Positions 1 through 64,000 of a DNA stretch of 64,000 nucleotides are shown here, one piece after another (the stretch's first letter is position 1; every line of letters begins with the position of its first letter). Both the position numbers and the translations under genes were made by a program. Source of the DNA: Gekko japonicus (Eukaryota); NCBI RefSeq assembly GCF_001447785.1, contig NW_015163753.1, forward strand, positions 1 through 64,000, read 5' to 3'. The notes beneath the pieces are model-generated. The model saw only the letters and a list, made by a program, of their open reading frames with translations, was not told the DNA's origin and ran no database searches.

Positions 1-58
1 GTCTTAAGCACACATACACACATTTATGGGATACTGATATTAAGATTGTTCCTGAGCA

Positions 59-195
59 CATGAAGCAGCCTTATAATGAAACAGACCAGTGGGCCAACAA
101 AGTCAGTACTCAGATTGGCAGTGATTCTCCAGGGCCTCTGCTAGAGGACTTTCATATCACCTACAATCTGATCCTTTACTTTAGATGCTGGGACA
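59..195 (-). mobile_element. tRNA-derived SINE fragment (Squam2-like), 3' part
   Basis: catgaagcagccttata...agtcagtactcagattggcag...ttcatatcacctac is the reverse complement of the same body seen in the + copy at 57897-58150. Confidence 0.55.
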
Positions 196-985
196 CACAC
201 ATACATACATCATAGCCGATGTATGTAGAGAAAGAACATATCAACCATACAGGTTTTATACTCTGAGCACTTAAAATTGACTACGTGGATGCTTGATACA
301 GAAGTTGATTAGCAAATGATAATGCCTATTTATGCTAACGTATTAACTGGCAATTACTCCCAGGTAAGCATAAATACAGTTGTATCTTCAGAAAGATCTG
401 AGGCAGCTTAAGACAAATGGATGTTGTCATATGTTGAACATCGTCATGTCCCCAAACCATCATCACTTATGACTTCCTGAAAATGTTTCTAAACAGGACT
501 GAGACCAGGATGAAATATACTGTTTGTGTGTCACACAATCCAGAAATCTGTTCTAAGTGCTGCAGCTTTGGTTCAACACATATAAGTTATGACTCAGAAT
601 TAATTTCTTTGTAATAGCTCGAAATCCCTGCATGATAAGGAACATTGAAACTGTGTTATGATTTCTGGTAGTTTACATTTCTGAAGCTCTTTCTATTTAA
701 AGGTTTGTACCAATAAATTAGTGGTCTATTATAACATAGTGGATTGGACCTAGTCAGTTTTTTTACCTTTAATCTTTCCCAACTCACTGTGAGAGACTCT
801 TCAGATGGCATTAGTTTATGCAGGTCTCACAATCCCCATCATACCCTTTTGGGATGCCTTCTTCCAGGTTTACAGGTAGAAAAGGCAGTTGGATTCATCC
901 CAATGCATCAGTGTGTGCGAGAGTTTTACCTAAAAATGGTTTTTTAAAAAGAAATCCTGATGTGTTTTATTTTCAAGAAAAAGAG

Positions 986-1924
986 ATGGCAAATGCAAAA
1001 TGGGAAAACCAAACCAACATTGCAGAAGTAACTTTCCTGGGATTTGGGGATGTAAAGGACCTGCGGATTCCTCTCTTCTCTTTATTTCTTCTGATCTATG
1101 TCTACACGATGGCTGGCAACATCCTCATCATTGTCCTAGTAATTTCTGAACCACAGCTTCATACCCCCATGTACTTCTTCTTATGCAACTTGTCCTGCTT
1201 GGATAGCTGCACAGTTTGCACCATCCTCCCAAAGATGCTTGCTTCCTTCCTGACTGGGGATGGAAATATATCACTATGGGGCTGTATTGCTCAGTTTTAC
1301 TCTTTTGCTTCCCTAACCGCTACACAATGTTACCTCTTAGTGATGATGTCTTATGATCGATATTTAGCCATCTGCAAACCTCTGCACTATGTCTCTATTA
1401 TGAACACTAAGCTATGCATTCGTCTGGCAGCTGGCTCTTGGATCAATGGATTCATAGAGATGTCAGTATTTGTCATATTGATATCACATTTAGTATTCTG
1501 TGGCCCCAAGGATATTGACCATTTCTTCTGTGAAATAACCCAAATTGTGAAACTTTCTTGCAGTGAAACAAAGACCATCGAGCTTATGCTTACTGTGTTT
1601 TCATCCATCTTTACCCTGCCACCATTTATAGTAACTGTGGCATCCTACATATATATCATCAAGAACATCATGAGAATCCCATCCACCACTGGGAAGAAAA
1701 AGGCTTTCTCCACTTGTTCTTCTCATCTTATTGTAGTTTCAATTTTCTATGGGACCCTGGTACTTGTTTATGTGGTTCCGAAGACTGAGAAGTTGAGAGC
1801 ACTAAACAAAATCTTTGCTGTCTTTTATACTGTTTTGACTCCACTGCTCAATCCAATGATATATAGCTTGAGAAACCGAGAGATGAAGGAAGCCCTCAGA
1901 AAGTTTCTGAAGAAATGTGTCTAG
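986..1924 (+). CDS. Olfactory receptor, class II, OR11/OR6-like (312 aa)
   Basis: Single-exon 7TM ORF with OR motifs LHTPMYFFLCNLS, MSYDRYLAICKPLHY, KAFSTCSSHL and PMIYSLRN. Start placed at MANAKWENQT (N-glycosylation site), just after the acceptor-like tgtgttttattttcaag; the upstream part of the 818 ORF is probably intronic. Confidence 0.96.
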   Translation: MANAKWENQTNIAEVTFLGFGDVKDLRIPLFSLFLLIYVYTMAGNILIIVLVISEPQLHTPMYFFLCNLSCLDSCTVCTILPKMLASFLTGDGNISLWGCIAQFYSFASLTATQCYLLVMMSYDRYLAICKPLHYVSIMNTKLCIRLAAGSWINGFIEMSVFVILISHLVFCGPKDIDHFFCEITQIVKLSCSETKTIELMLTVFSSIFTLPPFIVTVASYIYIIKNIMRIPSTTGKKKAFSTCSSHLIVVSIFYGTLVLVYVVPKTEKLRALNKIFAVFYTVLTPLLNPMIYSLRNREMKEALRKFLKKCV

Positions 1925-2034
1925 TCCATTAGACTTCGGTGAAATGGAATTGGTGTCCTCCTCACTAGTTAGGGATTAGGCTTCCTTTCTAATCACAAAC
2001 CATTTCTTACCTTGGATCAGATCCAAAGACTTAT

Positions 2035-2295
2035 GTGCATTAAGAGTCTTCCTTTGATGGATCAGACCAATGGTTCATCTACTCCAGCTTCCTGTCTCAC
2101 ACATTGGCCAACCAGCTCATCTAGGCAGTCAACAACAGGGCATAGAGACCAAGGCCTTCCCCTGATTCTGCCTCCTGGCTCTGGGATTCAGAGGTTTAGT
2201 GCCTCTAAATGTGGAGGCTCCCCTCAGTCACCATGGCTAGTAGCCATTGAGAGACTTGTCCTCCATAATTCTATCCAATACCCTTTTAAAACTGT
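2035..2295 (-). mobile_element. CR1-type LINE 3' end fragment
   Basis: ggatcagaccaatggttcatctactccagc...tggccaaccag...gtagccattga resembles the reverse-strand reptile CR1 3' end; a related copy lies at 13550-13760. Confidence 0.6.
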
Positions 2296-2890
2296 TAATT
2301 CCTGTGGCCTATGGAGGACCTCTCTCTGATAAAAGAGAGTGTCTGGATGCAATCCATCTTTCCCCCAGTATAAAATTAGTCGTGGAGAATTGGTCAGACA
2401 GTGCTGATTTTTTCTTCTTCATAAATAGATTAGACTAATACTTTCACAAGGGAAGGGAGACAGGGACAGGATTCAGCCAGCTGAGTGAGTCTTTCTGGCC
2501 AATGGGGGAGTTTTTTTTCTCTCCTTCATAATGTCATAAAGGTGCTTGTTTTTATAGGCAAGGTCTTTGACCATTTCCATCATAACTAGTTTAGCAAGGA
2601 TAGGGTAAGTTCCTAATGGTAGGTAGGGAATTAGGAAAGTACCCTGAGTCACCAGAAATGATGAAGAGCATGTCCTGAACAGCACACCATTGGCCTTGCA
2701 GCAGGGAGGAGCTTGGGAAGGAGTAACTATTGGTGCTCTGCAACATCTTCCAGAACCTGGTAGTGGCCTTGTGGCACATCAGGGGAAGGGGATGAGGATT
2801 GGCTCCTCTTGGCACATTATGCTGCTGTTTTGCTGATAAACGAAGGTGGCCTATGTTTTAACTTATGTATGAATTATAATTCTATATATT

Positions 2891-3072
2891 CAGGGCTATT
2901 TTTATAGCAGAAACTCCTTTGCATATTAGGCGACACACCCCTAATGTAGCCAATCCTTCAAGAGCTTACAGAGCTCTTCTTACAGGGGCTACCATAAGCT
3001 CTTGGAGGATTGGCTACATTAGGGGTGTGTCGCCTAATATGCAAAGGATTTCCTGCTACAAAAAGAGCCCTG
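2891..3072. mobile_element. Palindromic non-autonomous DNA transposon (MITE)
   Basis: Ends cagggctattttt / aaaagagccctg; arms of about 75 bp are near-perfect reverse complements (ctttgcatattaggcgacacacccctaatgtagccaatcc / ggattggctacattaggggtgtgtcgcctaatatgcaaag). Confidence 0.85.
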
Positions 3073-3993
3073 ATTGATCCTAAATGTCATGTTAAATTTA
3101 CTATGCCAATAAAGGTACTGTACATGCACTTGATAAACAAAGGTGGTGGAAGATGCTGTCCAAGTTTGAATCAGGATGGATCTATCCAACATGACTTCTC
3201 TTATGTTCACTTATATTCTTAGGTTCTTACATGCAGACCATACACAGTGAATTGACATGTTAGTTTCCTCTTCATTTCATAGGAGCCTCAAGAAGCAAGT
3301 GAAGGTGTCGAAATAGAGCATACGTGCAAGGTCTCATGAAGCCTGCTCCTACCCTTCTTTCACTGCATTCTGTTTCCTTCAGCATTTTCCTCCCAACTCA
3401 GCTGAACTCCCATTGGGGAGCATAGAGGGACAAAGTATGTCCCCAGAACAAAAAGTGGGATGTAGAATGGAGCTGGACTGAACTCCCATGCATTCTGCTG
3501 CTGTCCATCCATCCCTCCTTCCTGTCTACCAGTTTGTACAAATAAAATGTCCCCTACAGGAGCAGTAAGCAGGTTATTGTCATGCAGTGGGGCAAAGTCT
3601 TCATTGCGGGCCTGAGGAGAGGGAAAGGGCTGTCAGCGTATCGGAAGCACTAATAACAACACAATCCAGAGTTGGCTAGGTGCTGAACTATTTACAGTGG
3701 TTTATTTACAGCAACTATATACATACAGTCCATCAGCACTTGTAGTTCCCAATTCATCAGGCAAACCGACAAAGTGCTCTGCATAAAATTCCATCCACAA
3801 GAGTGAACAATGCCATACAGACTGTACTCAATATATACATCAGAGCACCAATCAGAATTGTAGTGCTGACTCATGGTGACAGTAGTTAGGATGATGCAAC
3901 CCTGGACCTGGTGACATGTCACATGACACACTAACTGTCACCTCAGATCTAGATGATCTACTATACTAACTGTACCCAGGCTGTCATCTTGCC

Positions 3994-4488
3994 TGTCATA
4001 CATTACAGTATGCCGTCAAGGGCAAAGGGTGAAGGAGGAGCAAACACCACACAGTATTTGGAGACAATAGGCCACGGCTTTATTGTATGCATGCTTGTAG
4101 CTACAGTGAGGAATCTCGGGGCTAGGCCCCCTGACTTACTGGCAAGGCCCCACGACTTCCCATCCAGCCCAGGGCCCCCGGCAGGTGCAAGGAAGGAACT
4201 GGGTATTCCTTTAATTTGATTAGCCAGTCCCCCCTAAGAAATTTAAATGCCCCCTGACTTTAAAAATCCTGGCTATGGGCCTGATTGTATGCAACTGCAG
4301 GAGCACTGATGCAGCATGATGATGGATACCGCATTGGGCAACCTGCCTGCCACCCAATGTAACCCCATCCCCCCCAGCCCACCTGTTGGGGGAGACTGCA
4401 GAGTGGCAAGCCCTGGGATCCCATGTGGGTGCAAGCTGCTGCATGGCTCCCTTGCCACCTGGTGGTGAAAGCCACCTGACATCCCCCC
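3994..4488 (-). mobile_element. Probable LTR-retrotransposon 3' LTR with polypurine tract
   Basis: TGTCA...TGACA termini (3994-4481), minus-strand AATAAA near 4080, and minus-strand GGGGGGA immediately before TGTCA (4482-4488). No TSD found. Confidence 0.4.
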
Positions 4489-7400
4489 AGCTCGTGTAAT
4501 GAAAGAACTGCCCTATGATTCCTGCAGATGAGGCTGGCTGGCAGTGCCTTTTTTATCACAATGGGAGTGTGGGCAATTCAGAGCCTCGGGGTTTTCATGT
4601 AGATTGCCTATTTTTCCATCCAGGGTAACTGAATGAGGTGTCCTCCTTCTTCCCCCTCAGCCTTTGGCTTTTCACTTCTGCTGGCCATGACTTACATAGT
4701 GCATGGCATAGAAGAACGTGGGTCTCAACACAAACATGGAGGCAAGGTGTGCAAAAATGAAGGCAGTATGGTAACAGGTTGATTCAGAAACGTAGAAAAA
4801 GGTAGGATTTGTAGCTGACATACTATGACAAGCATGTCACATTTCTGATTGGGCATTTCCCATCATGACCCATGCCTACAAGGAAGGATTTGAGCAGGGG
4901 AGGCTTCCCAGTGTGTTGTAGGTTGATTCACAGCAAAGTTGCAGTCTGTTGATGAGTTGTGTAATGGAATAGGGGTGTTACATTGGGACTTTCTTAGTTT
5001 CTGTATATTCTTCCCTTGTTACTTAATGACTTTTTTTGTACCTGACACATCTCTGGCCAGATTCACAGTTATACCGAATGCACAGGGTCCTGCTAAACTC
5101 ACAGCCAGATTCTGCTTTTGCTGAGACACTATTGATGGGCATTTTCATAATATTTTCAACCTAGGATCTTAGTGAGTTGTGAAAATGCACTCCCTTGATT
5201 TAAAAAAAAAAACATTGTTTTCTGTCTTGGGGGGGGTCTCCTTGCTTGGGATGAAATTGCAACTATCTTTTCCCATTTCCAGACGAATAAAATGGAATTA
5301 AAAATATTACTATTAAAATTGTCAGTTGTGTCAAAATTGTGTAAAGTGCTGTATGAGTGTGTAAAAAATGGTGTAGAATGGCATGGAGTGGCAAAAAAGA
5401 AACAAATTGGATACACCAGCAAGAGAAACGGGTGAAATGAAATGTTCATATTTGTTTATTACTAGATGCCACGCATCCCAAATTGTTTGAACTTGAGGGG
5501 GCATTGCCCACCTCCAAAACTGGGAGCCATATTGGTAATTTATTAGATGAAGCCATAGATTAGGAAGAGAAGCACCTCTTTTTATAAACCAGGACTCAAC
5601 TAGCATTTCTGAACCCTCAGATCAACCAATGGAATCTTCAAGGAAAGAGAAGGCACACTAAGGAAGATGAGGGCCATAAAGTTATGTGTTCTACATTGTG
5701 ATGATCATCAGTGTTCTTGGCAACTCTGTTGCTCATTTTTACCATAACAGTAATGAAGAACAGTGTCTACATCAGTGGAAAAAGGTTTCTGGGGAATTTA
5801 CTAATGGGGTAAGATGCAATGTATCAGGGATCAGGCATGTGGGCTAAAGAAAAAGAAACAATCTATTCAAGTCTCAAGAAGTTAACAGAGAAACTATTAC
5901 AAGCCAATCAAGACAAAGAAATAATAATGTTTCTGCTTCAAATCATATGCATAAAAAATAAAATAAAAGTTGCCTCAGGGGTCCAGAAAGGGAACAGAAA
6001 TAAAGCCACAAACAGTCAGATCCATGATTTATAAGAAGAATTGTGTGAGGAAACTATAGGTAAGAAGAATAACTGTGAGCATTTTAATACTGAGGGAGAG
6101 CAAATATTTTCTTCTACACTAATCCTAAAACTTTAATAATTTTAAAGGAGTATCACTAAATTCTGTACTGACATTTCCTGGTACAGATGGGCTTATTTCA
6201 GAAGATTTCACAACCATGATTTAACCAGGACTCGGTGGTTAGAGTTCTGTGCTTGAAGGTGGAGACCCAGGTAAAATTATTATTCTGCTTTTTAAACCTC
6301 ATGTTAAAAATGTATTTGAGATGAAGTGGGAAAATATATTGACTAGGGAAGGCGAACATGGGTTTCAAATGGTTAATAGGGTTCCTTGCAATACATCTGT
6401 AAATGTTCTCAACCTATTTCAATCTTTTCTTTGGTATATTTGCAGAGAGAAAAATCAACATGCTATATGCATGCCCACTCATTTCTTGCAGTGTTACGTA
6501 TAAATTGCCATTTAAATCTATAATACTGCCAGTCTGAGGAAAATACTAAGTGGCAAAATTTTGTGGGACAAACCTACTATTATGTTTACTGAATTATGCA
6601 AGATATGTTATCCTGTATCACAGAAAAAATAGTTGAATGACAGCATCTAAACTCTGGAAAGAGAAAAAAAAATGTCAACTATTAAGTGAGTGGCTAAATA
6701 AAAGATATAATACAAAACATTAAAAAACAAGCAAACAAATAAAATAAACAAGTTGTTAGACAAACAACAAATCCTCCTGCCCAATGCATGTATTGGATTT
6801 GCATGGAATAGATTACATAGTTACTTTGTATTTTATAGGATTGATTTCCTGTTAATATCATGTGTGCAAATAGTAATACAAATTGTTGACTGGGAGGGTA
6901 ACCCATGGTACCTTTTAAATAATATATTTAAGAAGGTATATGAATATGTTTTCAGCTCTAAATCTTGCCCCATGATCCTTGAAGTCAATGTATCTTATCC
7001 TACTTACTCTTAGTCATGAATCTAATAGTTTTTGACCCTTCTAGCTAATGGTGGGGAAGGAGGAATCTTTAAAAAATTAGTAAAGAAATAAAAATATCCA
7101 TCAAAGCAAATCAATGAAATGGATTTCAGTCAGACACATCTGAAGTATACTTAGACTGGTTTATAGATTAGGATATCATTCTAAATTTCTTTGTGGTTCT
7201 TACTTCTCATTAAAGTTAGTTAAACTTTAATTATGGAAGGATCACAATTTTGTTGTGTTTAGACTTCTGTGGAACCCTCCCAAATAGGTTTTCAAAAAGA
7301 GACACTGCATGTTTTTTTTTAAAAAAAATACAGAATTTGAACAGCATATTGACAGAATATCATAGCCCTGTTTACATGTCTCAGTGAATACAAATACATC

Positions 7401-7789
7401 CCTGCCTGTGTGTGCATATATCTGTTTGTAAGCAAGAATCAACATGTGTTCACTTTACTAATGAAATCGGGCACCAGTACCTGGATAAATATACTCTTTG
7501 TATCACACATTCAGCTATACGTCTATTGACTTCAATATGAGAAGTACTCTTTGCATGTATAAAGATCAATCAAGTGCACAGTACTATACATGGATTGTAT
7601 GTGTATTCGTTGTTGCTTGTGAAGAGGGATGGTAAAACCAAAGGTTGCAGTACACAGGGATTTTTGAAATTTGACTCCTTATGGAAATTTTCAGGCACAC
7701 CTTCTTTCAATTTTCAGATATTTTTTTATATATATGTAAGGCTCCTGCTCTTTCACTTCTGAAGATCAAAGAATGGTGATGCATGATGT

Positions 7790-7942
7790 GTGCAGTTTGG
7801 TGTAGCGGTTAAGTGTATGGACTTTAATATGGGAGAATCGTGCTTGATTCCCCACTCCTTTCTCCTTCTCCTTCTCCTTCTCCTTCTCCTTCTCCTTCTC
7901 CTCCTCCTCCTCCTCCACCTCCTCCCCCTCTTCTTCCCCCCC
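7790..7942 (+). repeat. SINE head (Squam3-like) followed by (TTCTCC)n/(CTC)n microsatellite
   Basis: cagtttggtgtagcggttaag...ttgattccccactcc followed by a pure pyrimidine repeat; this explains the poly-R/L/P ORFs. Confidence 0.75.
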
Positions 7943-8310
7943 AAGTGTTCACTAAGAAGAAAACCAGCTCCTTCCTTTTACTTTTTGGTCAACTGGTGCT
8001 AAAGTCCTGGGATGAATTACATGCATTCAGTGCTTTCATTTCAGTCTTGTCAAGTTGAAATGTCAGACTGCTATCTATACTTTTTACGTCTTCACTTATT
8101 CTCAGTTCCCAAACCCATGGCTGCTTTAGCACTTCTCATGACATCTCTAGTGATATCTGTAGTCTCTCTTTCATTTTTTTCAGCAATTTAAAGGGATTCT
8201 GAAGGCCACTCAGCTTCAGAAGGTCTAACTAGGTAACAAGAAATAAATGTTATTCTGTACATCTTGTGGATTAGTTAGACCTTTTGAAGTTTGAAGCTGT
8301 TGTTGTGATG

Positions 8311-8814
8311 TAGGGATGGGCACAAACCCACAAACAAACCGTGGTTCAAGCACAAACCAGGCCATTTAATGGTTTGTGAACCAGGGGTTTGGGTGAAGGT
8401 ATCTCCCACAATCTGTGCACAAATCTCCATGTTTGTGAGGTTCGTGGGAGACATGTTCTTGGGCTCTGAAGGGATTTAAATGCCTTCGGAGCCCAACTCT
8501 AGGTCATTTTAGCCCAATTGAGCTCCGAAGGCCTTTATCGGCCTTCAGAGCTCACTTCCAGGTAGGGCCTAGCCATATCAGGGCCTGCCCATATAAGGCC
8601 TATAAAAACCTTCAAAGCTCACTCTAGGAGCTCATTTGGGACAGCCCAACCTGGAGGTGGGCTCTGAGTGCATTTAAATGCCTTTGGATCTCACTTCCAA
8701 GTGGGCTGAACTGCACAACCATGAACCGGAGTTCATGGAGGTTCAGGTTTCATGAAAACCCCAAACCACAAACCTCCAATGAACCTCCATTTTCTGGGCT
8801 CATGCCCATCCCTA
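8311..8814. mobile_element. MITE with TAGGGATGGGCA terminal inverted repeats
   Basis: tagggatgggca (8311) / tgcccatcccta (8814); internal repeated palindromic units. Confidence 0.75.
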
Positions 8815-9903
8815 TTTTGATATTTTCTTAGAAGCACCCTCTATAGTACCTAAAGACAGAATTGAATCCAATCACACCATGACAATGGAAGGGCAGTTTC
8901 TCTGTGCTTCAGCCTTCTGTAAAAAGAAGATTCTTAATTTAGTGGAAGGGAGTTATTACATCCAGTTCAATGACTCCAGTCCAACCATATGCTCTCACTG
9001 CTGCCCAGTAGTATTGCTACAGAAAGATAAATCCTTTTTGTTACGAAATTCATTTTTAGATACAGCAGTTGATTCCTCTTATTCTCTTTTGTCTTTTTTT
9101 TAAATAGAGGTTTCTTTGAAAAGAAATCAGTGCATTTTGCAACTTTTCAGTTGTTTTATGTTACATAACACAGGGTGGTGTTCTAGCAGGAGGAAAGGAA
9201 GGCTTGGAAAAAGATAACTTACCTGTGAGCATCTGCAGAATGAAATTCTGAAATTTTTCAGTATCTCCCTTCCCACCCTTCCCTTCTTTGAATAGCTCTT
9301 TGATTAAAGTGGATTTGATTAGCACTTGACTCTAAATTCCTAAAAAGTGGGTGAGAAACATGATTGTTGGATTTCAGGAAGAAATTTGCTAAATCAGAAT
9401 TAAGAAAATTTCTCTTAACAATGCACAGAGATTAAGATTGAATCCACCTCAAAGATAATTGTCCCTTCTATTACCAATGACAGTGGCAGATATTTCTTTG
9501 CAGAGTCAGGAACCACATGTCTAGTACACAGCTGCATGCACAGTTCCTTGTCCAGCTAAAGCATCATTCACAGAAGGCCATTTCTCTGATGGAATGAATT
9601 ATTTACAACCTTTGGATATGATTCAACAAGTTGTGAATTTCCAATATTTGTCCAGCAATGTTATTGCAAAGAGCAACAATCCAAAGGACCACATATTAAA
9701 ATTTGTAGGTCCTGAAATGACAGGAGAGCATATTCCGTTTTCGGGAATATGGCCAATGTGCAAATCAGTACTCAAATGATTCAATTTCTGTATTCAAAGA
9801 TTCTCTGTATTTATTTTCAAATTCCACATGCACTCTATTGAATTTGTAGACTTTGATTGTAGTACTATTAATATTCCCTTTCATATGTTCTTTTTTTTTT
9901 CAG

Positions 9904-9937
9904 GCCAAGGCCTGAATATGTGTGTGAGAAAGAGCAG
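9904..9937 (+). other. Putative upstream micro-exon of the OR at 11370 (contains an ATG at 9918)
   Basis: Strong acceptor (gttc-T10-cag|) and strong donor (CAG|gtgagt) 34 nt apart. Confidence 0.55.
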
Positions 9938-10353
9938 GTGAGTGAGAGAAAGAGAGATATACTATGTAATTACTGTAGCATGCTCAGTGTCTCCTAATCT
10001 CATTGTGTTCCTCTTCAGGCCCTGAATGCAAGCACACCTGTGGAAGGTAGACTTTCCAGCCTCCAGGTGGGGTCTGGGCCTGGGGATCTACCTGAATTAT
10101 AGCTGATCTCCATACAGCTGAGATCCATTCATTTGGAGAAAGTAGCTGTTGTACTACTAAGATTCCTTCCCCGCCCCAAACCCTGCCTTCCCTAGGCTCC
10201 CCCCTACCCCAAAAAAACCTCAGGAATTTCCTAACATGGAGCTGATAGCCCCAATGAAAAGAAAGCAAGCCTGGAGTTTGGAGCCAGGTAGGGCAGGAGT
10301 GTGTCAGCCAGGCTGAAAACTGATTGATTGATGAAGTCAATGTGTGTAATGTT

Positions 10354-10695
10354 TAGGGTTGCCAAATCTTATTCACTCACCGGCGGGGGGAGCGTCTTCC
10401 GCTCCGGGAGCTGGCTGGGGACATGTGTGTGCGTGCGCGCACCACCAGAACGTCACCGGAAGTGATGCACGATGTAGGCACATTGGGGGCGTGGCCCAGA
10501 TCATCGGGGGGGAAACCATATGGTTTCCCCCCCAATGATCTGGGCCACGCCCCCAACGTGCCCTACGTCGTGTGTCACCTCTGGTGACGCAGCTTCAGGG
10601 GCCGGGGTTCCCCCCAGGGCCAGATTCTGCCGCAGCGGAAATCGGGCCTCCAAAGCGGGGGTTTCCCCGCCCCCCACCCCCATTTGGCAGCCCTA
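10354..10695. mobile_element. hAT-type MITE
   Basis: TIRs tagggttgccaaa / tttggcagcccta; perfect 8-bp TSD gtaatgtt (10346-10353 and 10696-10703); CpG-rich internal palindrome centred on ccatatgg. Confidence 0.9.
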
Positions 10696-11369
10696 GTAAT
10701 GTTTGGGGTTGGGCACATGTGGGGCCTAGAGAAATAACACTTAGGCCTGCTAGTGAAATTTTAACTTAAAAAGAAGAAGAACTGGGAATCAGAAAGCAAT
10801 GAAGCTAAAGATTTTTAATAGATGGTGGGTCAGAAAGGAAAACAAACAGCAAAAAAGCAAGGGAGCCTAGTGGGGCAGTGAACACCCTGCCTCCTCCACT
10901 GCTGCCACCATTTCAGCTTTTTTCCTGCCTGTCCCTCATCTTGCACCTGCCTAGGAACTGGAACAGCTAATACGCCTTCCTCCTGTCTTTTTCAATATGT
11001 CTGAGAGGAAATGAGGTCAGGAGTGTCAGAGTTTGTTCTAGCTCCCAGGCAGGAAAGGGTCAGGGTGGTTTTGTTGTAGCAGCAGCAGCACCCTGGTTGA
11101 ACCAATAGATGTGTGTGTTCATGTGCATGTGTGAAACAAGAGAAGAACATAGACTGGGGAGGGGGAAGATGAGGAGGATGAAATCTAAAAGGCCACCAGC
11201 CCAGCATTTAAACAGAGCCATCCTTGGTTGATTATATTTATTTACGATGTTATCATAGGAAGATGACAGGTGCTTTCCCCCCCCTTTCAGTGAATCATTC
11301 CCCTGTCTCCAATGTGTGAGTGGCTCGTGTGGCGAAAACACAAAGGAAATCTTGGAAGAACTGCCAAGG

Positions 11370-12308
11370 ATGAACAGAACTCAACTGACATATTTTGTAT
11401 TCTTGGGACTGTCCAAAAGAATTGAATTGCAAGTGCTAATATTCTGTGTCTTTCTGCTAGTTTATATTTTCACCCTAATTGGGAACTGCTTAATTGTTGT
11501 GGTCACCCGAGTAGATGCCTCTCTTCAGACTCCCATGTATTTCTTCCTCGGGGTCCTGTCCATCCTAGACATTAGCTACTCTTCAGTCACTATCCCCAAG
11601 ATGCTGCTGAATGCACTTTCCAAAAATAAAAACATTTCCTACACAGGCTGCGCCACCCAAATGTACTTCTTGCTTTTCCTAGGGAGTACAGAATGTGTTC
11701 TCTTGGCTGTCATGGCCTATGACCGGTACATAGCCATATGCAATCCACTGAGATACATGGTCATCATGAACAAGAGAGTTTGCCTATCGCTGTCTTTGTT
11801 TTCGGTAATGAGTGGAAATGTGGTCTCATTGGTGCAAACAATGTGGGTATTCACTTTGCCATTCTGTGGTTCCAATAAGATCAATTATTTCTTTTGTGAC
11901 ATCCCTCCACTGATTGAGCTTTCTTGTGTCGATACTTCAATGTATGAGAGGCAGTTGATGACAGCCACCATTTTGGTTATATTCACTCCTTTTATTCTCA
12001 TCTTTGTCTCGTATGTCCTTATCATCTCCTCCATTTTAAAGATGGCATCCATTGATGGCAGGTGGAAAAGCTTCTCCACTTGTTCCTCACACCTCCTGGT
12101 GGTGATTTTGTACTATGGGACCAGCAGCTTGATTTATATAAAACCCAAATACATCTTCTCAGAAGACACAAGGAAGGTAGTTGCCTTGATATATACTACA
12201 ATAACACCCCTATTAAACCCTGCTATCTACAGCATAAGGAATAAAGACGTCCTAAGAGCCCTGAGGAAATACAGGGGCAGCAAGAAAACATTTTCACACA
12301 AAAAATAA
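11370..12308 (+). CDS. Olfactory receptor, class II, OR10-like (312 aa from MNRT; possibly longer, see findings)
   Basis: LQTPMYFFL, MAYDRYIAICNPLRY, FCDIPP, KSFSTCSSHL, PAIYSIRN; coding-exon acceptor ctttcag| at 11290. Confidence 0.96.
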   Translation: MNRTQLTYFVFLGLSKRIELQVLIFCVFLLVYIFTLIGNCLIVVVTRVDASLQTPMYFFLGVLSILDISYSSVTIPKMLLNALSKNKNISYTGCATQMYFLLFLGSTECVLLAVMAYDRYIAICNPLRYMVIMNKRVCLSLSLFSVMSGNVVSLVQTMWVFTLPFCGSNKINYFFCDIPPLIELSCVDTSMYERQLMTATILVIFTPFILIFVSYVLIISSILKMASIDGRWKSFSTCSSHLLVVILYYGTSSLIYIKPKYIFSEDTRKVVALIYTTITPLLNPAIYSIRNKDVLRALRKYRGSKKTFSHKK

Positions 12309-12405
12309 TATTAGGGTTTGCTGCAAAATCTGTTTCGATCATATTCTACAATCAAAAGGGCTCTTGTTTTTATTTATTTAGATATACTGGAGGGTACAGC
12401 AGAGC

Positions 12406-12729
12406 TAGAGTTGCCAGGTCTTCCACTCTTGCTGGCAGGGAGTGGAGTTTTCCAGGAGTGGGGAGCAGGGCAATGTTGCCACATGTGACATCCCCAGTGT
12501 GATGATGTCATGTGAAAGTGATGTCATCACACCAGGTTACCATAGAGTTTAGCCCAAAATACCCTGGTGAGATGATGTTACTTCCATGTGACGTCATCAC
12601 ACTGGGGATGCCGTGCCGGGTCGTGACAGTTGGGGGTGGGGCTTCCCTTGGCAGCCAGCTGGCTGGTGGTGGGCAAAAGCCTGTGAAATCAGGGGATCCC
12701 CCACTCCCACCTGGGGGCTGGCAACCCTA
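12406..12729. mobile_element. hAT-type MITE
   Basis: TIRs tagagttgccag / ctggcaacccta; perfect 8-bp TSD agcagagc. Confidence 0.88.
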
Positions 12730-13549
12730 AGCAGAGCAGTGAAGTCTTCTGGCAGAGCCCTGTTTCCTGGGGTTGGTGAAGTGGCTGTTGATGGCATCAG
12801 CTGTGCTGTGCTGGCTGAGGAATGCTGCCCTGAAGGTGTAAATGGCAGGTGACCTTAATACGTGGAGCCAGCTGGTAGGTCACACAGATTGAGGCAGTGG
12901 CTACAGTGAGAACTCTAAATCTGGGGCTAGACAGTCATCCAGTAAGTGTCTGTGGTTGAGTGGGGAATAGAACATGAGTTTCTCAGTTCCTAGCCCTGTA
13001 CTACACAATGCTGGCTCTCACTCCTTCATTGGACTGTATTCCAGTCCAAGAGGCTTTGGATGAACAGTTCTTCCAAGAAGAGTAAATGCCTGAATCACTT
13101 CTCAATCCAAATATGTACAGCTTTGGGTTCTCCAAAGTGAACCAGGCACTGAAACAAACTTCTCTGAATCCCTGAGCCCAGAGTTATTCTTTGGGGAATC
13201 TCAAAAAATGTCAAGTTATGATAGAAGTATGAACATTTTCTGACTGGCTTTCTTTCAAAAGCTTAGATTTCTGTTCTCTAATACTTGATCCAGGCACTTA
13301 GGGACTGACCAAGCAGCTGAAAATTGTTTTCCCACTCTATGCAATTCTTTGACTGGGGCCATAGCATTTGTTCAAAATGGGCCTCAAGATGAAGCTTTGG
13401 AAATTGTTCAAAAGGCTATTACAACTTTTAGTTGGCAGAATTCAGGATCCAGTTGGCTGGAACACCAGTTCTGAGGCAAATGTTCTGAGAATATGCAAGA
13501 ATATGGGTGGGGGGTGATGGTTCCATAGGACTGCCTGGATTGGATTGTA

Positions 13550-13760
13550 AGAACATTAGAAGAACCATCCTGGATCACACCAAAGGCCCATCTAGTCCAG
13601 CATTCTGTTCACAGAGTGGCCAACCGGCTACCTCTAGAAAGCCCACAGAGACACCATGATCCTGCCTGTGTTCCCAAGCAACTGATTTAAAGAGGCATAC
13701 TGCCTCTGGTACTGGAGGAAGTAGATATCTATCATGATCAGAAGCCACTGATAGTCCAGA
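13550..13760 (-). mobile_element. CR1-type LINE 3' end fragment
   Basis: aagaacattagaagaaccatcctggatcacaccaaaggcccatctagtccagcattctgttcac, similar to 2035-2295. Confidence 0.6.
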
Positions 13761-15145
13761 TCCCTGGGGGCTAGAAGCACTTTGATTGTGGCCACAGTCT
13801 GGGTGTCTGGGAATTGTACCTCATCAATCCCACCTTTCACAAGATATCCTGGCGAACATGTATTTCTTCACTGAGGGCCCATTATTCAGGCTTCTACATT
13901 TAGGGTTGTCAGGTGGTTGGTGTTCGTTTGTTTTTTATATTATCCCCACACTGCTTGGAGGGGTGGCAGGCAAGAACAACTGTCAATAGGAGGCCTGGCA
14001 GCCCTACTGCATAGTAATGAACATAATCCAACAGCCAGAAGGAGGCAGTCTCTAGCCTCTCCCCCCCCCTCCATAAACCTGTAATGCCCTAAGAGTTGTT
14101 TGGGTTTCCCAAGCTCATGTGTTACATGTTCCTTGGGGCAGGGGGGGGGGCAGGGACAAAAAACCCCAAACAAACCTTATCATCCAATCATTGTATAGAG
14201 ATATATGAATGTTCTCTTCTTTCCGTTATCACAGTTTTTGTTTCATCCAGTTTCATTAGCGTGTTCCTGATCAGACCATTGTAATCCCATGTATATCTTA
14301 CATGCAATTTTAATTTATAAACATCCTTCAGGCCACCTTAAAGTAAGTAATACCACTGGTCCATCTAATTCATTATTGTTTATTCTGATTGGCAGCAACT
14401 CAGGGAGAGAAGGGTCTTTTCCAATACCTGCTAGCTGAGGTCCCCATTATATATCCCAGGGAGTAAGTCTGGCACAGTCTACATAAATACCTTGTTGCTT
14501 CCCATACAAGTGCTCCAAGTGAGGTTCAAGCTCACAGCTTCAGTAAGTCTTTTCCTAAACCAATTACACTACTGGAAATGTTTGTATTTGTATTTGATCA
14601 ATGTACATTTAGAACCCATGTTTTTACTCTTGTTTTATTGTTTTAATTGTTTATCACCTTTGAGACCCCAAAATAGGTGGAAAGGCAGTTAAAATGTTTT
14701 AAATAAAATAAAGTCAGTGCTTTGGGGTTTTGGTTTTTGTGTGTGTTGTACATTTCGGATCAATAAATTGGCCCTTCAGATCTGCTGAAAACTTCTTTAC
14801 AGACTTTTATTGATTGGTTGATTGCACTTATATTCCACCCTATCCTATGATGGGCTCAGGGCAGCTCACAATGGCAATAAAATACACTGAATATATAATA
14901 TACTTTCCCCCCTTCATATGTGCAATTCAATATATTAATTAGAAAATTAATCCAGTGAGAATACATAGGATATTATAATGAATGGTGATAGAAATTCTGG
15001 TATTGTAAGATCCTATATTATTATACCCTGCAATACTTCAGAAAGGAACAACAGACGAAAAAGAAAAATATTTACATGGAAAAGAGGAATTTCTCACCTG
15101 AGCTGTAAGAGGCAAGAAAAAAGAGTTTTCCTTCTTTCCATTTTG

Positions 15146-15363
15146 TAGGATTGCCAACCTCCAGGTGGGGGCCTGGACTTCTCCCAGAATCACAACTGTT
15201 CTCCAGGCAACAGAGGACATGTTCCCTGGAGAAAATGGCTACTTTGGAGGGTGGACTGTATGGCATTATAACCTGCTGAGTTCTTTTCCATCCCAAACCC
15301 CTAACTACCCAGGCTCCACCCCCAATTATCCAGGAATTTTCTGAGCCATAATCGGCAACCCTA
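15146..15363. mobile_element. hAT-type MITE
   Basis: TIRs taggattgcca / ggcaacccta; same family as the copies near 10050, 29360 and 44936. Confidence 0.8.
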
Positions 15364-15367
15364 GCAG

Positions 15368-15713
15368 TAGGCTTGCCAAGTCCTCCCAGGGGGGCGGGGA
15401 AATCCCCACCCCAGAGGCCTGTTCCCTGCTGCTGGCGGATTGGGCCCTGGGGGGAACCCCACCCCATCGTGCACGTCACCCGGAAGGGACGTGACGATGC
15501 TGGGCATGCTGGGGGCGGGGCCACGGTCATCTGAGGGAAAACCCTATGGTTTCCCCTTGGATGGTCATGGCCCCACCCCCAGCATGCCCGGCGTCATCAC
15601 ATCACTTCCGGGTGATGTGCGTGCAGCACGCATGCACTTTGCACGCATGTGCGCGCTCCAGCCGCCAGCTGGGAGTCCCCTGCTTCGGCTGCTACAAGCA
15701 CTTGGCAACCCTA
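15368..15713. mobile_element. hAT-type MITE inserted at the end of the previous MITE
   Basis: TIRs taggcttgccaag / cttggcaacccta; perfect 8-bp TSD cctagcag; CpG-rich internal palindrome. Confidence 0.9.
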
Positions 15714-16730
15714 CCTAGCAGTGTGTGTGTTGTATTGTGTGTTGTATGAAAAGATAATAGGAAGATCAAGCTGAATTCAGATCACCTGCCTAGTATGATA
15801 TTCAGCCAAGGGCAGGCCAGCTCCCTGAAATGCTGTTGTGTACCTCGGCTAGAAAAAAACAGGATGCTAACCAAGCCCCTAGTGCTTTTTTTGACTCAAA
15901 AGATCCCAACCTAAATGAGGACAATTGCAAGGAAATGTTCTCTCTCTTCTCCCTGGTCCATGTTTTCTTTTGTTTTCATTCATGCCCCCCCCCCCCCACT
16001 GTCAGTTCACAACATCTCTTCATATACTGTTTCACTTAAGGATATTAGCTCTTTTCTTCCCCCACAGTAGCATTCCATAACAAGCAGCCTTCTAGCCTTA
16101 ACTTTCAACAGGGAATTCCTAGTCAAATTCCTGAACAGCACATCACTGGTAGGGCTTGGGAAGCAGTGGCCCTTGGTGCTGAGCAACATCATTCAGAACC
16201 TGGTAGTGGCCTTTAGGCACATTATGGGAAGGGGACAGGGATGGGCATCTCTTGGCACATTCTGTTATTCCCCCCTGATAAACAAAAGTGCTGGAAGACA
16301 ATGCCCAAATCTGAAGTCAGGATGGATCTCTCCCGCATACGCAGCTATGGTCAGGCTGCCTAGTGCAGCCGGTCCCTTTAAATATCAGAGCATATTTAAT
16401 ATCATGTTGATCAGCTTTTTTAAAATAAACTAGCTAAATTCATGCTATTGTCTCATGTCTTTATTTGCTGGGTGTCTGGGGTAACAGGCATTCTTTTTGA
16501 GATCTCTTTACTACTATGTGTCTTTTATAGAATCTCAAACATATCTAGAAAAAAAAGAATATTATGATTATTCAATGCTCTGGCCTAATTTCACTGGATG
16601 CATGCTAGTCTCAAATCTCAAGAGGAGGATTTTTTTTTACCATATACAGCAAGTTATCAACTTCCTTTATATTATGCACTGCTACCTAATCATTCTCTAT
16701 AAATGTGTTCAGTTTACATGGGACTTGGTC

Positions 16731-17455
16731 AATTTATTTATTTTATTTATTTTCCGCATTTATATCCCGCACATCCTGTAAACAGGCTCAGGGCGGGTCA
16801 CAACATTTCAATAAATACAATAAAACCAGAAAAACATTAAATCAATAGCCATGCTTGCCGTAGGGAGAATCCGGCCCACTGATGTGACTAGGTATGGCCG
16901 GTTATCAGTAGGTGGGAGACCACAACCTCAGGAGGGGGGCATATGTGAATGCCCCGCTGCCTCAGCCAAAGGCCTGGCAGAACAGCTCTGTCTTGCAGGC
17001 CCCGTGGAATAGAGTAAGATCCCACAGGGCCCTGATCTCAATAGGGAGCATGTTCCACCAGGTAGGGGCCAGGGCAGAGAAAGCCCTGGCCCTGGTTGAG
17101 GGCCAATGTTCCCTCTAAGCTGTGGAGTCTCATGAGCAAAAATCCTGCTTTGTGAGCTACTCGCATTAACGTTGTGAGCGAGTGAATTGGCTGCTGCACA
17201 AATTAGTTGGCTCTGGAGCCCTCCTTCCTGAGCTCAGGCAAAAGGGTGTGAGCTGGAGGCTAAAAAACGGTGAGCTAGCTCACACTAACTCAGCTTAGAG
17301 GGAACACTGGTTGAGGCTAAGTGGACATCCTTTGGGCCAGGGATCACCAGAAGATGTTGACTCTCAGAGCGTAACACTCTCTGAGGTGTATATGGGAAGA
17401 GGTGGTCCCTTAGGAATTTTGGTTCCAGGCCGTATAAGGCTTTGAAGGTAATTAC
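16731..17455 (-). mobile_element. L2-type LINE 3' portion, interrupted by a MITE
   Basis: (TTTA)n tail, tatatcccgc...gctcagggcgg, aaaggcctggcagaacagctctgtcttgcaggccc, gttccaccaggtaggggccagggc: typical reverse-strand squamate L2 3' end. Confidence 0.65.
17104..17309. mobile_element. hAT-type MITE nested in L2
   Basis: TIRs caatgttccctctaagctg / cagcttagagggaacactg; TSD gttgagg(g)c / gttgaggc. Confidence 0.85.
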
Positions 17456-17574
17456 CAATCCCAAATCTTTTGCTCACAATGAATCACCATAAAATTCAGA
17501 TCTCTGTGGTGTTACACAGCTTCTGGGTAGAGAACTGGTAAAAACACTGACTCTTGATCTGAAATATTTTTTTC

Positions 17575-17790
17575 TTTGTGTCATTTATATCCTGCCTTTC
17601 TTCCCAGTGGGAACTCAATTTGGCGAACATCATTTTTTCCTCCTCCTTGCAACAACACTCTAAGCTAAGTCTGAGACAGTGTGACTGGTCCAAGGTCACC
17701 CAGGAAGCTTTCATGGTAGAGTGGGGATTTGAACCTTGGTCTCCTGGATTCTACTTCAGCATTCTAACCACTACACTCACACTGGCTCTT
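17575..17790 (-). mobile_element. Squam3/MIR-like SINE
   Basis: gtgactggtccaaggtcacccaggaagctttcatgg...ggggatttgaacc...taaccactacac is the reverse of the SINE at 55039. Confidence 0.7.
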
Positions 17791-18337
17791 TTAAAACTTA
17801 AGACCTTTCCATTCCAAATTATGTGTAATATTGCATTCATAACCCAAGTGCTAATTGATATAACAAGAAATGTCCCTTGCCAATAGTTTCAAGTACCTAA
17901 ACATATGTATAATTCGGGTTGGTAGCTAATGCACTGAAATAATTATGGATTATTAATTCACCACATTTTTGCCTTATCTCAGCATTAGGGAGCAGTAATC
18001 TACACTGAATCATCATTTGCCATTGTTCACATAACTGCAAATAGGGTTGGAGTTCTAATTGTCTGAGAATGTAAACAGCCCCTCCATCCCTCCTCATTCT
18101 GTATTGGAAACATTTATACTACCTTTATTTCATTGTTTCCAGGCTGTGTAATCTGTTTACTGGCTTTTTGAATGTACTATATTGTTCTTATTTCACTGTA
18201 CTCTAATTGCCTAATCCAGTTTCATTGTTTTGTTTATTTTTTGTGCTATACTTCTGTTAGCCAAATTGCCTTATTTCTTTAATAAGATGGAGGAATTGAA
18301 TATTAAATGGCTTAAATAAAGGGAGCAATAATCTGAG

Positions 18338-19546
18338 TATACCAGAGTCCAATTTATCCAGATCCCAAGAAATAGATACAGAGGCTAGGTCTTAAATAGA
18401 ATAATTTATTTTACTAATAATTCTTACACACAATATAAAACAAAACAATCATACACTCAAGTGATACAGAACTAAGAATTTAGACAGAAAGGTACAGTGA
18501 CAGTTGCATTAGCAGGAAGGTATCATTGATTGGGGTGATACTTTACTTGTCCGATGCAACGAGGCGATCTTGCAGCAAAAAATGGGGAAAATACTAGAGA
18601 AGGGGTCATGTGTTGACCAGCAGCACATGTGGGAGACTCCAGACAGCACTAGGAATGGAGTCAGCAAGATAGGGTGGGGTCAGGTAGGTAGGAAAGAGAG
18701 AGAGAGTGAGTAATGGGCAGATGTTCTTCTTATATACCCTATGAGGGGCTTGGGGTGTGGGCTACGAAGACATGTAGTCCTTAGGAAGAGGCTAGAAAAT
18801 GCTAGTTGCTTAATGAGTCAAGAGAATGGACTTAGGTTTTTGGCAACTGACATAATGTGTACTAATAGTGACACCTCTTAGAGTAGATGGCATAAGACAA
18901 AGGAAAAGAGAAGACCATCATAACAGGTGCTTGGCCAGTCATTAGAGTCAGCACTCCAACGATCTGCATCTGTGTTATTTTGATGGGTGGTGGGTATGCT
19001 TGACCGCTCTGTTAATCCCATCATGGTGAAGTTCTATTGTTTAACTTGAGGATGAGTACGTGCATTTCTTGGTGAAGCTAGGAGAAGATGGGGGGAAAGG
19101 GTGTCTGCATGCTGGAGAAGAAGTCCTTCTATGGAGTCCTTAGCAGGAACACTCAGACTTCTCATGTAAAGCATGGCTTCTTCATAGGGAACTGCTGCTG
19201 GCTGCTATGTGCTTCTAGTGTCAGAGAGGTTGATTTGCCTCCAGCAGGGATGCAGGGGCGAAAGGCATCGGGTATCTCCACGGGTCCACTTCTGGCTGGC
19301 ACACTGCTCCAGGGGGAGGCTTCCCTCGACTTGGCATGTGTCTACAGTCTGGGAGGCTGGCACCATCATTGGGCTACCGCACAGTCCAGTCCTTGGCACA
19401 CTTATTGTACAGTTCAGTTTACAGTTATAATCCATAGCCTTATAGATGCTGTGTTTACACAGGGATTGATCCAAAATGTTTTCACACTGATGCAAAATGG
19501 GAGAAATCAGTCCTTTGTGGCCACCAAAAGGGTATGTTTAGGAACA
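18338..19546 (-). mobile_element. Probable solo LTR of an endogenous retrovirus (about 1.2 kb)
   Basis: Flanked by the 4-bp direct repeat tgag; termini TAT (decayed TGT?)...ACA; minus-strand TATATAAG (about 18730) upstream of minus-strand AATAAA (about 18405); no coding capacity. Confidence 0.5.
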
Positions 19547-19668
19547 TGAGACCAGCATGAACAAATGCGATGTAGGACATGCAGTGTAGTAAGGAAGAGA
19601 ACTGGACAAGATTTAATGGGGAAATAGTGTGAAAAGTTGGCTGAATCCAGACCTTTCAAGATTAAGAG

Positions 19669-19833
19669 ATGGCAAATGCAAAATCAGGAAATCAAATTGT
19701 CATTACTGATTTAAATCTGGGATTTGGGAAGGTACCACATCTGCAGATTCCTCTCCTCTTTCTGTTTCTGCTGATTTACATCTATTCTGTGGATGGCAAC
19801 ATCCTTGTCATTGTCCTAGCAGTTACTGAACAC
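19669..19833 (+). pseudogene. OR pseudogene, 5' fragment (paralog of the OR at 986)
   Basis: aagagATGgcaaatgcaaaa...ctgggatttggg...ctgcagattcctctc...ggcaacatccttgtcattgtcctag aligns by eye with 981-1150; frameshifted and truncated after TM1. Confidence 0.85.
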
Positions 19834-20813
19834 TAGTTAAACCTTGGTTTTCTAGATTCAAGTCTGACAGTACGACTACTACACTGGATTGCCAGGTCTC
19901 TAGTTATGGAAGTAGATCTGCTGGAAATCCCAGCCTCCTGCTCTGTTGAAAAACTTAATTAAAAAAAAAAAAACACCAACAACATGATATCACTTTCAGG
20001 GAAAATCTGGAAGTCATGCAACTCTAGGAATTGCAGGAAACTCTATGGCAAAAGCCCCCATGTCTCCCTTGCATGTCCTACTGGATGCCAGTCATCAGTT
20101 GGCAACCTACCACTACATGACACTGGCTGTGATAACTCATGGGGGTGCTTAAACCCCACTTTGTTTTGTAAAGGAGGGGATACGTTCTATCCTCCTTATT
20201 CTTGCTTTCTTCCATTGGGGACACATCATTCTCCTACCCTTCATTTTATTATTACAACAACTCTATGATATATCCTTACTTCCCTTTATATTGTGATGGC
20301 CTTGAAACAGCAAGTGGAACAGAGACCAACATGTTTGTCCTAGCCATTTATACTTCAAAACAACCCTGGCCCATGTGTTAGTTAAACATTGGTCTTCTAG
20401 ATTCAAGTCTGACAGTATGACTACTACACTGGTTTGCCAGGTCTCTAGTTATGGCAGTAGATCTGCTGGCAATCCCAGCCTCCTGCTCTGTGAAAAACTT
20501 AATTTAAAAAAAATCACCAACAACATGATATCACTTTCAGGGAAAATCTGGAAGTCATGCAACTCTAGGAATTGCAGGAAACTCTATGGCAAAAGCCCCC
20601 ATGTCTCCCTTGCATGTCCTACTGGATGCCAGTCATCAGTTGGCAACCTACCACTACATGACACTGGCTGTGATAACTCATGGGGGTGCTTAAACCCCAC
20701 TTTGTTTTGTAAAGGAGGGGATACGTTCTATCCTCCTTATTCTTGCTTTCTTCCATTGGGGACACATCATTCTCCTACCCTTCATTTTATTATTACAACA
20801 ACTCTATGATATA
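19834..20813 (+). repeat. Direct duplication of about 437 bp (19834-20272 and 20379-20813)
   Basis: Near-identical copies; identical 94-aa ORF text in both. Confidence 0.95.
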
Positions 20814-21789
20814 GGTCTGACTGAATGTGTGTGATTGTCTCAAAGTCAGCCAGATACTCCCCATGGCATCGTGGGGATGTGAAACATGATCCTAGCCTGA
20901 CATAGGTTGTCATATGCCAGGAAAGTTGCTAAGCCCCCTTTGATTTGTCACAGATGGAATGTTACCCATCCCCACAGTCTGTGTTGTCTGCCTTTGCTGG
21001 CTCCTTGTGAGTATACCTTTGGTTCCATTGCAAATATCAGAGGGATGTTTGGGCACTAATCTGTGCCAGGATGGTAGGATTCTCTTCGTTTTTGGCACTG
21101 CCAGTCCCATGATCATCCTGAAACTGGTGATCAGTGTTGAAATGGTTAACTTTATTTTCTGGACAGTTCTGCCTGCCAGAGACAAACTTAGGTGCCAAAG
21201 CAGAAAGTGTGTGTGTGTGATGGGCGATCTGGAGTTTATGTGAGCCAAGATTCTCTGTGGCACTGTAAACCCAATGATCATCTGAAGCCAGTGGCCACTG
21301 TTGAGGCACCTCACTTTATTTTCTGGGGAGTTATTTCTGCCATTGGCAGTCAGATAGGTGGATAGTTCCTTTCATTATTACAGATTAGATACAATAATTA
21401 ATCCAAAATCATTCGATAACATAAAAAATGAGTTACATAATAAAGCCAGGTCAATTGGAGATATATCATTATAATTTTGGCTAAGATACTGGAATGGGTT
21501 GGCTTGATATGGAATATTATCGTACTCATGGGGGAAGTATGTACTTCAGAACAGGCACATGGAAACTAAGACTCTCTTTGCCTATTCCAAATCATATAAT
21601 TAACCAGGTCTTACCCACTCCTTTCCACTACCCATCCCTTTCTGACTCATTGGCATCACAGTATGTAATGTTCAGCCAACTTCGGGGAGGGGACTTCCAT
21701 AGATCCCAGGGCACTGTAAATAGCCTGTGTTAGTAATAGTCCCACTACCTGCACTTGGCAACTTAGTTGGCCAATCCTTCCAGGGAATG

Positions 21790-21965
21790 GGCCTCTAGAG
21801 AACAGGTCTACCCACCCCTTTCCACTATATTGGTAGACCTGACCTCCAGGTAATAGGTCTACCCTTCCCTTTTCACTATATTGGTAGACCTGACCTCCAG
21901 ATAATAGGTCTACCCATCCATTTTCACTATATTTGTAGACCTGGCCTCCAGAGAACAGGTCTACC
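21790..21965. repeat. 51-bp minisatellite (about 3.4 copies) built from inverted 9-mers
   Basis: Period 51 (21797, 21848, 21899, 21950); each unit has AGGTCTACC...GGTAGACCT. Confidence 0.9.
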
Positions 21966-23180
21966 TGTGCCAGTCCACTGGCCGCAGACTGTTGCCTTGT
22001 GCTGAGCCTTAGACAACATACCAGCACTTGCGCGGGGGGAAGGGACTTCTTGCAGTCTACTTTGGGTTTTTTAAAGTGAAATATGACAAATTACAGGTCA
22101 TTAACAGAGCAGAAACACTCACTTTCAGAACCCTGCCTAACCTAACAAACAGGAAGTTGATCAAATGTTATCAACCTGCCCAAACTACTTATTTATTCAA
22201 ATATTTATATCCCACTTTTCCCTGTGACTTAAGGCAGCTTACTGAAAAGCACAATAGGGTTGTGCAAAATAAATAAATAAATCTGGCTCCTTTGTAGTCT
22301 ATGGGGACCATTATAATCAATGTGTCCCATAGGCTATAATGGAGAATCAATCAGGGGGTATCTGGGGCTTTGGGGGCTGTTTTTTGAGATAGAGGCACCA
22401 AATTTGCAAAAATCCCCCCAAGTTTCAAAAAGATTGGACCAGGGGTCCAGTTCTATGGGCCCTAGAAGAAAGTGCTTCTATCCTCCATTGTTACTAATGG
22501 AGGGAGGGAATCTTTGTGTGCAGAAACAGAAACCTTTGAGCTGGCATCTAAAATTTTGTGCACCAGTGCCCCCCTAGCACAGCTTAGAGGGAACTACGAA
22601 TAGCATTTTTAGTGGCCTCAGAGGGATCCCCTTCACTTTTTTGTACTAGTAGAGCTAGTTGAATCAAACCTTAGGTTTCAGAGTTCCAAACTGTGATGTT
22701 TCCAGTCTTGCCAGATAAACCTCTTTGAATTTAATGTAAAATGTACATTTTGTAGCATTTTGGGTATCTGAAGATTTTTTAAAAAATCTACAAGGAGCAG
22801 GTGCACATTAATAACTTCTGACTTCACTGTGCAGTGCATTTTTTTAAAACATTCTTATTGTATTCTTCTTCCAAGAAGCTTAGTACAACTCATACACAAT
22901 TCATAGGTTGTCTCCCATCCAAACATTGCTCAGGGCCAGAAATAACCATATTTATTTCTTCTATCATAGATCATCACAAAAACTACACTGTGCCATATCT
23001 TAAACCATGTGTTATGTTCTCTGCAATGAAACTGTAAGGTACTTCTAGAAACCAGGCAAACTATACAATTCATTCATGATACAAGGTGTAGTGGGGATTT
23101 ACCTTACCATCAGTCTTCCAATATGGGTGAGAATCCAACACGGGCTAACTCCTACAACTTAAAAGTACACCAATGAACAG

Positions 23181-24152
23181 CTACTTGAATGAATTAGAAC
23201 CAACTAATATGAACTGAAGCAGTCCTTTTTTGAGGGATTCCTTTACCTCTCTGTTTCTGAGGCTGTAAATGAGGGGATTGACCATGGGGGTCAAGATTGT
23301 GTAGCAAAGAGAGAAGACTTTGTTCAGATCGTCCAGTGTGCTGCTGTGTGGGAGTTGATAGACAATGATTATGCTGCCATAAAAAATGGTGACTACAATG
23401 AGATGAGAAGAACATGTGGAGAAGGCCTTCTGCCTCCCCGTGGTGGATGGGATTCTTAAGATAGTAAGTATGATGCAAACATAGGAGGACAAGGTTAGCA
23501 GAAAGGGAGGAAGGGTGAATGAAAAGGATAGGAGGAAAGTGAGCAAAGCTATTATATAAGGGTCGCTACACAGGAGATTGAGCAAAGGGATAAAATCACA
23601 AAAGAAATGGTCTATTTCATTGGGGCCACAGAAGGCAGACTTCACAAACAAAACAGTTATTAGGACACTTCCCAGGAGCCCACTCACCCAAGACCCAAAT
23701 GCAAGAAAGAGACACATTTTGTTATTCATAAGAGTTTTATAATGCAACGGTCTACATATGGCTAAATACCGATCATAGGACATCACGGACAGAAGGCAAC
23801 ACTCTGCACCAATCAGAAAGCCAAAGAAGAAGAACTGGGTGAGGCAGCTATTGAAAGAAATCTTATTTTCTTGAGTGAGGGAAATGGCAAGCATCTTGGG
23901 CAGTGTATTTGACACATACCAAACCTCCACACAGGACAGATTCACCAGAAAGAAGTACATGGGAGTGTGAAGGCGCTTATCAGAGAGAACTACTACAATA
24001 ATGAGGAGATTTCCAAGCATGGCAGCACTGTAAATCAGTAGGAAGGCCAGGAAAAGAAGGATACGCAGCTCAGGATGATAGCCAAATCCCAGAAGATGGA
24101 ATTCAGTGACCACTGTTGTATTTCTCCAACTGGTGTCCATCACTGTTTCCAT
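23181..24152 (-). CDS. Olfactory receptor, class II, OR11/OR6-like (323 aa)
   Basis: LHTPMYFFLVNLS, MSYDRYLAICRPLHY, KAFSTCSSHL, PLIYSLRN; NTT glycosylation site. Confidence 0.97.
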   Translation of the reverse strand: METVMDTSWRNTTVVTEFHLLGFGYHPELRILLFLAFLLIYSAAMLGNLLIIVVVLSDKRLHTPMYFFLVNLSCVEVWYVSNTLPKMLAISLTQENKISFNSCLTQFFFFGFLIGAECCLLSVMSYDRYLAICRPLHYKTLMNNKMCLFLAFGSWVSGLLGSVLITVLFVKSAFCGPNEIDHFFCDFIPLLNLLCSDPYIIALLTFLLSFSFTLPPFLLTLSSYVCIILTILRIPSTTGRQKAFSTCSSHLIVVTIFYGSIIIVYQLPHSSTLDDLNKVFSLCYTILTPMVNPLIYSLRNREVKESLKKGLLQFILVGSNSFK

Positions 24153-24751
24153 CCACAGAACATAGGGAATTACTTAGATTATTCTATTACAAATATTTTC
24201 ACTGTTGTGATCACAGAAGGAAATCAGAAACAGAAATTTCATGTCCCCACATATCTTTCTGAACACAGTGCTTCCCTGGTGGATCAGATCTTGCATTTAG
24301 TTGCAAACAAGCAAGTGTTCTTCAATCAGGTAATGAGAAATCAGTGTCATACATGGATTCTTGAACCATAGCCTCCGAACCTGCCACATTTGTGAAATAT
24401 CTGGGCTAAGTAAAGGACAAGTGTTGATCCCGATTTGGCTAGCTCAGACCAGAAAACCACATTATTCAGGGGCATTCTTTCATGATTACTGTGATTCGGT
24501 TTGAGAGGTGACGTTTCTTGGTGCTCAAGATGAAAATGCAGCCATCATTTTCTGGACCAAAACAAAACAAAAATCCAGTAGTGACATTAAAATCAATGCT
24601 TGCTTTTCATATAAAGGATGTAAAATGACTTATAATGTATAAATTTAAATAAAGAATCCATATAAGTTCAAATGGCTTATAATGGTGCAAAAAGTTAACA
24701 AAATGGGGAAACAAGCACATTAAATTGCCACACCAAAAACACCTAAAATGG

Positions 24752-24888
24752 AGGGCAGCCATGTTGGTCTGAAGCAACAGAACAAAGGTGGGGTTTAGTG
24801 GCACCTTTAAGACCAAAAAAGGTTTATTCAAAGTGTGAGCTTTCGTGAATAAAAATTTGTTGTTCTTAAAGATGCCACTGGGATCTAA
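24752..24888. mobile_element. Penelope-like element remnant (inverted tails)
   Basis: agtggcacctttaagaccaa...tttattc...gctttcg / gaataaa...ttcttaaagatgccact fold-back; the same tail starts again at 63965-64000. Confidence 0.5.
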
Positions 24889-24989
24889 ATTAAAATGGAT
24901 GTATTACAAAAAACTAAAACTAAAACAAAAAATGTCATATGTAGTTTATCTTTAAACTCCAGTTCTTTTTTCCCCTCAGTGAATATTGT

Positions 24990-25180
24990 GAGTGTGTGTC
25001 TGTCTGGAAGTCATGGTTGACTTCTGGCAGCCCCTAGTGGGGCTTGGATGTTTCAGAAAGGTGGCTTGCTGTTGTCTGCCTCTGCATCCCAGCACTGGTA
25101 TTCATATGGGTTTTCATGTACTTGCCAGGGTCGGCCCTGCTTAGCTTCCGAGATCAGATGAGATTGGGCTTGCCTGGGCT
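24990..25180 (-). mobile_element. 5S rRNA-derived SINE
   Basis: ccctgcttagcttccgagatcagatgagattgggc is the reverse complement of a 5S rRNA segment, joined to a non-5S tail. Confidence 0.7.
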
Positions 25181-28069
25181 CAAGCTCCAATTCTTAGTAA
25201 TTAAAATAAGTTGAAATGCCTTCAATTTTATATAAGGGATCTTATATGGGATCTGGGACACCCAGATTGACATTCCCACTGTGCCATGGAAGCTTGCTGG
25301 TTGACCATGTGGCACTCTCACAGGGCCTAACCTGCTTCACAAATCTTTGTAAGAATTAAGAGATGTTTATAATTACCACAGCCATTTTCTCTTCCTGTTT
25401 TCCCTTATTCATCAAGCCAGTATATTTTTGATAAATATTCCCATGGTAAATTAGTGATAGATTTGTTTGTTTGTTTTCTTTTTTGGTCAATCTGATGAGC
25501 AAAATTTCTGATCTGGGTTATGAATGCAGTTTTACTGGGGAATCAGCAAAGGATGAAATAGCTTACACAGCTTCCCCCAGTTTGGAAGCATTGACTGATA
25601 CTGGGATCCCTACATGGCTGTTCTGTAGGTCCCAATAGCACATCCGGAGTACCAATTATGGAGCTCCACTGTTATGTATAGCTTGGCTTTCCAGTCCTTA
25701 ATATTAGCTAAATGTACTCTTCTGATTATAACCACTGTTCTGTGTGAACCCCTCCTCCCTTTCTACAGGCAGAAGAATAGATTAAATACCATCCTAAAAT
25801 GATATCCAGCACAAGGTAGATCCTAAAATGATATCCAGCACAAGCAGCAGCATCTCAAAACATTCAAATGTAACTAAGCAAAATTTCAGCTCTTCATTGT
25901 TGCTTAATTGAATTCTACTTTACAAATGGCTGGAATCTCTCTCTCTCTCTCTGTTCACATGAGGGAGGGAGGGAGAATGGGACAGAATAAAAATTATTAT
26001 GTCAGTTCTCTATGGTCTTCCAGCCATACATTTTAAATAGATGTGTGTTCCACAGCCTTAAGCAGAGTTATACCCTTATAAGCCCATAGATCTCAATGAA
26101 CTTAGAAAGGTATAATAAGTCAGTCCTTAGTGATAACTAGTTCTCACATTTCAAAAAAAGTATAATGGAAGAATTGCAGTTTCCTTGGGTATAGGGAAAA
26201 AAAACACTATGCAAAGAGCTTGCCAAATATAATATCCAATCTATTTTTATATAATAGTTGCTTATTTTTGTTATACACACACACACACTTTTATATTAAG
26301 GAGTCACCATGTAACTATTGGACAATAACAGTAATGCATCACACCATACAAAAAGCCAAGCAAAATAGTTAAAAGTCCAAATTCAAGATGAATACATAGA
26401 ACAATGTGCCCTCCACTTCTAACTTCAGCTTTCAGCTACTTGGTCAACAGGAATGGGTGCCCAGTTGCTCCTGGTTTTAGAGAAGCCTTATTAAAGCTGA
26501 AAACTCTTCACATGCACAAATCCTCATAAGGCACAATATGTTGGCAATTGTTACCTGAGTATCTTCATAGAACATATAAAGCCATTAAAATATTGCCATA
26601 GGACACAGTCCTCAATATTATGAACTCTGTCGGCAATACATATTGTTGCAATCATTATATAAAAAGAGGTTGGATAATATATTTGGCAAGCTGTTTGCAC
26701 AGTGGGGGGGGGTTTCTGCTTTTTTTCTGTGATCATTACACTGTGTAGCCTTTTTGTAGTGTTTAACGTTTCCTGGGTGTGGCTAGCGGTCTAATCTCAA
26801 GAATACTTTCCAGGTTAGTAAACTCCATTGAATAGACCTGACTGGGATTCTGAGCAGTCCAGTTTATGATTGCTCCCTAACTCACCTACGACATGGAAAA
26901 AATATTTACAGTCCTGCACCAAGTTTGGCCTCAGATTCCACAGACATTTCACAAAAATGATTGTCACCAATCTACCCTGAAGCATTACTTAAATCTCCAA
27001 ATCATGGTTTAAAATGAAGCTTTAAAAACAAAAAGCTTTGAAATGTATCACAGGGAACTTACCATCACATTGTATGCCAAGCTGTCTATGAGGGTTATCA
27101 CAAGCATGGCTTCAAAGCTTCAGACAGGAACAAATTAACCTATTGTCCAATAGAGATGTCTGTATTGTGGTCTACAAAATCAGTCATGTGAAGATTACTC
27201 CTGGATCAGTGGCTTATTGGGTAAAATCTTTGTATCCCTTGAAAATAGAACTAACTCGTTTGTTCTGTTTTGATGAAACAAAACTGTAACAATTTTGTGC
27301 TGTCTTTGGGAAATGTTCTTTTGCTGACCTGAAAGTCCATCACCATCAGAGGCAGACAGAAAGAGAGCCAGGATAATGTATTCACTCAAAAGGAATTCTG
27401 TTCTGACACAGCTGAACAATATACCATTCTTCAGAACCTCAGGGACATGTTTCCAAGGTTCCACTATTATCTCACAGATGGGGCGCAACAATCCTCCAGT
27501 GTTCACGTGTGATTAAAATAAAAAAGACTTCAGCTTTGAGAGCATGTCTGGATAAAATAATATTAATAATTGGAGAATATTATTGTGTGTTGGATCCAGT
27601 CAGATTTTTCATTCGGCCTCACTCAGTTTTCCTCCTCATTTGAGTTTCCATTCCATGTAGATTTTATATATACAAGTCCATGATCCTCATGTTTCCCTTC
27701 CATGATCCCCATCAGTTCCCATTTACACCAGCAGGAAGGCCCCTTAGATACAACCCAGAGTTTCAGCAAACTTCATTCCTTATTAACACACATGTTGACT
27801 GAAGTTAACAACTACTGATGAAATGTCACAGCATCCCCCCAAAATTAAGAAATACTGATGTATTATTCAGTACTGGGGTTCAGCCCTTGCTCACCAACGC
27901 CATAGTTCACTGTGCTCATGACATTTAATAGTAGTTTGAATACTGAATGAGCAGTTCTGCCTCCTGCCAAAAGAGTTCCAGCAGTACTAGATGAAGCAAC
28001 AGCCAGATCAATCACCTTTAAATGACAAGCTGTAGGCAAAATCAGATTGTTATGCCATACTCTCCTTTC

Positions 28070-28268
28070 TCTCCCAGTTGACCTGAAGCAGCTTACATCT
28101 TCCTCCTCTATTTATTTTATTCTCATATCAACCTTGTGAGATATGTCTGGCTGACAGTGTGTGACTGGCCTGAAGTCATCCAGCAACCTTAAATGGCAGA
28201 GTGAGGATTTGAACCTTAATCTCTTTGATCCTAGCCTGATATTCTAAACTACTAAACCACACAGCTCT
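28070..28268 (-). mobile_element. Squam3/MIR-like SINE
   Basis: gcagcttacatc...accttgtgag...gtgactggcc...ggatttgaacc...actactaaaccacac. Confidence 0.65.
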
Positions 28269-30885
28269 GAGAAGTCAGGGAAATTGTTATCCAGCCTTGG
28301 TCTTTTCCCTGCTTTTCCTTTCATCTTGTTTGATCACTGCCTGGGATCACTTGGGGAGCAGCACTGCTGTACAGCTTCCTTCACTCACCCTCCACCATGG
28401 ACCCTCCAGAACGTCCACAAGATTTTGGACAATTTTGTGTTTTTAAAATGGTTTAAAAAATAAAAAATAAAAAATTATGTAAGCTGCCCTGAGCCTGCAT
28501 CAGAGGGGAGGGCAGAGTATAAATCAAATAAATAAATGAAAACAAACAAATAAATATCAATCTTTTCATTGGTTAGGTTTTGTTTAGGGTTATGATTACC
28601 GTGTGTATGTGTGTGCACACATCTGAGAGCATGTGGCTTTCTGTGTCTCTCCTGATTTTCTTGTGCTATTTCTGTTCATAAAGATTTAAACTTTGCTTCT
28701 GTCTTCTGCCTGTTTCATTTCTGGGCATCTCCTGATTCCCATAGGTGATCTCTACTCCAAATTCTGGACCTTGGAATACAGAGGCAGCTGTCTCTTAATA
28801 TTGTTTTACCCTGGAATACATGTGTATGTGCTTTTGACATTCCAGGGGGATGCTCCAAGTATTGGGGGTTATACACATGTAGGCCATTCAGATAACAGAG
28901 TGAAGCATAGTTAATTGTTTTCTACAGAAATGTGTTGTATTGTTGATTTGAATCTGAAAACAATTAAAGTCCTCTGTACATATGTCTGGGTTTTCTTATG
29001 AGAAATAGCTGACATTTAATGGGGCTTTAATGGGTCAGATGATATCCTTCCTATCTCCTGAAATTTCCCCTTAGCAGTAGTCTTAAGAGGCTGCCCTGCC
29101 TTTTTATATGAACTCTGGAATGCTAATTAATTAAGACACATGGGAGTGGGAAAAAGTAATTTTTTTTAAAAAAAATCATATTTAACCCTGAAATGCACGT
29201 GTAAATAACTGACATCTCAGCTTCTCAAAGCAATTCTTGCAACAATCCAACCACTTCATCTTAGCCTAACAGAAAGTAAAAAAGTGGAGGCCCTCACTTA
29301 CAAGTGTGTTTATAAAATAAATAAATTTGCCCGGCACCTAGACAAAAATAAGGTAAGTACTAGGGTTGTAGAACCTCCTGGTGGGAGTGGGAGATTTCCT
29401 GGAATTACCAGTGAGCTCAAGGCTACAGAGATCATCTCCCATGGAGAAAAGACCAGTGCCTGCACATGGAGCAGACACTGGCATTTGCCCACGCCCCACA
29501 TCTTCTTGGATGAAGCATGGGGAGTGAGCCAATTATGGCCCAGCATGGGAGCCCTGGCCAATCAAGGGGTGAGCCACCAGCCAGGTCTGTCAGTGGCTGC
29601 CATCCTTGCTCAGACTGGCCTGGTGCAAGCTCCCCACCTGCCCACCCTTTTTTGGACCTTGTGGGATTAGCTGGTCACCATTTTGGGGGCTGAGCAGGAA
29701 TTTTTTCGGCCTCACCCAGATGGGTCAAGGGGGGCACTTTTTCACCTGCTTCACATGGTTGGACAGGGTGAGGTATAAATAGGCCTGGTAAAGCTGGTTA
29801 GGCCCTAACTGGGAAGGCAGGAAAAGCATGGGTTGAGAGGATTTTGAGTTGGCAAGCATCCTGAGATATCAGCAATATGGGGGGTCCTCATACTGGGTGC
29901 TTATGGGCTCGGCAGTCAGGGTGACTCAGTTGGGGGCCTCTTTGGGGTGGGGGGGCATATGATAAGCCTTAAGTCCCGCATGTGCCCTTCCCTCCCATCT
30001 ATGCACTGGTATGCGGGCTGTGATAAGTAAGGTCTGGAAAGATCCCAGACCTGGCTCTGAGCCAGGGTGGGTTTGCCCTGGTAGAAGGCTTGCCTTGCAA
30101 GCCCAATGCAACCTATGCTTTAAGGTGTCGGTGCAGATCAGCTTATGCATAAATACAATTCCCAGTTTAACCCATAACTTGTGTTGTGTTTCATTCAAGG
30201 GGTGGGTGGGCAATGGCTCCTTTGGATGGCATTATACCCTGTTGATGTCCTGCTGCTCTCCAAATCCCACCCTTCCCGGGCTCCAACCCCTGATGTTCAG
30301 GAATTCCCCAACCTGAAGTTCGCAACCCCACTACATACTGAGTGAACCACAAGAAGGGGGCCATTCCAAAGTCCTCAAAATACTTGTTTCTGATTGTTGC
30401 AGCCCACCTTCCTTTTGGATGCCTAGTCACACAATTTAGGGATTGGGAGGCAGGGGTTAATTGGTGGGCTTCAGGGTATCCAGTTTTGAATTGGACAGTC
30501 CAGTATTTGCCCTTTTGTCCAGTAAATAAACAGTGAAGAAAAAAGGGGCTGCAGGAAGGCAAAACCAAGAAGAAAAAACAAAAAGGTGCAGAAGGAAATG
30601 GAATATTTGCTCCAGTGTATTTATAGGAACAGAATGAAGAAAAATCAGAATGATTCTGCCTGATGAAGCTGCATGTGAAACATGTAGGGGCTGTATAACC
30701 ATTATATATTTCATTTCCCTCGGCACCATTTTTTTCTTCTTCACTAAATAAACTAACAAAATACCGTATATATAAATGTCCAGTATTTTCTAACTAAGCA
30801 AGACTGCAACCATTGCAGCCAAGTGCCATATGTGTGCTCTTTCTTTCTTCTGCAGCTTTCTAAAGCAGTGACACCCCATCCACTA

Positions 30886-31032
30886 GATTTCACTAGAAAA
30901 ATCCTGTCTGGTAGCTGTGCTGTAGATTCAGTTTCTTTCAAACGTTGCTGTCGTTCTTCATCAAAGCCAGCAACGTTTGAAAGAAACTGAATCTACAGCA
31001 CAGCTACCAGACAGGATTTTTCTAGTGAAATC
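30886..31032. repeat. Perfect 65-bp inverted repeat with 17-nt loop
   Basis: 30886-30950 is the exact reverse complement of 30968-31032. Confidence 0.95.
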
Positions 31033-31249
31033 CTATTGGCTCAGCTGAAGAAAGCTGGAAAGGAAGACACTTTTGTGGCTAATCAATTCACTTCCCATGT
31101 TGGCTCCAGATGACTGGGGGGAGTAGATGGTGGCAGGACTGAATCTCTAAAGAAAAAAAATGAATCACATAAGGCTCCAAATTGTCTAAATTCATAAATT
31201 GTTCACCATCAAATATGCTTCTTCTTGTTAAACATACTGTTGACATACT

Positions 31250-31666
31250 CAGGGGTCATTTCATAGAAAAAGAGGTGCAGGAACTCATTAGCATAGCTCA
31301 TTAGCATAACTTATTTGCATATGCCACACCCCCTGACATCACCGGAAGTGTGTCAGAAAGCAACACCCACCACTCAGGCGCCACTGGACTCTTCTGGATT
31401 GCTAGCTTTTTTTTGGGGGGGGACGTGTGGATCTGTCCTCGCAGAGGAGGGAGAGCTTGTATCTGAATAAAACTTGGTCTTAAAGGTATTACTGGACTGT
31501 TTTGGATCGGGGGGCCAGGGGGGAGCTCTGCAGCTTACCTGGCTGCTTCTTGCTCTGACTGAGGGCTGCTGAGAGCAGGGGGTGGGGCTTGTTGCATGTG
31601 CCCGTCCCCTGGGCTCTTTACTGCCGTAGCTCTGGTCCTGTGCGCTCCTGCAGGAAATGACCCCTG
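31250..31666. mobile_element. hAT-type MITE
   Basis: TIRs caggggtcattt / aaatgacccctg; perfect 8-bp TSD gacatact. Confidence 0.9.
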
Positions 31667-31910
31667 GACATACTGTTGATTATTTAATACATGCATAAAA
31701 TACAATTGATACATAGATAGACTGGCAATTTGAAGAAAACTCTACAATCCCAGAAAAGACTTCACAATTCCTTCATGACCTGGGAATTCCCATATTGCCG
31801 CTCCTGTTGACTGTGTGACTGCCGGACAGGCTAGTGTCTGCCTCTCTCCAAGAGTCACCAATGAGAGCTGAGGGAATGTTGAGTGCGGGAGACTTGAAAA
31901 CAGGAATTGA

Positions 31911-32346
31911 TTTAAAAAAACAAAGCTGAGGGGTTAGCAGCAAAGAGGGAAGAGGGCAGTTTAAAGGCTGAGGTGAAAGGGGTCTTTGTGACTGAGGAGA
32001 ACTATATAGAAGAGCTGTTTGGAACAGACTGAAAATGGTAAATGTGTAACTAAAGGATCCCAGTCTAAGGTATAAGACCTCAGTTGAAGAGTTTAGTGGA
32101 AGTGAAACATTCTTTCTTATACTTCACTTTAAAAAAACACAGCTGAGGGGTTAGCAGCAAAGAGGGAAAAGGGCAGTTTAAAGGCTGAGGTGAAAAGGGT
32201 CTTTCTGACTGAGGAGAACTATATAGAAGAGCTGTTTGGAACAGACTGAAAATGGTAAATGTGTAACTAAAGGATCCCAGTCTAAGGTATAAGACCTCAG
32301 TTGAAGAGTTTAGTGGAAGTGAAACATTCTTTCTTATACTTCACTT
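31911..32346 (+). repeat. 217-bp tandem duplication (2 copies), possibly inside an LTR-like element
   Basis: tttaaaaaaaca(a/c)agctgaggggttagc...ttcttatacttcac occurs twice, with about 4 mismatches. Confidence 0.93.
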
Positions 32347-33441
32347 ACTTCAGTATTTTGTTTATATCATAAATAAAAGCTTTCTTGTTTGGTTAACTCT
32401 GTCTGGAGGAAAGAAGCACACACACACACGGGGTACCATTCCCCAGGTGGGGCAGCGGATCCCTTGCTTTTGCTGGCTCCTGCCTGCCACCAGCCAGCTG
32501 GCTGGTGGGAGGAAATTGCCCCCACCCTCCAACAGTGATGCCACACACCATGTGCTGACATCACCCAGAAGTTATGTCACTTCTAGTTGATGTCAGTGTG
32601 TTGCATGGCATCCCAGTCCACCCCAGAATGCTCCCAGTACCCCACGCACTGTGATGAAGGGACCTGGCAACCCTAACACATACAATTTCATATCTTGGTC
32701 TACATACATATTTTCTAAGATATGAATTGATGGTGGCAGCAAGTGATTGGGACAGTGTTTGAGCCCTAACTTCAACAGTTTTGTGTGAGTGAGGGCTGAT
32801 TACTAAGGGTGTTGGGCTATCCTATCTGTGGACGTCTCTAGGAGTGAAAGAGAGGACCTCAAGTGTAAGATGATCATAACTCTCTGTAGATTTTAAAAGA
32901 GTGGTGAGTGTGATGTCCTGACCTACTTATCAACCATAATCTAAAAAGGAGAGCGTGTAGAGGGTGGTAGGCACCATGTGTGAGTGGACAAGAGATGCCA
33001 CACTGTGTCACATAAAGCTGTTAGTATGTTTGCCATTCCCTGAGACCTTGTCTCTGTAAAAAAAGAAAAGAAAAAGGAATAGATGGTAAAAGCAGCTACT
33101 GTCCCTGAATGGTAAGAGCCAGACTTACTTATACTTTGGAAAGGAGAACAGGATCATATCCAGTTTCGATAAAGCTGGCATGCATCCTATCACTCTACAC
33201 AGCAAAAGCAGAAGTTTCCCAAAGAAACTTTCCTCCAGGTTTGGTGGCTTTTTCAATTTTAAAGACTCTTTAGGCCAAAGGGAGACTTCAAACCTTACTG
33301 AACAGAGTGGTAGGATATATGCTACTGTCTTCTAAATGAACTAGATCCTCACACTTGTTTGGACTTTGGGAAATTGTATAGCATTTAAAAATATATTATC
33401 AGCTTAACGTTATACACCACCAAACAGCCATGATAGATAAA

Positions 33442-34416
33442 CTATGTCTCATGGAAAAATATTTTTCGATTCATTGTCTTGTTCACCATCCTCTTTATTG
33501 CCCCACTGATCTCTTTGTTCCTTAAGCTGTAGATAATTGGGTTCAACATGGGAGTGATGACAGTGTACATCAAAGCCAACACTTTGTTACTGTCCTGTGA
33601 CTGAATGGATTTGGGCTTCAGGTAGACCAAGCTGCCACTCCCATAGTACAAAGTCACCACCAAGAGGTGTGAAGAGCAGGTGGAGAAGGCTTTCTGACGG
33701 CCTTCCACTGTTGTCATTTTTAGGATGCTGTAAATAATCAGAAGATAGGACACAACAATGAAGGAAAACGGTGTCAAAATAACTAGAATTGTTGCTGTAA
33801 AGAGCTGCATCTCATATGAAGAGGTGTCAATGCAAGATAGTTTAATAAGGGGTGGTATATCACAGAAGAAATAATTGATTTGATTTGATCCACAAAATGG
33901 CAGGGCAAAAACCCAAATTGTCTGAAGCAGAGAAACCAAATTGCCAAAGAACCATGACAGAACTGTTAGTGAAAGGCAAACTTTCTCATTCATGATGGTC
34001 ATGTACATCAGAGGTTTGCATATGGCTACATAACGATCATAGGCCATAGCTGCCAAGAGGAAGCATTCTGAAGCCCCTAGGAAAAGCATGAAGAACATTT
34101 GAGCAGCACAGCCAATATAGGAAATTCTCTTGTCCTCAGACAGGAAATTCACCAGCATTTTGGGGAGGGTAACTGAAGAGTAGCAGATATCCAAGAAGGA
34201 GAGGACCTTGAGAAAGAAATACATTGGTGTGTGAAGAGATGGGTCTATTAGGATCATAGTAAAAATTAGCATATTGCCCACTATTATGATTATGTAAATC
34301 AAGAGAAATACAACGAACAACAGCACCTGCAGTTCAGGATGATCGGTTAAACCCAGAAGGACAAATTCAGTCACTCCAGTAAAGTTGGTTGGCCTTGGTG
34401 AAATGATTTTCTTCAT
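33442..34416 (-). CDS. Olfactory receptor, class II, OR10-like (324 aa)
   Basis: LHTPMYFFL, MAYDRYVAICKPLMY, FCDIPP, KAFSTCSSHL, PIIYSLRN. Start placed at MKKII, directly after the acceptor gttcttccag|; clear paralog of the 11370 OR. Confidence 0.96.
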   Translation of the reverse strand: MKKIISPRPTNFTGVTEFVLLGLTDHPELQVLLFVVFLLIYIIIIVGNMLIFTMILIDPSLHTPMYFFLKVLSFLDICYSSVTLPKMLVNFLSEDKRISYIGCAAQMFFMLFLGASECFLLAAMAYDRYVAICKPLMYMTIMNEKVCLSLTVLSWFFGNLVSLLQTIWVFALPFCGSNQINYFFCDIPPLIKLSCIDTSSYEMQLFTATILVILTPFSFIVVSYLLIIYSILKMTTVEGRQKAFSTCSSHLLVVTLYYGSGSLVYLKPKSIQSQDSNKVLALMYTVITPMLNPIIYSLRNKEISGAIKRMVNKTMNRKIFFHET

Positions 34417-34611
34417 CTGGAAGAACATACCAGAAAGGGGTAGTTTTTGTTAATACTTAATTGAATGAAGAAATTATGACAGTTAATTTAACATTTGCTT
34501 TTTTTTGTTTTCTGCAGTCTAGAGACTTCTTTCTTACAATGAAAACAAACCTGAAAAAATTAAATACACTGTGAGTTTAAGGATTTAGGTGTTTGTAGCT
34601 TTCTGTGCTTT

Positions 34612-34959
34612 CCAAAGGTAAAGGTTCCCTTGCTCGAAAGCCAGTTGAATCCGACTCTAGGGTTGCGGTGCTCATCTCCGTTTCAAAGCCGAGGAGCCAG
34701 CGCTGTCCAAAGTCATTTCCGTGGTCATGTGGCCGGCATGACTAAACACCAAGGTGCACGGAACACTGTTACCTTCCCACTGAAGTGGTACCTATTTATC
34801 TACTTGCAATTTCTTGCTTTCGAACTGCTAGGTTGGCAGGAGCTGGAACTAGAGACGGGAGCTCACTCTGTCATGCGGCATACTCAGGTCTCGAACTGCT
34901 AACTACAACCTTCCACAGCCTGCAGTTCAGCGTCTTAACCACTTGAGCCACCGCAGCTC
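34612..34959 (-). mobile_element. Sauria SINE (Squam1), near full length
   Basis: aaaggtaaagg tail, tccgactctaggg...gctcatctccgtt, gtggtcatgtggccggcatgact, accttcccactgaagtggtacctatttatctact; TSD ttctgtgcttt on both sides. Confidence 0.9.
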
Positions 34960-35924
34960 TTCTGTGCTTTATATACAGCATTAATCATTTAGAGAGAATA
35001 TTGATGAGAGTCAGTTAAAGAAACAGAAGAATCAGTCTTTTTGAGACCCTGAGATCGTGAAGAGTGAATGAGGGGAAGATTTTGAGGGGTGGGAGGGATT
35101 TCCAAAACCTCTGCCCCTTTCTATGTCCCTTCACAGGTCCCCAATTTGTTACTAAATAATGATAAAGTCACTACCCCATTCCCCCATTATGATAATGAAC
35201 GCTGGGGTGGGGAGGCCACTCATAGCACAGCTAGGGCTCTTCACATATTCAAAAAAAATGCTCACAACTTTAAAAAAATGGTCAAAGGAGGGCACCCCAC
35301 GAAAAAGGCTTGATATAGACTGAGTAGATTCCAGAACATGTGTAATGTTTCAGTACTCAAAGGGGGGGGGAAGTTGTTGGATTTCGGTGGAAAATAATTT
35401 TGCCATGATTCAGACGATGCTAAAAATTTATACAGTGTCACTGTAAGCACAGTTAAACCTTCTAACTCCATTGAAGTTAATGGGCTTAGAAGGGTATAAG
35501 TCTGTTTAGGATGGAACTGGAAAGTTCCATTGCCTCTTGAAATCAATAGAATTTGTACAACTTTCACAAGTTTACAGTTTGAAATTATACCATGGAAACA
35601 GATCTAGTAGCTTTTGTTCACCTGTAGATTACAAGAATTATCTTGCCAGCATCCAAAACATAGGAACAGAAGATTATCAGAAAACAATTGTACTTGCTGC
35701 TTGCATGAGACTTTTTTGCTTTTCTAGATCAGTACAGGAAAAATCTAGCCAAAGTCAAATATTTGAAACTCCCAATGAATTTAAATGGAGATATTTAAAA
35801 AACTGCTTAACAATTAATAGAAATAAAATATATAAGTGCTTAACTTTGGTGAGATCTTGAAATAAATGTAATATCATGGAAACCTTACTGACTACATAAG
35901 TAGGTATGATGTTCTCTATCTTGA

Positions 35925-35990
35925 CAGGCAGGCAGGCAGGCAGGCAGGCAAGCATGAAGTCAGACAGACAGACAGACAAACAGACAGAAT
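35925..35990 (+). repeat. (GGCA)n/(GACA)n microsatellite
   Basis: Direct reading. Confidence 0.9.
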
Positions 35991-38900
35991 ACCCTGTACA
36001 TTAAAAAGAGGCTTGAACTTTGTTTTTGTTAAGTTATATGAAGAGTTTTACTTACCATAGAAAAGGAAGCAGTTAACCATAGGTGCCTATATTACTACTT
36101 AATAATTCTCAAGGAAAAAAGATCTAGTCTCACCTGGAAATCCAAGCAGCACAACCGATTACTTCTATGTAGTCTACTATTCAAGTGGAAAAGTGGAAAT
36201 TTGAAACTGCTGAAAACTAGTGCTTTTTATTTCCTCACAACATTTCTGATTGAAAATGGGAGTTATAATTCTTCAGTTTTACTCCATTAATGCCTCCACT
36301 CTAAAGGATGGACAGGCTGATTTGAGAACTCTCTTTCAAAACATGGTGAACTGTCCCTAAGGAAGAGAAGCTTAGAGATTTCTAATGAATTTGTCATAAT
36401 GATGTTGACATGTTTCTTTCATTTGCATTCCAACCTTAGAGTTTAGTTATTAAAGTAATAAAACTCATGTGACATACAGAATGTACAAAAGTAAGAAATA
36501 GCACTTTGTTACACCAGACGGTTCATTCACATTCAAATCAAATATTGTTTTTTATCTTTAAAACTCTTCAATCCTGGATTTATTAAACACATTGGGTGGT
36601 ATCCAACCAGAGGGTGAAAAGGGGAGGAGAGGTCTTCTCTGACCCCCCAGAAAGGCTATGCTGTGCATTGTGGGACTCCTATGAGCAAAATCCATGGCAG
36701 ACAAAGGATGTAGTAAGGATGACAACTGGGGGGGGGGGAATACCCTTCCTATAGCAGTCTTCTGACCCTGAGAAAGTTTATTCCCAGGGCTGCAGGACAA
36801 AAGTGAACTTAATAGCAATGTGGATCAGGTGGCTACAGTGGGGAAGGTTAAGCAGGCAAAGTCAATCCCTTCTTTATGTAAGCTTTAATAATTCTACAGA
36901 TGCAGAAATTTTACAAATGTATAGATGCAGAAAATTCAGTGGGTCCCATTTCCCTGGCTGTATGAGTAAGAGGAATTCCTTTTGTCATCACAACAACTTA
37001 GTGAAGTAGACTAGACTGAAAGAAAGTGAGTGTCCTAGAGAAGTTCATAGCTAAGCAGTGATTTGAAGCCAGGTCTCTCAGGTCCAATGCACTATGACAC
37101 CAAATTGATTCATCATATACATCTTTTGCATACTAAAATTATCTTCACTTGTTGATCATGATGTTGCTGTGGATTGAAGATACATGCAAAAGGATATGTA
37201 TGAATTTCACCCACTCATATTGTATCAACTTCCAGTGTTATGTGCAAACATGTGCTACTTGGAGTGAAACAACTCATTTCTAACTACCTAGGAGAGCCTG
37301 CAGTTCTCTGACCAATAGTAGTGATTATCACCTCTTTGGAGTGAGGGACAACTGAATCCAGGGCTTAAAGTGGTGCTTGAACTCTCAAGAGGGAAAGGAA
37401 GGTTTCAACCTGTATACTAAAAATTCATGAACTTTTACACATTTTAAAAAGAATTTTGTCGAAGAGGTTCTGGAACTCTGTTCTGGCACATTCCCCCAGA
37501 AAAAAGCCCTGACTGAACCTATCCAATCTCCCCCTTCCTTCTACACAGCAGATAAGCTGACCTTTTCAAAGCTATCAGTATCCACCATGTGTGTGTCAGG
37601 AAAACCAAAGTATGCTGCCAATGTATGTCCAGCTCATACTACACATGAGAAAACCCATACTTTGGACTAGATATAGCCAGCTTTTCTTCTGGTGAAAAGG
37701 AGAGGGAACGTACCCTTTGACCACCCACAAAGGCTCTGCTGGGGATCATGGGACCTACATGGACAAAGGTTATGTGGGCTATACTAAGAAGGAGAAGATG
37801 GAATTGAGTACAAAAACTTACTGGATCCCATCAATTCAAATCATAGTAGATTGCAATAAATTCCTTTCCTTTCAGACCCAGAAGCTCAAAGATATATAAT
37901 CTTGAGCAGCAGAAAAATTCTAGATATTCTATTTGGAACCAAGAGTTAAAAGAACTGAATTTTTAGTGACACCCAATGTAACTGTTGCATCATTTATCTT
38001 TGAGTTAGAAGAGAAACGTTTCTGAGGAGTAGGAGGGTAAGCGGTTGCTTAATATGGGCATAATATAGTGGTTTCTGGGAGTCGCAAACATAAGGCACTC
38101 AAGCAAAATGTGGAAAGGTGTTTCAATCATTTGCAGACAGCAGACAAGAGTCCAGCAATAACACTATCTGTCGCTGAATTTTTCTCAGTAAAACCACAGA
38201 AGGAATTATGTTCAACCTAGCAAACAAGAATGCCCTACAAAATTGTGGAACTAAGAGATAATAGAAATAAGATGGTAATACATTAGATGGGGAGATGCCA
38301 TAAAACAAAGAAGAAAAACATGGTGGCTTCTTACTAAGGTACTAAAGTACTGTGGTGATAAATCTCCAAGACACATTTCCTAATCAAGCTAAGAGAACCA
38401 TGTTTTCCTCAGGTCAATGCATTTTTTTGGGGGGGGGAAGTTATGGTGATCTTACCCTCTTCCCTCCCTCACATGCATCCATTATTTCCTTTCTTTCCCA
38501 TCCATTTTCCCCTTCCTAGCTGGCTGAGCAGCCCCTTTATTTTCTTCTCATTTGAAGGTTTAGAGCTGTCCCACCTTGTCATGTTGTTGTATCTTGATGC
38601 TGGCTCAGCCCAGGAACTTGAGGGAAGAGACAAGATCACCTCCTTAACTTATACTTCTGAAAATGCACATGAGAGGCAATTGAAACTTTAAAAATAAACA
38701 AAATATTTTATTCAACATAGAGAAGGAAAGGTCACATAAAATCAGGGATAAAACATCTGAGGTGAATCAATAACAACTCTGAGGTAACAGTAAATTCACA
38801 AACTCCAGTTAATATGTTTCCAGCAAGTGAGAGGCTGAAGCTTTTCACAAAGGTCTTAGAATCTTTGAAATGAGAGGCTGTATTTTCAGTGTCAGCTAAG

Positions 38901-39899
38901 CACTCCATTATACATTTTTTAAGTTTAACTGACTCTTCAGGTTTCAGAAGGCAGGGATGCACTACCAAGTACCCAAAATCCTTCTCTTAACAAACCAGGG
39001 ATCACTTCACTCTTTAGAGCTATCTCCCTTTTCAACTGGGCAGAGAATTACTTCTCTAAACTGTCTGAGTGACAGTCTTCAGTGATCCTCCCACTCCTCC
39101 TTGCCAACCTTCCCAGGCCTCAGTAAGTGCCCAACTGAGTTTTCTTCAGCGGTCAGTTCCCAACTCTTTCTTCTCAACTGACACTAACCAATCAAATCCC
39201 TTTGAACAGCCTGTCATTCAAAGGCTCTCTGATTCTGTGAGGCATTAACCCTTTACAGGCTGTCACATATGTTTAATGCACTTGTGAGCTTTCAAAGCAC
39301 AGCCCATCACAGGGGTCATACCAATTAATAACAGTTTATTGTCTACCATTTTCAGCCACATAGATTTTAAAGACTTTTCCCAGAAGAGCAAGTAGACTGT
39401 CATTAGAAAACATTTTTTTAACCTCCGTTTAAAAGAAAGGAGCCATGCTCTAGCTTCTAATGACTTCTGTCCAAATTCTGCCTACAAGGCAACACTGAAA
39501 ACACAAAAGGGAATATTCATTAGTCTTCTTAGAAACTGGGAGAATGGAATATCAATCTTCTCAGTAACTGTATTTCTTCAATTTGCAGATCCAAACAAGG
39601 AAAACAACTTTCAGGTTGCAAACCTGAAGAGCTCCAGGTAGATATCTGCCCCCTTCAGATTAAAATAAATTTCTGGTAGCTCCAGAGCACAGTTTTGCCT
39701 TATTAAGATCAAATATAAAGTGAGATTTCCAGGACAGATCAGCTGAAAACAAAATATCTATATAAGAAAAGAGGTTTTGACTTGTTCAATTATATCCATC
39801 TATAATCCATCTTGGGGGGGGGGCATCTCCTGCTTTTAGAAAACACTAGAATCATAGATGTATTACAATTAATTGATAGGCTTTCAATTATGAAACCAA

Positions 39900-40340
39900 C
39901 CAAAATATTAACAACAACAACACATTGTTAAAGCAATTAAAACCAGTGCTAAAACATATAAAGACATAAAACATACATTAAAACACTGGTCAGGCAGGAC
40001 AGATCACCGAGATAATGACAAAACCAGCAAACAAAATAATCTCCGGCCACTGACAGAAGATGCCAACAGGAGAAAGATGAATCTCCCTGGGGAGAGAATT
40101 CCAGAGTTTTGGTGCCACAACCTAAAATGCTTTCTCCTGAATTTCCACCGGCATAATCTCAGAAAGTGGAGGCACCTGAAGCTGGACTTTTGAAGATGAC
40201 CAAATGATTGGACAGATTCACAAAGGAGTAGGCATGTTGCTTACAAAACATATAGAATGTTAAAGATCAACATTGTCACCTCGAATTGTGCCTTAAAACA
40301 AATCAGGAGCCAGGGTAGATGGGCCATGTTTGGACTGATA
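39900..40340 (-). mobile_element. Degraded L2-type LINE 3' fragment
   Basis: atctccctggggagagaattccagagttttggtgccacaacc..., same layout as the L2 at 16731-17455. Confidence 0.5.
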
Positions 40341-41298
40341 CGGAGTGATATCATCTGTATGACCCAGTACTCTCAGATGAGTTTATGTTGAAAAATAGCA
40401 CAATTGTGAAAGTAGGAGAGGGAATGAACCAGCAAAACCTTGTGCATATCTGTTTGTCAAGCACATAGAAGGGGGAGCTAAGTTTTAACCCATCCTGCAC
40501 TCTCTTGTGCTTGAAATATTATTCTCCAAGTCTGCTTTTCTTTCTCCTACAAAACATAGTCACTTTCTAAAATTCTGCTTAGAATTTGGGAGGGAGCGTC
40601 ACTTGGGTGACCGATTTGACTTCTGATAATTTCATCCCACCTGGAAATATAGTGAACCCACTGGAAATTACTCTGGATTAATTTTCTAATATGAGTTGTA
40701 ATTCCAGTACTAAAGAATCAGATAGTGGATAAACACATGGACGGATATTTTGCCATTGTAATCATTCACTGCCTGGATTTTCTGTTTGTCAGAGGAAAAT
40801 CTACAAGTTGAGAGGTTATGATACAATAGTATCTATACCATAGTATCTAACATGGAAGATAAAATAGAAGTGAATCTACCCAAGTCAAGTTTTTTTTTTT
40901 CCAATGACAAATGGCCTTAGTCTAACTCTTTGTTTACACATACCTACTTACGAGCAATGGTTGATATGAACACAGCAATCCAAAAATCAGACATTGTACT
41001 TGCACAAATTATTACTAGGAAGTTTCTAGCTGCAACCAGGGATATATTGTCAGCTACCAGTTTTTCCACATCCCTAAATTCCAGGAACACTCCATGGAAG
41101 ATTCCAAATGCCTGAATTTTATCATACCTATAAAATGGAAGTGAACTAATTTCAACTTTAATCATTAGATCACACATTTCCTCTTTTCTACTGATCAAAT
41201 ACAGATGTCTCATGAGCTAGTACAAGCACAAGCAATATTTTATTTTATTGTAGTTCAAAAGTATCTGTAGGACCTAAACATTCACAACACCCTTTGTT

Positions 41299-42252
41299 TT
41301 AGCTTAGGAATCTAGCTGGCATTATTTTTTCTTGAACCTTCTTCAAGGCTTGTTTCACCTCTTTATTTCTCAGGCTGTATATAAGGGGATTGACCATAGG
41401 AGTTAGGATCGTGTAAAAAGCTGAAAAGACTTTGTTCAGGTCTCCCAGTGCTTGGGTTTTGGGCATCATATAGACTATCATTAGTGTCCCATAGAAAATG
41501 GTAACCACTATGAGATGGGAGGAGCAAGTGGAGAAAGCCTTTTGCCTTCCTACAGAAGAGGGGATTCTCAAGATGGTGGTAATGATGCAAACATAGGATG
41601 TCAAGGTCAAGAGAAAAGGAGGCAATGTGAATATGCAAGCAATTATGAAAGCAAAAATGACTATTTTATGAGTGTCACTGCATGATAATTTTAGCAAGGG
41701 GTTGAAGTCACAAAAGAAATGATCGATGTCATTCCGCCCACAGAATGTTAACTGCAGCAGAGGAAACAATATGCTATTTCCTAGAAAGCCACTTATCCAA
41801 GACCCAACAATTAAATGGAGGCAATCTCTATTGTTCATGAGGGTTGTATAGTGCAAAGGTTTGCAGATGGCCAAGTATCTGTCATATGACATGGCAGACA
41901 AGAGGAAACATTCTGTTGCAGCGAGAGAACCAAAGAAATACATCTGTAAAAAACAGCTAATGAAAGAAATGGATCTGTTTCCAGTCACAAAACTGGCCAA
42001 CATCCTGGGGAGGATGGTAGAACTGTAGAAGGTCTCCAAGCAGGAAAGATTTCCCAGGAAGTAATACATGGGTGTGTGCAGATGTTGGTCAGCCACAACA
42101 AGAGCAACAATGAGGATGTTCCCAACCATGGTGACCATGTAGATAAACAGGACTACAAAGAAGAGAAATATCTGAAAATCTGGGTTATCTCCAAACCCCA
42201 GAAGGATAAATTCTGTAACCATCGTTTGGTTTTCCCACACTTTCTTTCCCAT
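41299..42252 (-). CDS. Olfactory receptor, class II, OR11/OR6-like (317 aa)
   Basis: LHTPMYYFLGNLS, MSYDRYLAICKPLHY, KAFSTCSSHL, PLIYSLRN; strong acceptor ttccttttttcttctag| 9 nt upstream of the ATG. Confidence 0.97.
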   Translation of the reverse strand: MGKKVWENQTMVTEFILLGFGDNPDFQIFLFFVVLFIYMVTMVGNILIVALVVADQHLHTPMYYFLGNLSCLETFYSSTILPRMLASFVTGNRSISFISCFLQMYFFGSLAATECFLLSAMSYDRYLAICKPLHYTTLMNNRDCLHLIVGSWISGFLGNSILFPLLQLTFCGRNDIDHFFCDFNPLLKLSCSDTHKIVIFAFIIACIFTLPPFLLTLTSYVCIITTILRIPSSVGRQKAFSTCSSHLIVVTIFYGTLMIVYMMPKTQALGDLNKVFSAFYTILTPMVNPLIYSLRNKEVKQALKKVQEKIMPARFLS

Positions 42253-43229
42253 AGATTGAATCTAGAAGAAAAAAGGAAATAATCTGATGTTTATACTTTT
42301 TTTTCCATAAAATGTTTTATAGAATCTGCTTCTTTTCACAAAAGTTTTCCCACTCTTTTATTTGACCTGTCTTTAAATATTACTTCCTGTGCCCATTTCC
42401 TTTAACAAGACTCATAAGGCTGTGGACATGGAAAATAGATGAAGTTCCCATGTCTACAGACGTTGCTTTGCACAAAGTACAAGCATTGCATTCTAGGTAC
42501 TGATGGCACCTTAGAAGATAGATGGTGAGCCACCATTCCCAATGAATTGTCATTTTCTGTTAGCTTATAGTGGAACAGTGCTCAACTGTGATCTGAGAGA
42601 GAGAGAGAGAGAGAGAGGTTACTATGTTATTAATAGATTGATTTAGCCAGTACACATCCACTTTTCAATAAGAAATTATCAAGGTGGGAGAAATGGCAGT
42701 ACACACAAGAACAGTAACAATACAACCCAACATGGGGGGGGGGGGAGATGAGTAACTAGGCTGTTCCAGTACAATCAAACAGACATAATGAAAACAACAG
42801 ATTTGTGTGGAAAAATCAGTCTTCAGAACTGATTGGGAGGGACAAAGATCCTAAATCTGGTGAACTTCATGAGAATTTATTCCAGGCTTGGGGACAGTAT
42901 GAGTTTTTTCTAAGAATATATTATTAAAAGAATGTGAACTTTAGGCAGAGAACTACTGACAGACCTCAAAAGCTATGTTTCTGCCACTATGTAAAAAATT
43001 ACTGTAAAAGTACATGCAGAGGTAGTCCTGGATAAACCCACTGAAGTCCAGGAAAATCCCACTGTTGCTGTTCAGTCCTAATAGAGTTACATCCTGCTAA
43101 AGTCACTGACTTCAGTAGACTTTAGAAGAGTGAAACCCTTTTTAGGATTGTGTTGTCATACTGTTGATTCCAGCCAACAGGATACTAATGAATATACAAT
43201 GATGGATTTAGTCACATATACATTTTTAA

Positions 43230-43388
43230 GACGGGGACGGCAAAGGATGAGATGGTTAGACAGTGTCATCGATGCAACGAACATGAAATTGAGCCAGCTT
43301 CAGAGGACGGCGGAAGACAGGAGGGCCTGGCGGGAGATGATCCATGGGGTCGCGAAGAGTCGGACTCGACTGTGCGACTGAACAACAA
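43230..43388 (+). mobile_element. Bov-B (RTE) LINE, 5'-truncated 3' end
   Basis: Encodes RGRQRMRWLD...AWREMIHGVAKSRTRL; tail aacaacaa; 10-bp TSD acatttttaa. Confidence 0.93.
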
Positions 43389-43894
43389 ACATTTTTAAAA
43401 ATGTGCTATGCCACATTATGGTTTTTTTAGGTACAATTTTTAAGTTCAAATTTCTGCATTGGAAACATCTGAGTTGATGACTGTCTAGGACTGTCTTCTG
43501 AAAAGAAACCATTGACCTTATCACACCATGCTGACATGTATGGATTTCTTTCTGCAACTGTTGAATACTAGCTGGAGAAGAAATACATGAATTGAACTTG
43601 ATAACTCCAATTGTGTAATTTTGGTGTGGTAGTCACTATAACTGGTTATTGAGGGGGCACAATAACTGGTTATTGAGGGGGCAAAGGACATAAGTGCTGA
43701 AATTATTCTGTTTACCAGTCATACCAAGATGACACCTAGAAAATTTCAGTGCACAGGGTGAATCCCAAGCAGCCAGTGGAACTGACTTTGTCACATTCAA
43801 AAGGTCTCACTACATATGCAATCATTTATGGAAATGAGTTTATTTTTTAATCATTTTCTCACTAGAATTTTTTTAAAAAAAATCTCTTACTCAC

Positions 43895-44080
43895 CTGAAG
43901 GTTGTTTGGATTGTCATAACAGCAACTTTGCTCCTACAGTTGTATGTAGAAGTAATTTATATATGTAAGAAAGGTTACCAATTACAGGGACTTTCTCCCC
44001 AGAGTGTTTATTATTTTGTTTACTTGGCAGCTTTACAAGTGAAACAAGCAACAGCTAAACAAACCTACTAATGAAGTCCA
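43895..44080 (-). promoter_or_regulatory. Putative promoter and first non-coding exon of the OR at 41299-42252
   Basis: Minus-strand donor CAG|gtgagtaag at 43894; TATATAAAT at about 43960; CAATTA next to CAGGGA (about 43980-43990); EBF-like TCCCCAGAG (about 43996); TAATGA (about 44069). Confidence 0.45.
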
Positions 44081-44625
44081 TAAGCCATTTCAAATGTTTC
44101 AGAGGGGTTAGGCCACAATCCTAAACCTATTCTGAAATTTTTTTAGGTTGTCACCCAGGCCTCCATATGGAGTCCTGGCAGCAAAACAGAGACATATATA
44201 TATCAGTGTAGCCCTCCACTGATGCCACACAGGTGTACGGGCCAGAATTGGGTGGTGTCATGAGTATGGTGGGAATAATTCAGCATCCTAACACTAAGGA
44301 ACCTTAGTAAATATCTGATTGTGCATTTCCAAGGATCTTTAAATCAGCCATTTGTGTACCAATAACCATTTAAAATAAAAAAAACACTTCCTATACATGC
44401 AGTCTCTTTGTCTGAAGAAAGTACAAACTTAATTAGCAGTCTCTTTGTCTGAAGAAAGTACAAACTTAATTAGACTACTCATTGGGGTCCCACTGATCTG
44501 ATGAGTCATCTTAACGGTCATGAAAACCAATCTAGCAGTTTGTAGCTAGGCAACTACAACAGTATTGCAAGCCTTCAAGCCTTGGTTTCAATGAGAGGAA
44601 GGGGAAGGGAGAAGCAGCCGGTTTC

Positions 44626-44652
44626 AGATAGATAGATAGATAGATAGATGAT

Positions 44653-44707
<55 letters not shown>
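44626..44707 (+). repeat. (GATA)n microsatellite
   Basis: Direct reading. Confidence 0.97.
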
Positions 44708-44935
44708 GTGGGGCAGGTAAAAGTTTGGTGGGTGGGTGCATAGGAAGGAGAAAAGGAAGCAGTGAAAGGTGATGGTATGGGGCTGTGAATCCCTTTTAAA
44801 AATGAACTTAAAATAGTGATACAAAATACTAATTCTGTTGACTTATCTGATAATCCTAATAAATGTTGATTGATTAACTGAAAATACTAAATCCCTATCT
44901 GCTCCAAAAGAATCCTAACACATTTTGCTTCTGAA

Positions 44936-45477
44936 TAGGGTTGTCAGTTCTGGCTTGGGAAATTCCTGGGGATTTGGGGGCAGTGCCTAGGGAGTGATTT
45001 CCAGTTTTTCTAGTTTCTAAGGTATACCATAGGCTCTATGGTATACCATAGATTCCACCCTTCAAAACTGCCATTTTCTTGACGGGAACAGATCTCTGTC
45101 ATCTGGAGTTCATTATTAATTTTGGGAGGATACCAGGCCTCACCTGGTGGTTCAAAAAAGCCAGAGAAGGGGTCACAGTGTGCAGATACATGTCAACAGA
45201 CCAAAAACCACTGTGGTAAAATTAACAATGACACATTTAATAATTCTATGAGGATCAATTTGTGAAGCTATTAATATTAGAATATGGTTAAGTAATTCAG
45301 ATATAGGCAGAGCAATGTCCAACATAATCATATCCTCAATGAGCACACCCATTTCACCAATCTTCCTCATGAGTAGCTTCATAAATTGATCCTCATAGAA
45401 TTATTAAATGTGTCATTGTTAATTTTACCACAGTGGTTTTTGGTCTGTTAGCCCCCACCTGGTGGTTGGCAACCCTA
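44936..45477. mobile_element. hAT-type MITE carrying an internal fold-back insertion
   Basis: TIRs tagggttgtca / tggcaacccta; insertion flanked by duplicated cacctggtggtt. Confidence 0.75.
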
Positions 45478-48400
45478 TGCCTGAAGTAAAAATATAAAAA
45501 AGTATCTCAGCATTGGCACTGAGACTATATATGTGTGCAAAATCAAATTAGAAATCCTTCTTCCTGTTTTCCAACCTCCAGTCAGAGAAAACTGAGGCCA
45601 CTACCAGATCAATTACTTTATTTAAGTTGATAATTAATTCCACTGTCTACATGCCAATGCTTCTTTAAGGGTCAGGACCAATGCCACATATGGTGAATAC
45701 CCGTATGCTCGCAGTTGTGTAAACATGAGCCAACTTTTCATATGACCTTTCCACTGCAGAGCAAAGAGTCAATTTCATGCTATTTTACAGCGATTTCTGT
45801 CAGCTGCATAAAAAGTGAACATGTGGCATCAGATGCACTGTAATTATCAAAATCACTGTTATTAACTATCCTTCTTGAAAAGTTGGTAATGAAAAGTCCA
45901 GATGAAAAACATATTTGGTTAAACACTAAACTTACTATTAAACTTACTCAGAGCTAGGATTTTGCTCTATGGATGCTTCTGTTTAATTCCTTGGGAAAGT
46001 GTATGATATTCCAGCAAGAAATGTGAAGTGGAGACTGTTGTAGTGGTTCAAAATGTGAAGTGGAGACTGGGAGTGTGGTTCAAAATGCAGATATGGTACT
46101 GTGGACCGGCTAGCTATGCATTTGCAATCAAGGTGTTGCTATTGCTGGTATTCCCTCTTCTTGTGTCTAAGGACATGAACAAGTGTAGCGTTTATAACAA
46201 CCATCTGCATAGGCCAGGGGATGTGGTGATTGGCGGAATCTTCTCTTTGACCCGTCCTCATTTTAAACAGCACAATTTTAAGAAGCCTCCACATAGATAT
46301 TATAACTCTTTTGGGTAAGTTCTTCTTTATGGATTAGTAATAGTAGTAACCATTCCATTTGTCAACCAGTTGTCCACAGCTCTGTGAGGGAGGACATTCC
46401 AACAGGGGCAGCTTTTCACATCATTGGACATGCTTAAGTACTGCTAGTTGTATTTCTACCATTCTATTAAGCAAATAGTTGGAAACTTTATCAAGAACTC
46501 TGATCTTAGCTATCCAGTGGAGGAGTCAGAATATAAATTGGTAAAGAAACTGAAGCGAGATGGATGAAGAAGAAACTTGAATATTTTCAAACTTGTACAT
46601 TTGCATGTCTGTGGCAGCCTGTCATATTTCATTTTCTTCTTTTGTCCCTCATAGCCCCCTTCAGTACTGTATCATGTGTATTTGATGTACATTTATGTTT
46701 CCTATAGTAGTGAAAAAGTCTTGCTTTCTTTGTTTTAAAAGAGGTAAATATTCCATTTGCCACTGCTCATCCCTGCCTCAGGTGCATTGTCTCCAATGTT
46801 ATACTTTGCCTTTTCACTCCCACTTGTGTCAGTTCTTAAATCAATGGGTAGGATCCAACTAGCTCTTTCGTCGCTAGAAAAAGGAGTATCCAGAATACTG
46901 ATGCTGGGAATGGTGGGACATGCATGGACGAAAGCCATGAGCCTCAGGTTCTGTAGTAGGGAAGAGAATGGAGTGAGACTCGAGCCAAAAAGTTGGCCAG
47001 ATATCACCCAGAATGATTTTTTTAAATGCTTCAAATAGATCATGTAGCTGAATCCAGCTCTGATAAACTGTAATATCGCCTGACCACAGCAAAGCTCAGT
47101 TACATGAACATAACATGTAGATGAAGCCAGCCAAAAAAGGATACACTCTTAAATGAGTATATTCTCTGACAATTAATTAGGCATGGGAGAACATGTCCTT
47201 CTAAAAGTTCAAGTATAGTTCAGTACCCTCAGTCTTCATTCCTTTACAATATCCTCCTCTCTTTTTGCTTTTTATCATAAAGTCCAAGTAACCTGGATTT
47301 TCCACATTGGAGCATAGAACAGTTACCCAGAACATAAACTTACTTTTCACTTCCACTAAAAGAAGTCAAAACAGACTCAAAACAGAAAGCATGACTCCAT
47401 CCACAAATTGAGAAGGCTATGAGATGTCAAATATCCAGGGAGATATTTGTCACAGCGGGGTAGTCTTATTAGTCTATAGTAGCAAAACAAATTAGAAGTC
47501 CAGTGGCATACTTGATTTTTGCCATCCATGAGATCAATAAGAATCCCAGGGGCTTGTCCAATATTACTCTAGGATTTCATATCTATGACAACGTATTTGA
47601 TTCAATGAGCACATATAAGGCCATCCTAGATTTACTGTTCACAAAGCAAGTTAATGCATTGCAGTTGGATAGAAAAGAGGATGTTTTATCTGTTATCGGG
47701 GGACTTACTGTAAAAAACTCTATCCAAATGGCCACCATCTTGGATATCTATAAGATTCCACAGGTATGTGTATGAAAAATTGGGGTATGGATGTAATCAT
47801 ATTACTGTTTTGTTTAATTCTGATCAAATATCTTATCAATGTAACACTATACATTAAAGAACCCAGTTTTTTTTAATATGCATTTTTTACAGTAAGAGTT
47901 TCTGTTTTGCCATTTCAAGTTATTAATGGCAAAGGAGCTTCCAAACATAGTGAGCCTAACTCAACACAGAAATAAGCTGTTGTGACCAAACTTCCATTTT
48001 GACTTGCCCGTCTTTTCTCCCTCCATCTTAGTTCCATGACCAATGTTTTCTTTGCTAGGATGATAAACAACTCAACTACCAGACTGGGCACAGGTTTGTC
48101 ATATACCCCTTTTGATATCATCATAGCTGACTTGAAAGACAAAGAGAGACTCAGAGAGATTGATACCCACTGTAATTCCAAGGAAATTAGACCAGTACTT
48201 AAAATTCCTCTTCACTTAATCAAGGTGCTCTGGTCCCAACACCATTTTATTGCATTAACATTTCTTCTTACAAAAAAACCTCCAGTTATAGAAGCATTTT
48301 TACTTAATAAGGTTTCCTCTCACCTGATTTAACATTGGATGTTGGGAGCTACTGCTGACCCTCCACATTATAATGGAATAGCCCACACTTTCCAGTATGC

Positions 48401-48651
48401 CTCCCCTCTGCCCAGACATTTCTCTGCCTTTATTTATTAGGAAAAGTTCCCAATACTTGAAAACTCCTTGAATCACACCCTCACCCAGTCAGAAACCACA
48501 TCTCTGAGCTCAGCTGGATCCTCCTCTTCTTTCCAAGCCTAGCAAAAAAGGAATCTTTTGAATTGTATCAGATTCCAGTCCTTTAACATAAGTCAGAATG
48601 CTTCCCAAAATTGTCTTGGTGTGCTTTATACTCATAGTCTGTTTTTTTTTA

Positions 48652-48977
48652 ATTTGTATCCTTAATCAAGGGTGATCCTGGTTTGGGATCCCTTGAAGTG
48701 TCTTGTCTTCCCATGTGTGGTAGACTCCATATCCCTCCTTATTATCTTCTTTCTATGGATTTCTGTTTGGATTTCTTTGCTATGGTTTTTACTTCTGACT
48801 ACTGCAAACACTTTATTTGTATCCTTAATCAAGGGTGATCCTGGTTTGGGATCCCTTGAAGTGTCTTGTCTTCCCATGTGTGGTAGACTCCATATCCCTC
48901 CTTATTATCTTCTTTCTATGGATTTCTGTTTGGATTTCTTTGCTATGGTTTTTACTTCTGACTACTGCAAACACTTT
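48652..48977 (+). repeat. 163-bp perfect tandem duplication in V2R intron 2
   Basis: Period 163 (48652, 48815); identical ORF text MILVWDPLKC... twice. Confidence 0.95.
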
Positions 48978-49434
48978 TCTTGTTGGCTCCAACCATCATA
49001 ATTCGTGTTGTTCCAATGGATTATGGGCTGCTCAGATCCCGACCTTATGCTCAGAATGTTGCCTGATAATCACATCAGGTGGATTGTCCAATACAGTGGG
49101 GTCACTGTGTTTTGCAGACAAGCTATGCTCCACAGTAGGAGCAGCATAATTAATCAAGTATTGAGTTACTGTGACAGCCCAAAATGTAAGTTTTCCAGCC
49201 TGTAGGTAGTCCTTGGCAAGAGACTGAGTGGGGACATAGGAAGGCACCATCGCTCTGGTGTTGTATGTAACTTCCAGGTGAACCCAGAAGTGATGCATTT
49301 GTATCTGCATGATGCTTTAGGATTCACTGAAAACTCCATGATGTTATACCTTTCCCCCCCCCTGCCACCCTTCCAAGCAGCAGTTGGGGTCAGGAGCTGC
49401 TGCTGGGAGGTCTCCCACTATACCAGGAGACCTG

Positions 49435-49725
49435 GAAGCCAGTTTGGTGCAGTGGTTAAATGCACAGACTCTAATCTGGGAGAACCGGGTTTGATTCCCC
49501 ACTCCTCCACTCGCACCTGGTGCTGGATGACCTTGGGCAAGCTGTAGTTCTGATAAGAGCTGTTCTTGAAAAAGAGCAGTTTCTGTCAGAGCTCTGCCAG
49601 CCCCACCCACCTCACAGGGTGTCTGTTGTGGGGAGGGAAAGGGAAAGCAGTTTGTAAGCTGCTCTGAGACTCCTTTGGGGAGTGAAGGACGGGGTATAAA
49701 TCCAATCTCTTCTCTTCTCTTCTTT
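49435..49725 (+). mobile_element. Squam3-like SINE, full length
   Basis: agccagtttggtgcagtggttaa...gactctaatctgggagaaccgggtttgattcccc (pol III A/B boxes), cctcacagggtgtctgttgtgggg, gtaagctgctctgagactcc, (TCT)n tail. Confidence 0.85.
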
Positions 49726-52700
49726 TTCTATCAAAATAGCATGCAAAGTCTTGCGAGATTTTATGGCAAGACTTTGAACACTGTTTTGGGCTGTAGCAAC
49801 CCAGACAGATGTCAAGGATGATGATGTGGGGGACAGAATAAGGAGCGGGGACATGGAAGAGGATGATACTCCACATATTCCTTACATGTAACTCACTTGT
49901 AAGCAATTGAAAATGGTAATTTAGAATCTCACACTGGATAGAGGGGAAAGTGTTGTTTATAACATCTGCAATTTAAACTAACAGTGAGGATTTGGGAAGT
50001 AATATTGGAAGATATTAGTGAAATTAGTATGTCCATTTGCAATTATTTCTTCTATGTATAATACACTGTGTTTTCCCCTGTAGTTCCCTTATGGTGTACA
50101 TGAAGCTATGTTCAGTAATAAAGCTCATCACCCTTCTCTGTACTGGATGGCACCAAGTGAAACTACTCTGCACAAGGGGATTGTCCAGCTCCTCCTGCAT
50201 TTCAGATGGACATGGATTGGCCTCATTGCTTCAGATGACTATGATGGAGAAAGCTTCACCCATATGTTGGCATTCTTGCTTGAACAAACTAACATTTGTG
50301 TTGCCTTCAGGCACAGAGTTCCAGAAATGGCCCTTCGAAATCACAAAAAAATTTCAAATCTACATTCAGCCCTTCTTTTGCCTGAAGTGAACGTGATTGC
50401 TGTCAGTGGAAATTCTCAGTCATTGTATGTCTTGCAATATCTCTTAGACCTTTATGAATTTCATATCCACCATCATATCGGAAAAGTTTGGATCACAACA
50501 GCTCAGTGGGATTTCACAAACACAATCCGCATGGACGGTTTCTGCACAGCAACTTTCCAGGGCACATTAAGTTTTTCAGGACACAAAAATGTAGTGAAAG
50601 GATTCCAGGACTTTCTCCAGACCTTAGAGCTCGATGAGGCACTCATGTATTTTGTCTGCATTTTCTGGCAAACAGCATTCCAATGTTGCCTTTCCCCTAA
50701 GAATATCAACAAGTGCAAAATTTGTACAGGGAATGAAAAATTGGACAGCCTGTCTAGGTTTATGTTTGAGATGCAAATGAATGATCAGAGCTACAGTATT
50801 TATAATGCTATCTATGCTATAGCCCATGCTTTGGATGCTGTATACTCGTCCAAGCCAAAATCAATGGCAGATAAAAGGAAATCTGATTATACAAAAGTTC
50901 AGCCCTGGCAGGTAAAGTTGTTACATGGGGGGGGGGGGATCTGGCTGTTGTGAGTGAAATTGTGTCTGAAGTCTGAACATGGTTACCCAAACTGTCTCTC
51001 TGGATATGCTGAGGTAGAGAAAGAAATACAATATCCATGCGTTACTTCATTTATACCCCAACTTTCTCCCCACTGACCCAAAGCATCTTACATCTCCTCT
51101 TCCATTTTATCCTCATAATGACACTGTGACATAGGCCTATTATGCATGTACAGCTTACTGCAGAGAAATCAAGCAGTCAGACCTTTAAACTTGACTTCAG
51201 ATATCATTCTTTTTTCTCTGGTATATTTATTCCGCTGCTACAACCAAAAAGGCCCGACTGCTCGGATTCTCTGCAGTAAGCTGTGTGTGCAGCCCAGCCT
51301 GGATTGCTGTGCCTGTGAGGAGCCAATGGCTCCCCACAGGCACAGGTTTATGCTGCCTCCTCCTGCTGCCTGGTTTAAACCAGGCCGTAGGAGAGGGCAG
51401 ACAAGCTGGGCTTGCTCAGCCTGCAGGGAGTTCCCTGGCAGGCACAGATCTGTGTTGGCTTCTCCTGATACCTGGTTTAAACTGGGAGGCAGGAGACAGC
51501 AGCCCAGCTGGGAGTCATTTCATTCTTTTTTACAGTGATCTGAGGCTAGTGATGGTCTCATATTGCTAAACTCATGCCGCATGTTAAAAAATATATACAA
51601 AACAGCAAGGGACACACAGATGAATGACAGAAGGTACATCACTGGCTGAACAACCTGGATGCGGGGGTGGGAGTGGCCTACGAGGGGCAGGAAAAGGTTG
51701 GTGGAATCTGAGGGAGTCTGTATGCTTTTGAATTACCTTTGGCGTGGAGGGGAAGCAAAAGCACTCTCAGAAAATCTGGGGAAACAGTGAACAGAAAGTG
51801 AACTGAGTGCTGAAGAGAGGGGAAACAATGCAAGATGAAAAAGAAGACCCAAAGAAAATGTATGGTGAAAACAAGGCAAAACACCCATGCATAATAGGCC
51901 ATAATTTAGGCTGAGATGTTTGTCCAGCCCAAGTTCCCACAACAAGGTACCATGGCAAAGTGATAACACAAACTTGGATCTTCTAGATCCTAGCCCAACA
52001 TTCTTAACACTGCCACACAACTGTTCTCATTGCTATTAATGAAGAAATTTTGTGTTGGATCCAGCAAAACTCAAACAGGAAAACATAGGGCTGCCAGGCA
52101 GTGCTGCAAGTAGCTCTAGGAATTGCTGGAAACCACAGAGTATTCAGTGCTTCCTAGAGCTATCCTATGTCACTTCCTTTTTTAAAATATTGGAATTAAA
52201 ATAAACAAATAATTGCAATGCCTAAACAGAAAAAAGGAGAAAATGTAACAACAATGATGGCAGGTCTACACATAAACATCTATAAAAGCTTTCCATTTTT
52301 TTTAACCAGAAGTGACATAGTGTAGCACAAAATACTGTTTTTTGCTCTCTCTCATTGCTGCTCAGAGGGGTGACATGCAACAGGAGTGGGGGCAGGGGAT
52401 TCCTCATCCCCCACTCCCACTGGAAGAATGGGTTCCCTAGGAAAAACAGTAGTTGTGCCTTGTAAAACAGTTTGTACAAGGTCTTCTCCAATATCTCCCA
52501 ACCTGTCACACACACACAAGATCTTATGTGTCAGTTTCCTCTCACTCCCATATTGTACCTCAGGTGAGACATTCTGTGAATGAAGAAGCTGCTAGATTCA
52601 CTTCTGGAACCCCTGGTACTGGTTGCACAATATCTTGCACAAGCAGAAAAACAAGTGGGGTTAGAATAGGGCTGACTGAGTACCAGCACCTACAGCAATC

Positions 52701-53378
52701 ATTGGCTTGTGTTTTTGTTTGTGCAAAACCTCTAGTGAAAGTAGGAATTTTGTACTGTATACAACCAATCCAACTAGCCCAATAGGTTGGGGAAACATTA
52801 GGATGTAGTTGTTTGGTCTTCATTAACATTTCCTTTTGAGACCTCCAGTGGAAGGTCTATTGCACTTTACTGCAGGCTGGTTTGAGTATGCAATGATAAC
52901 AGACTCCATTTTGTAAACTCTCCAATCTAGCTCCACTTTTTTCTGAAAAACATCAACTTTAACAACAGTGCATTGGAAAAGGTGTCTCTTGTGAATGGCA
53001 AATTGTCAGCTGGGTATGATATCACCAACTGGGTCACTTTCTCCAACAAATCCTTCCATCGTGTTCAGGTTGGAAGTATTTCGGCAGCCCAAGAATTCAC
53101 CCTTAACCAGGATGCCATTGTGTGGAACAGTAGATTTAATCAGGTAAGATTAAAATTTTGAGGTCAAGCACCCTGATCTCCCCTCATGGGTTAATATGAA
53201 TATTAGAAGGCCTAGTCCAGCTTACAGGTGTTCATTATTTCAATGGCCCTGCAGCTATCATCCTTATCTCTTTCAAGGCTAGACCCAAGAATGTGGTAAC
53301 TGGTTATTCATGGGACCCTGTGCTCAATTGTGTAACCAGATGGAAGAGGGTAATTAGGAGCAGCCTTCGACATCTTCT

Positions 53379-53600
53379 NNNNNNNNNNNNNNNNNNNNNN
53401 NNNNNNNNNNNNNNNNNNNNNNNNNNNNNNNNNNNNNNNNNNNNNNNNNNNNNNNNNNNNNNNNNNNNNNNNNNNNNNNNNNNNNNNNNNNNNNNNNNNN
53501 NNNNNNNNNNNNNNNNNNNNNNNNNNNNNNNNNNNNNNNNNNNNNNNNNNNNNNNNNNNNNNNNNNNNNNNNNNNNNNNNNNNNNNNNNNNNNNNNNNNN
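53379..53600. other. Assembly gap (222 N) in V2R intron 4
   Basis: Run of N. Confidence 1.
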
Positions 53601-53888
53601 ATAATATTTTATATATTTTTACAAGGCCTGTTTCACTTGTGCGCTTCCAAACTCGAGGACCCACAGGTCTGGGAACCAGGAGCTATAACCCAGAGGGACC
53701 TGGACTCTCTGACAAAAACATAAATTCTTTTGTTGCTGTTGAATTAGAAGATGTATTCTGAGTATTGTTATTTTAGAGTTTTCAGTCCTTCTGCATTATC
53801 CAAGGGGTCTCTAAAACTCTGAAGTCAGTGCTGAAGTTTATCATGCACTAGAAACTTTTTACCACTCTCTCTGGTAGTGAGAATAGAC

Positions 53889-54240
53889 CAGTGATTCCCA
53901 ATGTGCTGCCCATGGGCACTATAGTGCTTGCTGACACCTTTTCTGACACTCACCAAGTGTTTTTAGAAAGTGGACAGGGCCATGTGGGTATTTTGCCCAG
54001 AGGCTTCTGATTGGTATTGGAGATTTGATTGGCTGTGCAGATTTTTTTTTTAAAAAAAACCATTGCTTTGGTAGCAGTTGCCATGACAACAGAAGGATCC
54101 TCCCTGTGTGACTGAAGGTAAGTTGTGGCAGCCATTTTGTGGCTGGCTCCACCTTCTGTGACACTCATTTGTTGACTGCACCCACTACACTGTGTCAGAA
54201 TTCCAAAGGTGCCCACTGGCTCAAAAGGTTTGGAAACTCA
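53889..54240. mobile_element. Degraded hAT/Charlie-like MITE
   Basis: cagtgattccca... / ...aaaggtttggaaactc termini. Confidence 0.45.
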
Positions 54241-55038
54241 TGGAAGAGACAGTACTGAATAAAAAGTCTTGGTTGTTTTTTTAAGTTGCTTTGTATATCT
54301 CTGTGGTCTTTGATAAAAAATGGCAATGCTGTGGACTTAGGTAGGGTGTTCCCCCCCCCTTGAATCATTCTTGACATTGTTCCAAATTGGACATGCTCCG
54401 TTTTACACAACATTACATAACACTGGGATCTAAAGATCTGATCTTCCCAATGGGGTTCGTAATCAGAATCCACTTATGGTCAAGTAGAATCATGGCAAGA
54501 CCAGTGGCTGTAAAGTGCTGTGATCCATGTTGGTTCATGCAGAGGGATTAGTGCTCTTTGCAGTTGTCCACTACTTTTCTCCTTTTTATGGTTAGACACC
54601 TCCTCATTCCAAATGTGTTGAGATCTGCCCTCTAGGACACAGCAAGATTGTTCGGCAAGGGCAACCACACTGTTGTTACGATTGCTCTCCATGCCCAGAA
54701 GACACAATTTCTACCCAGACAGGTAAGTGAAGGTGCAGAATTGGACTGGACAATTTTATATTTCCAAACAGATCTGTATTGATTTAAACAGTCTACCCTA
54801 TCCCTTTCTAAAGGCTTGGATACATCAGTTAAAAATGATCTGAATCTAGTTCAATTATGCCTCTCCACCCAGTGTTCAATCCCAGCCTTGAAATGACAAC
54901 TTTACAGGCTCTCCACTAAGTAATTGAACTTGGATGTCGATAAACCCTGCATAAGGTGCACTGAGTTGATCTTAGCATTTCTGATGGTAGAAACAAGGAA
55001 ACATGTCTCATGGACATGCAGAGCCTAATCTCTGCAAT

Positions 55039-55260
55039 AGCCAGTGTAGTGTAGTGGTTAATGTGTCAGATTAGGAAATCCAGGTTTCAATCCCCACACA
55101 TGCCATGGAAGCTTGCTGGGTGACCTTTGGCCCATCACTCACTCTAAGCCTAACCTACCTTACAAGGTTGCTGTAAGAATAAAACAAAGGAGATAATGAT
55201 GTAAGCTTCTTTGGGTCCCCATTGGGGTGAAAGGTGGGATATAAATAAAGTAAATAATTA
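55039..55260 (+). mobile_element. Squam3/MIR-like SINE in V2R intron 5
   Basis: agccagtgtagtgtagtggttaa...ggtttcaatcccc...gctgggtgacct...taaataaa tail. Confidence 0.75.
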
Positions 55261-57896
55261 ATTAACAATAGTTCAAAACTAGTGCCAGTGCCATGATCAG
55301 AAATAAATGCAAAAAGATGTGTTGAATCTATCTGGCATCAATTTTATTGTGACACTTCAACTTTTCCCCCACAGAAAACATTATGTGTGTGTGTTTGTGT
55401 GTGTGTATAAAATGGGGTGGATCCAGCCAACTTTTTCATGCAGTCTTGCCCATGGTCCTTACTGCAGACCATGTCCCACATGGCTTTTGTTCATGCAGGT
55501 CCTATGATCCCCAGCAGAGCCTTTTTGTATGGTCTAAGGGGGACCCTACCATTTTTGCCAGTAGAAAAGATGGTTGGCCCTAAATCCATTGTTGTCATTG
55601 CTGGCTACAGTTGCTGTCCTAATCTCATTCAGATGCTGTTCACTGTATCAAGTGCCCAGAAGACCAGTATGCAAACAAGAACGAAGAGCGGAGTATCCCA
55701 AGGTTATAACTTTCCTGTCCTATCAAGAGCCCTTGGGGATAGTTTTGGTTTCTCTTGCAACGTCCCTTGCCGTCACCACAGTACTGGTGATACAAATCTT
55801 TCTAAAGAACTGGAACACTCCCATTGTCAAAGCCAACAATCACAATCTCACTTGCATTCTTCTCATCTCCATTCTACTTGGCTACCTCTCCTCCTTGTTA
55901 TTCATTGGCAAGCCTGGGAAGATGACCTGCCTTCTCCGGCAAACAGCTTTTGGAGTTATTTTCTCTGTTGCTATTTCTTGCATGTTGGCAAAAACTGCCA
56001 CTGTATTTCTGGCCTTCATGGCAATACAGCCAGGAAACAAGATGAGGAGATGGCTAGGGAAAAGAATGGCCAACTTCATTGTTCTCTCCTGCTCCCTCAT
56101 TCAAGAAGGTATTTGTATTGTCTGGCTATTGAGCTATCCTCCCTTTCCAGAGGTTGACATGTACTCGCAGGCTGGGCAAATCACAGTGGAATGTAATGAA
56201 GGCTCCACTGCCATGTTCTACACTGTCCTGGGCTTCATGGGGTTCCTGGCCCTCATCAGCTTCACTGTTGCTTTCTTTGTCAGAAGCCTGCCTGATACTT
56301 TCAATGAAGCCAAGTTCATCACTTTCAGCATGCTGGTGTTTTGCAGTGTTTGGATCTCTTTTATCACACCTTACCTGAGCACCAAAGGGAAAACCATAGT
56401 AGCTGTTGAAGTCTTTGCCATCTTGGCCTCCAACACTGGAATACTGGTTTGCATCTTTCTCCCCAAATGCTACATCATCTTGCTGAATCCTGATTTAAAC
56501 TTCAAGAAGTTTTTAATCGAGAAAAAGAATTATTCAACTTGATTATAAATTAATAGGTCTGATTACCCCCCTGTTGCAGTCATTTTTTACCAAAAAATAA
56601 AAAAGTGAAGCAAATGGTAGTTGCATGTACATGAATCTTTAGCCAAACTAAACAATTAATTGGAGGTGAGTTGCGGGTGTGAGAAATAAATTATGCAAAT
56701 GAAGGAGAAAAGTCATATTGGAACACTTTCACTTCACGTAGAATTCCTCATATTTTGTCTACGAAGGATTTGCCCTGCCCAAGTTTCTCAGTAATTTAGG
56801 CTCTCTGGCTAGGATATGGGAGACGGAATCTTTGCTCAACCATTAAGTTCACTGGATCAAAAGGACAATTACTCTTTTTCAGCCTAACACACCTCACAAG
56901 GTAGTTGTGAGAATACAGTGTGGGAGGTGTGACTGATGTATGCCATTCTCAACTCCTGAGAGGAAAACTGTATAAAAATGTAACTGATTCCCAAAACAAA
57001 AAGTATTAGAGAAAATCCAACAGCAATTTTAACCTATGCAAATGAAACCCATTTTAGCTCTGAATGTTTATGCAAGTCTACTATCATGTTTCCCATTACA
57101 ACATTTTCATCTTTTAGTTTTAGCTCTGAATGTTTATGCAAGTCTAGTATCATGTTTTCCATTACAATATTTTCATCTTTAGTCTTGGTGTTTGTACATG
57201 CATTTCAGCACTTGATGGCAGTAGTATAAATTGATAAATTTCATGTGTAATTGAACTATCACAGACTATGACCAAATGATTACTTCCTATGAAACACTGT
57301 TGTTCCATTCAAACCATGATTTAATAAAATTAATTATAATTTTTGTTGGCTATTCCACTACCTAACTTTCACTATTCCACTAACTATGGAATAGTTTTCC
57401 ATTGGCAAAAAAAGGAAGAAACCTTTCATAGCCCAGAAAGGTTGCACTGAGTATCATGATACCTGAATGGTTAAAAGACATGTGGGGATTGGGTCTCTTA
57501 TGGGGAGAAGAATGAGATAAGATTCAATAAAATCCTTGGATGGATCCGATGGAAGATCAGCCATACCATGGTGTGAAGTACATTAATTAGTCACAGAGTC
57601 TGAACTACAATTTTACACTATGCACATTTGCAGATATGCTGACTTAATCCTTATGTTACCCACTGTGACCCTTGCTGCATTGCAGGTCAGTTCACTGGAA
57701 CTGAACAAAGGCAGTGAAATCAGCAAGCATTTGTCAAGACAGAGCAGAATCTGAGTAATCACAAATTGTGCATAATGTACCATGATTTTGTATTATGTCT
57801 GAACTGAAACAGTGTGTCTTAATTGAATTGCTATACAGATCCAGCTGTGATTCATGATATGTCAAATATCCAAATGATGAGACATCAAAGGATGGA

Positions 57897-58150
57897 ATAG
57901 GGTGTGACTTAGAGGTACAGCATTGTATGCAGAAGGTCCCAGGTTCAAAACCTACCATCTCCAATTAAAGGGAATAGACCGTAGGTAATGGGAAAGACTT
58001 CTGCCAGAGACCTGGATAGTTTCTGCCTTTCAGAGTAGACAATATTGACTTAAAAATATATATATTAATAAATATTTATTGGTGAACAAAAGGCAATAAA
58101 AAGGTAATAAAAGTTATATTTTTGACTTTGATAGACCAAAAGCTTCAGGT
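57897..58150 (+). mobile_element. tRNA-derived SINE (Squam2-like)
   Basis: atgcagaaggtcccaggttcaaa (B-box-like), catctccaattaaaggg, gagtagacaatattgactt. Confidence 0.6.
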
Positions 58151-58869
58151 TCAGGACACAAAGCCCAAATGGTTATCACATCCACAGTCTTCCTTTAATG
58201 ACACAACGTGTCCATATTATTTCAGTTTCAATGGAGATGTTTGCATCAATTATCAACATTCCCATTTCATCAATTAGCCAACATCTCTTGAGACCCTTTG
58301 CACTTTTGCTGAGTATAGATAATAGCCAATGGGAGACTTCTCTTTTTGCATAAAGCATGAGATGTGAAAGAAACTAACAAATGGCTCTACAAAGACAGAT
58401 GAAGAAAGCAGAACGCACTGTACAATATTATACAGAACCTTGAAATTTCTCATTTTTTCCTGAAATAGGTATTTACTTCATTATCTTCTTTAACCTCTCT
58501 GTAAAATAACATGGTCTTAAGGCTACAAATATGCTATCACCTATCATGCTGAATCCAGCCTAAAATAGCCATCAATGGAATGGGATTTTCCTGCCTCTCT
58601 CCTTCCATTGCAGCCCAATAACCTCCTCAAAATGCTGCTCTGGGGCTCTAGGGACCTTTGAAGTACCTGAGATGAAGGGGCTCTGCAGCAGAAAGTGTGA
58701 ATTGGTGCAAATTGCCAATTCAATCTGGATCTGACCCATTCTGTGAAATCTTGAAGTTCTCCTTGTGCACTTTCTACACCTGATGCATAAGTGTGATTAT
58801 GCCTTGCTTCCTTAGTTGTCTTTTGTGCTGGTAAACTAAAACTCTCCAGGACGTCCATGTAGGTGATGG

Positions 58870-59081
58870 TGGGAGGTGCCATCAAGTCGCAGCCAGCTTT
58901 TGGTCACCCTGTAAGGTTTTCAAGGCCAAATGCATCCAAAGGTGGTTTGTCATTTAATGCCTCTGTGTTGCAATCCTGGTATTCCTTGGTGATCTCCCAT
59001 CCAAGTAGTATCCAGGGCCAGCCCTGCTCAGCTTCTTTGATCTGATGAGATTTGGCTAGCCTGGGCTATCCACGTCAGGGT
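58870..59081 (-). mobile_element. 5S rRNA-derived SINE
   Basis: ggtattcc...tctcccatccaagta...ccctgctcagcttc...gatctgatgagat is the reverse complement of a 5S head; same family as 24990-25180. Confidence 0.75.
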
Positions 59082-59696
59082 TTCCTTGTAGGTAAGATAC
59101 TCCGAATGACCAAAGAATCATTTTGGCTGCCTTTTTAAATCCTGAACTGGATTAACAATGGAGAAATACAAGCCAGCACTCTACTGCATGATCTCCCACC
59201 CTACAGAACCTTCCTTTTCTTCCTTTTCCTAAACTTTCCTACTGGTCAGGCAGTTGCACAGTCTACACTATCCTTCTTTGTCTCTGAGCTGAATCCTGTC
59301 TCCCTCTGAGGAACCTAGAGATTGCAATAGCTGCATACTGGGTGTTAGGAACATGGGTTGTTGCCCCCATCCCACCCCCGAATCCACATTGGACTGTGCT
59401 TTATATTCATCTTATTGGAACTTTTGTATGAACACTCTGAGGAGGGGGGGACAAGATTTATTTATTTTTTAGTACTTACAAGGAAAGCGAGCATAAGCCA
59501 GGGATATCAGAGGGTTGTTCACCCATTGCCTATCTTATAAATTCAATTTTTTTTAAAAAAAACCCTGTTCACTTTGCTTTAATCCTAAAAGGAAAGCTAC
59601 ATATCAAATACATGCTTATATAATACTGCTTATGTACATTATGTTAAATTGTATTTCAGGACCTGAAATAACTACGTGTATTTGATATCAAACATC

Positions 59697-60656
59697 ATGC
59701 ATGGAAACAAGACACTGATCACAGAGCTTATCCTTCTGGGATTTGAGGAGCTCCACGACCTTCAGATCTTTCTATTCCTGGTGTTTCTGGTGATCTACAT
59801 TTTGACCATAGTGGCCAACTTCCTCACCTTTCTCTTGATAGTGACTGATCAGCATCTACATACCCCCATGTATTTCTTTCTGGGGAATTTATCCTGCCTG
59901 GAGATGCTGTACAGCTCAACCATCCTACCCAGGTTACTGTCTGGTCTTTTGACCGGGAAAAAAGTCATATCTTTCAAACAATGCCTCACACAACTATATT
60001 TCTTTGGCTGCCTGATTGGTACAGAATGTTATCTCCTCTGTGTAATGTCTTACGATCGTTTCTTAGCTATATGCAAACCCTTTCATTATGCAACTCTTAT
60101 GAATGAAAAGCTTTGTATCCAGTTAGCAGCTGGCTCCTGGATCAATGGGATTGTGTTTACCTCTATGTATCTGGCCTTTGTGTTACAGCTTTGGTACTGT
60201 GGTCCCTATGAAATTGATCATTTCTTTTGTGATTCTCTATCACTCATTGAAATATCATGCAATAATACCAGTTTCGTGAAACAGCTCAGTGTAATCCTGT
60301 CTTTCATGTTTACTTTTCCACCATTTCTTTTGACTGTATTGTCCTACGTATATATTATTGCTGCCATCTTGAAAATTCCATCCACTGCTGGAAGGCAAAA
60401 GGCCTTTTCCACGTGCTCTTCTCACCTGATTGTTGTCTCTCTTTTCTATGGTTCCTTAATCATTGTGTACATAATACCAAAAACTGAAACTGTGAGAGAC
60501 GTTAACAAAATATTTTCTCTTTTGTACACAGTCTTGCCCCCCATACTCAACCCTTTGGTATATAGTTTGAGAAACATGGATGTCAGGGAAGCTCTGAGAA
60601 AGGCTGTTGGGAAGATTCTGGAAGGGCAATTTGTGAATCAGACATTAAAAGTATGA
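59697..60656 (+). CDS. Olfactory receptor, class II, OR11/OR6-like (319 aa)
   Basis: LHTPMYFFLGNLS, MSYDRFLAICKPFHY, KAFSTCSSHL, PLVYSLRN; first ATG at MHGNKT, acceptor gtatttcag| at 59659. Confidence 0.97.
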   Translation: MHGNKTLITELILLGFEELHDLQIFLFLVFLVIYILTIVANFLTFLLIVTDQHLHTPMYFFLGNLSCLEMLYSSTILPRLLSGLLTGKKVISFKQCLTQLYFFGCLIGTECYLLCVMSYDRFLAICKPFHYATLMNEKLCIQLAAGSWINGIVFTSMYLAFVLQLWYCGPYEIDHFFCDSLSLIEISCNNTSFVKQLSVILSFMFTFPPFLLTVLSYVYIIAAILKIPSTAGRQKAFSTCSSHLIVVSLFYGSLIIVYIIPKTETVRDVNKIFSLLYTVLPPILNPLVYSLRNMDVREALRKAVGKILEGQFVNQTLKV

Positions 60657-60720
60657 TGGTCTCTTTCACCAGACCTGAAGGTATGACGGAGGTTAATGAA
60701 TAACTTTTTTTTAAAAAGGA

Positions 60721-61908
60721 ATGATTTACAGATTTTCTTTTTCAGGAATCTTCTTGTCTGTCATTCACTTTGTTCCAGCCAAGGCTGCCAACATCCACAC
60801 CACACTGATCAGCACCTTCACACACAGTGTACTTCTTCTTGAGGAATTTGCCCTTCTTAAAAACATTCTACAGCTCAACCCACCTGCACAGTCTTAAGAC
60901 TACAGTCAAAGCTGTTTCTTTCAAAGGATTCATTACGCAACTATATTTCTTCCCTTTCTTGTGGGGCACAGAACATAACCTCCCCTCTAATATGCCTTAT
61001 GATGATGTCTTAGTCATCTCCAAGTCCCTGCCTTAAGCAACTATTATGAAAGGTAAGCTTCATACTCAGTTAGCAGCAAGCTCTTGGATCGATGACATGG
61101 TAACTATCTCTATAGTTATGTGTTTGCATTTTAGCACTATGACTATGGTATCATAGTCCCAATGAAATGCGTCATTTCTCCCAGGTGAGTCTCTCCCATC
61201 AAGAAAACTGTTCTGCAATGATGCCAGCCTAATGAAGCTTGCTTGTTATATCATGGGTTTTAAATTTGCTTCCCCCATTTTATTTTGACTCTGTTATCTT
61301 ATGTGCATATTACTGGTGGAAGAGCTTCTGGCATCAGAAGAAAACTCTTTGGGAGGGAGGAAAGCTATGATGCAAGCCTTCACTCCTATCCCATGGAATA
61401 TAAGACAACATGCATGGGGGTTCCACCCAAGCACTGACTAGACTCATACTTGCTTAGCTTTATGTGCCATCAGAGGTTATTGTTCTTGTACTTTTTGTTA
61501 AATAAAAAATAACATTTTGTAAAGTGTAATGGGTGAATCCAGCTATTCTTTGTCTTCCTCCAACTTAAGTTGCTGTTCCTCCAACAGAACAGTCACCTAA
61601 GTTGCAGGAAGACTTGGAGAGAGACTTCAGAAGTGAGACAAAAGAAAAGGATACGATGGAGTAGGATTCACCCCAATATTTCTGAATGACGACTACTATG
61701 GTAAGTTAAAAACTAACAAATGCATACAACTTTGTGAACCAGGGGATACTTGGTTATAGCTTGGTATAAATATAGTTCTGTGTACTGAGTACACACTTAA
61801 TGTACTCAAACAGCAGATGAAATAGGAGGGTGATGTTATTACAAAGATACATGTTAGTGTTGCTATCCTGAAAACCCCTTCTGTCACTGGGAGGCAGAAG
61901 GCTCTCCC
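60721..61908 (+). pseudogene. Degenerate OR pseudogene split by an insertion of about 530 bp
   Basis: actgatcagcaccttcacac..tacttcttcttgaggaatttg, caactatatttct, cagttagcagcaagctcttggatc (60800-61314) and gctatcctgaaaaccccttctgtcactgggaggcagaaggct (AILKTPSVTGRQKA, 61862-61905) match the upstream OR. Confidence 0.85.
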
Positions 61909-62579
61909 TCCTTTTTTTACACCTTATTTTAAATTTTAATTAATTGAATTATTTAGTAATATGCTTTGGGGGATGTATGTTGTTTGTATTTTAACTGTTG
62001 TATCTTTTAAGGTTGTGATGGACTTTGCCGATTAGCAACCAATAAATGATGATGATGATGATGAAGATGCTGCTGTTGCTGCTAGCAAAATATCATGTGA
62101 CCTGGGACCACTAGAAAAGAATGTTCCTTTAAATGGGACTTTATTGCCTAACAGGACTGAGCCCTAAGTGATTTATGGCTCATATAATTTATTTTACACT
62201 ACCCATGTGAGGTAGATTACCATTATGTCTAAGAATAGGTTCTAAGGTCACCTAACAAACATGTGAATTTAATTAGAATGTTTCATGTTCAGATGAACAT
62301 TACCCCATTGTAATTCAAACTAAAAGTTCTGTTCTGTGACCTGTATCATTTCTAATTTTTAGAATTTATATTCCATCTTCTGTGTCACCACAACGACACT
62401 GAAGTAGTGTACAGCCAATTTCAAAACTGTAATAATGTATTAAAGCAATGTCCTAGACTTCATTGGCTTGCCTGGTACATCTTTTTGGTGGCAATTTTGT
62501 TTACTCATAATGAAGCTTTGTTCTGGCCAGAATTTCAAGCAGTGCCTTGCAAATAATAAAGAGCACATTGGCTCAGGAT

Positions 62580-63910
62580 CACTGAAGAACTATACAAGAA
62601 AGACCTTGATGTCCTTGACAACCACAACGGTATAATCACTGACCTCGAGCCAGACATCCTGCAATGTGAAGTTAAATAGGCCTTAGAAAGCATTACTAAC
62701 AACAAAGGTAGTGGAGGTGATGGTATCCCAGCTGAGCTATTCAAAGTCTTAGAAGATGATGCTGTTAAAGTGCTGCACTCAATTTGCCAGCAAATTTGGA
62801 AAACGCAACAGTGGCCACAGGATTGGAAAAGGTCAGTATACATTCCAATCCCAAAGAAGGGCAATGCCAAGGAATGTTCAAACTATCGCACAATTGCACT
62901 CATATCACAAACCAGCAAGGTCATGCTCAAGATTGTACAAGCTAGGCTTCAGCAGTACAGGGATAGAGAACTGCCAGAAGTACAAGCTGGGTTTTGAAGA
63001 GGTAGAGGAACTAGAGATCAAATTGCCAACATTCGCTGGATTATGGAGAAAGCAAGAGAGTACCAGAAAAACATCTACTTCTGCTTCATTGACTATGCTA
63101 AAGCCTTTGACTGTGTGGATCACAACAAACTATGGCAGGTCCTTAAAGAGATGGGAGTACCAGACCACCTCACATGTCTCTTGAGAAACCTGTATAAAGG
63201 TCAAGAAGCGACAGTTAGAACCGGATATGGAACAACTGATTGGTTTAGCATAGGAAAAGGAGTACGACAAGGATGATATTGTCACCTTGCTTATTTAATA
63301 TATATCATTCCTTGGCAAATAGAAGGGGAAGTCATGGAAGTGGTGACAGACTTCATGTTCTTGGGATCCCACATCACCGCAGACTGTGACTGCAGCCATG
63401 AAATTAAAAGACACCTGCTCCTTCGGAGGAAAGCGATGGCGAACCTAAACAGCATGATAAAAAGTAGAGACATCACCCTGCCAACAAAAGTCCACATGGT
63501 CAAAGCAATGGTATTCCCAGTAGTCATGTATGGCTGCGAGAGTTGGACTATAAGGAAGGCTGAGCGCCGAAGAATAGATTCTTTTGAACTATGGTGCTGG
63601 AGAAGACTCTTGAGAGTCCCTTGGACTGCAAGAAGATCAAATCAGTCAATCCTAAAAGAAATCAACCCTGACTGTTCCCTGGAAGGCCAGATAATGAAAC
63701 TGAAGTTCAAATACTTTGGCCACCACATGAGAAGGGAGCACTCACTGGAGAAGACCCTGATGCTGGGAAAGATTGAAGGTCAAAGAAGATGGGGACAGCA
63801 AAGGATGAGATGGTTAGACAGTGTCATAGATGCAATGAACATGAAATTGAGCAAACTTCAGAGGACGGCAGAAGACCGGAAGGCCTGGCGTGATTTGGTC
63901 CATGGGGTCC
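62580..63910 (+). mobile_element. Bov-B (RTE) LINE, defective partial ORF
   Basis: Translates to ICQQIWKTQQWPQDWKRS, IPKKGNAKECSNYRTIAL, CFIDYAKAFDCVDH, KGVRQG, VVMYGCESWT, ELWCWRRLLRVPWTARRSN; in-frame stops and an internal deletion near 63305. Confidence 0.96.
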
Positions 63911-64000
63911 TGAAAGGTTAAAATGTTCCCCCACTGGTTTTTGAATGTTGTGGTTTCTAATAGTAGTAGTAGAAAGAGTAAGAGTCCAGTAGCACCTTAA

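What the first reader, a model, noticed from the sequence alone, without database searches (positions are those of the whole stretch)
9904..12308. Candidate split-coding OR: a 34-nt micro-exon adds an in-frame, Cys-rich 33-aa N-terminus
Seen in sequence: a strong acceptor (T10-cag|9904) and donor (CAG|gtgagt, 9937) bracket an ATG at 9918 with A at -3. Joining it to the acceptor at 11290 (ATG TGT GTG AGA AAG AGC AG|T GAA TCA...) stays in frame without stops into the OR ORF. The product would begin MCVRKSSESFPCLQCVSGSCGENTKEILEELPR-MNRT (345 aa, 4 extra extracellular Cys). Established: OR coding regions are normally intronless, and two-exon ORs are a minority. Inference: this OR10-like receptor may have an extended N-terminus that single-exon annotation misses. 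Being in frame has a 1-in-3 chance on its own.
Basis: partly seen in the sequence, partly recalled or inferred. Interest (0 to 1): 0.7.

Follow-up and report, generated by a model that had tools for sequence, protein, structure and literature searches.

The report
Gecko odorant receptor, young upstream ATG
This is an intact gecko smell-receptor gene that is complete in one exon; its likely leader exon appears to have shifted its splice point recently and so picked up an extra in-frame start codon, which relatives do not place in that exon, so it is probably a common by-product and not a conserved two-exon receptor.

Summary
The sequence observation is right. Acceptor 9903, 34-nt exon, ATG 9918, donor 9938 and acceptor 11290 join in frame to 345 aa, and no control OR shows such a pattern at matched stringency (0 of 57), so the exon is probably real. 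A conserved split-coding OR is not supported. The main exon alone gives a complete 312-aa OR (MNRT). Five of seven orthologs start at a Met that aligns to a TTG at 11352 here. Two related species carry a strong donor at 9910, upstream of the ATG, and one lacks the 9938 GT. Best reading: the donor shifted 28 nt in this lineage and moved an intronic ATG into a leader exon; some extended protein may be made by scanning, as a by-product. In-frame upstream ATGs occur in 13.6-21.5% of mammalian ORs (PMC7055050). No RNA covered the junction. A residual chance (about 0.1) remains that the main-exon leader is an old, frame-kept extension: a Pogona model is open in the same phase, and 6+28 nt in relatives equals 34 nt here.

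The parts
9889..9903 (+). Acceptor-like site (poly-T + CAG) of the candidate leader exon
   Evidence: 12/12 pyrimidines; CAG and the next 6 bases show no listed change in organism C; poly-T length varies (C -3, X1 +2)
9904..9937 (+). Candidate 34-nt leader exon (this lineage's form)
   Evidence: no RNA cover
9910..9915 (+). Dead position of the donor that relatives carry (AAG|GTAAGG in C and D; GTCTGA in X1; GCCTGA here)
   Evidence: read from the listed changes and gaps; 8/9 consensus
9918..9920 (+). Upstream ATG, in frame with the OR only if 9937 joins 11291 directly
   Evidence: present in C and, after re-placing gaps, in D, but downstream of their 9910 donor
9938..9943 (+). Perfect-consensus donor GTGAGT, the only >=8/9 donor between 2606 and 11369
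   Evidence: T9939A in organism C, flanks changed and 3 gapped bases in D
9885..9887 (+). Second in-frame ATG if the exon reaches further upstream (356 aa); weak context; broken by +2 T in X1
10019..10046 (+). Second candidate micro-exon (28 nt; acceptor 10/12, donor 6/9) with its own ATG at 10026 (7-aa uORF)
   Evidence: few listed changes in C and D
10050..10770 (.). Interspersed repeats inside the intron
   Evidence: very high contig depth in X1 bins 10156-10771
11272..11290 (+). Acceptor of the coding exon
   Evidence: 12/12 pyrimidines, the only >=10/12 acceptor after 10196
11291..11351 (+). Leader part of the main exon: 20 open codons, likely 5' UTR
   Evidence: unchanged in X1; open and in like phase in Pogona P0121
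11312..11314 (+). Out-of-frame ATG, 37-aa frame overlapping the OR start, weak context
11352..11354 (+). TTG at the column where orthologs have their start Met (context ATC TTG G)
   Evidence: shared by X1
11370..12308 (+). Single-exon OR10A7-like coding sequence, 312 aa, MNRT start with N-glycosylation sequon
   Evidence: Pfam 7tm_4 E 2.8e-51; database protein P0001 is this 312-aa form

Best explanation
An intact single-exon gecko OR10A7-like receptor (312 aa from ATG 11370) has a likely non-coding leader exon whose splice donor probably shifted 28 nt in this lineage, moving a formerly intronic ATG (9918) into the mRNA, where it happens to be in frame. Shown: the ORF, the motifs, the relatives' donor at 9910, the missing 9938 GT in organism C, and the TTG at the ancestral Met. 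Inferred: the old donor decayed and the new one took over; the ancestral start at 11352 could be lost because a second Met six codons on already gave a full receptor; ribosomes would reach 9918 first and may make some 345-aa protein when 9937 joins 11291, or a 7-8-aa uORF when the 10019 exon or a longer exon is used; either way the added tail is a recent by-product without a selected role.
For: Main exon suffices: 312 aa, Pfam 7tm_4, NRT sequon. The ortholog clade (100/99, 7 rows; P0143 added) starts at the Met aligned to 11352 in 5 of 7 other members (P0003, P0008, P0013, P0016, P0143), and the TTG sits in an A-3/G+4 context. Both relatives with orthologous DNA (2 of 4 runs) have an 8/9 donor at 9910 upstream of the ATG; C has T9939A; X1 keeps the GT at 9910 in a decayed context, which gives the direction of change. 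The first 50 residues of the open frame found only the window's own protein. In-frame uATGs are in 13.6% of human and 21.5% of mouse ORs, and 171 mouse genes had a multi-exon longest ORF of which 41 passed curation (PMC7055050 passages).
Against: The Pogona model P0121 is open for 41 residues before its Met, with an acceptor-like S|E step 21 codons upstream against 20 here; only 2 of 9 control ORs with leaders >=45 nt are open. The 11352 Met is also absent from the Eublepharis and Varanus models, and Varanus has no second Met at the Asn. In relatives 9904-9909 plus 10019-10046 is 34 nt and open in the OR frame, the same length as the exon here.
Confidence: 0.6

Rival explanations
1. A young but functional split-coding OR: in this gecko lineage the 9937/11291 join is the main isoform, ATG 9918 is the main start, and the 33-aa tail replaced the lost 11352 start.
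For: Perfect donor and two 12/12 acceptors, 0 of 57 controls alike; ATG 9918 has A at -3 and comes first in scanning; ATG, donor and leader show no listed change in X1; loss of the 11352 ATG in the same lineage.
Against: Met 11370 makes the upstream start unnecessary; X1 is only about 1% different, so its agreement says little; inclusion of 10019-10046 or one exon 9904-10046 ends the frame at 7-8 aa; no homolog carries this tail.
Confidence: 0.15
2. An old squamate N-terminal extension: the main-exon leader is coding across squamates and is fed by upstream micro-exons that were remodelled while keeping frame (6+28 nt in relatives, 34 nt here).
For: Pogona leader open, same phase, shares CLQ; 6+28=34 and open in frame; ATG 9885 to 9909 is phase 1 here, in C (-3) and by a loose end in D (+3); 0 listed changes in C over 10010-10032 against 10 in 9959-10009 (Fisher p 0.026); Varanus model lacks the N-terminal Met and Asn.
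Against: Leader similarity to Pogona is weak: 1275 of 5000 shuffles reach the local score, 630 of 5000 the anchored score, 238 of 5163 non-coding 20-mers the exon-only score. D shows no such conservation (7/51 against 2/18, p 1.0). X1 has +2 in the poly-T. The Pogona extension is an automated model, its DNA unseen, and likely reads through the intron. These patterns were found after looking.
Confidence: 0.12
3. No exon here: the acceptor is a poly-T run and the donor a chance product of a TG/GA tract; the real leader exons lie elsewhere.
For: The stretch 9917-9958 attracts unrelated simple-repeat contigs in all 4 runs; exon-like pairs are no commoner on the sense strand than the antisense strand in controls (8 against 8, 28 against 29); a 6-nt exon in relatives is unusually small.
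Against: Three lineages each hold a strong donor within 28 nt, although such sites are rare (113 sense at >=8/9 per 300 kb); no other >=8/9 donor lies between 2606 and 11369.
Confidence: 0.13

Closest known systems
Split OR genes of mouse and human (Barnes et al. 2020, PMC7055050; 41 mouse, 13 human; e.g. Olfr1123/OR10AG1, intron at aa 5, 1332/1384 bp)
   Same: Start codon in an upstream exon, intron (1353 bp here) inside the extracellular N-terminus, intact 7TM frame; second class has a single-exon isoform too.
   Different: Curated cases keep the Met and junction in orthologs and have RNA support; most replace or complete the N-terminus (301-344 aa in supplement 4). Here the junction is not kept in relatives, no RNA was seen, and a downstream Met gives 312 aa.
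ORs with an in-frame upstream ATG or uORF in 5' UTR exons (Table 1 of PMC7055050: uATG 13.6/21.5%, uORF 54.5/86.4%)
   Same: Leader exons with ATGs ahead of a complete single-exon ORF; outcome depends on the splice form.
   Different: Here the origin can be traced to a likely donor shift, alongside loss of the ancestral start.
Reptile OR10A7-like receptors (Eublepharis P0005 85%, Hemicordylus P0008, Sceloporus P0013, Pogona P0016/P0121, Varanus P0011)
   Same: One well-supported clade with the window's protein; turtle relatives already have database isoforms with alternative N-termini (P0030/P0122, P0136/P0038).
   Different: The window's copy lost the MEE-type start; none of the listed models carries its tail.

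Membership tests
Vertebrate olfactory receptor (OR10A7-like reptile clade) | Intact 300-350-aa ORF with OR 7TM domain | tested here: met
   312 aa, Pfam 7tm_4 E 2.8e-51
Vertebrate olfactory receptor (OR10A7-like reptile clade) | Groups with named OR10A7-like proteins | tested here: met
   100/99 clade of 7 of 41 rows; best hits named OR10A7-like
Split OR gene (Barnes 2020) | Full-length ORF open across an exon junction | tested here: met
   345 aa in silico
Split OR gene (Barnes 2020) | No conserved downstream in-frame ATG that gives >300 aa | tested here: not met
   ATG 11370 gives 312 aa and is shared by P0003 and P0005
Split OR gene (Barnes 2020) | Splice junction conserved in orthologs | tested here: not met
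   T9939A in organism C; donor at 9910 in C and D (2 of 4 runs informative)
Split OR gene (Barnes 2020) | Initiation Met conserved at the same relative position | tested here: not met
   The ATG letters are kept in C and D but lie behind their 9910 donor; 0 of 7 ortholog models start with this peptide
Split OR gene (Barnes 2020) | Transcript evidence for the junction | tested here: inconclusive
   3 RNA or RNA-like runs laid, none covered 9904-11400 outside repeats
OR with in-frame uATG in a 5' UTR exon | Upstream ATG in a spliced leader ahead of a complete single-exon ORF | tested here: inconclusive
   Met in sequence; splicing itself not observed
OR with in-frame uATG in a 5' UTR exon | Translation mainly from the downstream Met | not testable with these tools
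   needs ribosome profiling or N-terminal proteomics

The most novel reading that the evidence does not exclude
A squamate OR lineage carries a 200-million-year-old coding extension in its main-exon leader, fed by micro-exons that were rebuilt in one gecko lineage (6+28 nt replaced by one 34-nt exon through a donor shift) without losing the frame, letting the canonical start be lost repeatedly.
Probability: 0.1. Interest if true: 0.55.

Novelty: new member of a known kind. Interest (0 to 1): 0.22.

Why it matters
As most likely read, little: it is one more OR with an upstream in-frame ATG, a class that holds 14-22% of mammalian ORs, and a caution that strong splice motifs plus an open frame do not make a split OR. 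It is a tidy candidate example of splice-donor turnover that exonizes an ATG, one route by which split ORs could arise. If the extension proved old and translated, it would extend split ORs from mammals to squamates and show frame-preserving exon remodelling in a chemoreceptor.

Tried and rejected
RNA: no RNA holder was listed for the coding exon. X8, X10 (RNA by guess, contigs) and X18 (raw RNA, about 3% read, tissue not given) had no cover of the exon, junction or start; X8 and X10 held only 151-base contigs at 12056-12392, depth 2-3. This is no evidence either way. Relatives X3 and X16 gave only 31-45-base simple-repeat matches. No paralog of 9650-10050 exists in the own genome search (1 match, itself), so no paralog test. 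No strict O/E promoter motif between 1925 and 11370 (motif recalled), so the start site and any further upstream exon were not located; 4 of 19 donors at >=7/9 upstream could also supply an in-frame ATG. Cys richness as a functional sign was rejected (3.4% of controls; one Cys matched in Pogona). Searches of earlier findings returned nothing. Literature searches listed no paper on split ORs in reptiles or on this gene; the library lacks most subscription journals. No structure was predicted, since a short tail would not decide the question.

Full report
Observation. The 34-nt exon 9904-9937 joined to 11291 gives an open 345-aa product with four Cys in 33 added residues. The gene lies in a gecko OR cluster: best hits are OR10A7-like proteins of Eublepharis (85%) and other squamates, and Pfam 7tm_4 matches at E 2.8e-51. 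The database protein for this locus is the 312-aa form from MNRT (P0001).

Is it more than chance? I took 60 of the 127 OR matches in the own genome, chosen for having 5 kb of upstream DNA; 57 had an in-frame ATG to anchor on. With a simple consensus score (recalled motif, no trained model), 0 of 57 give a split start at this gene's stringency, 2 of 57 at donor >=8/acceptor >=10, and 18 of 57 at donor >=7/acceptor >=9. A 9/9 donor occurs 6 times in 300 kb, a 12/12 acceptor 24 times in 281 kb. So the exon signals are unusual and the exon is probably real. The in-frame join is not unusual: this gene has five different in-frame donors at relaxed thresholds, 38% of non-coding 20-codon stretches are stop-free, and 32 of 928 stop-free 27-codon stretches have four or more Cys. 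The score does not separate sense from antisense in controls, so it cannot prove an exon.

The ancestral start. A tree of 41 proteins puts the window's OR in a 100/99 clade with six squamate proteins; a Phrynocephalus protein at 81% to the Pogona one was added and is not in the tree. Five of these seven begin at a Met that aligns with the Leu of TTG 11352, which sits in an A-3/G+4 context. Geckos have a second Met six codons on, so the loss is harmless; Eublepharis starts there too. Varanus starts at MFVFL, without the N-terminal Asn. These are automated models, so they do not exclude upstream exons. X1, a DNA run about 1% different from the window, has no change in 11291-11369 (all 9 differences of that contig are placed elsewhere), so the TTG is not an assembly error.

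The upstream exon in relatives. I laid four runs of other species on 9868-10062. Two held the orthologous contig (X6, organism C; X7, organism D); two gave only simple-repeat matches. Reading the listed changes and gaps in order, C and D both have AAG|GTAAGG at 9909/9910, an 8/9 donor nine bases ahead of the ATG. The window has a dead GC there, and X1 keeps the GT in a decayed context, which points to decay in this lineage. C has T9939A, so the finding's donor is absent (assigned to the long contig by depth sums and distance from its end). D has C9935A, G9937A and three gapped bases in 9938-9944; a weak GT may remain. The ATG letters are kept in both but would be intronic. Limits: 6 of 24 changes in C and 5 of 19 in D could not be placed, changes near piece ends may be unlisted, and the three species are about equally distant (4 shared, 6 C-only, 5 D-only changes in 9959-10027).

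Other splice forms. A second candidate exon, 10019-10046, follows after an 81-nt intron. Including it, or using one exon 9904-10046, ends the ATG-9918 frame at 8 or 7 aa. An out-of-frame ATG at 11312 overlaps the OR start.

RNA. None of three RNA or RNA-like runs covered the exon or junction. The splice is unobserved.

Mechanism. Shown: a complete single-exon OR; a donor at 9910 in relatives and at 9938 here; loss of the 11352 Met. Inferred: the donor shifted 28 nt and exonized an ATG; scanning ribosomes would meet it first, in a middling context, and make some 345-aa protein if 9937 joins 11291, or a short uORF otherwise. I put the chance that some extended protein is made in this species at about one in three (judgement), and the chance that it is a by-product rather than a selected feature at 0.6 of all readings.

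Evidence the other way. The newer Pogona model P0121 is open for 41 residues before its Met, with an FSFS-E step that looks like the same acceptor, 21 codons upstream against 20 here; 2 of 9 control ORs with leaders of 45 nt or more are open. The similarity itself is weak (p about 0.05 to 0.25 by three controls) and only one Cys is shared. In relatives 9904-9909 plus 10019-10046 add up to 34 nt and are open in the OR frame. C shows 0 changes in 10010-10032 against 10 in the 51 bases before (p 0.026), D does not. These were noticed after the fact and keep an old extension at about 0.1.

Comparison with what is known. Barnes et al. 2020 (PMC7055050; passages seen, supplement search, supplementary file 4 read whole) curated 41 mouse and 13 human split ORs, required a conserved Met and junction, and removed cases with a conserved downstream ATG giving over 300 aa; 171 mouse genes had a multi-exon longest ORF before filtering, and 13.6% of human and 21.5% of mouse ORs have an in-frame uATG. 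This locus would work like their second class if spliced as proposed, but fails three membership tests. PMC12400810 (passages) treats rattlesnake ORs as single-exon. PMC7452722 (passages) added nothing. Searches (listings only) showed no paper on reptile split ORs. Turtle OR10A7-like database isoforms already differ at the N-terminus.

Verdict. Observation confirmed; interpretation partly supported; a new member of a known kind (OR with an upstream in-frame ATG), with a likely recent donor shift as its one point of note. Interest 0.22.

Noticed in passing
window 9910-9917 and 10019-10027: The bases that replaced the old donor (4 of 5 changed against C and D) resemble the start of the 10019 exon, as if copied from it or from a spliced transcript in one event.
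   Followed up: no
window 50084-50953 and 55565-56542 (+): Exons of a class C GPCR, V2R-like by recall (Pfam ANF_receptor and 7tm_3), lie inside the OR cluster.
   Followed up: partly
window 33442-34449 (-): A second OR10A7-like gene of the sister clade (92% to Heteronotia P0032), with its acceptor directly before the ATG; Euleptes model P0002 fuses the orthologs of this gene and of the OR at 41299-42261.
   Followed up: partly
window 815-1924 (+): Another OR whose frame stays open with two ATGs for about 57 codons before the usual start, through its acceptor: the same kind of chance extension.
   Followed up: no
P0011 (Varanus komodoensis ortholog): Model starts at MFVFL and lacks the N-terminal Met and glycosylation Asn; it could be a true split OR, a damaged gene or a model error.
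   Followed up: no
P0030/P0122/P0130 and P0136/P0038 (turtles): Database isoforms of OR10A7-like genes with alternative N-termini of 2-11 residues, possible reptile split ORs.
   Followed up: partly
window 11257-11258 and 11316-11321: A weaker AT-rich AG that would be in frame with a phase-0 donor, and a donor-like TGT|GTGAGT (6/9) inside the main-exon leader.
   Followed up: no
window 31911-32346 and 48652-48977: Two-copy tandem duplications of 217 and 163 bases at 98-100% identity, possibly assembly artefacts.
   Followed up: no
window 63277-63921 (+): 214-aa open frame resembling the end of an RTE/BovB-type LINE protein (recalled; no Pfam hit).
   Followed up: partly
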